A stretch of DNA of 32,000 nucleotides, taken from positions 12,781 through 44,780 of the forward strand of contig CAJFTX010000067.1 of NCBI GenBank assembly GCA_904420075.1, written 5' to 3'. The position numbers and the translations under genes are program-made. The stretch comes from an uncultured Clostridia bacterium. GTDB lineage: Bacteria > Bacillota > Clostridia > Oscillospirales > Feifaniaceae. Below, one piece after another: positions 1-32,000 of this stretch; position 1 is the stretch's first letter, and each line of letters starts with the position of its first letter. Under the pieces are notes generated by a model, which did not search any database, was not told the DNA's origin, and saw nothing but the letters and a program-made list of their open reading frames with translations.

Positions 1-388
1 GTATTCTGGTAACCAGCCCTCGTACAATCAGTCAAGTGAAGTGAAATTCTCAAGTTCCGTAGCCGCAGGAACTGATGTCTACGCCGATATTGTTTCCATC
101 TTCCCAGCTATCGGAATTTACACGCAAAGATCTTCTAACTATACTCATTTTGTATGTGAGTGCAAAACACCGACAGATTCTACCGTGTGGGTATATATGT
201 CTACCTCAGAATATAGAAACAACTTTGATTCAAATGTTTCTACAAGCATTCATAACGAGTACCAAGATGAGAAAACATTTTCGTCAAAGAGAATCCATGG
301 TGAGGCAAGAAAGGCTGATAATGTAATGTCCAGTCTTTCTTCAGATACCGGTGCGACCATGTTGATAGACTTTGACTCCGTTGGCTAA
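1..388 (+). CDS. hypothetical protein, 3' end (reading frame open to the left window edge)
   Basis: Frame 2 is open from base 2 to TAA at 386-388. The track ORF 41..388 is only the part after an internal GTG. The region is AT-rich, unlike the rest of the window, and I recognise no motif. Confidence 0.35.
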   Translation, partial: YSGNQPSYNQSSEVKFSSSVAAGTDVYADIVSIFPAIGIYTQRSSNYTHFVCECKTPTDSTVWVYMSTSEYRNNFDSNVSTSIHNEYQDEKTFSSKRIHGEARKADNVMSSLSSDTGATMLIDFDSVG

Positions 389-633
389 CTTGGTCTTCTT
401 GAATGGAGCTGTAGATTACATTGAAAAAGAGATTATGAATTTTGGGCTTGTTTCCAAAAAAGGTTCTTGAAAAATATAGAATTAATATTGAGAGTACAAA
501 TCGTGCATTCCAAGAAAATAAAACTTCAAAAGAATCTTGGCGTGGCAGAGAATGTTGCGAATTGGTTGCGGAAAATGATGCCTATCAATTCTACGGATAC
601 AGAACCTACCCTGATCACAGTGGAGGTTATATA

Positions 634-1131
634 TCAAGGCGGAAAACCGGTGGCATATTTTACTTCACCAGCTTCCAGCTTTTTCAGACTATCCTCCAAT
701 ATTCGGATTTTTACGGAAGCTGTCAGCAGTAGTCTTCTCTGGAAATTCCATCCGCTGAAATAGAACAGCTTTTTCGGAACACAGTTTTCCTCTAAATCTT
801 CCATCAGTTCGGCAATCCGTTTAGCAAAGTCACAGTGTTTCAGGACATAAATAACGGGAGTTTCTTTTTCTCTGCCAAAACAGCTTTGCGCTCTTTGGAT
901 TTTGCCTTAATCTTATCAGCGATAACAACATAAGAATCAGCTCCTTTTCGTGTTGATTTCCAGCGGTTATAAGGCTTTTTCTGCTCCTTTCCTAATAACA
1001 TTTTCAATTCACCATAAATGAGAACCGCTGTCATATGTATTAGGTGGCGGGCACCACCCTTTACATAGTAACTCCTGTTTGGGAATAATGGATCGTTCCC
1101 CTCGTCGTCTCATAAGTTTTCCCTGTCTCTC
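634..1131 (-). pseudogene. probable decayed gene remnant(s): three short protein-like segments in three different frames
   Basis: Three minus-strand pieces follow one another out of frame. The first is a 33-codon ORF starting just after the immunity-like gene (MRRRGERSIIPKQELLCKGWCPPPNTYDSGSHLW). The second is the 64-aa ORF 840..1034. The third is an open frame of about 90 codons ending at TGA (plus-strand tca 634-636) that reads ...ETPVIYVLKHCDFAKRIAELMEDLEENCVPKKLFYFSGWNFQRRLLLTASVKIRILEDSLKKLEAGEVKYATGFPP. It looks helical but its only ATG is internal. No family recognised. Confidence 0.3.
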
Positions 1132-1440
1132 TCAGTTGATTTTTTTCCCGCCCACCAGAATCTCCTTTGGAAAGTTGTGATAGTTTACGAGAAAAAAGCC
1201 CTCATCGGATAACTCCACCGGCGGATTTCCGCTCACTTCCTCAGCCTGAAACGCAAACGAGGTGAACTCCTCATATCCCTCCTCGTCCATCTCATAGTCG
1301 TTTTCGTCCTCAAAACAGGTGTCGAACGTCGCAACAATTTTGCTCCCGTCCTCCCATATCAGCTCCATCTGCTCATTCTCATAGTGATCCAGGTTCTCTG
1401 CAAAAGTCTTCACAATTTTTCCTTCATACTTGTTTAACAT
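1132..1440 (-). CDS. small acidic protein, putative cognate immunity protein of the upstream toxin domain
   Basis: ATG at 1440 lies 2 nt after the toxin stop (TAA 1443-1445), preceded by GGATGGAAGGA as RBS. An alternative ATG at 1455 lies inside the toxin gene. The 102-aa product is very acidic (FEDENDYEMDEEGYEEF). Its position and size are typical of immunity genes. No family recognised. Confidence 0.55.
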   Translation of the reverse strand: MLNKYEGKIVKTFAENLDHYENEQMELIWEDGSKIVATFDTCFEDENDYEMDEEGYEEFTSFAFQAEEVSGNPPVELSDEGFFLVNYHNFPKEILVGGKKIN

Positions 1441-1442
1441 CG

Positions 1443-1817
1443 TTAATCCTTCCATCCTTTCGGCCTCGCTGGAACAATGTGCGTTCCCTTTTTTGAATAA
1501 TGGACTGTTCCTCTCGTTGTCTCACCCGTTCTCCCGGTGTTCTGATCTATATATGTCCCTATTACCTCTCCAAAATCTACCCTCTCCTTTTTGGGAGGAA
1601 TCCACTGCCCCGTTCCGGCATATTGATCGACAAGTTCCTGCGCCTTTTTCATCGAGCCGCGAAAAACACTCCTACCCTTCATGTAGTTATTGTGTCCCGG
1701 AATGTGCTTTCCCTGATTTCCCTCGTGTATTCTTTTCGGAAATCCGCGTATTCTTCCGCTTCCCTTCGTGTTGCCGAAGCTGCCACCGCCGCCTCCGCCG
1801 CCGATTCCGCCGCCCAC
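1443..1817 (-). CDS. Gly-rich linker plus polymorphic-toxin type 50 (Ntox50/PF15542-like) C-terminal toxin domain, free-standing 124-aa ORF
   Basis: GTG start 1815-1817 overlaps the TAG stop of the upstream gene by 1 nt (TAGTG). The N-terminus is GGGIGGGGGGGS. The rest carries NQGKHIPGHNNYMKGRSVF, AQELVDQYAGTG, VDFGEVIGTY and TTRGTVHYSKKGTHIVPARP. From memory these match the Ntox50 signature (KH-x-G-x-NY ... IHYSK-G-HIVPA-P). This needs HMM confirmation. Confidence 0.6.
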   Translation of the reverse strand: MGGGIGGGGGGGSFGNTKGSGRIRGFPKRIHEGNQGKHIPGHNNYMKGRSVFRGSMKKAQELVDQYAGTGQWIPPKKERVDFGEVIGTYIDQNTGRTGETTRGTVHYSKKGTHIVPARPKGWKD

Positions 1818-2506
1818 TAAGCAGTCACCTGCTCTCTGACCTTCAGAATCTCGCTTGTGAAGGGGACGATGCGGATTCCCGCCTCCCGGTACGGGGCGAA
1901 GATGTCGTCGGGCGCCATGCCATAGACGAGGATCGTCTTCGGCGAGAGTCGTCTCACAAGCTCGGCAAGCCCCCGCTTGAAGTACTCCCGGTCCTCCCTG
2001 TGCTGGATACAGCCGTGTGTCCCGACCGAGACGGTCTTCCCCGCTTCTATCCCTTCAAAGCAGAAAGCGTAGGTCCGCTCGTCGTTAAACCGGACGTTTG
2101 GGATGATCGGAACACCGTTTTGCTGCAGCCAGACGGCGAGCGTCCGGCCCCGGTATGTATTCCACATCTGCATCACAAGCGGCATGTTCCGGTAGAGGCT
2201 GAAATCGGGGGAGATCACCCCCTGAAACTTCTTCAGCCGGCTTTCATACTGCCTCGGGTTTCTCCACAGCCGCTCAAAGTTCCTGTCCTGCTCGTAGAAC
2301 GCCACCCACGCGTCAAACCTGCGGCAGGAGGCCGACACCGCCTTTGAAAAGGGGATCATCTCCTCCGGCAGAAGCTCGCTTGTCCGAAGCTTCGGGCGCT
2401 CCAACTCTCCCGCGTAGTCGGCCTGCTCCACAAGGTAGGCGTGAAAGACGTCGTATCTCGTATTCAGTTGTCCTTTTGTCACTCGAACGAGTACCTCCGT
2501 AAACAA
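1817..2506 (-). CDS. DUF4417 (PF14386-like) domain protein
   Basis: The sequence ...FYEQDRNFERLWRNPRQYESRLKKFQGVISPDFSLYRNMPLVMQMWNTYRGRTLAVWLQQNGVPIIPNVRFNDERTYAFCFEGIEAGKTVSVGTHG matches the DUF4417 pattern as I recall it. The track start is TTG 2506 with no RBS. GTG at 2482 has GGAGG 11 nt upstream and may be the true start. Confidence 0.75.
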   Translation of the reverse strand: MFTEVLVRVTKGQLNTRYDVFHAYLVEQADYAGELERPKLRTSELLPEEMIPFSKAVSASCRRFDAWVAFYEQDRNFERLWRNPRQYESRLKKFQGVISPDFSLYRNMPLVMQMWNTYRGRTLAVWLQQNGVPIIPNVRFNDERTYAFCFEGIEAGKTVSVGTHGCIQHREDREYFKRGLAELVRRLSPKTILVYGMAPDDIFAPYREAGIRIVPFTSEILKVREQVTA

Positions 2507-2587
2507 AAATTTGAGGAATTCTTCTCTTGCCTTCCGTTTACGGACCTATCGCGGTCGAGTGATATGGAGTCCTAATCCTTAGAGAAA

Positions 2588-2639
2588 GCGCCCCTCGGAA
2601 GACTGTAACAGTTCTTGCAAGGGGCGTTTTTCTTTTTTA
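2588..2639. terminator. long GC hairpin flanked by A/T-rich tracts (candidate bidirectional terminator, right boundary of the accessory cassette)
   Basis: gcgcccct (2588-2595) pairs with aggggcg (2620-2626), with additional inner pairing. On the plus strand it is followed by tttttcttttt. On the minus strand (downstream of the histidine kinase stop at 2719) it is followed by TTTCTCT. Confidence 0.5.
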
Positions 2640-2718
2640 CACGGGCGCTCCTCCCCAAAGGGGTTGCTCCGTTCTTCTCTGATTTCAGTGTAACTCCATT
2701 TTGGAGTGCCGTCAAGAC

Positions 2719-3864
2719 TCACTCGGCACGGCTCTGCACCCCCGTCTCCCGGTCCGGGAGCACCACCGTGAAGGCGGTGACGCCGCTCTCGCTCCGGACC
2801 GAGATCGTCCCGCCGTGCAGCTCCACGATCTCCTTGGCGATGGCGAGCCCCAGCCCCGAGCCGCCGGTGTCCGACCGGCGCGCCTCGTCCAGCCGATAGA
2901 ACTTGTCGAAGATGACGGCGAGCTTTTCCGGCGGGATGGTGCGCCCCTCGTTGCGCACGGTGACCGCCGTTCCACGCCCGGTCCGCTCGGCCCGGATGAG
3001 GATCTCGGTCCGCTCGTCGCTGTAGCTCGCCGCGTTCTTTAAGAGGTTGTTAAACACCCGGGCGAGCTTGTCCGGGTCGCCGTAGACGGTGAGGTTCTCC
3101 GCCGCCTCGAGCCGCACCGTGTTCCCCCGGGCAGAGAGCTGCGGATAGAGCTCGTCCGCCACCTGGGCGAGCATATAGCTAAGGTCGATCCCGCGGCACT
3201 CGAGCAGCATCTGCCTCGAGTTGTAGCGGGTGATCTCAAAGAATTCACCAATCAGCCGCTCGAGCCTATGCGCCTTCTCGAGCGTGATGTGCAGATACTT
3301 CGCCCGCTGCGCCGCCGGCATGTCCTGCGCCTCGTCGAGCAGGCTCAAGTAGCCGATCACCGAGGTCAGCGGGGTGCGGATGTCGTGCGCGAGATACATC
3401 ACAAGCTCGTCCTTGCGCTGCTCGGCGAGCTGGGTCTCGAGCGAGCGGCGCTCGAGCGTCTGCCGCACGGCGTTGAGCTGCTTCTCGGTCGTCGCGAGCT
3501 CGGGGATGAGGGTGATCTCCTCCCGGCCCAGCAGCCCGTCGATGCCCCGGTTGATCTCCCGGAAGTAGCGGGTGAACCACCCGAGAAACACCCGAAACAG
3601 GATGAAAAACATCCCCACGACCGCGGCAAGCCAGATGAGCTCGGCGTTGTTGCGGACATAGTAGTGATAGACAAAGTAGGCCTCGTCCGACGGGAAGCCG
3701 AAGAACCGCTCCAGGATGCGCACCACGATATCGCCGCCCACCCCCTTCCAGAAGAAGATGTAGAACCCGAAGATAATCGCAAAGGCGCCGAGCGCCATCC
3801 CGAGCACCCGCCAGAACAGCTTGCGCTTTAGTCGGGAGTAGTCCCCTCGCTCTCTCTTAGCCAT
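2719..3864 (-). CDS. sensor histidine kinase (VanS/OmpR-partner type, two TM helices with a short loop)
   Basis: H-box LAHDIRTPLTSVIGYLSLL, N-box FNNLLKNAASYS, G-box DTGGSGLGLAIAKEIVELHGG. There are two N-terminal hydrophobic helices. The start ATG overlaps the stop of the response regulator gene. Confidence 0.93.
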   Translation of the reverse strand: MAKRERGDYSRLKRKLFWRVLGMALGAFAIIFGFYIFFWKGVGGDIVVRILERFFGFPSDEAYFVYHYYVRNNAELIWLAAVVGMFFILFRVFLGWFTRYFREINRGIDGLLGREEITLIPELATTEKQLNAVRQTLERRSLETQLAEQRKDELVMYLAHDIRTPLTSVIGYLSLLDEAQDMPAAQRAKYLHITLEKAHRLERLIGEFFEITRYNSRQMLLECRGIDLSYMLAQVADELYPQLSARGNTVRLEAAENLTVYGDPDKLARVFNNLLKNAASYSDERTEILIRAERTGRGTAVTVRNEGRTIPPEKLAVIFDKFYRLDEARRSDTGGSGLGLAIAKEIVELHGGTISVRSESGVTAFTVVLPDRETGVQSRAE

Positions 3865-4552
3865 CGATCTTATACCCCACTCCCCAGACCGTCTTGATGT
3901 ACTTCGGACGCTCCGCCGTGTCCTCCATCTTCTCGCGCAGGTGCCGGACGTGCACGGTGATGGTGTTGTTGTTCTTACTGTAGTACTCGTCCCTCCAGAT
4001 CTCGTGGAAGAGCTCCTCGGCGCTCACCACCTTGCCCCGGCGCTCGAGCAGAATCCGCAGGATCTCAAACTCGGTGGGCGTGAGCGGGAGTTCCCGCTCG
4101 TTTAAAAAGCACTGGTGGTTGTCCACATCCAGCAGAAGCCCCCCGTGGGCGATCACCGTCTCCCGTCCGCCGGGGGCGCGGCTGTAGCGCTTGTACCGCC
4201 GGAGCTGCGCCTTCACCCGCGCCACAAGCTCGAGCGGGCGGAACGGCTTTGTGATGTAGTCGTCCGCCCCGAGGGTGAGGCCGGTGATCTTGTCGATCTC
4301 ACCGTCCTTCGCCGTGAGCATGATGACCGGATAGGTGTGCGCCTCCCGGATGCGCTGGCAGAGGGCAAAGCCGCTCGTCCCCGGGAGCATGATGTCCAAA
4401 ATCGCGAGGTCGAGCGCCTCCTTCTCAATCACCCGGAGCGCCTCCTCCGCCGTGTAGCACTTGAAAACCGTGTAGTTCTCATTTTTGAGGTAGAGCTCGA
4501 CGAGGTCGGCGATCTCCCGCTCGTCGTCCACCACCAGAATCCTGTCCCCCAT
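3857..4552 (-). CDS. OmpR/PhoB-family response regulator (VanR-like)
   Basis: Receiver domain ILVVDDEREIADL...LDLAILDIMLPGTSG...MLTAK. Winged-helix C-terminus TVHVRHLREKM...IKTVWGVGYK. I place the start at ATG 4552 (RBS AAGGGGGG) rather than the track start 4597. Confidence 0.93.
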   Translation of the reverse strand: MGDRILVVDDEREIADLVELYLKNENYTVFKCYTAEEALRVIEKEALDLAILDIMLPGTSGFALCQRIREAHTYPVIMLTAKDGEIDKITGLTLGADDYITKPFRPLELVARVKAQLRRYKRYSRAPGGRETVIAHGGLLLDVDNHQCFLNERELPLTPTEFEILRILLERRGKVVSAEELFHEIWRDEYYSKNNNTITVHVRHLREKMEDTAERPKYIKTVWGVGYKIDG

Positions 4553-4623
4553 GGTATCCCCCCTTGTCCTTTTCGGTCTTATTGTATCAGAGCGCACCGG
4601 AAAAAAACAGAAGAAATCCCTTG

Positions 4624-4641
4624 GGAATTCTTAAGAATTCC
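4624..4641. promoter_or_regulatory. perfect 18-bp palindrome GGAATTCTTAAGAATTCC upstream of the two-component operon
   Basis: Read directly from the sequence. It has imperfect extension on both sides (cccttg / cttaagg). It sits between the ATPase terminator hairpin and a TACAAT -10-like hexamer upstream of the response regulator gene. Confidence 0.4.
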
Positions 4642-4645
4642 TTAA

Positions 4646-4674
4646 GGCGCCCCGGACGGGATGTCCGGGGCGCC
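4646..4674 (-). terminator. hairpin terminator after the P-type ATPase gene
   Basis: Perfect 12-bp stem ggcgccccggac / gtccggggcgcc with a 5-nt loop. It starts 6 nt after the stop at 4680. On the minus strand it is followed by TTAAGGAATTCTT, which is only moderately U-rich. Confidence 0.55.
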
Positions 4675-4679
4675 CTACA

Positions 4680-7340
4680 CTATTTCCGTGCGAGCACCGT
4701 CTTGCGCACGAGGTCCACCGGGATGATGGTGAAGGCGAGCGCGAGCACCACCCCCCACTCCCCGAGCAGCAGTCCGTAGCAGCGGAGAATCTCCCCGCCG
4801 AAGTAGGTCATCAGACACTGCACCAGCACGATCAGCAGCAGAATCTTCCAGAAGCCGTGGTTCTTCTCGATGTTGTCGAAGAGGTTGCGCCGGTCGGTGC
4901 GCGCGTTAAACGCGTTGCACACCGCCATCAGGATATAGAAAGCGAAGTACCCGGTCATGAGATAGGCGTCCCCCGCCGCCGGGCGGAAGAACTTTTCCAC
5001 CGCGGGCGACAGCAGAAAGAAGAGGCTCATCCCAAACGCCCACAGGCCGTCCACCACGATGGCGCTCCACATCTCGCGGCTGACGATGCTCTCCCGGCGC
5101 TGCTTCGGCCGCTCCTGCATGTACCGCCGCAGCGCGGGCTCCCCGCCGAAGGCGAGCGCCGCGAGGGTGTCCATCACGAGGTTCACCCAGAGGATCTGCA
5201 CGATCGAGAGCGGATTTGCCATCCCCAGCAGCGGCGCCATGAAGGAGATGAGCACCGCCGAGACGTTGATGGTGAGCTGAAAGACGATAAATTTGCGGAT
5301 GCTGTTATAGATGGTGCGGCCGTAGAGAATCGCCTTTGCGATCGAGGCGAAGTTGTCGTCGAGGATCACGATGTCCCCCGCCTCCTTCGCGACCTCGGTG
5401 CCGCCGCCCATCGCAAAGCCCACGTCCGCGCACTTGAGGGCGGGCGAGTCGTTGACCCCGTCGCCGGTCATCCCGGCCACCAGGTCGAGCGCCTGCGCCG
5501 CGCGCACAAGCCGGCTCTTGTCGCTCGGCAGCGCCCGCGCCACCACCCGGATCTGCGGCAGCTTGCGCTGGAGCTCCCGGTCATCCATGGCGGCGAGCTC
5601 CTCCGAGGTGAGCGTAAGCTCCCGCTCGGAGCGGAGGATGCCCGCCTCCTTCGCGATGGCGACGGCGGTGTCCTTCCGGTCTCCGGTGATCATCACCACC
5701 TGCACCCCCGCCCGCTGTACCTCGCGGATCGCCTCCTTTGACTCGGGGCGCACCTCGTCCCGGATGCCGATCACGCCGATGAGGGTGAAGGCCCCCTCCG
5801 GCAGGCGCTCGCCCCGGATCTCCCCCTCCGAGGTGCAGAGGGCGAGCACCCGGATGGCCCGCCCCGCGAGCTCGTCGATCCTCCGGTCGAGCTCGCGGCG
5901 GGCCGCGGGGGTGAGCGGGCGGCGCTCCCCGTCCCCGCCGTAGTACCCGTCGCAGCGGGAGAGCAGCTTCTCGGGCGCGCCCTTGATGAGGGTGAGGTTT
6001 CGCTCGCCCCGCACCGTCGCGGCCGAGAACTTCCGGTCGCTCGAGAAGGGGATGGCCGCCACCTTGGTCACGCTCTGCGCCCCGCCCCGCTTCGACTGCG
6101 CCGCAAAGGACAAGATCGCCCGCTCGGTCGCGTTGCCGCCGAGCACCGTGAGCTTCCCCCGGTCGGAGGTGACGAGCGCATCGGTGTTCTGCCGGACGCC
6201 GAGCGAGAGCAGCTGCGCGAGCTCGCCCGGCACCTGGTCGAAGCTCCTGTAGTCGCCGCAGGCCCCGTCCACAAAGCAGACCGCCTGCAGCTCGCCGCGG
6301 GTGATGGTGCCGGTCTTGTCGGAGAAGAGGATGTTGAGGCTGCCCGCCGTCTCGATCCCCGCGATTTTGCGCACCAGCACATTGTCCTTCAGCATCTTTC
6401 GCATGTTGAGCGCGGAGACGAGCGCCACCATCAGCGGCAGCCCCTCCGGCACCGCCATCACGATGACGATCACCGCCAGCATCACCCCCTCGACAAAGTC
6501 GGAGAGCAGCCCGGGCAGGTTCTGACAGTACAGAAGAATCCGCGCGGGGTCAAACCCGTTTGCGATCACGATCCGCTGAAAGAGGAAGGCCGCCGCGATC
6601 AGCACTCCGCCGATGTAGCCGAACTTGCTGATTCCATTCGCGAGCCCCTGGAGCTTCATCGCAAGCGGCGACTCCCGCTCCCCGCTCTGCTGCAGCTCGC
6701 CCGCGATCTGCCCGTAGACCGAGCGGTCGCCCACGGCCGCGACCTCCATCACCCCGCTGCCCGAGACGACCACCGCCCCGCGGAACACCTTGTAGGGCGC
6801 GAGGAAGTCCATCCCCCGCCCCTCGTCGAAGGAGGCGCCGCGCGGGGCGGGGCTCTTCTCCGCCTCGGCGCTCTCGCCGTTCAGGGCCGACTGGTCCGCC
6901 TTGAAGCCGCCCGAGCGCAGAAGGCCGTCCGCCGGAATCCGGTCCCCCGCCTGGAGCAGCACCCGGTCGCCGACCACGATCTCCCCGATCGGCAGCTCGC
7001 AGAGGTTGCCGTTCCGGTAGACCTTGCAGAAGATCTTCCCGGCCTCCTCCTGCAGTTTCTGAAAGGCGTTCTCGTTGCGGTACTCCGAGAAGGTGGACAC
7101 AAAGGTCGCCAGCAGCACCGCCGCCGCGATCCCCACCGACTCGTACCACTCGGTCTGCCCCGTGAGCGCGAAGGTGATATTGATCGCGAGCGCCACGCAG
7201 AGGATTTTAATCATCGGGTCGTTAAAGTTGCCCCGCAGCTTCTGCCAGAAGGTCTCTCCCCCCCGCTCGGTGAGACGGTTGTCCCCGTACCGCTCGCGGG
7301 AGGCGCGCACCTCCGCACTTGACAGTCCTCTCTCTCTCAT
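4680..7340 (-). CDS. calcium-translocating P-type ATPase (PMCA/YloB-like, P2 type)
   Basis: Motifs: DKTGTIT phosphorylation site (FSDKTGTITRG), VPEGLP, MITGDRKDTAVAIAKEAGI, MTGDGVNDSPALKCADVGFAMG. It also has an N-terminal cation-ATPase domain (GLSSAEVRASRERYGDNRL) and multiple TM segments. RBS is GGAGGG. Confidence 0.95.
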   Translation of the reverse strand: MRERGLSSAEVRASRERYGDNRLTERGGETFWQKLRGNFNDPMIKILCVALAINITFALTGQTEWYESVGIAAAVLLATFVSTFSEYRNENAFQKLQEEAGKIFCKVYRNGNLCELPIGEIVVGDRVLLQAGDRIPADGLLRSGGFKADQSALNGESAEAEKSPAPRGASFDEGRGMDFLAPYKVFRGAVVVSGSGVMEVAAVGDRSVYGQIAGELQQSGERESPLAMKLQGLANGISKFGYIGGVLIAAAFLFQRIVIANGFDPARILLYCQNLPGLLSDFVEGVMLAVIVIVMAVPEGLPLMVALVSALNMRKMLKDNVLVRKIAGIETAGSLNILFSDKTGTITRGELQAVCFVDGACGDYRSFDQVPGELAQLLSLGVRQNTDALVTSDRGKLTVLGGNATERAILSFAAQSKRGGAQSVTKVAAIPFSSDRKFSAATVRGERNLTLIKGAPEKLLSRCDGYYGGDGERRPLTPAARRELDRRIDELAGRAIRVLALCTSEGEIRGERLPEGAFTLIGVIGIRDEVRPESKEAIREVQRAGVQVVMITGDRKDTAVAIAKEAGILRSERELTLTSEELAAMDDRELQRKLPQIRVVARALPSDKSRLVRAAQALDLVAGMTGDGVNDSPALKCADVGFAMGGGTEVAKEAGDIVILDDNFASIAKAILYGRTIYNSIRKFIVFQLTINVSAVLISFMAPLLGMANPLSIVQILWVNLVMDTLAALAFGGEPALRRYMQERPKQRRESIVSREMWSAIVVDGLWAFGMSLFFLLSPAVEKFFRPAAGDAYLMTGYFAFYILMAVCNAFNARTDRRNLFDNIEKNHGFWKILLLIVLVQCLMTYFGGEILRCYGLLLGEWGVVLALAFTIIPVDLVRKTVLARK

Positions 7341-7428
7341 TTCGTTCCCTCCATTTTGACAGTCAGGGGCGGAAGGTTCGTCCGCCCCAATCCCATCTTA
7401 CGCGGCATGTCCCCTTCCTAGAACCGTC

Positions 7429-7971
7429 TCAATAGAGGAAATAGCCGAGCGCGCCCGCGCCCAGCATCACGAGCACCGGGTGTACCCGGAAGCGGCGCTG
7501 CGCGACGAGCGCCCCCAGAAAGAGCAGCAGAGCGGCCCAGTCGGCCCCGCCGTCCGGGAGCAGCGCCGACTGTAAAAGCGGAAGGGTCGCCGCCGCGATC
7601 AGCCCGAGCGAGCTCGCCTTCAGTCCGGAGAGTGCCGCCGAGAGCGGGCGGGAGGCGCGCCGCCGCTCAAAAAAGCGGTAGAGCAGCAGCGAGAGCAGAG
7701 CGCCCGAGGCGACGCAGCCCGCCGTGGCGAGCGCCGCCCCCGGGACGCCCGCGACCTGGAGCCCGACAAAGGTGGAGGTGTTCACCGCGAGCGGCCCCGG
7801 CGTCATCTGCGAGATGGTGATGATGTCGGTGAAGGTCCGCTCCGAGATCCAGTGAAACTTGTCCACCACCTGCGCGCGGATGAGCGGGATGACCGCATAT
7901 CCCCCGCCGATGCTGAACAGCCCGATCTGAAAAAATGCGGCCGTGAGTTCCAAAAGAGGCCCCACCCTCAC
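7429..7971 (-). CDS. chrA: chromate ion transporter (CHR) family protein, short-chain, second of a pair
   Basis: FQIGLFSIGGGYAVIPLI motif and multiple TM helices. The GTG start overlaps the TGA of the upstream paralog (GTGA). Confidence 0.85.
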   Translation of the reverse strand: MRVGPLLELTAAFFQIGLFSIGGGYAVIPLIRAQVVDKFHWISERTFTDIITISQMTPGPLAVNTSTFVGLQVAGVPGAALATAGCVASGALLSLLLYRFFERRRASRPLSAALSGLKASSLGLIAAATLPLLQSALLPDGGADWAALLLFLGALVAQRRFRVHPVLVMLGAGALGYFLY

Positions 7972-8528
7972 TCACCTCCCCGGCCGAGGAGCGCCGCGCC
8001 CGCACAGACGGCGGCGCTCCCGAGCAGCACAAAGATCACGTTAACCCGGGTGAAAAAGCTGAGCGCAAACGCCGCGGCCGCGAGCGGCAGCAGGAGCTTC
8101 TGCCTCTCCTTCCGAATCGCGCCCGCCATCGACACGAGAAAATCGACGATCAGCGCCGCGGCGGCCGCCTGCATCCCCCGCAGCACCGCCGCGATCGCCG
8201 CATTTGCGATAAACACCTGATAGAACGCGGAGATCACCCCCAGAATGAGCAGCGGCGGGAGCACCGCCGAGACGCAGCTGACGAGAAGCCCCGGCACGCC
8301 CCCCGTGCGCCAGCCGCAGAGCGCGACCAGATTCACCGCGATCGCCCCCGGCGTGGACTGCGCCACCGCCGCCATCTCGAGCAGCTCCTCCTCCTTGAGC
8401 AGCTTCTTTCCCTCCACAAAGTAGGTGCGCACCATCGGCACCACCACATAGCCGCCCCCGAAGGTGAACGCGCTCAAAAACAGATTGACCCCCGCCAGCC
8501 ACAGGTAAAACCGCACATCCCGTCTCAT
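7968..8528 (-). CDS. chrA: chromate ion transporter (CHR) family protein, short-chain, first of a pair
   Basis: LSAFTFGGGYVVVPMV motif and TM-rich sequence. I place the start at ATG 8528 (RBS AAAGGGGGAGAG) rather than the track start 8609. Confidence 0.85.
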   Translation of the reverse strand: MRRDVRFYLWLAGVNLFLSAFTFGGGYVVVPMVRTYFVEGKKLLKEEELLEMAAVAQSTPGAIAVNLVALCGWRTGGVPGLLVSCVSAVLPPLLILGVISAFYQVFIANAAIAAVLRGMQAAAAALIVDFLVSMAGAIRKERQKLLLPLAAAAFALSFFTRVNVIFVLLGSAAVCAGAALLGRGGE

Positions 8529-8639
8529 CCGCTCTCCCCCTTTCCACAGCTCTCCCAGTATACCACTTGCATCTCCATCTGAAAAACGATATAATTTTCT
8601 AAAATCCATTACTTTTTTTCATGGAAAGGGGGAGAGGCG

Positions 8640-9602
8640 ATGCTCTCGCTTCGCCAGCTCAAGCTCTTCCGCGCGGTGGCCGAGGCCGGAAGCTTCACCG
8701 GGGCGGCGGCGCGGCTCTACGTCACCCAGTCGGCCGTCTCCCACGCGGTGCGGGAGCTCGAGGAGGAGGCGGGGGCCGCTCTCTTTGACCGGCTGCCAAA
8801 GGGGGTGCGGCCGACGGCGGCCGGCCGGCTGCTGCTCGCGGAGGCGGCGCCCCTGCTCGCGGACTGCGAGGCGCTCGAGCGCCGGCTCCCCGCGCTCGAG
8901 CGGCGGGCGCCGCTGCGGCTGGTCTCCAGCATCACGATCGCCTCCTTCTGGCTGCCGCGCATCCTGCTGCGCTTCGAGCGGGAGCGGCCGGAGCTCCCCG
9001 TCTCGGTCACGGTGGTCCGCGCCGCCGACGCGCTCACGGCGCTGCGGACAGGTGAGGCGGACCTCGCCTTTGTGGAGGGGGCGCTCCCGGAGGGGGAGTT
9101 CTGCGGGACAAAATTTTCGGAGTATACGCTGTGCGCCGTCTGCGCGCCGGACTATCCGATCTCCCGGCGGCCGGAATTTGAGGAGCTCTGCGGCGCAAAG
9201 CTGCTGCTGCGGGAGCCGGGCAGCGCCATCCGCGACACCTTCCAGAGCGCGCTGCTGCTCGGGGGACACACCGTCCGCCCGAGCTGGGAGAGCGTCAACT
9301 CCACCGCGCTCCTGGAGGCGGCGAAGGCCGGGCTCGGCGTCACCGTGCTGCCCGAGCTGCTGGTTGCGGACGCGCTTGAGAGGGGGGAGCTCCGCCTCCT
9401 CGAGCTCCCCGGCCCCGCGCTCGCAAACGAGCTCTTCGTCGTCCGGCGGCGGGACAGCGCGCTCTCGCCCGCGCTCGAGCTCCTGCTTGACTGTGCGCGC
9501 AGTCAGAAAAGCGGTGGCGGAGCTTCCGAGAAACATGTATCGGTACAAAATCTGCCCTCCCATCCCGGGATTGAATCCTTATGCCGTGAGGAGGACGGGT
9601 AA
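8640..9602 (+). CDS. LysR-family transcriptional regulator, divergent from the CHR pair
   Basis: N-terminal HTH LRQLKLFRAVAEAGSFTGAAARLYVTQSAVSHAVRELEEE followed by a LysR substrate-binding region. RBS is GGGGGAGAGG. Confidence 0.92.
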   Translation: MLSLRQLKLFRAVAEAGSFTGAAARLYVTQSAVSHAVRELEEEAGAALFDRLPKGVRPTAAGRLLLAEAAPLLADCEALERRLPALERRAPLRLVSSITIASFWLPRILLRFERERPELPVSVTVVRAADALTALRTGEADLAFVEGALPEGEFCGTKFSEYTLCAVCAPDYPISRRPEFEELCGAKLLLREPGSAIRDTFQSALLLGGHTVRPSWESVNSTALLEAAKAGLGVTVLPELLVADALERGELRLLELPGPALANELFVVRRRDSALSPALELLLDCARSQKSGGGASEKHVSVQNLPSHPGIESLCREEDG

Positions 9603-9655
9603 ATTCTTCGGATTACGGCACATTTCAAATTCTGTCCCGAACTATTTTGAATCTG

Positions 9656-9692
9656 AGACGGAGCGGCGCGCACACGCCCCGTCTATTCTTAT
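9656..9692 (+). terminator. candidate terminator of the LysR gene
   Basis: agacgg (9656-9661) pairs with ccgtct (9679-9684), with inner ggcg/cgcc pairing. It is followed by attcttat. Confidence 0.4.
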
Positions 9693-10061
9693 CTGAGCAA
9701 AAATATGCAGTGTCGTTGCCCTGCGATCGGGAACGCGTCATTGGCGGAAGCAGGGAGAAGACTGATACCCTTACGCACATGCCGAAATGACAGAGGCGGA
9801 GACGGAAAACCCGTTGGCTGTCATCGAGGAACGAATCCTCTCTCACTTGATGCATCCCGGTGAAGCGCGATGCAACAGGTCCGAGCGAGGGCCTGGAATC
9901 CGCTCCCCGCCCGGACATCCGCCGCAGACAGAAACGGGCAATGTCATGGCTCGTCACCTGCAAAGCCGTTGCCTGCGAGCGATGACCTCTTCGCCCCTAT
10001 CGCGCCTGTGGACGCCGTCTCTCCTCCGGCGCTCCGGCCGGTCACAGCCGCCGTCACTGTC

Positions 10062-10100
10062 AAAAAAAAGCGCCCGGGTACCAGGTACCCGGGCGCTTTT
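10062..10100 (-). terminator. rho-independent terminator of the dapF-dapL-nucleotidase-like operon (bidirectional shape)
   Basis: The stem gcgcccgggtacc / ggtacccgggcgc lies directly after the stop at 10101. The flanks are A8 on the plus strand (U8 on the minus-strand transcript) and T4 on the other side. Confidence 0.85.
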
Positions 10101-11627
10101 CTATCCCGTAATCAGCTCCAGTCTTCCGTCCACCGCGGGGCTCACCGGCCCCGCGCTCTGCAGATAGGTGATGAAGCGATCGGTGAGCACTCCGTACTCC
10201 TCCTCCGCCGTGAGCTGCGCGAGCGGGTCCTCCACCGCGAGCTGCACCGCCGTCTCGCTCTGCACCTTCTCGGTCGTCACCAGCGTATAGCTGCGGGCGG
10301 TGTCGATCGGCTGGCCGCCGATCTGCACGCTTGTCACCCGCGAACCCGCCGGGAGAGTCATATTCGCCGACACGCGCATCCCCCCGATCTGCGGGAAGAG
10401 GCCGCCCTCCACCTCGTAGTCCGAGAAGGAGTACTCGAGCAGCTGCCAGAGCTGCTGTCCGGTCACCGTGTAGCGCACAAGGCTGCTGTCGAGCGGGAGC
10501 GCCGTCTGCACGCTCCCCCGCGAGATGACGCCCGCCGGAATGGAGGTGCGGAGATTCTCGCTCGGAATCAGCGCCACCTCGCACCCGGTGTGATACCGCG
10601 CGAAGTCGGCCACAAGATCGCCGAAGTTGGTCTCCTGCCGGCGCACACTCGCCCGCTCCCCGTCGAGTGTGACCGTCGCCTCCCCGACCGCCTCCGCGAG
10701 ATAGGCCATGCTCGACTCCTTCGCCGCTGAGACGAGCTCTGTAATCGTCTCGTCCGGCGTCAGCTCCCGCAGGTCGTCTCCAGTGTAGAGCGCGGTCTCG
10801 GTCTCATAGACCTGGGTGCCGCGCAGCTGGATACGCGCGAGTCCCACCGAGGCGCCGTCCGTCCCCGCGCGGCAGAGCAGCGTCTCGCCGATCCGCTCGC
10901 CCGAGGGGAGCGCGTCCCCCCCGAGGCCCTCGATCAGAAGATCGATTCCCTGCACCTCGGAGGCAAGTGCGCGCGCCCGCTCGTCGCCGAGCTGGGAGAG
11001 CACGATCACGAAGTCGGCCCTGCTTCCGATCTCCTCCAGTACCTCCCGCACCGACTGGACGGGATCGCGCACCGTGAGATTCCCGAGCTTCGAGACCGAG
11101 AGGGCGCCCGCGTCGTCGGTCATCACGCCGACCACCGCGATGTTCACCCGTCCCACCTTCTTGATGAGATAGGGCGAAAAGGCGCGCTCCTCCCCGAGAT
11201 AGACGTTGCAACAGAGCACGTTGAGTCCGTAGTCCGACACGAGCGTCCCGAGCCGGTTGCCGCCGTAGCTGAAGTCGGAGGGGGCGAGCCCCACCGCGTT
11301 GTACCCCGTCTCGGTGAGGATATTAAAGGGGAGGGTGCCCTCGGTGAGATTTACCATCTGGGTCCCGTAGAGGAAGCCGCCGCAGTCGAGCACCAGCGAC
11401 CGATTCCCGCTCTCCTCACGCACCTGGTCCGCAAAGGCGTCGGTCAGCGCGGAGCCGACCACCCCCTTGTCCGCCTCCACCCGGCCGTGCACCCCGCCGG
11501 TGTAGACGATCTCGATCTCGGTCACCTCGCGCGACATGCAGGAGAAGAAGGGCAGCACCATGCAGATCGCGAGCACAATGCAGAGAATCTGCGCCACCGT
11601 CTTTTTGCGGATTTTAATCTTCTTCAT
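10101..11627 (-). CDS. 5'-nucleotidase/UshA-family homolog with signal peptide; metallophosphatase active-site residues substituted (probable pseudoenzyme)
   Basis: The C-terminal 5'-nucleotidase domain is present (ETNFGDLVADFARYH...VQTALPLDSSLVRYTVTGQQLWQLLE). The N-terminal motifs align to the family but read VYTGGVHG, LVLDCGGFLYG, GYNAVGLAPSDFSYG, IVLSQLG and LIEGLGG. The signal sequence has a possible lipobox (PFFSC). Start is ATG 11627 (track GTG 11633). Confidence 0.85.
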   Translation of the reverse strand: MKKIKIRKKTVAQILCIVLAICMVLPFFSCMSREVTEIEIVYTGGVHGRVEADKGVVGSALTDAFADQVREESGNRSLVLDCGGFLYGTQMVNLTEGTLPFNILTETGYNAVGLAPSDFSYGGNRLGTLVSDYGLNVLCCNVYLGEERAFSPYLIKKVGRVNIAVVGVMTDDAGALSVSKLGNLTVRDPVQSVREVLEEIGSRADFVIVLSQLGDERARALASEVQGIDLLIEGLGGDALPSGERIGETLLCRAGTDGASVGLARIQLRGTQVYETETALYTGDDLRELTPDETITELVSAAKESSMAYLAEAVGEATVTLDGERASVRRQETNFGDLVADFARYHTGCEVALIPSENLRTSIPAGVISRGSVQTALPLDSSLVRYTVTGQQLWQLLEYSFSDYEVEGGLFPQIGGMRVSANMTLPAGSRVTSVQIGGQPIDTARSYTLVTTEKVQSETAVQLAVEDPLAQLTAEEEYGVLTDRFITYLQSAGPVSPAVDGRLELITG

Positions 11628-11633
11628 AATCAC

Positions 11634-12836
11634 TTACTTCCCGAACAGATTGGTAAAGCGCTCCATCGCGCGGGCGGTGTGCTCCTGTGTGCCGAAGGCG
11701 GTCAGGCGGAACCAGCCCTCCCCCGCGGCGCCGAAGCCGACGCCCGGCGTCCCGACCACCTGCGCCCGCTCCAGGAGCAGGTCGAAAAAGCTCCAGGAGT
11801 CCAGCCCGTCCGGGCACTGCATCCAGATATAGGGCGCGTTGTCCCCGCCGATGGCGGGAATCCCGAGGCCCCGCACGGTGCGCGCGATGAGCTTTGCGTT
11901 CTCCATATAGTAGGCGACGTTCTCCCGGCACTGGGCCCTGCCCTCCGGGGTGTAGTAGGCCGCCGCGCCGCGCTGCGAGATGTAGGAGGCGCCGTTGAAC
12001 CGGGTGGTCTGCCGCCGGTTCCAGAGCCGGTTCAGAGGCACCTCGTTCCCCGCCGCATCGCGCGCGGTGAGCTCGTGCGGCACCACGGTGTAGCCGCAGC
12101 GGATGCCGGTGAAGCCCGCCGTCTTGCTGAAGCTGCGGATCTCGACGGCACAGCGCTTCGCCCCCTCCACCTCGTAGATCGAGTGGGGCAGCGCCCCGTC
12201 CGAGATGAACTGCTCGTAGGCCGAGTCGAAGATCAGAAGGGTCCCGTTCGCGTTGGCGTAGTCGACAAACGCCCGGAGCTGCTCCTTCGAGAGCACCGCG
12301 CCGGTCGGGTTGTTCGGCGAGCAGAGATAGAGGATGTCCGCCTTGAAATCCGGCACCTCGGGCAGAAAGCCGTTCTCCGCGCGGCACTCGATGAACTTCA
12401 CCTGCCGCCCCGCCATCAGGTTGGTGTCAATATAGACGGGATAGGCGGGCTCGGTGATCGCGACGACGTTGTCCGCGCCCAGAATGTCGCCGAAGTTGCC
12501 GCAGTCGCTCTTCGCCCCGTCCGAGACGAAGATCTCGTCCTCCGAGAGGGAGACGCCGCGCGCGGCGAAGTCGTGCTCCAAAATCGCCCGCTTCAAAAAG
12601 CCGTAGCCCTGCTCCGGGCCGTACCCCTTAAAGGTCTCGGCTTTTGCCATCTCGAGGCTCGCTCTCGCCATCTCCTCCGCGATGGCGGGCGCGAGCGGCC
12701 GGGTCACGTCCCCGATGCCGAGCCGGATGATCTCCGCCTCCGGGTGCGCCTCCTGATAGGCGCTCACCCGCTTCGCGATGTCCGAGAAGAGATAGCTCTC
12801 CTTCAGATTTAAAAAATTCTGGTTGATCGTCGCCAT
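11634..12836 (-). CDS. dapL: LL-diaminopimelate aminotransferase
   Basis: N-terminus MATINQNFLNLKESYLFSDIAKRV, IRLGIGDVTRPL, and the class I aminotransferase lysine region SFSKTAGFTGIRCGY. Confidence 0.92.
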   Translation of the reverse strand: MATINQNFLNLKESYLFSDIAKRVSAYQEAHPEAEIIRLGIGDVTRPLAPAIAEEMARASLEMAKAETFKGYGPEQGYGFLKRAILEHDFAARGVSLSEDEIFVSDGAKSDCGNFGDILGADNVVAITEPAYPVYIDTNLMAGRQVKFIECRAENGFLPEVPDFKADILYLCSPNNPTGAVLSKEQLRAFVDYANANGTLLIFDSAYEQFISDGALPHSIYEVEGAKRCAVEIRSFSKTAGFTGIRCGYTVVPHELTARDAAGNEVPLNRLWNRRQTTRFNGASYISQRGAAAYYTPEGRAQCRENVAYYMENAKLIARTVRGLGIPAIGGDNAPYIWMQCPDGLDSWSFFDLLLERAQVVGTPGVGFGAAGEGWFRLTAFGTQEHTARAMERFTNLFGK

Positions 12837-12849
12837 AGTCTCACTCTCC

Positions 12850-13689
12850 TTACAGATCGATCTCGCCGTGGAATACCTCGGTGGCGGGGCCGCTCATCTC
12901 CACATGGTTATTCGCAAGCCAGCGGATGGCAAGGTCGCCCCCGCGCAGGTGCACGGTGATCTCCTCATTCCGCGCGCAGTGGCCGAGCAGCACCGCGGCC
13001 ACCGCGGTCGCGCAGGCGCCGGTACCGCAGGCCATCGTCTCGCCCGAGCCGCGCTCCCAGACCCGCATCTCGAGCTCATTTCTCCCGACCACCCGGGCAA
13101 ACTCGGTGTTCACCCGCTCGGGGAAGGCCGGATGGCGCTCAAAGCGCGGGCCGAGCCGCTCGAGCGGCAGGTCCGCCACACTGTCCACAAAGAGCACCGC
13201 GTGCGGGTTCCCCATCGAGACACAGGTGACCCGGTACTCCGTGCCGTCCACCGTGAGCGGCACGTCCACCGCCCGCTCGCCGGGGAAGTCCGCCGGGATC
13301 TCCGACGGACGGAGGACCGCCTCCCCCATGTCGACGGTCACCCGCTCGACCTTTCCCGCGCGCACCGCAAGGGTGAGCTCCTTGATCCCGGAGAGGGTCT
13401 CGAGGGTCATCCGCTCCTTTTTGACAAGGCCGTGCTCATAGGCGTACTTGCCGATGCAGCGGGTGGCGTTGCCGCACATCTTGCCCTCGCTCCCGTCCGC
13501 GTTGAACATCCGCATGCGCAGGTCGGCCACCTCGGACGGCAGGATGAGCACCAGCCCGTCCCCGCCGACGCCGGTGTGCCGGTCGGAGAGCAGCACCGCC
13601 GCCCGCTCCGGGTCGGCCACCGTCTCCCGAAAGCCGTCCACATAGATATAGTCGTTTGAGATGCCGTGCATCTTTGTAAAATGTAGCAT
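12850..13689 (-). CDS. dapF: diaminopimelate epimerase
   Basis: MLHFTKMHGISNDYIYVD, two catalytic Cys regions (KMCGNATRC and ETMACGTGACA), SMGNPH. Start is ATG 13689 with RBS AGGGAGAA. The 469-aa track ORF is an upstream read-through artefact. Confidence 0.93.
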   Translation of the reverse strand: MLHFTKMHGISNDYIYVDGFRETVADPERAAVLLSDRHTGVGGDGLVLILPSEVADLRMRMFNADGSEGKMCGNATRCIGKYAYEHGLVKKERMTLETLSGIKELTLAVRAGKVERVTVDMGEAVLRPSEIPADFPGERAVDVPLTVDGTEYRVTCVSMGNPHAVLFVDSVADLPLERLGPRFERHPAFPERVNTEFARVVGRNELEMRVWERGSGETMACGTGACATAVAAVLLGHCARNEEITVHLRGGDLAIRWLANNHVEMSGPATEVFHGEIDL

Positions 13690-13714
13690 ACCGTTCTCCC
13701 TAAAAATACAGTTT

Positions 13715-13743
13715 ATTTTACTCGATTCCCCGCCTCTTGTCAA
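13715..13743 (-). promoter_or_regulatory. sigma-70-type promoter of dapF operon
   Basis: On the minus strand: TTGACA (13743-13738), a 17-nt spacer, then TAAAAT (13720-13715). This lies about 25 nt upstream of the dapF ATG. Confidence 0.65.
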
Positions 13744-14197
13744 ATTTCGCGGCCCGCGGCGCGGGTAAAACGGACGCCCCAAGAGAGAGGAGCCCGCCCG
13801 GCTCCGAGACGGCGGACCGCCCGAGCCGGCGCCGCGGGGCCATCGTCCCGCCGCCCGCGCAGTTTTGCCGGGCGGCGGGCCCTCAAGAAGGGGCCGGAGA
13901 ATCTTTCTTGCAATCGGGGTCGCCATGTCCCGATTCGGCCGGGCGCAGCGGCTTTTCGTCCCTCTGCGTCGCGCTCTGGAGAGCCGCACGCAGCTCCTCC
14001 AAATATGCCGGGCAGCTCCGCTCCCGACGGAGCAGAGCCTGAAGAGATTTTGGACGCTCCTGCGCAGCGCAGTCGGGCGCCGGCGAGAACCGGCCCTCAA
14101 ACAGCCCGGCGTTCTCTCCCCCCCGTCCCCGTCTTCCAACGGCGGTCGCCGTTCCGGCCGGCCTGTGCGAGCCCCCTGTATCCCCTTCCGCTCCGTC

Positions 14198-15172
14198 CTA
14201 CTGCGCGGGCCGGACCGACACCTCCCCCGAGGAGAGCGCCTCTCTGCTGCCGTCCTCATATTCGACCAGCAGCTCCGCCCGGTCGGTCACCGCGAGCGCC
14301 TGGGCCGCACGCCGTCCGCGCGGGGTGATCACCGTCACAGCCTTTCCGACCGTGCTGCAGTCTGCGCGGTACTGCGCGATATACCGCTCCGTCCCCTCCT
14401 CGTGGAGAGCTCGCTCCATCCGCGTAAGCGCGCGGATGACGGCGGCGGCGAGCGCCGCGCGGCGCACCTGTTTCCCCGTCGAGAGCACAATCGAGGTGGC
14501 GCTTCCCGCAAGCTCGCCGAAATCCGTCTCGGTCTGCGAGACGTTGATCCCGACGCCGACGACAAGCGACAGCACCCGTCCGCTCTCCCCTTCGGTCGAG
14601 AGCTCGGTCAGAATGCCGCAGAGCTTCTTTCCGTCAAACTGCGGGTCGTTGGTCCACTTGATCGAGGGGCGTCTGCCCGCGAGCTCCTCCACCGCGTCGC
14701 AGACCGCCACCCCCGCGCAGGCGGTGACCAGAGCGCAGTCCGCCGTCTCGAGCGGCGGACGGATGAGCGCCGAGAGATAGAGCCCCTTTCCCGCCGGGGA
14801 TGCAAAGCTCCGCCCGAGCCGTCCGCGGCCGCCCGTCTGTCGCTCCGCGATGACCACCGCCTCCCGCACCCCCTCGAGCGCGAGTCTCTTGGCGTAGGTG
14901 CTGGTCGAGTCCACCTCCGGCAGCAGATAGAGCCGCGGCGCGGCCGGCGCGGAAAGCGCCAGAATCTCCGCCTCCGAGAGAACGTCGGGCGCGGCGCACA
15001 GCCGGTAGCCCCGGTTGGTGCGCGACTCGATCTCATACCCCTCCTCCCGGAGCGCGGCGATCTCCTTCCAGACCGCCGCGCGGGAGACGCCGAGCGCCGC
15101 CGCGAGCCGTTCCCCCGACACAGGGGCCTCCGACCGCCAGAGCGCCTCCAATATCTGCTCTCTTTTTCCCAT
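14198..15172 (-). CDS. birA: bifunctional biotin-[acetyl-CoA-carboxylase] ligase / biotin operon repressor
   Basis: N-terminal wHTH (ILEALWRSEAPVSGERLAAALGVSRAAVWKEIAALREEGYEI) and the biotin ligase loop QTGGRGRLGRSF. Start is ATG 15172 with RBS GGAGGG. Confidence 0.92.
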   Translation of the reverse strand: MGKREQILEALWRSEAPVSGERLAAALGVSRAAVWKEIAALREEGYEIESRTNRGYRLCAAPDVLSEAEILALSAPAAPRLYLLPEVDSTSTYAKRLALEGVREAVVIAERQTGGRGRLGRSFASPAGKGLYLSALIRPPLETADCALVTACAGVAVCDAVEELAGRRPSIKWTNDPQFDGKKLCGILTELSTEGESGRVLSLVVGVGINVSQTETDFGELAGSATSIVLSTGKQVRRAALAAAVIRALTRMERALHEEGTERYIAQYRADCSTVGKAVTVITPRGRRAAQALAVTDRAELLVEYEDGSREALSSGEVSVRPAQ

Positions 15173-15220
15173 AATTCCCTCCAAAAAGCGAGAGCGGGCG
15201 CGCTGCCGCCCGCCCGCTGT

Positions 15221-16042
15221 CTACCGTAAAAATGCCGCCCCGTAGGCGTGCAGCCCGAGATGGATGCCCACCACCGGACCGATTTCGCGCAGCTCCACCC
15301 GCAGCGCCGGACACTTCGCCCGCAGCAGCGCGCGCAGCTCCTCCGCCCCCTGCGAGGGGCCGAAGCGGTGCACCACCACCGCCACCGCGTCCGCCGGAAC
15401 CCGCTTCGCGATCTCCTCCACCTGGGCGTGCCGTCCGCGCACCAGCGTATCGGCCTGGAGCTTGCCGTCCTTACAGCGGAGCACCGGCCGGATGTTCAAA
15501 ATGGTGCCGACCGACTGGCGCAGCGCGCCGAGCCGCCCGCTCTTGCGCAGCGGCTCCATATTCTCCACAGTGAACACAATGCCCGTCCGGTCCCGCAGCG
15601 TCTCGATCTCCTGCCGGATGGAGGAGATGCTCTCCCCCGCGCACGCGAGCTCGGTCGCCCGCTCGACGAGAAACGCAAGGCCCCCCGCCGTGGTGCGCGA
15701 GTCCACAACCTCGAGCCGGTCCCCGCCGAACTCCTTCGCCGCGGAGAGGGCCGAGCTGTAGTTTCCGGAGAGGCCGGAGGACATCGTCACGCAGACGATC
15801 CGGTGCCCGCCCGCGAGCAGCTCGGAAAACACCCCTCTCCAGACGTGCGGCGGGGTCTGAAAGGTGCTGCACGCCGCCTCGTCCGCCCCGTACTCCTGGA
15901 AAAAGGGCTCGAGATGCTCAGGGTACCCCTCGCTGCAAACCCGGCCGTTCACGGTGTAGCCCATCGGCACCACCCGCAGGTGGAGCGCCTCCGCCTTCTT
16001 TCTCGGCAGGTAAACTGAGCTGTCTGTCACGATTACTGTCAT
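15221..16042 (-). CDS. DegV-family fatty-acid-binding protein
   Basis: MTVIVTDSSVYLP start and DegV-like length and pattern (SSGLSGNYSSA, IVFTVENMEPLRKSGR). Start is ATG 16042 with RBS AGGAGGGAG, which lies inside the end of accD-accA. Confidence 0.85.
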   Translation of the reverse strand: MTVIVTDSSVYLPRKKAEALHLRVVPMGYTVNGRVCSEGYPEHLEPFFQEYGADEAACSTFQTPPHVWRGVFSELLAGGHRIVCVTMSSGLSGNYSSALSAAKEFGGDRLEVVDSRTTAGGLAFLVERATELACAGESISSIRQEIETLRDRTGIVFTVENMEPLRKSGRLGALRQSVGTILNIRPVLRCKDGKLQADTLVRGRHAQVEEIAKRVPADAVAVVVHRFGPSQGAEELRALLRAKCPALRVELREIGPVVGIHLGLHAYGAAFLR

Positions 16043-16055
16043 AACGCTCTCCCTC

Positions 16056-17738
16056 CTAAAATTTGCGGAACCGCTCATACCGGCGGCGCAGCAGCTGGTC
16101 AAGCGGGGTCGCCCGCTTCTCCTGCAGCGCGTCGCAGAGCGCCGTCTTCAGCCAGCCGAACATCAGCTCCCGCTTCTCGCTCTCCGCGATCACCCGCTCG
16201 ATCACACCGAGCTCCAAAAGGTCGGACGCCGTCAGCTTCAGGCAGTCGCACGCCTCGGCGACACGCGAGCTGTCCTTCCACAGAATTGAGGCGCAGCCCT
16301 CCGGCGAGATAACCGAATAGACCGCGTTCTCGAGCATCCAGACCTCGTCAGCCACCGCGAGCGCGAGCGCGCCGCCGCTGCCGCCCTCTCCGATCAGCAC
16401 CGAAATCACGGGCGTGCGCAGCTCCATCATCGTCTGCAAGTTCTCGGCGATCGCCTGGCTCTGGCCGCGCTCCTCCGCCCCGATGCCGCAGAATGCGCCC
16501 GACGTGTCGACAAGGCAGACCACCGGCCGGCGGAACTTCTCCGCCTGGCGCATCAGCCGCAGCGCCTTGCGGTACCCCTCCGGGTGGGCAAGTCCGAAGT
16601 TGCGGTCGATCCGCTCCTTTAAGTCCCGTCCCTTCTCAATGCCGATCACTGTCACCGGCATGCCGAACAGCCGCGCCACCCCGCCGACAACCGCCTTGTC
16701 GTCCCCGAAGCGGCGGTCGCCGTGCAGCTCGACAAAGTCCTCAAAACAGCGCTCGATGAAATCGAAGGCGGTCGGCCGGTTCTTCCCCCTGGCCGCCTGC
16801 AGCCGCTGGTACGGCGTGAGGCTCTGCGGTGCGGTCGCCAGCTCCTCGCGGCGGCGCAGCGCGTAGAGGTTCTGATCGATCCCCTGCTCCCCGCAGTGCA
16901 GCGCGATCAGCTGCGAGAGGGTCGTGCGGAGCTTCTCGCGCTGGACAATCGCATCCACAAAGCCCTTCTCCCGCTGGAACTCCGCCGACTGGAAGCCGGC
17001 CGGCAGCTTCTGCCGGATGGTCTGCTCGATCACCCGCGGGCCCGCAAAGCCGATCAGCGCGCCCGGCTCGGAGAGGATGATATCCCCCTCCATCGCAAAC
17101 GAGGCGCTCACCCCGCCGAGCGTCGGGTCGGTCAGCACCGTGACATAGAGCAGCCCCGCCCGGCTGTGCCGTCCGATCGCGCCGCTGGTCTTCGCCATCT
17201 GCATCAGCGACAGAATTCCCTCCTGCATCCGCGCGCCGCCCGAGACCGAGCAGACCACCACCGGCAGCCGCTTCGCCGTCGCCCGCTCGAAGGCGGAGGC
17301 GATCTTCTCGCCGGTGATCCGGCCCATCGACCCCATCATGAAGTTCGGGTCCATCACGCAGAGCACAAACGGCTGCCCGTCGATCCTCCCCTCGCCGCAG
17401 ACGACCGACTCCCGCTCCCCGCTGCGCTTCTTCGCGCCCGCGAGCTTTGTCTCATACTCCGGGAAAGAGAGGATGTTCTCGCTCTCGAGCTCCGCGTCCC
17501 ACTCCTCAAAGCTCCCCTCGTCGCAGAGCAGCGCGACCCGTCTCCGCGCGCCCATGCGGAAGTGATGCCGGCAGCGCTTGCAGACGAGATTGTCCCGCTC
17601 GAGCTCCTCGCGCAGGAGATTTGCCCCGCAGGCCGGACATTTGACAAACATTCCGTCCGGCGCCTGCGGCGCGGCCGCGGGGCCCTTCTGCCCCTCCAGC
17701 GCATTTTTCGGTTTCTTAAAAAACTCTCTTCCTAGCAT
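16056..17738 (-). CDS. accDA: acetyl-CoA carboxylase carboxyltransferase, fused beta (AccD) and alpha (AccA) subunits
   Basis: The N-terminal half has the AccD zinc ribbon CPACGANLLREELERDNLVCKRCRHHFRM and the CT-beta core (SMGRITGEKI, SGGARMQEG). The C-terminal half is AccA-like (LTPYQRLQAARGKNRPTAFDFI, FGMPVTVIGIEKG, VCLVDTSGAFCGIGAEERGQ). It is one uninterrupted frame. I place the start at ATG 17738 (RBS GGAGAAAGG); the alternative is 17756. Confidence 0.92.
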   Translation of the reverse strand: MLGREFFKKPKNALEGQKGPAAAPQAPDGMFVKCPACGANLLREELERDNLVCKRCRHHFRMGARRRVALLCDEGSFEEWDAELESENILSFPEYETKLAGAKKRSGERESVVCGEGRIDGQPFVLCVMDPNFMMGSMGRITGEKIASAFERATAKRLPVVVCSVSGGARMQEGILSLMQMAKTSGAIGRHSRAGLLYVTVLTDPTLGGVSASFAMEGDIILSEPGALIGFAGPRVIEQTIRQKLPAGFQSAEFQREKGFVDAIVQREKLRTTLSQLIALHCGEQGIDQNLYALRRREELATAPQSLTPYQRLQAARGKNRPTAFDFIERCFEDFVELHGDRRFGDDKAVVGGVARLFGMPVTVIGIEKGRDLKERIDRNFGLAHPEGYRKALRLMRQAEKFRRPVVCLVDTSGAFCGIGAEERGQSQAIAENLQTMMELRTPVISVLIGEGGSGGALALAVADEVWMLENAVYSVISPEGCASILWKDSSRVAEACDCLKLTASDLLELGVIERVIAESEKRELMFGWLKTALCDALQEKRATPLDQLLRRRYERFRKF

Positions 17739-17851
17739 AAGGGTTCCTTTCTCCATGGGGTGGTTTGTTTCCGCTGCGGTCCGCGCGAGACGTCAAACAG
17801 GGCGCCGCTGCGGGGCGGACTCCGCCGCGAGAGCGCGTCGGCAGCGCCTCT

Positions 17852-19189
17852 CTACTTCCCGAGCTCGTCTAAAAGTCCCGTGGTGTAGCTCCCGTCGACG
17901 AAGGCCGGATTGTCGAGCAGCTGGGCCTGAAAATCCGCATTGTGGGTCACGCCCTCGATCACAAGCTCCGAGAGCGCCATCTTCATCTTGCGGATGGCCT
18001 GCTCCCGGTTCTGCGCGTGGACGATCAGCTTGCCGATCATCGAGTCGTAGAAGGGCGGGATGAAATAGTCCTGGTAGATCGCGGTGTCAAACCGCACCCA
18101 GGGGCCTCCCGGGATGTGCAACAGTTCCACCGTCCCACAGCAGGGGGCAAACCCTCTGCCCGGGTCCTCGGCGTTGATCCGGCACTCGATCGCGGCGCCG
18201 CTGATCCGAATGTCCTCCTGCGCAAAGGGGAGTTTTACGCCGGCCGCAACCCGGATCTGCCACTGCACGAGGTCCACTCCCGTGACCATCTCGGTCACCG
18301 GGTGCTCCACCTGGAGGCGGGTGTTCATCTCCATGAAGTAGAAGTCGCCCTCGCCGGTATAGAGATACTCGATCGTCCCCACCCCGCGGTAGCCGGTCGC
18401 CTTTGCGGCCCGGGTCGAGGCGAGGGTCATCGCGGCGCGCGTCTCCGCCGAGATGGCGGGCGACGGGCTCTCCTCGATCAGCTTCTGATTCTTCCGCTGG
18501 ACCGAGCACTCCCGCTCCCCGAGACAGACCACGCCCCCGTAGTTGTCGCAGAGGACCTGCATCTCGATGTGCTTGACCGGGCGGAGGTACTTCTCAAGGT
18601 AGCACGCCCCGTCGCCAAACGCGCTCGCAGCCTCGCTCGACGCGGCCAGAAACGCCCCGCGGAACTCCGCCCGCTCCTTTACAATGCGGATGCCGCGGCC
18701 GCCGCCGCCCGCCCGCGCCTTGATGATGACCGGGAAGCCGATCTCCTCCGCGCAGCGCTCCGCCTCGTCCACATCCTCGATGACATCGCTGCCCGGGATG
18801 ACCGGGACGCCCGCCGCCTTCATCGTGCGGCGCGCCTCGTCCTTGTCACCCATCTTCGCGATGAGCTCGCTTGTGGGACCGATGAAGGCGATCCCGCACT
18901 GCTCGCACAGTGCGACGAACTTCGGGTTCTCCGAGAGCAGCCCGTAGCCGGGGTGGATCGCCTCCGCCCCGGTCGCGATCGCCGCCGAGAGGATGGCCTC
19001 CATATTGAGGTAGCTGTCCGCCGCGCGGGGGCCGCCGATGCAGATGCTCTCGTCCGCCATCGAGACGAAGAGGGCCGGCGCGTCCGCCTCGGAGAATACC
19101 GCGACCGTCGCGATCCCCATCTCGCGGCAGGCGCGGATGATCCGCACGGCGATCTCGCCGCGGTTTGCAATCAGGATTTTCCGGAACAA
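17852..19189 (-). CDS. accC: acetyl-CoA carboxylase biotin carboxylase subunit
   Basis: FRKILIANRGEIAVRIIRACREMGI, ATP-grasp core IIKARAGGGGRGIR, EMNTRLQVEHPVTE. The TTG start directly follows the fabZ TAG. Confidence 0.96.
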   Translation of the reverse strand: MFRKILIANRGEIAVRIIRACREMGIATVAVFSEADAPALFVSMADESICIGGPRAADSYLNMEAILSAAIATGAEAIHPGYGLLSENPKFVALCEQCGIAFIGPTSELIAKMGDKDEARRTMKAAGVPVIPGSDVIEDVDEAERCAEEIGFPVIIKARAGGGGRGIRIVKERAEFRGAFLAASSEAASAFGDGACYLEKYLRPVKHIEMQVLCDNYGGVVCLGERECSVQRKNQKLIEESPSPAISAETRAAMTLASTRAAKATGYRGVGTIEYLYTGEGDFYFMEMNTRLQVEHPVTEMVTGVDLVQWQIRVAAGVKLPFAQEDIRISGAAIECRINAEDPGRGFAPCCGTVELLHIPGGPWVRFDTAIYQDYFIPPFYDSMIGKLIVHAQNREQAIRKMKMALSELVIEGVTHNADFQAQLLDNPAFVDGSYTTGLLDELGK

Positions 19190-19612
19190 CTACTTCTCCC
19201 CCTTTATGAGGGCGAAGGAGAACTCCCCCTTCACCTTGAGTTTGCCGCCGACCGAGGCCTTCCCCTCCGCGAAGTAGAAGGGGCCCTTGTTCTTCACAAT
19301 CGCGACCTCGATCTCCAGAAGGTCGCCCGGCTTCACCGTGTCCTTAAAGCGCACCTTATCAAGGCTTGTAAAGTAGGGGGTCATCCCCTTCGCGGTGTCC
19401 GCGAGCAGCACCGCCGCCGTCTGCGCCATGATCTCGCAGAGGATGACACCCGGCACCACCGGATTGCCCGGAAAATGCCCCTGGAGGAAGAACTCATCCC
19501 CCCGCACCTGATAGGTGCCGCGGGCGGTCCCCTCTCCGGTCACCTCCGCCGTGTCCACCAGCAGCATCGGCTCGCGGTGGGGCAGAATTCCCTTGATCTC
19601 GTCTCTTGTCAT
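19190..19612 (-). CDS. fabZ: 3-hydroxyacyl-ACP dehydratase
   Basis: ILPHREPMLLVD and FLQGHFPGNPVVPGVILCEIMAQ hot-dog motifs. Confidence 0.95.
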   Translation of the reverse strand: MTRDEIKGILPHREPMLLVDTAEVTGEGTARGTYQVRGDEFFLQGHFPGNPVVPGVILCEIMAQTAAVLLADTAKGMTPYFTSLDKVRFKDTVKPGDLLEIEVAIVKNKGPFYFAEGKASVGGKLKVKGEFSFALIKGEK

Positions 19613-19625
19613 AATGCCGCCTCCT

Positions 19626-20051
<426 letters not shown>

Positions 20052-20066
20052 GCTCTCTCTCCTAAG

Positions 20067-20088
20067 CGGGGACTTCTCCCCGGTTTTT
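20067..20088. other. hairpin in the accB 5' leader
   Basis: cggggacttctccccg (20067-20082) followed by gttttt on the plus strand. On the coding (minus) strand it sits between an A-run and the accB RBS AGGAGAGAGAG. Confidence 0.35.
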
Positions 20089-20356
20089 CTGTGTGTGCTT
20101 CACTCAAACGTCAGGCGTCCGAACGTTCTCCGCCGACGCGGTATGCGGCCGGCCGTATCCCCAAATCCTGCCGTGCTCCCAAAAAGGAGCGCAAACGGCG
20201 CTGCCGGACAGTTTCAACCCATGTCTGCGGCGCGGTCCATCCCCCTCCCGGGCGCTCGCGGGGCGTGCAGCCGCCCCCGCGCCTCTCTGCCGGATCACCC
20301 TCCGCTCACACGGCGGGCGGCAGGGATGACGCCGAGGAGCGGCGCAAGTTCTCCCG

Positions 20357-21592
20357 CTACGCGCGGTACGGCCGCAGCGCGACGCAGGCGTTGTGCCCGC
20401 CGAAGCCGAGCGAGGTCGAGATGCCGAGGGTGACGGGGCGGGTCTCCGCCTGGTTCGGAATATAGTAGAGGTCGCACTCGGGGTCCGGCTCGCCGTAGCC
20501 GATGGTCGGGGGCAGCACGCCCTCCCGCAACGCGAGCGCGGTCGCCATCGCCTCGGCGGCGCCGGTCGCGCCGAGCATGTGGCCGGTCATCGACTTTGTG
20601 GAACTGATGAGAAGGTCCTTTGCCCGCTCGCCGAACGCCCTCTTGAGCGCCGCGGTCTCCGCCTTGTCATTGAGGGGGGTGCTGGTGCCGTGCGCGTTGA
20701 CATACACGAGGTCCTCCCCGGTGTAGCCGGCCTCGGCAAGCGCGAGCTTGATCGCCTGCGCCGCGCCCTTCGCCTCCGGGTGCGGTGCGGTCATGTGGTA
20801 GGCGTCGTTGGTGTTGCCGTAGCCCACGATCTCGGCGATGATCTCGGCGCCGCGCGCTCTCGCGTGCTCCAGCTCCTCGAGCATCAGGATCGCCGCGCCC
20901 TCGCCCATCACAAAGCCGTCCCGCCGCTTGTCAAACGGACGGCAGGCGCTCTTCGGGTCAGGGTTCTGCGAGAGGGCCATGCAGCTGGTAAATCCCGCGA
21001 CAGAGATCGGCGTGATCGACGCCTCCGCGCCGCCCGCGAGGATCGCGTCGGCGTAGCCGTGCTTGATGGCGTGGAACGCCTCGCCCACCGCGTTTGTGCT
21101 GGTCGCGCAGGCGGTCACCACCGGGAGGCTCGGCCCCTCGGCGTCGTACCGCATCGCGATCACGCCCGAGGCCATGTTGGAGATCAGCATCGGGATGAAG
21201 AAGGGCGAGACGCCGCGCGGGCCTCTCTCAAGCATCCGCGCGTGCTGCGTCTCAAAGGTGTTCATCCCGCCGATACCGCTGCCGACATAGACGCCGAACC
21301 GCTCCGGCTCCACCGCGCCGCGGATGCCGCTACTCTCCACCGCCTGCTCGGCCGCCGCCACCGCATACTGGGTGAAGAGGTCGAGCCGCTTTGCCTCCGC
21401 GCTCTTCATATACCGGGTCACGTCAAAGCCCTTGACCTCCGCCGCGATCTTCACCTTGTACTCCTCGCCCTGCTCGAACTTGGTGATCGTGTCGATGCCG
21501 CAGACGCCGCTCTTCAGCGACTCCCAGAAGGTTTTCACATCGTTGCCGACCGGCGTCACCGCGCCGAGGCCGGTAATGACTACTCTATTCAT
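20357..21592 (-). CDS. fabF: beta-ketoacyl-ACP synthase II
   Basis: MNRVVITGLGAVTPVGN, active-site Cys region VVTACATSTNA, NAHGTSTPLND, GHMLGATGA, SLGFGGHNA. Start is ATG 21592 with RBS AAGGAGAGG. Confidence 0.95.
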   Translation of the reverse strand: MNRVVITGLGAVTPVGNDVKTFWESLKSGVCGIDTITKFEQGEEYKVKIAAEVKGFDVTRYMKSAEAKRLDLFTQYAVAAAEQAVESSGIRGAVEPERFGVYVGSGIGGMNTFETQHARMLERGPRGVSPFFIPMLISNMASGVIAMRYDAEGPSLPVVTACATSTNAVGEAFHAIKHGYADAILAGGAEASITPISVAGFTSCMALSQNPDPKSACRPFDKRRDGFVMGEGAAILMLEELEHARARGAEIIAEIVGYGNTNDAYHMTAPHPEAKGAAQAIKLALAEAGYTGEDLVYVNAHGTSTPLNDKAETAALKRAFGERAKDLLISSTKSMTGHMLGATGAAEAMATALALREGVLPPTIGYGEPDPECDLYYIPNQAETRPVTLGISTSLGFGGHNACVALRPYRA

Positions 21593-21609
21593 CGTTTCCT
21601 CTCCTTTTG

Positions 21610-22353
21610 TCACATGCACATGCCGCCGTCCACCCGCAGCACCTCGCCGGTGATGTAGGCCGCAAGGTCGGAGGCTAAGAAGAGCGCCGCATTCGCGACC
21701 TCCTCCGCCGAGCCCGCCCGCTTCGCCGGGATGAGCCCGAGCATCGCCTCTCTCGCCTTCTCCGAGAGCTCATCCGTCATCTCCGTCTCGATAAAGCCGG
21801 GGGCGATCGCGTTGCAGGTCACCCCTCTGGCCGCGAGCTCCTTCGCCACTGACTTGGTAAGGCCGATCAGCCCCGCCTTCGCCGCGGCGTAGTTTGCCTG
21901 GCCCGCGTTGCCCATCAGGCCCACCACCGAGCTTATGTTGATGATCCGGCCCGCCCGCTTTTTCATAAAGTGCGAGTAGCAGGCCTTGACGGTGTTGAAA
22001 CAGCCGCCGAGATTGGTGTCCACCACCGCGTCAAAGTCCTCTCTCTTCATCGAGAGCACCAGCTTGTCGCGGACGATGCCCGCGTTGTTGACGAGGATGT
22101 CGATCCCGCCGAGCGCGCCGAGCGTCTCCTTCACCGCGGCGTCCACCGCCGCTAAGTCCGCCACGTCGCACTGCAGCACGAGCGCACGGCGCCCCAGCTT
22201 CTCGATCTCGAGCGCGGTCTCGCCCGCCGCCGTCGTGTTGCCCGCGTAGAGGATGGCGACATCCGCCCCCTCGGCCGCAAATTTGAGCGCGATCGCCCGG
22301 CCGATCCCGCGGGACCCGCCGGTGACGAGCGCCACCTTTCCTTCCAGCATCAT
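21610..22353 (-). CDS. fabG: 3-oxoacyl-ACP reductase
   Basis: SDR motifs VALVTGGSRGIG, NNAG and YAAAKAG. The start ATG overlaps the fabD TGA (ATGA). Confidence 0.94.
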   Translation of the reverse strand: MMLEGKVALVTGGSRGIGRAIALKFAAEGADVAILYAGNTTAAGETALEIEKLGRRALVLQCDVADLAAVDAAVKETLGALGGIDILVNNAGIVRDKLVLSMKREDFDAVVDTNLGGCFNTVKACYSHFMKKRAGRIINISSVVGLMGNAGQANYAAAKAGLIGLTKSVAKELAARGVTCNAIAPGFIETEMTDELSEKAREAMLGLIPAKRAGSAEEVANAALFLASDLAAYITGEVLRVDGGMCM

Positions 22354-23264
22354 CTTGCACACTCCCCGGACGCCGCGTCCAGGCTCTCCTTATCCTCAAT
22401 ATGGCAGGCCGCCGCCTCCGGCAGCGTCTTTTTGACGAGGCCCTCGAGCGTCTTGCCGACGCCGACCTCCACAAACCGGGTGACACCCCGCTCCGCGAGG
22501 TCCTTCACCGTCGCCGTCCAGCGGACCGGGCTCTCCACCTGGGCCGCGAGACCCGCCCCAATCTCCGCCCCGTAGGGCGCGCCCGTGACATTCGAGTAGA
22601 GCGGGATGCGCGGCTCCGCAAAGGCATACTCCTTCACAGCCTCCCGCATCCCCTCGGCCGCCTCGGCCATGAAGGGGCTGTGGAACGCGCCGCTCACTTT
22701 GAGCGGCATCGCCCGGCCGCCCGCCTCCTTCACCGCGGCGCAGAGCGGGTCAAACGACTCCTCCGCGCAGGCGACCACCGTCTGAAACTCGCTGTTATAG
22801 TTGACGGGATAGGCCCGGTCAAGCCCCGCGCAGATCGCCTCGACCCTGTCCGCCGGGAGCTTCAGCACCGCCGCCATCCGGCCCGGATGGGCCTTCGCCG
22901 CCGCGTCCATCAGCTCCGCCCGGCGGCAGACGAGGCGGAACGCCTCCTCATCGGGGAGCGCACCCGAAAAAGCGAGTGCCGCGAGCTCCCCGAGCGAAAA
23001 GCCCGCCGCGAAGTCGGCCGAAATTCCCGCCTCCTCCGCCGCGCGCGCCGCCGCAAGGTCGCAGACAAAGAGGCAGGGCTGGGTATTTCTGGTCTGCGCG
23101 AGGGTCGCCGCGTCCCCCTCGAAGCACTGCTCCACCGTTCCCGGGCGGAGGCGCTCCGCCATCTCAAAGACCGCCTTGGCGGCCGCAGAGCTCTCATAGA
23201 GCGAGCGCCCCATTCCGGTGTGCTGCGCCCCCTGGCCGGAGAACAAAAATGCTACTTTACCCAT
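22350..23264 (-). CDS. fabD: malonyl-CoA:ACP transacylase
   Basis: AFLFSGQGAQHTGMG, active-site GFSLGE, VSGAFHSP. Start is ATG 23264, overlapping the end of fabK; the track start 23345 is an upstream extension. Confidence 0.94.
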   Translation of the reverse strand: MGKVAFLFSGQGAQHTGMGRSLYESSAAAKAVFEMAERLRPGTVEQCFEGDAATLAQTRNTQPCLFVCDLAAARAAEEAGISADFAAGFSLGELAALAFSGALPDEEAFRLVCRRAELMDAAAKAHPGRMAAVLKLPADRVEAICAGLDRAYPVNYNSEFQTVVACAEESFDPLCAAVKEAGGRAMPLKVSGAFHSPFMAEAAEGMREAVKEYAFAEPRIPLYSNVTGAPYGAEIGAGLAAQVESPVRWTATVKDLAERGVTRFVEVGVGKTLEGLVKKTLPEAAACHIEDKESLDAASGECAR

Positions 23265-24199
23265 TTGCCCGCACCTCCGAGCACCTGCTCCGCGCCCTCG
23301 AACATCTCGCGGATGATCTCCGCGCAGGGCTGCTCCCTGTTGCACATCGCGGCCACCTGACCGGCGAGAAAGCTGCCGCCCTTGGTGTCGCCGTCGAGCA
23401 CCGCGCGGCGGAGGCTGCCGGTGCCGAACGCCTCCAGCTCCTCGTCCGACACGCTGCTGTCGTACTCCTTCTTTAAGTACTCGCGGGAGAAGGGGTTCTT
23501 GAGCGCCCGGACCGGGTGGCCGAGCCGTCTGCCGGTCACCATCGTGTCGATGTCCTTCGCCTTTAAGACCTTCTCCTTATACGCCCGGCTGATGGTGCAC
23601 TCGGTCGCAACCAGGAAGCGGGTGCCCACCTGGACGCCGACCGCCCCCAGCATAAAGGCCGCGGCGATCCCGCGCCCGTCGGCGATCCCGCCCGCCGCGA
23701 GCACCGGGATCTTCACCGCGTCGCACACCTGCGGGACGAGCGCCATCGTCGTCAGGTCCCCCACATGGCCGCCCGACTCGCCGCCCTCGGCGATCACCGC
23801 GGTCGCCCCGCAGCGCTCCACCATTTTCGCAAGCGCGGTGGACGGCACGACCGGGATCACCTTCACTCCGGCCTCCGTCCACCCCGCCATGAACTTCGAC
23901 GGGTTGCCCGCTCCCGTCGTCACAACCGGGATTTTCTCCTCGGCGACGACCTGCGCCACCTCGGCCGCAAACGGGCTCATCAGCATCACGTTGACGCCGA
24001 AGGGCTTCTCCGTCATCTCCCGGCACTTCCGGATCTCGGCGCGCAGCTGCTCGCCGTTTGAATTCATCGCGGCGATAATGCCGAGCCCTCCCGCGTTTGA
24101 CACGGCGGACGCAAGGCTCGCGTTCGCCACCCAGGCCATGCCGCCCTGAAACAGGGGATACTCGATCCCTAGCAGTTCACAAATCGGTGTTTTAATCAT
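23252..24199 (-). CDS. fabK: enoyl-ACP reductase II (FMN-dependent, NPD fold)
   Basis: ICELLGIEYPLFQGGMAWVANASLASAVSNAGGLGII, GGESGGHVG, AAGGIADGRG. It lies at the fabK position of the streptococcal/clostridial fab cluster. Confidence 0.9.
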   Translation of the reverse strand: MIKTPICELLGIEYPLFQGGMAWVANASLASAVSNAGGLGIIAAMNSNGEQLRAEIRKCREMTEKPFGVNVMLMSPFAAEVAQVVAEEKIPVVTTGAGNPSKFMAGWTEAGVKVIPVVPSTALAKMVERCGATAVIAEGGESGGHVGDLTTMALVPQVCDAVKIPVLAAGGIADGRGIAAAFMLGAVGVQVGTRFLVATECTISRAYKEKVLKAKDIDTMVTGRRLGHPVRALKNPFSREYLKKEYDSSVSDEELEAFGTGSLRRAVLDGDTKGGSFLAGQVAAMCNREQPCAEIIREMFEGAEQVLGGAGKWVK

Positions 24200-24270
24200 A
24201 GTTCTTCCCTTTCGCCGCTTAAAATTCCAGTCGGGGGAAGGCCAAAAGAGCCTCCCCCCGGCGAAGTCGT

Positions 24271-24492
24271 TTACTGAATGTTCGCCTCGATCAGCTTGAC
24301 GAGGTCCTCAACCGTCTTGATGTTCTCATCCGCCTCGAGCTGGACGTCGAACTCCTCCTCGATGGACATCATCACCTCGACCGTGTCGAGCGAGTCGAAC
24401 TCGAGGTCCTCGAGGGTGCTTGTGAGCTCAATTGCGCTCTCGTCGATCTCCTTGTAGTCCGCCAGAATCTTTCTTACCTTCTCAAATACCAT
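24271..24492 (-). CDS. acpP: acyl carrier protein
   Basis: Phosphopantetheine attachment motif LEFDSLDTVEVMMSIEEEF. Start is ATG 24492 with RBS GGAGGAAAG. Confidence 0.95.
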   Translation of the reverse strand: MVFEKVRKILADYKEIDESAIELTSTLEDLEFDSLDTVEVMMSIEEEFDVQLEADENIKTVEDLVKLIEANIQ

Positions 24493-24545
24493 CGTTCTTT
24501 CCTCCAAAAATTGTCTTCATTTTTATATTAAGCATCGCTGCTTAA

Positions 24546-25499
24546 TTACCACTTGAAAAGCGCCGCGCCGGAGGTGAGCCCCCCGCCGAACGCCGTCAGC
24601 GCGACATTCATCCCGCGCTCAAGCTTCCCGCTGCGCACCAGCTCGTCAAGCGCGATGTAGAGGCTGGCGCTCGAGGTGTTGCCGTAGCTCTCGATGTTGA
24701 CAAACGCCCTCTCCATCGGCAGGTGCAGCCTGGACATCGCCGCCTTGATGATCCGCAGATTCGCCTGGTGCGGCACCACAAAGTCGAGCTCTGAGGGGCT
24801 GATCCCCGCCTCCTCGCAGACCTTCTGCACCCCGGTTGTCATCGCGTTCACCGCGAACTTGTAGACCTCGCCGCCGTCCATCTTCACACAGCAGGGCTCG
24901 CCCACAACCGTCCCGTCGAAGAGCTTGCCCTCGCCGCGCGGGATGTAGAGCACCTCGCGGTTGCCCTCCGCGTGGACGGTGACCGCGCGCAGTCCGTCGC
25001 CCTCGCCCAGCACCACGGCGCCCGTCCCGTCCCCGAAGAGGACGCAGGTCGAGCGGTCGGTCCAATCGACAATCGAGCTCATCTCCTCGGCCGCGACGAT
25101 CAGAATCTTCTTTGTCTTGCCGCGGGCGAAATAGCAGTCCGCGATGTCCAGCGCGTAGAGAAGCCCCGTGCAGGCCACGTTGATATCAAATGCGGGGCAG
25201 CTCGCCCCGATTCTCTCCTGCACCAGGCAGGCGTGGTTCGGCGTGATCAGCTCGCCGCGCAGGGTGGTGCAGATGATGAGATCCAGCTCCTCCGGCCGGA
25301 CGCCGGCGCTCGCGAGCGCCTCCTCCGCCGCGCGCACCGAGAGGTCGAGCAGGTTCTCGTCCTTACAGATGCGGCGGCTGCCGATGCCGGTGCGCTGGCG
25401 AATCCACTCGTCGCTCGTCTCCACGATCTCGGCCATCTGGTCGTTGGTGAGGGTAAACTTCGGTGCGGCACTTCCCGTGCCAAGAATACGAAAACTCAT
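24546..25499 (-). CDS. fabH: beta-ketoacyl-ACP synthase III
   Basis: ILGTGSAAPKFTLTND, active-site Cys region FDINVACTGLLYAL, PHQANLRII, YGNTSSASL. Confidence 0.95.
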   Translation of the reverse strand: MSFRILGTGSAAPKFTLTNDQMAEIVETSDEWIRQRTGIGSRRICKDENLLDLSVRAAEEALASAGVRPEELDLIICTTLRGELITPNHACLVQERIGASCPAFDINVACTGLLYALDIADCYFARGKTKKILIVAAEEMSSIVDWTDRSTCVLFGDGTGAVVLGEGDGLRAVTVHAEGNREVLYIPRGEGKLFDGTVVGEPCCVKMDGGEVYKFAVNAMTTGVQKVCEEAGISPSELDFVVPHQANLRIIKAAMSRLHLPMERAFVNIESYGNTSSASLYIALDELVRSGKLERGMNVALTAFGGGLTSGAALFKW

Positions 25500-25975
25500 T
25501 TTTTATCTCTCTTTCCAAGCCGGTTCTGTCTCTCCGCCCGGTTTTTTAAAAAGCCGTTTAGCCGCTCAAGTCCCTTGAGCAGCGCCTCTTTCTCCTCCTC
25601 GGTGAGGCCCTGGGACACGTCGTAGGTCATGCTGCGGTGAAAGCGGCGGTGCAGCTTGTCAATAAACCGCCCCTCCTTGGTGAGCGACACATAGACAATC
25701 CGCCCGTCCCGCTCGTCCCTGCTCTTCTCCACAAAGCCCTTGCGCGCGAGTTTGTTCACCGCTGTGGTGGTCGAGGAAGTCGTGATTCCCTCCGCCGCCG
25801 CGAGCTCCGAGATGCTCATCCGGCCGCTGTCGGCCACCTTTTCGAGAAGGTGCACCTCCCGGATGGAGACGTTCAGCCGCTTTGAGCTGTGGAGCATCGC
25901 CTCCTCCACCTCGGTAATCAGGCGGTAGGCCTCGTCGATCTCGCGATTGAGTTTTTCGCTGAACTCGTCTCTCAT
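25496..25975 (-). CDS. MarR-family transcriptional regulator, FabT-like by position (first gene of the fab cluster)
   Basis: MarR wHTH region (ISIREVHLLEKVADSGRMSISELAAAEGITTSSTTTAVNKLARKGFVEKSRDERDGR). Its stop overlaps the fabH start. Confidence 0.85.
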   Translation of the reverse strand: MRDEFSEKLNREIDEAYRLITEVEEAMLHSSKRLNVSIREVHLLEKVADSGRMSISELAAAEGITTSSTTTAVNKLARKGFVEKSRDERDGRIVYVSLTKEGRFIDKLHRRFHRSMTYDVSQGLTEEEKEALLKGLERLNGFLKNRAERQNRLGKRDKK

Positions 25976-25992
25976 AGCGCCCTCTGTCCCAA

Positions 25993-26010
25993 TTAGTTTG
26001 ACTGTCTAAG
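25993..26010 (-). promoter_or_regulatory. candidate FabT-type operator overlapping the transcription start region
   Basis: The plus strand reads TTAGTTTGACTGTCTAAG, which is partly palindromic (TTAG...CTAA, GAC.GTC). It contains AGTTTGACTGTC, which as I recall is the core of the streptococcal FabT box. It abuts the -10 hexamer. Confidence 0.4.
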
Positions 26011-26037
26011 TATAGGATAGTTCCGGCAGAATTTCAA
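26009..26037 (-). promoter_or_regulatory. sigma-70-type promoter of the fab/acc cluster
   Basis: On the minus strand: TTGAAA (26037-26032), a 17-nt spacer, then TATACT (26014-26009). This lies about 35 nt upstream of the MarR-like gene. Confidence 0.7.
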
Positions 26038-26118
26038 TAGTTTGGGTGAGGTTTTCAGAGAAAATTCAAAAAGAGGGGGCGGCCGCGCCTCCCCCAAAGT
26101 ATAGCAGAGCTCCCGGCG

Positions 26119-27192
26119 CTATTTTGTCGAAAGTTCGCGGCGGATGTGCGAGACAAAGGCAGCAATCGGGTCGAGCTCGGTGTGGGTGTAGAGCATCCGG
26201 GCGCCCACCACGTCCTCCAGCTCGTTCAAAAGATACCGCTCCCCGTCCCGCAGGAAATCCGCGCCCGCGTAGTCGAAATCCGCAAGCGCGCGCACCCGCT
26301 CTACCGCCTCCCGCAGCGCGGGCGGGGGGAGGAGTCTGCGCGCCTCGCCGCCGAGACAGAAGTTGGAGCGGAAGTCTCCCGGGGCGCCGCGGCGCTCCAT
26401 CGCCGCAAGCAGCTCGCCCCCCAGGAGATAGACCCGCACATCCACGCCGCGCTCCCCCGTGGGCGGCTGGAGGACGGGCGCGTCCGGCGCGAGCGCGCGC
26501 ACGGCGGCGCGGACCTCGTCCTCCGTCCCACAGAGGGACACCCCCCGTCCCCCGTGTCCGCGGGCGGGCTTGACAACCAGCGGCAGAGAGAACCTCGCGA
26601 GCGCGAGCGCGACCGTACGGGAGAGCAAGTTCCCCGCACAGGCCGCGCAGGACCGGCTCCCGTGTCCCGGCAGGGCCTCTGTGTCTGCGCAGGGCGGCGT
26701 TTCGCCGCCCCCGTCCGAACACTGTGCCGCGCTCTCGCACCATTCCCCCCTCACAGCGGCCTCGGAGGAGCGGCCTGCGGCATCCCCCGTTCCGGAGGAC
26801 TCCCGGGATATGGCCGGGGCAATCGCGCCGCCGTCCAAAAAGAGCGGCTCCCCCCCGTAGCAAAACACGCTCGGGACGTGCGCGATTCCCGCCTGCGCCG
26901 CGCGCAGATAGGTCTCCCGCTTGTCGTTGCAGAGCGCGCTCACGGCGGCGCTGTTAAACACTCGCACCCCGAGCGCCTCAAGCGCCCGGGAGAGCGGCGG
27001 ATTCATCGTCCGCACCAGCGCAAAGGAGGGCGCGCCCGGCAGGGCCCGCTCGAGCGCTCCGCGCCGGAGCGCCGGAAGAAGCGCCTCCTCATACACAAGT
27101 GAAAGCTCCCCCGCAAACGCCTCGAGATACCGCCGCACCGCGGCGCGGTTCCGCTCCGCCTCCCGCCGCGGATAGATGAGAATGCCGTACAT
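26119..27192 (-). CDS. RimK/LysX-type ATP-grasp ligase with a Cys-rich low-complexity insertion
   Basis: It aligns to RimK: NDKRETYLRAAQAGIAHVP, PLVVKPARGHGGRGVSL, GVDVRVYLLGGELLAAMERRGAPGDFRSNFCLGG, YAGADFLRDGERYLLNELE. About 65-70 extra residues (roughly aa 120-187) include WCESAAQCSDGGGETPPCADTEALPGHGSRSCAACAG. RBS is GGAGGAGGG. Confidence 0.85.
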   Translation of the reverse strand: MYGILIYPRREAERNRAAVRRYLEAFAGELSLVYEEALLPALRRGALERALPGAPSFALVRTMNPPLSRALEALGVRVFNSAAVSALCNDKRETYLRAAQAGIAHVPSVFCYGGEPLFLDGGAIAPAISRESSGTGDAAGRSSEAAVRGEWCESAAQCSDGGGETPPCADTEALPGHGSRSCAACAGNLLSRTVALALARFSLPLVVKPARGHGGRGVSLCGTEDEVRAAVRALAPDAPVLQPPTGERGVDVRVYLLGGELLAAMERRGAPGDFRSNFCLGGEARRLLPPPALREAVERVRALADFDYAGADFLRDGERYLLNELEDVVGARMLYTHTELDPIAAFVSHIRRELSTK

Positions 27193-27324
27193 CTGATTCC
27201 CTCCTCCGGCCCCTGCGGGCCGCGACCTGATATGACAAGATTTCCTCCGCCTCCCCTGCGGCGCGCAGGCGAGGGTTCCCCGTACCCGCCACGGCGGACA
27301 CGTCCGGCCGATCGCAGGCCGGCG

Positions 27325-28692
27325 CTACACGCTCCGCCCCAGCACGAGATCGAGAATCGGCTCCGCAGCGTTCACCCCGGTGAGGTCGAAGAGATTTTTA
27401 AAATGGGCGTTGGAGTTGACCTCGCAGACGAGATAGCCCTCCTCCCCGAAGAGGAGGTCCACCCCCGCGAAGTCGCATCCGAGCGCCTGCGCCGCGCGCA
27501 GCGCAAGCGTCTCGGCCTCCCGGTCCGGCGTGAAGGGCAGCATGCTGCCGCCGCTTGTGAGTCCCGCGCGGAAGTCCCCCTCCCGGCCCCGGCGCTCCAT
27601 CGCGGCGACCACTCTGCCGCCCACCACCTGGAGCCGCAGATCCCGCCCCGCACTCTCCCCCACGAATTCCGACACGAGGAAGGGCCGCGGCGCAATGCTC
27701 CCGCAGAGGGCGACAAGCTCCTCTCTGCTCTTCGCGAGATATACCTGCGCGCCGAACGAGCCGAACGCCTCCTTCACCACCACCGGGTAGGCAAAGAGCG
27801 CCTCCACCCCGCGCGCAAACGGCACAAAGTCGCACGGGCCAAAGACGAGCGGCCCCATCACCGTCCTCGGCATCGGAATCCCGGCGGCGGAGAGCGCCTC
27901 GTGGGTCAGCCGTTTGTCGTCGCACAGCTCGATCGCCCGCGCGGAGTTGTAGACGCGGAGCCCCGCCCGCTCGATCGCTCGCGCGAGAAGCACATCCTTG
28001 TCCCAGAAGAGGACGAACTCTGCACCCCGGAGCTGCTCGGGCAGCGGCTCTCCGGGGGCGGCAGTCCCCGGGGACGCGAGCGGCGGCGGGCCCGCAGTTC
28101 CCTCCGATGCAGCGTACGCCTCCGCGCCGTCCGGAGCCGGACGGGCGCTGCGGACGGCTTCCTCCCGGCCCGGCTCCTCCTCCCAAGAGCGTCCGGGGCC
28201 GCGTCTCCCTCCGAGCAGCCGCCCCATCTCCCGGGCGCTCCGCTGCCCCGGTAGGCCGGAGACCGCGCCGCCGAAGAGGGTCATTCCTCCGAGCGTCCCG
28301 GCCCCAAAGAGCAGCCCGCGCCGCGGGGCGGGGCGGGCCTCCGGCCCGAGCGGATTTCCCGGGGAGGTCCGTCTCTCAGTCCCTCCCCGACACCCTCGGG
28401 AAGCGGCCGCCGCACCCTCCGCGAAGGGGCTCTGCCCCCCGTGCGCAGGCGGCCTCTCGCCGCGCGCGTCTCCGCAGCTCTCACCCGGAGCAGACGGTCC
28501 CTGTCCGCCGTCCTTTGCGGTCCCCTCTCGGGCGGCGGGCGTCCGTCCGCCCACCGGGAGAACGAGCTCGGTATTTCTCACGAGCGTGAGCTCCGCGCCG
28601 CGCTCCGCCGCAGCCGTCTCCAACAGCCGGTAGAGCTCCTCAAATTTCTCGCTGCGCAGCGAGCCGTTTCCCACCAGCACGCCTTTTCGCAT
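27325..28692 (-). CDS. RimK/LysX-type ATP-grasp ligase with an insertion of about 175 aa of Gly/Ala/Pro/Arg-rich sequence in the N-terminal domain
   Basis: The N-terminus MRKGVLVGNGSLRSEKFEELYRLLETAAAERGAELTLV and the C-terminal 230 aa align to RimK/LysX. C-terminal matches: DDKRLTHEALSAAGIPMP, YPVVVKEAFGSFGAQVYL, GRDLRLQVVGGRVVAAMERRGREGDFRAGLTSGG, FAGVDLLFGEEGYLVCEVNSNAHFKN. Residues about 48-222 are low-complexity and in frame. Start is ATG 28692 with RBS GGAGGTGGAAAG; the track start 28905 is an extension. Confidence 0.8.
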   Translation of the reverse strand: MRKGVLVGNGSLRSEKFEELYRLLETAAAERGAELTLVRNTELVLPVGGRTPAAREGTAKDGGQGPSAPGESCGDARGERPPAHGGQSPFAEGAAAASRGCRGGTERRTSPGNPLGPEARPAPRRGLLFGAGTLGGMTLFGGAVSGLPGQRSAREMGRLLGGRRGPGRSWEEEPGREEAVRSARPAPDGAEAYAASEGTAGPPPLASPGTAAPGEPLPEQLRGAEFVLFWDKDVLLARAIERAGLRVYNSARAIELCDDKRLTHEALSAAGIPMPRTVMGPLVFGPCDFVPFARGVEALFAYPVVVKEAFGSFGAQVYLAKSREELVALCGSIAPRPFLVSEFVGESAGRDLRLQVVGGRVVAAMERRGREGDFRAGLTSGGSMLPFTPDREAETLALRAAQALGCDFAGVDLLFGEEGYLVCEVNSNAHFKNLFDLTGVNAAEPILDLVLGRSV

Positions 28693-28993
28693 CTTTCCAC
28701 CTCCAAAACGTCGTTCCCCGCGCGGGGCGCTCTCTTTTTTCTCTGCACAGAACAGCGAGAGGGTACAGCCCCAGGGCTCCCTGCGTCTCCGCGTTCGCAG
28801 AGACGCCGTCCGAAAACGCGGGCGCAGGATGCCGCACGCGCAGCTCTTCCCCGCGGCGCACACTTCCGCCGGGGCGGGGAGGAGACGCCGCATACGCATT
28901 TCCATCCCGCGGTGGACATTCCCCCTCCAGCTACGCCGGTCCGCACTCTTCCCGGCTCCGTCCCCGCACAGCGGCAGAGAACTTTCTCCTCCG

Positions 28994-29031
28994 AAAAAAG
29001 GGACGGCGGCGCATCCCCGCGCCTCCGTCCC
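28994..29031 (-). terminator. rho-independent terminator of purD
   Basis: 13-bp stem with one mismatch (gggacggcggcgc / gcgcctccgtccc), starting 10 nt after the purD stop. It is followed by U6 on the minus-strand transcript (plus-strand A6 at 28994-28999). Confidence 0.8.
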
Positions 29032-29040
29032 CCGAGCCCT

Positions 29041-30300
29041 CTATTTTACGCCGATATCCCGCCGGAAATGCGCGTCCTTGAAGCGCACCTGTTCCACATA
29101 GCGGTAGGCCGCCTCGATCGCGCGGTCAAGATCACGCTCGACCGCGGTGACGCCGAGCACCCGGCCGCCGTTTGTGAGGATCTGCTCCCCCTCGCGTTTT
29201 GTGCCCGAGTGGAAAACGAGCGCGCCCGCCTCGCGGGCCTTCTCAATCCCCTCGATCGGATAGCCGGTCTGATACTTCTCCGGATAGCCGCCCGAGGCGA
29301 GGATGACGCAGACGGCCGCATTGTCCGAGAAGTGGATCTCGGTCTCCGCGAGCTTGCCGTCCACCACCGCCTCGAAGATGGTGAGAAGGTCGCTTGTGAG
29401 CCGCGGGAGCACCACCTGGGTCTCCGGGTCGCCGAAGCGCGCGTTGTACTCGATCACCTTCGGGCCGTCTTTTGTGATCATCAGTCCGAAGTAGAGCACC
29501 CCCTTGAAGGGCCGCCCCTCCGCCTTCATCGCCTTCACCGTCGGCAGGAAGATCTCCTCCATGCAGCGGGCGGCGAGCGCCTCATCGTAGATCCGGCTGG
29601 GGCTGAAGGTGCCCATGCCGCCGGTGTTCTTGCCCTTATCGCCGTCGAGCGCGCGCTTGTGATCCTGGGCCGACACCATCGGCACCACCGTCTCCCCGTC
29701 GCAGAAGGAGAGCACCGAGACCTCGGGCCCGGTCAAAAACTCCTCGATGACCACCCGGGCGCCCGCGTCGCCGAAGGCGCGGTCCCGCATGATGGTGTTC
29801 ACAGCATTCTCCGCCTCGGCCATGTCCTGCGCGATGATAACCCCCTTGCCGAGAGCGAGCCCGTCCGCCTTGACGACGGTCGGGAAGCTCCCCTGCTCCC
29901 GGATGTAGGCGATCGCCGCGTCCGCGCTGTCAAACGTCTCATAGCGCGCGGTGGGGATGCCGTACTTCTTCATCAGGTTCTTCGCGAAGACCTTGCTGCC
30001 CTCGATCTCGGCCGCATTTTTCCGCGGGCCGAAGGCGCGGATGCCCGCCGCCTCCAGCGCGTCCACCATGCCGAGGTAGAGCGGGTCGTCCGGCGCGACC
30101 ACCACAAAGTCGATCCTCTCCTCTTTCGCAAAGGAGACCATCCCCTCGATATCGGTCGCTTTCACCGGTACGCACTGCGCGAGCTCCGCAATTCCCGCGT
30201 TGCCCGGCGCGCAGTAGAGTTTTTCGATTCGATCGCTCTTTGCGAGCGCCCAGACGATGGCGTGCTCTCTGCCGCCCCCGCCGACTACAAGTACTCTCAT
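29041..30300 (-). CDS. purD: phosphoribosylamine-glycine ligase
   Basis: MRVLVVGGGGREHAIVWAL, VVKADGLALGKGV, EEFLTGPEVSVLSF, GPKVIEYNARFGDPETQ. RBS is AGGAG. Confidence 0.96.
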   Translation of the reverse strand: MRVLVVGGGGREHAIVWALAKSDRIEKLYCAPGNAGIAELAQCVPVKATDIEGMVSFAKEERIDFVVVAPDDPLYLGMVDALEAAGIRAFGPRKNAAEIEGSKVFAKNLMKKYGIPTARYETFDSADAAIAYIREQGSFPTVVKADGLALGKGVIIAQDMAEAENAVNTIMRDRAFGDAGARVVIEEFLTGPEVSVLSFCDGETVVPMVSAQDHKRALDGDKGKNTGGMGTFSPSRIYDEALAARCMEEIFLPTVKAMKAEGRPFKGVLYFGLMITKDGPKVIEYNARFGDPETQVVLPRLTSDLLTIFEAVVDGKLAETEIHFSDNAAVCVILASGGYPEKYQTGYPIEGIEKAREAGALVFHSGTKREGEQILTNGGRVLGVTAVERDLDRAIEAAYRYVEQVRFKDAHFRRDIGVK

Positions 30301-30412
30301 ATGTTTTCTCCTTTTTCTGTGGGTGAGGTGTCTCGCGCTTTACAGGGGCGTTTGAGCCCCGCGATCAGCCCGCAAAAGCGGCTCCTTCCGCAACCTTCCC
30401 GCCGCAGCGGAA

Positions 30413-30430
30413 CGCCCTGTTTTTTGCTCC
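30413..30430. repeat. short repeat, copy 1 (cgccctgttttttgctcc)
   Basis: The 15-nt core cctgttttttgctcc is identical at 30416-30430 and 30768-30782. Confidence 0.8.
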
Positions 30431-30493
30431 ACTGCCCGCGCTGCGGGGCTCCCAGTAGTTGCCGGCCCGTCAAGTGCCGCGCTCCGTCCAGCT

Positions 30494-30524
30494 GCTCGCT
30501 TGCACGCCCCTGCGGCCGCAGTGC
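30494..30524. repeat. 31-nt palindrome-containing repeat, copy 1
   Basis: gctcgcttgcacgcccctgcggccgcagtgc. It is 29/31 identical to 30729-30759 and contains the palindrome ctgcggccgcag. Confidence 0.85.
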
Positions 30525-30525
30525 G

Positions 30526-30557
30526 GTTACTCTTTTTTTGTGCGAAAAAAGAGTAAC
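30526..30557. repeat. perfect 13-bp inverted repeat / hairpin
   Basis: gttactctttttt (30526-30538) and aaaaaagagtaac (30545-30557) with a 6-nt loop. Flanking gcgg/ccgc extends the stem. It has a bidirectional-terminator-like shape and lies in the middle of the purH-purD spacer. Confidence 0.75.
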
Positions 30558-30728
30558 ACCGCCTCCATTTTGGGAGAAGTCTCGCCGGAACCGCGGCAGT
30601 GGTGGGAACAAGGCCAACTACAGCGACTCTCAATCACGCCTCGCCGCCTCCGCGACGCGGAATAAGTCCTCGCTCGCAAAAAATGCCGCGCTGACTACGA
30701 CTCGTAGGGAGCCGAGCTGCGCTCGGTT

Positions 30729-30759
30729 GCTCGCTTGTACGCGCCTGCGGCCGCAGTGC
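30729..30759. repeat. 31-nt palindrome-containing repeat, copy 2
   Basis: gctcgcttgtacgcgcctgcggccgcagtgc, 29/31 identical to copy 1. Confidence 0.85.
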
Positions 30760-30764
30760 CGTCA

Positions 30765-30782
30765 GCGCCTGTTTTTTGCTCC
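30765..30782. repeat. short repeat, copy 2 (gcgcctgttttttgctcc)
   Basis: See copy 1. Here it directly follows 31-nt repeat copy 2. Confidence 0.8.
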
Positions 30783-30814
30783 GGCCCAAGAGCCCGCCTC
30801 CGGCGGGTTGGCCT

Positions 30815-30839
30815 CTGCACGCGCCTGCGGGCGCAGTGC
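30815..30839. repeat. palindrome-containing repeat, shorter third copy
   Basis: ctgcacgcgcctgcgggcgcagtgc shares acgcgcctgcgg.cgcagtgc with copies 1 and 2. Confidence 0.7.
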
Positions 30840-30897
30840 TCCGCCGGCCGCCTGTGCCCCGAAGGGGTATATTTCCCTGCTACGCGGCACGGCGCAC

Positions 30898-32000
30898 TTA
30901 GTGTTTAAAGTGCCGCATCCCGGTGAACACCATCGCAATGCCGTATTCGTCGCACGCCTTGATCGAGTCCTCGTCGCGGATCGAGCCGCCCGGCTGGATG
31001 ATCGCCGTGATGCCCGCCTCGTGCGCGCACTTGACACAGTCGTCAAACGGGAAGAACGCATCCGAGCCCATCACCGAGCCTGCCGCCCTGTCGCCCGCGT
31101 ACTTCACCGCGAGCTCCAGCGCCGTGATCCGGTTGGTCTGGCCCGGGCCGACGCCCACGGTGCCGTTCTCCTTCACAAGGCAGATGCCGTTGCTCTTGAC
31201 GTGCTTGACCACCTTCATCGCAAACTTCAGCTGCTCCATCTCCGCCTCGGTCGGCGCGCGCTTTGTGACCACCTTCAGATTGTTCTCGTCAAAGCTCTCG
31301 CAGTCGAGCTGCTGCACGAGCAGCCCGCCCGCGACCTTCTTCATGTCGAGCATCGAGGGGTTGTTCTTCTTTGTGATCTCCGGCAGCTCCAGAAGCCGGA
31401 TGTTCTTCTTCTTCTCAAGGATCTCGAGCGCGTCCGCGTCAAACGAGGGGGCGATGATGATCTCGAGGAAGATCTTCGAAAGCTCCTCCGCCGTCTTTTT
31501 GTCCACCGGGCGGTTGAGCGCCACAATGCCGCCGAAGATCGAGACCGGGTCGGACTCATACGCCTTCATGTACGCGTCATAGATGTTGTCCGCAAGGCCC
31601 ACGCCGCAGGGGTTCGCGTGCTTCACCGCGACCGCGCAGGGGCCGTCGAACTCCTTTAGGCAGTCGAGCGCGCCGTTTGCGTCGTTGATGTTGTTGTAGG
31701 AGAGCTCCTTGCCGTGCAGCTGCTTCGCGGCGGCCAGCGTCCCCTCGTAGCCCTTGCCGATCTCCTTATAGAAGGCGGCCTTCTGATGCGGGTTCTCGCC
31801 GTAGCGCATCTCCTGCACCTTCTCATAGGTCATTGTGAACTTCTCGGGGAAGGGGCTCTCCCCCGCCTCGCGTCTGAGGTAGTTCGCGATCAGGCTGTCA
31901 TACTGCGCGGTGTGCTCAAAGACGGCGCGCATCAGCCGGCCCTTCGTCTCGCGGCTGACCTCGCCCGACTTCTCGAGCTCGGCCGCCACCACCTCGTAGT
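30898..32000 (-). CDS. purH: bifunctional AICAR transformylase / IMP cyclohydrolase, C-terminal (AICARFT) part; 5' end lies beyond the window
   Basis: [66 protein letters not shown], and the characteristic C-terminus [11 protein letters not shown]. The frame is still open at base 32000. Confidence 0.93.

Follow-up and report, generated by a model that had tools for sequence, protein, structure and literature searches.

The closest described counterpart of the locus analyzed here is the experimentally proven YxiD-CT/YxxD pair of Bacillus subtilis 6633 (PDB 9v8i), in which YxiD is an LXG toxin associated with type VIIb secretion (PMC12700104). YxiD comprises more than 500 residues with an N-terminal LXG domain, and its export is helped by YxiB, YxiC and YxxE (PMC12700104). 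Its C-terminal part is a tRNase that depends on H447, H521, H528, K446 and K524, and this site is blocked by YxxD, whose crystal structure is available (PMC12700104). Elsewhere, Ntox50 domains have been found as the C-terminal part of secreted proteins of the MafB, Rhs, WXG/LXG or MuF kinds (PMC3482391). In this survey, Zhang et al. (2012) listed neither an immunity family for Ntox50 nor a link to DUF4417 (PMC3482391). MuF-fused polymorphic toxins also occur in temperate phages, e.g., the MuF-Ntox50 protein of phiC2 (PMC5576092). DUF4417 is likewise absent from the account that Iyer et al. (2017) gave of polyvalent proteins in phages and conjugative elements (PMC5512222).

We analyzed a stretch of 32,000 nucleotides from an uncultured Clostridia bacterium, in the following called the window. 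Re-reading of the sequence bore out the original description of a same-strand trio, all on the minus strand: a DUF4417 gene (1817..2482, 221 aa, GTG start), a gene for a 124-residue putative toxin with an N-terminal glycine tag followed by an Ntox50 domain (1443..1817), and a gene for an acidic protein of 102 residues and predicted YxxD family (1132..1440). The DUF4417 gene stops with TAG at 1819-1817 and the toxin frame starts with GTG at 1817-1815, i.e., stop and start overlap by 1 nt within TAGTG (1815..1819), as had been described. The toxin sequence begins with MGGGIGGGGGGGSFGNTKGS, contains the previously listed stretches KHIPGHNNY, GRSVF, YAGTG and TTRGTVHYSKKGTHIVPARP, and ends with TAA at 1445-1443. 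Two nucleotides past this stop the third frame opens, as described, with ATG 1440, preceded at a distance of 6 nt by the Shine-Dalgarno sequence GAAGGA (1447..1452); its product contains 25 Asp/Glu versus 7 Lys/Arg. An alternative start at ATG 1455 would yield 107 residues, and the database copy on a 60.9-kb NCBI contig is the exact 102-residue form. For DUF4417, GTG 2482 is the most likely start and TTG 2506 less likely, because the former agrees with a 100% identical database protein of 221 residues (P0121) and with the N-terminus of the family. The intergenic region 5' of DUF4417 (2483..2718, minus strand) holds a weakly assigned promoter-like site at 2715-2687, where 9/12 consensus matches in a consensus scan alone are not above chance. 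Downstream of the third gene the window continues with unrelated sequence and no orphan cassette.

The motifs of the 124-residue protein had been recognized as those of polymorphic toxin type 50, and a profile search agreed, with a match to PF15542 (E=2e-29; 102.6 bits versus a cut-off of 22.2) in which residues 30-116 (1470..1730, minus strand) span the full profile of this Ntox50/BECR RNase domain. Sequence searches of the PDB returned YxiD-CT (9v8i_B, E=1e-25) and MafB2 (8hhj_B, E=1e-13). In the alignment, K37, H38, H106, K109/K110 and H113 correspond to YxiD K446, H447, H521, K524 and H528, i.e., all five catalytic and substrate-binding residues of YxiD-CT are conserved in the window toxin, including the HxVP motif (H113-I-V-P aligned to H528-I-V-P). 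For the fold we used a model of the homologue P0055, which is 54% identical to the window toxin. The P0055 model superimposed on 9v8i_B with a TM score of 0.75 (E=8e-9; pLDDT of the toxin core 81-91) and on 8hhj_B with 0.61, and through this model the toxin is predicted to have the BECR alpha+beta fold, which it would share, like the Pfam family, with the Neisseria pair MafB2-CT/MafI2 (PDB 8hhj) and further Ntox50 toxins. Homology hence identifies the product of gene 2 as a predicted small, cytotoxic, metal-dependent tRNase of the Ntox50/BECR, YxiD-CT family.

Toxin and immunity protein are homologous to YxiD-CT and YxxD, the KH...H..K...HxVP pattern is kept and the immunity gene directly follows the toxin gene; tRNA cleavage and steric occlusion by the immunity protein are therefore expected here too. 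Unlike YxiD, however, the window toxin has only 124 residues, lacks LXG, carries a glycine tag and is coupled to DUF4417. A classical trafficking domain had been reported missing, and Pfam indeed finds Ntox50 alone in the 124-residue protein: there is no LXG, WXG, Rhs, MuF or phage head morphogenesis domain, no signal peptide and no other recognized N-terminal trafficking or secretion domain. A trafficking domain was not found among about 200 homologues either, and nearly all of the 120 homologues listed contain PF15542 alone, with PF06152 added in three and PF07591 in one. The classification of polymorphic toxins rests on the trafficking domain, and here a large family of minimal toxins from abundant human-gut and ruminant Clostridia has none, with a short glycine tag and an obligatory DUF4417 neighbor instead.

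The acidic protein had been taken for an immunity protein. In agreement, a PDB sequence search, the sole source of its identity, recovered YxxD (9v8i_A, E=1.3e-7) with a match to residues 18-78 of the 107-residue form, and Pfam gave no match. Its homologues stand after Ntox50 toxins in seven loci (cluster 2), and by homology gene 3 encodes a putative cognate acidic immunity protein of the YxxD family. This protein is expected to form a 1:1 complex with the toxin, occlude the RNA-binding cleft and protect the producer. A YxxD-like immunity family may thus be assigned to Ntox50 toxins beyond Bacillus.

The glycine run of the toxin had been read as an inter-domain linker. This reading did not hold, since the run belongs to a conserved tag at the N-terminus, formed by residues 2-20 (GGGIGGGGGGGSFGNTKGS; 1758..1814, minus strand) with an expanded poly-Gly spacer. 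The consensus of the clade is M-G-x-G-x-x-G-x-F-G-N-T-K-G-S; 109 of the 122 distinct N-termini of the family have the FGNTKGS anchor, in which Thr and the second Gly never vary. The conserved N-terminal region is confined to small proteins of 54-168 residues and never occurs in large carriers. Long forms have, besides the tag, a conserved region of about 80 residues that is modelled at low confidence (pLDDT about 40-46). No profile matched PT-TG or another known pre-toxin domain to this region, and DUF6726, NolX and Diphtheria_T alone appeared below threshold. We found no description of this system in the literature, whether on MGGRG or on glycine-rich tagged polymorphic toxins.

At the DUF4417/toxin junction, translational coupling had been proposed, and it is borne out by a conserved stop/start overlap and by a Shine-Dalgarno sequence, AGGTGA (1825..1830, minus strand), which lies inside the DUF4417 codons for ..QVTA. 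The clade has 25 gene pairs with the 1-nt overlap (TAATG, TAGTG or TGATG), and across it AGGTGA is conserved 7 nt ahead of the start codon. DUF4417 had alternatively been pictured as a new partner split from the toxin by one nucleotide. The specific, conserved partner stood, but the split fusion fell because of the overlap in 25 pairs, the toxin gene's own Shine-Dalgarno sequence and a search for in-frame DUF4417-toxin fusions that found none among close relatives.

Conservation of the trio, which had been suggested as a check, was found in relatives as the order DUF4417, Ntox50, immunity gene (L001, L002, L004, L007, L137, L138, L139). In three different chromosomal contexts, a DUF4417 protein of 69% identity and with the same overlap precedes Ntox37 and an ORF of 86-90 aa. 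The ORFs downstream in the 25 overlap pairs encode 92-221 residues (one readthrough form has 365), and all are initiated by the tag. Behind it we found Ntox50, Ntox37, ParB_N-like domains, a type paired with DUF2247 and several unassigned domains; each toxin is accompanied by an immunity gene of its own, and the immunity families co-vary with the toxin type (clusters 2, 3, 5 and 17), DUF2247 going with one type of toxin. Moreover, tag types co-vary with DUF4417 subtypes. Relatives also contain orphan or displaced toxin-immunity cassettes (L001, L137, L031, L020, L043) and 3' fragments of DUF4417 (L001, L137, L043, L020), which mark the replacement of cassettes through recombination at the DUF4417/toxin junction; decayed toxins with retained immunity genes occur in related loci. 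A constant N-terminal part, variable toxins, co-varying immunity genes and orphan cassettes are thus all found in the compared sequences, as in polymorphic toxin systems. Judged from gene order, DUF4417 is the constant upstream partner of this polymorphic cassette system, which is a new result.

Other neighbors were less constant. SpoIVB stands upstream in nine loci, but this reflects host synteny, and neither a PDC-M12A ATPase (four loci) nor an XRE+ImmA-like pair (three to four loci) is a constant partner. In some genomes the modules lie beside a PDC-M12A/AbiLi-like ATPase, Fic, an SLFN-like helicase or NUDIX; the first three of these also fit intracellular defense, which was counted against a delivered toxin. 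Near the chromosomal modules examined there was no secretion apparatus or other export gene, phage structural gene or receptor-binding domain, which was counted against delivery. An NCBIfam scan of the trio returned nothing useful.

The DUF4417 assignment proved right (PF14386, E=1e-60; 204.9 bits versus a cut-off of 28.9), and the window protein also matches phrog_8680 and phrog_940. The family comprises about 2,800 clusters at 50% identity. It had been described as mostly found on phages and conjugative elements; the phage part stands, whereas the link to conjugative elements is weak because DUF4417 is rare and distant on plasmids (57 records). Literature searches on DUF4417 and PF14386 turned up incidental mentions of the domain and none on function. 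An AlphaFold2 model (pLDDT 81, pTM 0.81) shows an alpha/beta protein with weak, TIM-barrel/TGT-like Foldseek matches at TM 0.41-0.49, among them 5sw3 (probability 0.94, TM 0.42, a weak fold match) and phage 'queuine tRNA-ribosyltransferases' (TM 0.41-0.49, likewise weak); no PDB match fell below E=1e-3. Profile searches of PDB sequences gave noise alone, with LINE-1 ORF2 matched weakly (E about 0.02), and the TGT family PF01702 did not match 11 diverse DUF4417 members even at E<=10. Membership in TGT/DpdA is therefore not seen at the sequence level, and the weak fold resemblance is a lead rather than a family assignment. D66, S95 and R111 are strongly conserved polar residues, which suggests an enzyme and not merely an adaptor and was counted against an adaptor-like role in traffic.

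DUF4417 follows a similar rule in phages. ORFs with a GGRG tag lie just downstream of it in 75 of 79 viral contigs (56 of 59 distinct DUF4417 proteins); 129 tags are downstream, 2 upstream and none on the opposite strand. The viral tag, GGRG(A/S), is exposed either after the initiator Met, behind a Prp-type leader or behind a small N-terminal domain, and these three modes of exposure point to a function for the mature N-terminus. The tagged phage effectors, which include Gln_amidase and DUF6883, are of zincin-like peptidase, ART-like, JAB-like, RNase-like and deamidase kinds and are located in or beside late or structural operons. Streptococcus phage A25, phiNJ2 and cluster-A-type mycobacteriophages (gp1/gp2) have the pairing; wherever DUF4417 occurs in phages of Firmicutes and Actinobacteria, its pairing with a tagged effector is near-universal. 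The rule reaches hundreds of phages, well-studied ones included, and makes candidates for host-directed effectors of many "hypothetical proteins" in phages. The domain kinds of the tagged effectors are shared with polyvalent proteins (Iyer et al. 2017, PMC5512222), which differ, however, in being giant and multidomain, whereas the effectors here are single-domain and glycine-tagged.

We consider it somewhat better than an even bet that the three genes form a polymorphic toxin cassette with an architecture not described before. DUF4417, presumably a cytoplasmic alpha/beta protein of weak TIM-barrel/TGT likeness, would specifically recognize or act on the exposed glycine tag, a link drawn purely from genomic association. 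Through recognition of the tag, the effector would either be trafficked (loaded, exported or packaged) or have its activity licensed. If DUF4417 acts on the tag, it would fill the role of LXG, Rhs or MuF in classical systems as a separate polypeptide, and a widespread DUF would gain a concrete, testable function. The chromosomal version, which has immunity genes and orphan cassettes, is most likely used for antagonism between related bacteria. The weak fold matches of DUF4417, the lack of an orphan cassette in the window and the low-confidence model of the N-terminal region in long forms weigh against this account.

This proposed architecture resembles CDI/Rhs-type loci in its constant 5' region, variable 3' toxin and cognate immunity gene, and displaced cassettes keep a piece of the constant region in both (here L001 and L137). 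In contrast to these loci, the constant region here crosses a gene boundary, as it consists of the DUF4417 3' end and the tag, and a filamentous or Rhs carrier is missing. With MuF toxins the cassettes share polymorphic effectors including Ntox50, ties to phages and the idea of a constant phage-derived module with variable toxins. The MuF carrier, however, is fused and a known head protein, whereas DUF4417 is a separate gene and phage genes are absent from the surroundings of the chromosomal modules. All Ntox50 copies in the phage collection lay inside MuF/head-morphogenesis proteins, at 37-44% identity and without the tag.

Alternatively, the trio could be an intracellular three-component toxin-antitoxin or abortive-infection module, an account that we regard as possible but doubtful. 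The toxin would never leave the cell and the immunity protein would be its antitoxin. DUF4417 would sense or antagonize an invader, which could be phage DNA or the DUF4417 system of a phage, and free or activate the tRNase through the tag, so that the infected cell dies. tRNases are common abortive-infection effectors. The absent export genes and very small toxins fit this account, as do the surroundings in several genomes, which resemble defense islands (PDC-M12A/AbiLi-like ATPase, Fic, SLFN-like helicase, NUDIX), and XRE/ImmA-like regulators that adjoin some loci. Phages, moreover, own DUF4417-effector pairs, so that an arms race is conceivable. However, the order of toxin and then immunity gene, the YxxD/DUF2247 immunity families, orphan cassettes, decayed toxins with kept immunity genes and recombination scars all fit polymorphic toxin loci and are usually absent from sensor-effector defense. 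Pfam finds no DNA-binding domain for autoregulation in the immunity proteins, and no PADLOC-DB family was matched by any of the three proteins.

In a more specific version of tag recognition, the exposed N-terminal oligoglycine of effectors that are otherwise unrelated would be the substrate or handle of DUF4417, as enzyme or adaptor, in a new 'tag-and-traffic' delivery route common to phages of Firmicutes and Actinobacteria and to chromosomal polymorphic toxin islands in gut Clostridia. DUF4417 could load effectors for ejection, or ligate or tether them to DNA, a virion component or another carrier; those of phages would be injected into the host and clostridial toxins aimed at competitors, with the window tRNase as cargo. 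We hold such a shared route to be rather unlikely. The minimal tag might serve engineered cargo delivery.

Less probable still, in our judgment, is an unrelated housekeeping or mobile-element function of DUF4417, e.g., in nucleic-acid modification, with cassettes that hitch-hike on it or addict the host. The DUF4417 3' end would then be a landing pad, DUF4417 translation a means of expressing the cassettes and the tag a signature of recombination or translation initiation rather than a recognition signal. The highly conserved nucleotide junction of the clade and the DUF4417 3' fragments that flank displaced cassettes agree with this, and in phages DUF4417 often carries a fused ParB-like domain and is encoded near terminase or methylase genes. 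The tag, however, is conserved as a protein sequence with varied Gly codons from AT-rich Streptococcus to GC-rich Mycobacterium hosts, and its three modes of exposure, its co-variation with DUF4417 subtypes and its extreme enrichment downstream of DUF4417 also speak against a mere landing pad. The ParB-like fusions recall the pairing of DpdA with the ParB-like DpdB.

A single DUF4417-toxin protein, which an indel or a sequencing error would have split at the GC-rich junction or which programmed -1 frameshifting would join in vivo, might be suspected from the toxin frame, which in the window stays open over the 79 codons ahead of the GTG, and from rare in-frame DUF4417-GGGSGSS-extension proteins elsewhere (P0431, P0462), but is already contradicted: the junction is identical in independent assemblies (L002, L005, L007, L008, L010) and lacks a slippery heptamer, most relatives have stop codons in the toxin frame 1-13 codons upstream, the best 120 DUF4417 homologues all measure 215-229 residues, and the recurrent overlap and separate Shine-Dalgarno sequence speak for two proteins.

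The window toxin has no exact copy on record, and near-identical strains were compared instead. Strain variants of the toxin have 122, 124 or 125 residues and are distinguished by in-frame glycine indels. Between the window and L005, DUF4417 is identical and the differences are concentrated at residues 72-80 of the toxin and 65-86 of the immunity protein, which is an indirect hint that the two proteins may bind each other as a cognate pair.

The three genes of interest lie on the minus strand of the window. Read from the sequence, the DUF4417 ORF has its TAG stop at 1819–1817, and is followed by a 124-aa toxin ORF (GTG 1817–1815 to TAA 1445–1443; protein sequence MGGGIGGGGGGGSFGNTKGSGRIRGFPKRIHEGNQGKHIPGHNNY...TTRGTVHYSKKGTHIVPARPKGWKD) and by a 102-aa ORF starting at ATG 1440, which contains 25 acidic and 7 basic residues. 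GTG 2482 is the most likely DUF4417 start, giving a 221-aa protein identical to database protein P0121 and matching the family N-terminus. GC content drops stepwise from ~60–72% in the flanking host genes to ~59% in DUF4417, ~50% in the toxin gene, ~46% in the immunity gene and ~40% in the left flank (1–1131), a stretch with short unassigned ORFs only. The other 25 kb of the window hold ordinary housekeeping genes, acetyl-CoA carboxylase, ketoacyl synthase, DAP epimerase and PurD among them, and no phage or secretion genes.

The domains named in the original prediction were recovered with Pfam, i.e., DUF4417 (PF14386) at E=1e-60 and Ntox50 (PF15542) at E=2e-29 over the full profile. In PDB sequence searches, the 124-aa toxin matched the C-terminal toxin domain of Bacillus subtilis YxiD (YxiD-CT, 9v8i_B, E=1e-25) and Neisseria MafB2-CT (8hhj_B, E=1e-13). 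The acidic ORF is without a Pfam family; its earlier description as immunity-like is upheld by homology to YxxD, the immunity protein co-crystallized with YxiD-CT (9v8i_A, E=1.3e-7). YxiD-CT is a metal-dependent tRNase with BECR fold whose activity needs each of H447, H521, H528, K446 and K524, and YxxD forms a 1:1 complex with it at nanomolar affinity and keeps the substrate out by steric hindrance (PMC12700104). The window toxin shares this catalytic and substrate residue set in full (5/5: K37, H38, H106, K109/K110 and H113, the latter in HIVP). Moreover, in the AlphaFold2 model of a long-form homologue (P0055) the toxin core was confident and superposed on 9v8i_B (E=8e-9, TM 0.75) and also on 8hhj_B. 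Because of their homology to this experimentally characterized pair, we assign the second and third genes as a predicted tRNase toxin and its inhibitor. Zhang et al. 2012 (PMC3482391) list no immunity family for Ntox50, and the link to YxxD is therefore a useful annotation.

Homologues of the 124-aa toxin are almost all free-standing proteins of 100–215 aa with Ntox50 as sole Pfam domain. The trio proved conserved in relatives, as the original prediction had proposed to check: DUF4417 lies directly 5′ in every retrieved context of N-terminally tagged members (loci L001, L002/L005/L007, L004, L137, L138 and L139), where L002/L005/L007 are of the same species as the window and the comparative sets are metagenomic contigs, partly redundant. 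Close DUF4417 homologues are all 215–229 aa long. The ORF behind them varies from 92 to 221 aa, with one 365-aa toxin-immunity readthrough in addition, and its start is constant: 109 of 122 distinct N-termini carry the anchor F-G-N-T-K-G-S behind a Gly-rich spacer, with the Thr and the last Gly invariant. In the window toxin the poly-Gly spacer is expanded, and strains encode versions of 122, 124 and 125 aa that differ by in-frame Gly indels only. Since the N-termini share the anchor and the strains vary in this way, the Gly run, formerly taken for an inter-domain linker, is instead part of a conserved N-terminal tag. The variable codons lie at 1770–1814 (P0492, P0001 and P0497 for the 122-, 124- and 125-aa toxins), which points to slippage of the GGC/GGA codon repeat that the tag would tolerate. 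Long-form toxins have an extra conserved region of ~80 aa (LDALSNLLTAASLIPGLDTFTNLASIPVDLARGDFxSAGLSAxGxIPxVGEVADTAKLA). It matched no Pfam model, was predicted by AlphaFold2 with pLDDT of about 40–46, and may need a partner or membrane for folding. The window toxin is a short form that lacks this region.

Several C-terminal domains were found behind the tag, i.e., Ntox50 with a YxxD-like partner in the window and relatives, Ntox37 (L011–L018 and L020), a ParB_N-like domain, after which comes a 224-aa protein of the metallophosphatase family, a toxin type whose immunity partner is DUF2247, and several unassigned types. The gene after the toxin co-varies strictly with toxin type; a YxxD-like protein follows Ntox50 at 7 loci and the 224-aa protein follows the ParB-like toxin at 7 loci. 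By gene content and sequence, we place the trio in a polymorphic toxin system. In L019, L022, L025, L027 and L039, the ParB_N-like toxin has 186 aa and the 224-aa protein, calcineurin-like, always occupies the immunity position; it is an unusual candidate immunity protein, or possibly a second enzyme.

In L001, DUF4417 is present three times, with 221 aa, with 183 aa and as a C-terminal fragment of 70 aa. A tagged toxin stands behind each of them, and the locus has further tagged toxin/immunity pairs besides. At L137 a second cassette is found between a DUF4417 fragment before it and a serine recombinase after it. In L020 a decayed 3′ remnant of Ntox50 precedes an orphan immunity gene that is itself intact, and in L043 DUF4417 is disrupted and the toxin truncated next to an intact immunity gene. 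As judged from sequence, such arrays, fragments and orphan immunity genes are classic footprints of cassette replacement by recombination, with a homology region that runs from the 3′ end of DUF4417 into the toxin tag. Window and L005 encode amino-acid-identical DUF4417 proteins and differ over 1.35 kb almost only in two patches, toxin residues 72–80 (QWIPPKKERV versus QQKGPKKEVI) and immunity residues 65–86, which have the look of a toxin-immunity patch that co-varies, or of a short tract of recombination. Otherwise near-identical, the two become unrelated directly after the immunity stop codon (window 1–1131 versus L005 7240–8400). On the L005 side a 115-aa ORF comes next, ahead of D-Ala-D-Ala ligase, VanY and acyltransferase genes; with a response-regulator/histidine-kinase pair 5′ and the ligase and VanY 3′, the trio thus lies inside a van-like cluster there.

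For the chromosomal islands, the presence of immunity genes, orphan cassettes and retained orphan immunity favours a function in antagonism between bacteria. The main rival explanation is an intracellular toxin-antitoxin or abortive-infection role; the absence of export genes and the defence-gene neighbours in some genomes speak for it, and set against these immunity features we consider it less likely.

Phage DUF4417 proteins are distant (27–38% identity) and often carry a ParB-like domain fused to their N-terminus (phrog_940; ~350-aa forms). The ORF behind them carries a glycine tag as well, GGRG(A/S)S. At least one ORF with the pattern G[GS]RG[ASGQ] was found on the same strand within 1.6 kb downstream of DUF4417 in 75 of 79 IMG/VR loci (56 of 59 distinct DUF4417 sequences), and these loci hold 129 tags downstream against 2 in the corresponding stretch upstream and none on the other strand. 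The phage pair lies in or beside late/structural operons, e.g., just 5′ of the small terminase in Streptococcus phage phiNJ2 (MGGRGASSG...) or between the major tail protein and downstream tail genes in a Christensenellales phage. In Mycobacterium phage Blue7 (L053, 410–1914) gp1 is DUF4417, and gp2, annotated as peptidase, begins with MGGRGGSGG..., and continues with a long Gly-rich stretch and a zincin-like domain with a HELGH motif. The leftmost mycobacteriophage gene, annotated 'nuclease', is DUF4417, and a second phage (L054, 2779–3820) has MGRGRHSG... after its own copy. Further tagged phage proteins are a papain-fold glutamine deamidase (E=1e-13), DUF6883 (E=1e-8), ART-like proteins (weak matches), and JAB-like (HNHPSGG) and zincin-like proteins. 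Because of the late/structural operon position and the likeness to injected "polyvalent protein" modules (Iyer et al. 2017, PMC5512222), packaging and ejection would be a plausible route for the phage effectors.

The phage tag is exposed directly behind the initiator Met, behind a leader that fits the published Prp cleavage motif MLxx(D/N)LQ(F/L)F′ (L095, ~1110, MIKLDLQFF/GGRGASS; L070/L090, ~4475, ...SQLF/GGRGAS), or behind an N-terminal domain of ~70 aa (L103, L104 and Enterocloster element L136, ...RLD/GGRGASSG). These three different modes suggest that a mature N-terminal oligoglycine is what matters. Host Prp, the L27-processing protease, would create the glycine N-terminus of leader-bearing effectors. 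The small domain (~70–90 aa, motif ..F(K/R)xxLELxN..F K x (I/M) E (D/E) A/V Y..) is fused before the GGRG tag of JAB-like effectors (L103, L104, L136 3032–3814) or stands alone as a small ORF that separates DUF4417 from the tagged gene (L101-type loci); a related peptide is also present in a chromosomal array (L020, 1626–1754).

DUF4417 subtype co-varies with tag type, with FGNTKGS in the window clade, MS(S/G)(G/N)xxSG.T.G in divergent chromosomal members (L139, the L137 fragment, L004) and GGRGAS in phages. Because of this co-variation, and of protein-level tag conservation across hosts of very different GC content, pure hitch-hiking of toxin cassettes is less likely still. The toxin and immunity domains are known families; new within the searchable literature, where we found no paper describing the pairing, are the coupling of DUF4417 to glycine-tagged polymorphic effectors as an architecture and its spread over gut Clostridia and many phages. 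Annotated DUF4417 copies in GenBank phages are all named "hypothetical protein".

At the DUF4417/toxin junction, the toxin GTG overlaps the DUF4417 TAG by 1 nt, and the toxin Shine-Dalgarno sequence (AGGTGA, 1830–1825, 7 nt 5′ of the GTG) is embedded in the DUF4417 codons for KQVTA. The immunity gene has GAAGGA at 1452–1447, 6 nt 5′ of its ATG; both ribosome-binding sites are good. In the window's Clostridia clade, DUF4417 stop and next start overlap by 1 nt (TAATG, TAGTG or TGATG) in 25 gene pairs and by 4 nt in 3 further pairs. The toxin frame is closed 1–13 codons 5′ of the start in most relatives and open for 79 codons in the GC-rich window. Among 2,764 DUF4417 cluster representatives, a C-terminal GGGSGSS-type extension occurs only in rare proteins (P0431, P0462). 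A DUF4417-toxin fusion split by one nucleotide, as originally suggested, is rejected by the identical two-gene layout in independent assemblies and across the clade, by the toxin gene's own Shine-Dalgarno sequence inside DUF4417 codons and by the lack of a slippery heptamer. The alternative of translational coupling, i.e., two separate polypeptides, is the reading supported by the conserved overlap and the internal Shine-Dalgarno sequence.

The AlphaFold2 model of DUF4417 (pLDDT 81, pTM 0.81) consists of repeating beta-alpha units. Foldseek against the PDB returned nothing below E=1e-3; the best weak matches were TIM barrels, including tRNA-guanine transglycosylase (TGT) 5sw3 (probability 0.94, TM 0.42). 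In a viral structure library, phage "queuine tRNA-ribosyltransferases" followed the true DUF4417 homologues as weak matches (E=7e-3, TM 0.41–0.49). The likeness to TGT is a weak fold match only, and no link was found at the sequence level. D66, S95 and R111 are invariant polar residues family-wide, E70 and N108 nearly so, and D93 is conserved in most members, which suggests a catalytic or ligand-binding pocket. TGT-like DpdA and ParB-like DpdB form a pair, which the frequent ParB fusion of DUF4417 recalls, as a lead only.

By homology, coupled translation would yield a tRNase toxin along with DUF4417, and the YxxD-like immunity protein would hold the toxin inactive. DUF4417 may recognize or process the glycine tag and, via the tag, traffic or license the effector, and would then do the work of a trafficking domain as a polypeptide of its own; all that we propose for DUF4417 function is drawn from gene context.

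The chromosomal neighbourhoods vary. An AAA ATPase of 371–388 aa lies directly 5′ of DUF4417 in four contexts (L011–L018, about 4654–5769; L019, 318–1484) and matches PADLOC candidate defence protein PDC-M12A (E=2e-117) as well as AbiLi and AriA; in L015 and L017 it adjoins Fic, SLFN-like helicase and NUDIX genes. In L028, L034, L039 and L137 the module has two genes 5′ of it, one for an XRE-type HTH protein and one for an HExxH protein (173–201 aa) of ImmA/IrrE type, a pair resembling ICE/prophage regulators that may make toxin expression inducible. In nine genomes (L023–L027, L029, L031, L034) the module follows a SpoIVB-like peptidase gene, which points to a favoured site of insertion into the chromosome in this Clostridia group. 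GTP cyclohydrolase I and QueD-like PTPS genes (L139, 6969–8517) and a TGT gene (L004, 17836–18208) are found a few kb from the module; this proximity of queuosine/7-deazaguanine genes is probably coincidence, worth noting because the DUF4417 fold is weakly TGT-like. On the C. perfringens plasmid pCW3 (L135, 2141–4625), a distant 328-aa DUF4417 has a dcm cytosine methyltransferase on one side and an 'amidoligase family protein' on the other, a partner that differs from the tagged effectors.

Follow-up and report, generated by a model that had tools for sequence, protein, structure and literature searches.

What two adjacent ATP-grasp ligase genes, each carrying a large in-frame insertion, might do in an uncultured Clostridia bacterium, and whether the insertions matter for that function, are the questions raised by the locus at positions 26,119 to 28,692 of the DNA analyzed here (32,000 nucleotides in total, hereinafter the window). 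Gene A (27325..28692, minus strand) encodes a RimK-family ATP-grasp ligase of 455 aa, the A-type subunit, as judged from the open reading frame (ORF), Pfam and NCBIfam scores, and AlphaFold2 (AF2) modeling. Gene B (26119..27192, minus strand) encodes a divergent RimK/LysX-fold ATP-grasp ligase of 357 aa, the B-type subunit. Both proteins pass the cutoff of the Pfam RimK profile PF08443 (21 bits), with scores of 129.9 bits for A and 56.9 bits for B. In comparisons with the NCBIfam model TIGR00768 (cutoff 143.4 bits), A scores above the threshold (176.6 bits) and B below it (82.8 bits); B-type proteins without insertions are borderline with respect to the same cutoff (144.9 and 133.7 bits). The catalytic parts of A and B are 33% identical, and the profiles of the two families align with an HH probability of 100%, which, along with the Pfam matches, bears out the initial annotation of the two genes as RimK/LysX-type paralogs forming one unit.

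The nucleotide- and Mg-binding motifs that had been reported as retained were all found in both proteins upon alignment with the RimK proteins of Escherichia coli and Pseudomonas: VVKE..GSFG (the VVK lysine and the glycine-rich loop) and D...E-x-N (the Mg ligands) for A, the counterparts VVKP..GHGG and D...E-x-E for B, and D-x-R and GDFR in both. The catalytic residues are invariant or nearly so in both families (alignments of 51 sequences each); in B, K208, D251, R253, N277, D312, E324, and E326 are invariant family-wide, and R275 is nearly invariant. A-type proteins are characterized by the motifs KEAFGSFG and NSNAHFKN, and B-type proteins by DFRSNF and EDVVGARM. The A proteins of the GC-rich clade that includes the window species contain Gly where the family has a nearly invariant Asn (GDFRAN). 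AF2 modeling of both proteins revealed the three-domain LysX/RimK-type ATP-grasp fold, with pLDDT above 90 in the cores and Foldseek E-values of 1e-19 to 1e-21 to ArgX, LysX, and RimK. The top structural matches of A were LysX (3vpd) and RimK (5zct), and that of B (mean pLDDT 86) was ArgX (3vpb; target TM-score 0.83).

The pair was initially described as a unit of its own between the purD terminator and the fab promoter, and signals compatible with such boundaries were identified on both sides. Upstream, an intrinsic terminator follows purD (28993..29033, minus strand), consisting of a hairpin (-29 kcal/mol) and a UUUUUU run; its fold has a z-score of -2.8, and 0 of 200 shuffled sequences fold as well. 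Downstream of gene B, there is a terminator-like hairpin with a U-run (26068..26095, minus strand; GGGGG.GGC...GCC.CCCCC followed by UCUUUUU), weaker than the purD terminator and missed by a simple terminator scan, and the MarR/fab genes are preceded by a promoter-like element, TTGAAA-17-TATACT (26037-26009). Gene A begins at 28692 (MRKGVLV, after GGAGGTGGAAAG), a start that agrees with all homologs and follows a conserved ribosome-binding site; a longer ORF reaching 28905 was rejected because the relative L001 has a frame-breaking 58-nt gap there. The leader that separates gene A from the purD terminator (28693..28998, minus strand) was analyzed by Rfam search, promoter scan, folding, and comparison with L001. 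No sigma-70-like promoter was found in the leader, and the search of the leader and spacers for known RNAs or riboswitches yielded only a chance-level Rfam match (E = 0.74). The leader does not fold more stably than shuffled sequences (z-score -1.5). Given a sequence identity to L001 of 84.5-88.7%, vs 82% at four-fold degenerate sites, extra constraint on the leader is not clear. The A-B spacer (27193..27324, minus strand; 132 nt) likewise shows no excess of fold stability over shuffled sequence; it spans 646 nt in L001 and 481 nt in the third clade species, L088, vs a family median of about 32 nt, with the two genes often overlapping.

The A-B module is present in hundreds of Clostridia, including the abundant gut bacteria Faecalibacterium, Roseburia, Anaerocolumna, and Coprococcus, and the B family alone comprises 969 clusters (50% identity) at E <= 1e-30. 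The two genes are nearly always adjacent, and the A-then-B tandem order is kept in nearly all of the 80 genome and 80 metagenome loci that we compared, across about 21 different neighborhoods. In several taxa, the genes abut or overlap, and in some lineages, they are fused to encode a single chain of 570-600 aa; of the 17 homologs that exceed 500 aa, 16 are fusions with A preceding B, as in the gene order. Such adjacency, coupled translation, and natural fusion of the two genes, as expected of a two-paralog ligase, make the heteromeric enzyme suggested by the initial annotation plausible; on the strength of these genomic features, A and B may form a physical complex. Curated family models, solved structures, and papers, as far as we could find, assign no function to the A-B module, and our literature searches recovered no characterized Clostridial RimK-like pair.

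None of the approximately 170 loci contained a substrate gene accompanying the pair. The LysW gene, the S6 gene (rpsF), and cofactor pathways are missing next to the pair both in the window, as noticed previously, and in these related loci, none of which links the orthologs to a known RimK/LysX substrate system. The proposed search for a co-occurring small acidic-tailed protein also came out negative, with no conserved gene of this kind beside the pair in related loci; an ORF of 80 aa that separates B from rpsJ in a Faecalibacterium-type locus was considered as a carrier and rejected, as it has no acidic tail and is unconserved. The neighbors that do recur belong to purine and one-carbon metabolism. 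The window and L001 have purH and purD near the pair, another clade has a short purH divergently placed beside it, 59 of 80 Lachnospiraceae loci have formate-tetrahydrofolate ligase at a distance of one to three genes downstream, and in another species, the downstream genes are ThiD and ThiC. We consider this recurring link weak.

The A-B proteins were also compared with characterized members of the superfamily. They resemble RimK, the S6:L-glutamate ligase of E. coli and Pseudomonas, in the Pfam domain, the fold, and the common VVK, Gly-loop, D-x-R, GDFRSN, and E-x-N motifs, with gene A being 26-29% identical in structural alignments. Modification of ribosomal protein S6 by the A-B pair would be in line with this family membership, with the S10 ribosomal operon immediately following the pair in Faecalibacterium-type loci, and with the presence of genes for methionine aminopeptidase, the CCA-adding enzyme, Obg, or RqcH-like proteins near the pair at other loci. 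However, these neighborhoods are generic housekeeping regions; rpsF linkage is observed in none of the loci, and rimA/rimB neighbors are missing as well. Furthermore, the scores with the S6-ligase equivalog model NF007764 (86.1 bits for A and 47.8 bits for B) are far below the cutoff of 331. RimK works as a homo-oligomer, namely, a homo-tetramer, rather than as a two-paralog pair or a fused module, and differs from the A-B proteins also in that the latter contain large disordered loops. Therefore, we regard S6 as an unlikely acceptor. LysX and ArgX are the best structural matches of A and B, respectively, but the scores with TIGR02144 (134.4 and 52.6 bits vs a cutoff of 275.6) do not place A and B among them, and the LysW carrier, LysY/Z/J/K, and amino-adipate genes are absent from the window and the approximately 170 loci. 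The lysine route of the host is the diaminopimelate one (dapF and an aminotransferase gene are present in the window).

A functional analogy is possible with MptN and CofF, members of the RimK family that add a terminal alpha-linked glutamate to a cofactor, because purH, purD, and formate-tetrahydrofolate ligase recur as neighbors of the pair. MptN and CofF are archaeal single enzymes, in contrast to the A-B pair, which scores well below the respective cutoffs (95.6 and 32.2 bits vs 350 for MptN; 64.3 bits vs 300 for CofF), and we know of no MptN/CofF-type cofactor in these bacteria. A precedent for two sequential glutamate ligases acting on a single acceptor is provided by MyfA and MyfB, two different ATP-grasp enzymes that successively build the polyglutamate side chain of methylofuran (PMC8141765); the hosts in that case are methylotrophs, the pathway is a different one, and the likeness considered here is that of superfamily members. 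The purH/purD, formate-tetrahydrofolate ligase, and ThiD/ThiC neighbors in independent lineages hint that A-B might be a housekeeping two-step ligase building an alpha-linked glutamate tail on a one-carbon or purine cofactor, for example, folate, with the disordered loops of the GC-rich clade perhaps additionally tuning the complex, a speculative proposal to which we assign a low probability.

On balance, A and B probably constitute a heteromeric Clostridial ATP-grasp ligase in which the insertions are weakly constrained, disordered loop expansions. The two gene products would be the subunits of a conserved enzyme, and in each of them the active site of the RimK/LysX type is complete. Judging from the characterized relatives, each subunit would convert a carboxylate into an acyl-phosphate and then attach an amino acid, most likely L-glutamate; both the ligase chemistry and the glutamate specificity are putatively assigned on this basis. 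With two distinct active sites, the enzyme may carry out two different or sequential ligations on a single acceptor, presumably encoded elsewhere, outside the locus of the pair. The insertions would be translated as intrinsically disordered expansions of surface loops.

The gene A insertion (aa 45-224; 28021..28560, minus strand), consistent with its initial description as a large Gly/Ala/Pro/Arg/Glu-rich segment in a loop of the N-terminal domain, consists of these five residues by 71%, is located between strands 2 and 3, and is missing from typical homologs, which are 285-300 aa long. The initial annotation surmised that the appendages of the two proteins are disordered, and AF2 assigns pLDDT below 50 to segments of both, namely, aa ~57-211 of A, without secondary structure, and aa 128-179 of B. 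The GC content at the three codon positions is flat in the gene A insertion (0.82/0.74/0.79), compared to 0.72/0.45/0.87 in the gene A core. The open frame through the insertions is uninformative because its probability by chance, given the base composition, is 12% for gene A and 21% for gene B, and the remaining five frames contain only 0-2 stops. Conservation of the 44 codons upstream of the gene A insertion (dN/dS of 0.23) and of the downstream catalytic domain nevertheless implies that the insertion is translated. Compared with L001, the gene A insertion shows 49% identity with 55 gap columns, vs 91% identity in the core, and its middle part retains no nucleotide similarity, even though neutral sites are 82% identical. 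Due to alignment ambiguity, whole-insertion dN/dS values are unreliable; the only clean estimate, from the single unambiguously colinear part of the gene A insertion (42 codons), is 0.39 (95% CI 0.15-1.1), which is compatible with weak constraint or neutrality alike. Within the species, 13 of the 180 residues of the gene A insertion are variable, compared with 7 of the 275 outside (p = 0.02).

By alignment, the gene B insertion covers aa 114-202 (26587..26853, minus strand), with its disordered part at nt 26656-26811; it corresponds to the extra segment with five Cys reported to precede the central domain. In the closest relative, P0121, the B protein of which is 358 aa long and one codon off the window gene, the NDK and VKP motifs are 119 aa apart, vs 35-44 aa in normal members of the family. 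Compared with L001, the identity is 58% with 43 gap columns in the insertion and 88% in the core, and the density of within-species variable residues is again elevated (12 of 89 in the insertion vs 10 of 268 outside, p = 0.003), being about three to four times higher in the insertions than outside for the two genes. The clustering of five Cys (152, 158, 168, 182, and 185) in approximately 35 residues, including C182-x-x-C185, had suggested a metal-binding appendage, and the Cys count in the window species nominally exceeds the base-composition expectation (6, including Cys111 just upstream of the five, vs 2.0; p = 0.016). Against a metal-binding or redox role, the Cys positions are unconserved in a 72%-identical relative and in the third species, the CxxC is limited to the window species (it is deleted in L001, and the third species lacks it), position 152 varies between Cys and Gly within the species, the relatives have Cys counts at the composition expectation, and the segment is predicted to be disordered. 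These observations led us to reject the Cys cluster as a metal-binding site, and a redox function is similarly highly improbable. The insertions are neither metal-binding nor other sequence-specific modules, and their amino acid makeup mirrors the GC bias of the genome.

The very large insertions are confined to the window species, L001, and L088 (A proteins of 455, 400, and 408 aa and B proteins of 357, 378, and 419 aa), and a JGI metagenome scan detected no further insertion-bearing close relatives (best match 49% identical). As far as the proposed comparison of orthologs is concerned, almost the entire family lacks the insertions, and those of the three carrier species are hypervariable in length and sequence, which is largely the outcome initially named as refuting a functional role. 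Both insertion sites are filled in all three species, the cores of which share only 59-73% identity, so the expansions are old and persistent, contrary to the idea of recent junk. The affected loops vary in length family-wide: AT-rich Lachnospiraceae A proteins carry Lys/Glu/Thr-rich inserts of 30-45 aa at the same loops, P0402 has an Asn/Asp/Ile-rich insert of about 70 aa at the same loop location, and P0393 has repeat-rich inserts. Visible insertions in the 32-kb window are limited to the two subunits of the pair. An origin from mobile elements or repeats was rejected given that the insertions have neither tandem repeats nor terminal inverted repeats, are not flanked by target-site duplications, and recur nowhere else in the window. 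The best reading of these data is that the insertions are disordered loop expansions limited to a small clade, weakly constrained, and old within that clade rather than recent; the loops themselves may be neutral.

There is some probability, albeit a rather low one, that the insertions are selected disordered regions in which length and composition matter but sequence does not and which function as tethers, regulators, or interaction regions. Bacterial genomes usually show deletion bias, and combined with the fixed length of A (exactly 455 aa in all 11 full-length proteins from the species population, whereas B varies by one codon) and with persistence in three diverged species, this bias hints at selection for length or composition. 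The dN/dS below 1 in the colinear part of the gene A insertion and the gain of insertions by both partners of one complex point in the same direction. However, from one species to another the lengths change by 50-60 aa, the middle of the gene A insertion is unalignable, no conserved motif was found, and other lineages have unrelated insertions at the same loops. Moreover, the noncoding A-B spacer is similarly expanded and variable in the same clade, suggesting a general gain of sequence at unconstrained sites. Decay of the pair in the GC-rich clade, with the insertions marking relaxed or lost function, appears very unlikely. The cores are somewhat more diverged from L001 than neighboring genes (88-91% vs 95-97% amino acid identity), and a nearly invariant Asn has been lost from the A motif, but the core dN/dS values remain at 0.14 for gene A and 0.22 for gene B (0.05-0.15 for the neighboring fab genes), all remaining catalytic residues are intact, and no frameshifts or stops occur in at least 11 independent assemblies or in the three species. 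The same assemblies (from NCBI, ENA, and Logan) encode proteins of identical length, with conserved, in-frame halves of the interrupted domain on both sides, and thus refute an assembly or gene-calling artifact, a possibility of negligible probability, in favor of which it can be said that the assembly of the relative L001 is error-prone and contains split genes.

As weakly constrained loop expansions, the insertions are a clean example of permissive enzyme loops filling with composition-driven disordered sequence and bring little functional news. The more useful result concerns the genes that host them, which belong to a large, conserved, and so far unnamed two-paralog, sometimes fused, RimK-type module. 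Should this module build a glutamate tail on a cofactor, bacteria would have in it a counterpart of MptN, CofF, or MyfAB. The acceptor, once identified, would reveal either a novel modification of a protein or cofactor or a small peptide as the product, relevant for the core physiology of these bacteria.

Gene A (27325-28692, an ORF of 455 aa) and gene B (26119-27192, an ORF of 357 aa) lie side by side on the minus strand, flanked upstream by purD (29041-30300, minus) and downstream by a MarR-type regulator (25496-25975, minus), the first gene of the fab cluster. Both products match the Pfam RimK ATP-grasp domain (129.9 bits for A and 56.9 bits for B; cutoff, 21). A passes the NCBIfam RimK-family subfamily model (176.6 vs 143.4), which B fails (82.8), and neither reaches the NCBIfam equivalog models for LysX, MptN, S6-glutamate ligase, or CofF. 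The two proteins are paralogs; they share 33% identity across the catalytic part, and their family profiles align with a probability of 100%. In alignments to RimK, both proteins retain the VVK lysine, the Gly-rich loop, the D-x-R and GDFR motifs, and the Mg ligands, the last motif reading E-x-N in A and E-x-E in B; the catalytic residues are invariant throughout both families. The AlphaFold2 models of the A and B cores (pLDDT above 90) structurally match LysX, ArgX, and RimK.

At 27562-27579 (A residues 372-377), the window encodes GDFRAG: in A proteins of the GC-rich clade, Gly replaces the nearly invariant Asn of the family (GDFRAN), whereas RimK has GDFRSN. This replacement could alter substrate handling in the clade. 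One population variant, the A protein P0001, departs from the window protein in closely clustered changes at residues 415-422 (window 27427-27450; FGEEGYLV to PGPNGPLI); the altered stretch shares some features with the consensus of the other members and appears to reflect either a chimeric assembly or a recombined patch.

Almost all of the loci compared, 80 from species-representative genomes and 80 from metagenomes, have A followed directly by B; in several taxa the two genes touch or overlap, and among the 17 homologs exceeding 500 aa, 16 are A-B fusions that keep the gene order. Together with the invariant catalytic residues, this organization supports the proposal of the initial annotation that the pair may be a heteromeric ligase, with two active sites in a presumed complex. 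The proposed action of two ligases has a precedent in methylofuran biosynthesis, where two ATP-grasp glutamate ligases, MyfA and MyfB, act sequentially on one acceptor (PMC8141765).

Two terminators, a strong one downstream of purD and a weaker one downstream of B, delimit the A-B unit, and the sole sigma-70-like site precedes the MarR/fab genes. The 306-nt leader of A (28693-28998, minus) yielded neither a promoter-like site nor an Rfam match; a CCCCGCGCGGGG hairpin lies at its end, ~20 nt before the ribosome-binding site, and its conservation is slightly above that of four-fold degenerate sites. The non-coding A-B spacer is expanded and variable in the GC-rich clade, spanning 132 nt in the window (27193-27324, minus), 481 nt in L088 (1329-1809), a locus of a related species, and 646 nt in L001 (GCA_029782595.1, contig JARCCX010010304.1; 11204-11849), the closest contig from another species; the family median is ~32 nt, and in most other taxa A and B abut or overlap.

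Homolog lengths (usually 285-300 aa for A-type and 260-286 aa for B-type proteins), alignments, and AlphaFold2 models confirm the large insertions noted initially in both ligases. Compared with typical homologs, A has ~180 extra residues (aa 45-224) flanked by the second and third strands of the N-terminal domain, and B has ~75-90 (aa 114-202), which separate the NDK motif from the VVKP strand. At aa ~57-211 of A and 128-179 of B, pLDDT is below 50 without secondary structure, in agreement with the suggested disordered appendages. Gly, Ala, Pro, Arg, and Glu make up 71% of the A insertion, in which GC content by codon position is flat (0.82/0.74/0.79), as against the usual coding pattern of the core (0.72/0.45/0.87). 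Because an open frame across the insertions has a chance expectation of 12-21% and other frames are nearly open as well, the open frame itself is uninformative; 44 conserved codons upstream and the catalytic domain downstream suggest that the A insertion is translated. Searches of the insertions for repeats, transposon-like ends, and copies at other sites were negative. The unusually GC-rich dapF-birA spacer (~0.79) indicates that GC-rich filler occurs outside genes too. The dapF ORF (12850-14259) carries a ~190-aa GC-rich N-terminal extension without a domain match (window 13700-14260), and the true start is likely near MLHFTKMHG.

Three species carry the insertions: that of the window, sampled in at least 11 independent assemblies; that of L001, with the same gene order (purH-purD-A-B-marR-fabH); and a third, represented by the proteins P0003 and P0123 on one contig type. 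Compared with L001, the cores are conserved without gap columns (A, 91% amino acid identity and dN/dS 0.14; B, 88% and 0.22), and the insertions show 49% identity with 55 gap columns in A and 58% with 43 in B, dN/dS being unreliable for both; the adjacent fab genes show 95-97% identity and dN/dS of 0.05-0.15. In DNA, colinearity with L001 extends over the first ~140 nt of the A insertion (dN/dS 0.39, CI 0.15-1.1), and the remainder has no recognizable DNA similarity despite 82% identity at four-fold degenerate sites. The L001 contig comes from an error-prone assembly (e.g., 8605-10000), and single indels there need caution; many of its genes are split or truncated (purD, 333 aa; purE, 44 aa; fabK, 207 aa; fabG, two pieces), and the 3' end of purD is duplicated. 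Within the window species, variable residues are 3-4 times denser inside the insertions. The five B-insertion Cys residues, from which a metal-binding module had been proposed, lack conservation (a deletion removes the CxxC in L001, and C152 is polymorphic within the window species), and Cys counts in relatives equal the base-composition expectation; this candidate was therefore rejected.

The same loops are extended in other lineages. AT-rich Lachnospiraceae have 30-45 extra Lys/Glu/Thr-rich residues in the A-type loop (P0031, P0039, P0077, and P0105), and an exhaustive profile search for long B-family variants yielded P0402, with a ~70-aa Asn/Asp/Ile-rich insertion at exactly the site seen in the window B; P0393, with repeat-rich insertions in both loops that contain tandem peptide repeats of YDVGRKSESNMLEV-like units; and P0391 and P0301, with insertions in these and other loops. 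These B-family insertions are independent, and the window thus represents the extreme, GC-flavored end of a family-wide tendency. The best explanation of the insertions is tolerated GC-rich loop filler, as the initial annotation had cautioned. On one point that caution needs correcting: within the clade the expansions are old, not recent. On a minority reading, selection would act on their length and composition, as is typical of disordered regions; persistence in three diverged species favors this, as does the length fixed within the window species (every A protein has 455 aa, and B has 357 or 358 aa).

The neighborhoods of the pair vary widely, with ~21 distinct types counted. In Lachnospiraceae the arrangement is ClpP-FtsK-A-B-(HAD)-formate-tetrahydrofolate ligase, for example, and in Faecalibacterium-type contigs A-B lies ahead of the S10 ribosomal operon; other types have SpoIIGA with a sigma factor, LeuA and the CCA-adding enzyme on opposite sides of the pair, phosphofructokinase, or methionine aminopeptidase. 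In line with the initial view that no substrate gene is linked, neither LysW nor rpsF was found traveling with the pair in the fetched loci, and the small acidic-tailed partner that had been envisaged was likewise not found there. Four context types repeatedly place purine or one-carbon genes next to the pair: purH and purD upstream in the window (29041-31992); a short, divergently oriented purH (391 aa) adjoining the pair in another clade (L136, L141, L153, L159, L164, and L166); formate-tetrahydrofolate ligase, which 59 of 80 Lachnospiraceae loci (L003-L082) have 1-3 genes downstream; and ThiD and ThiC downstream in one other species (L092-L107). By a rough post hoc estimate, this recurrence is above chance (~0.01), and since the contexts are non-independent and the choice of gene category followed inspection of the data, it is a weak substrate hint and a lead only.

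Literature searches and curated models yielded no description of the A-B module, which is an uncharacterized variant of a known enzyme kind. The module is of moderate interest, and the insertions themselves are of little.
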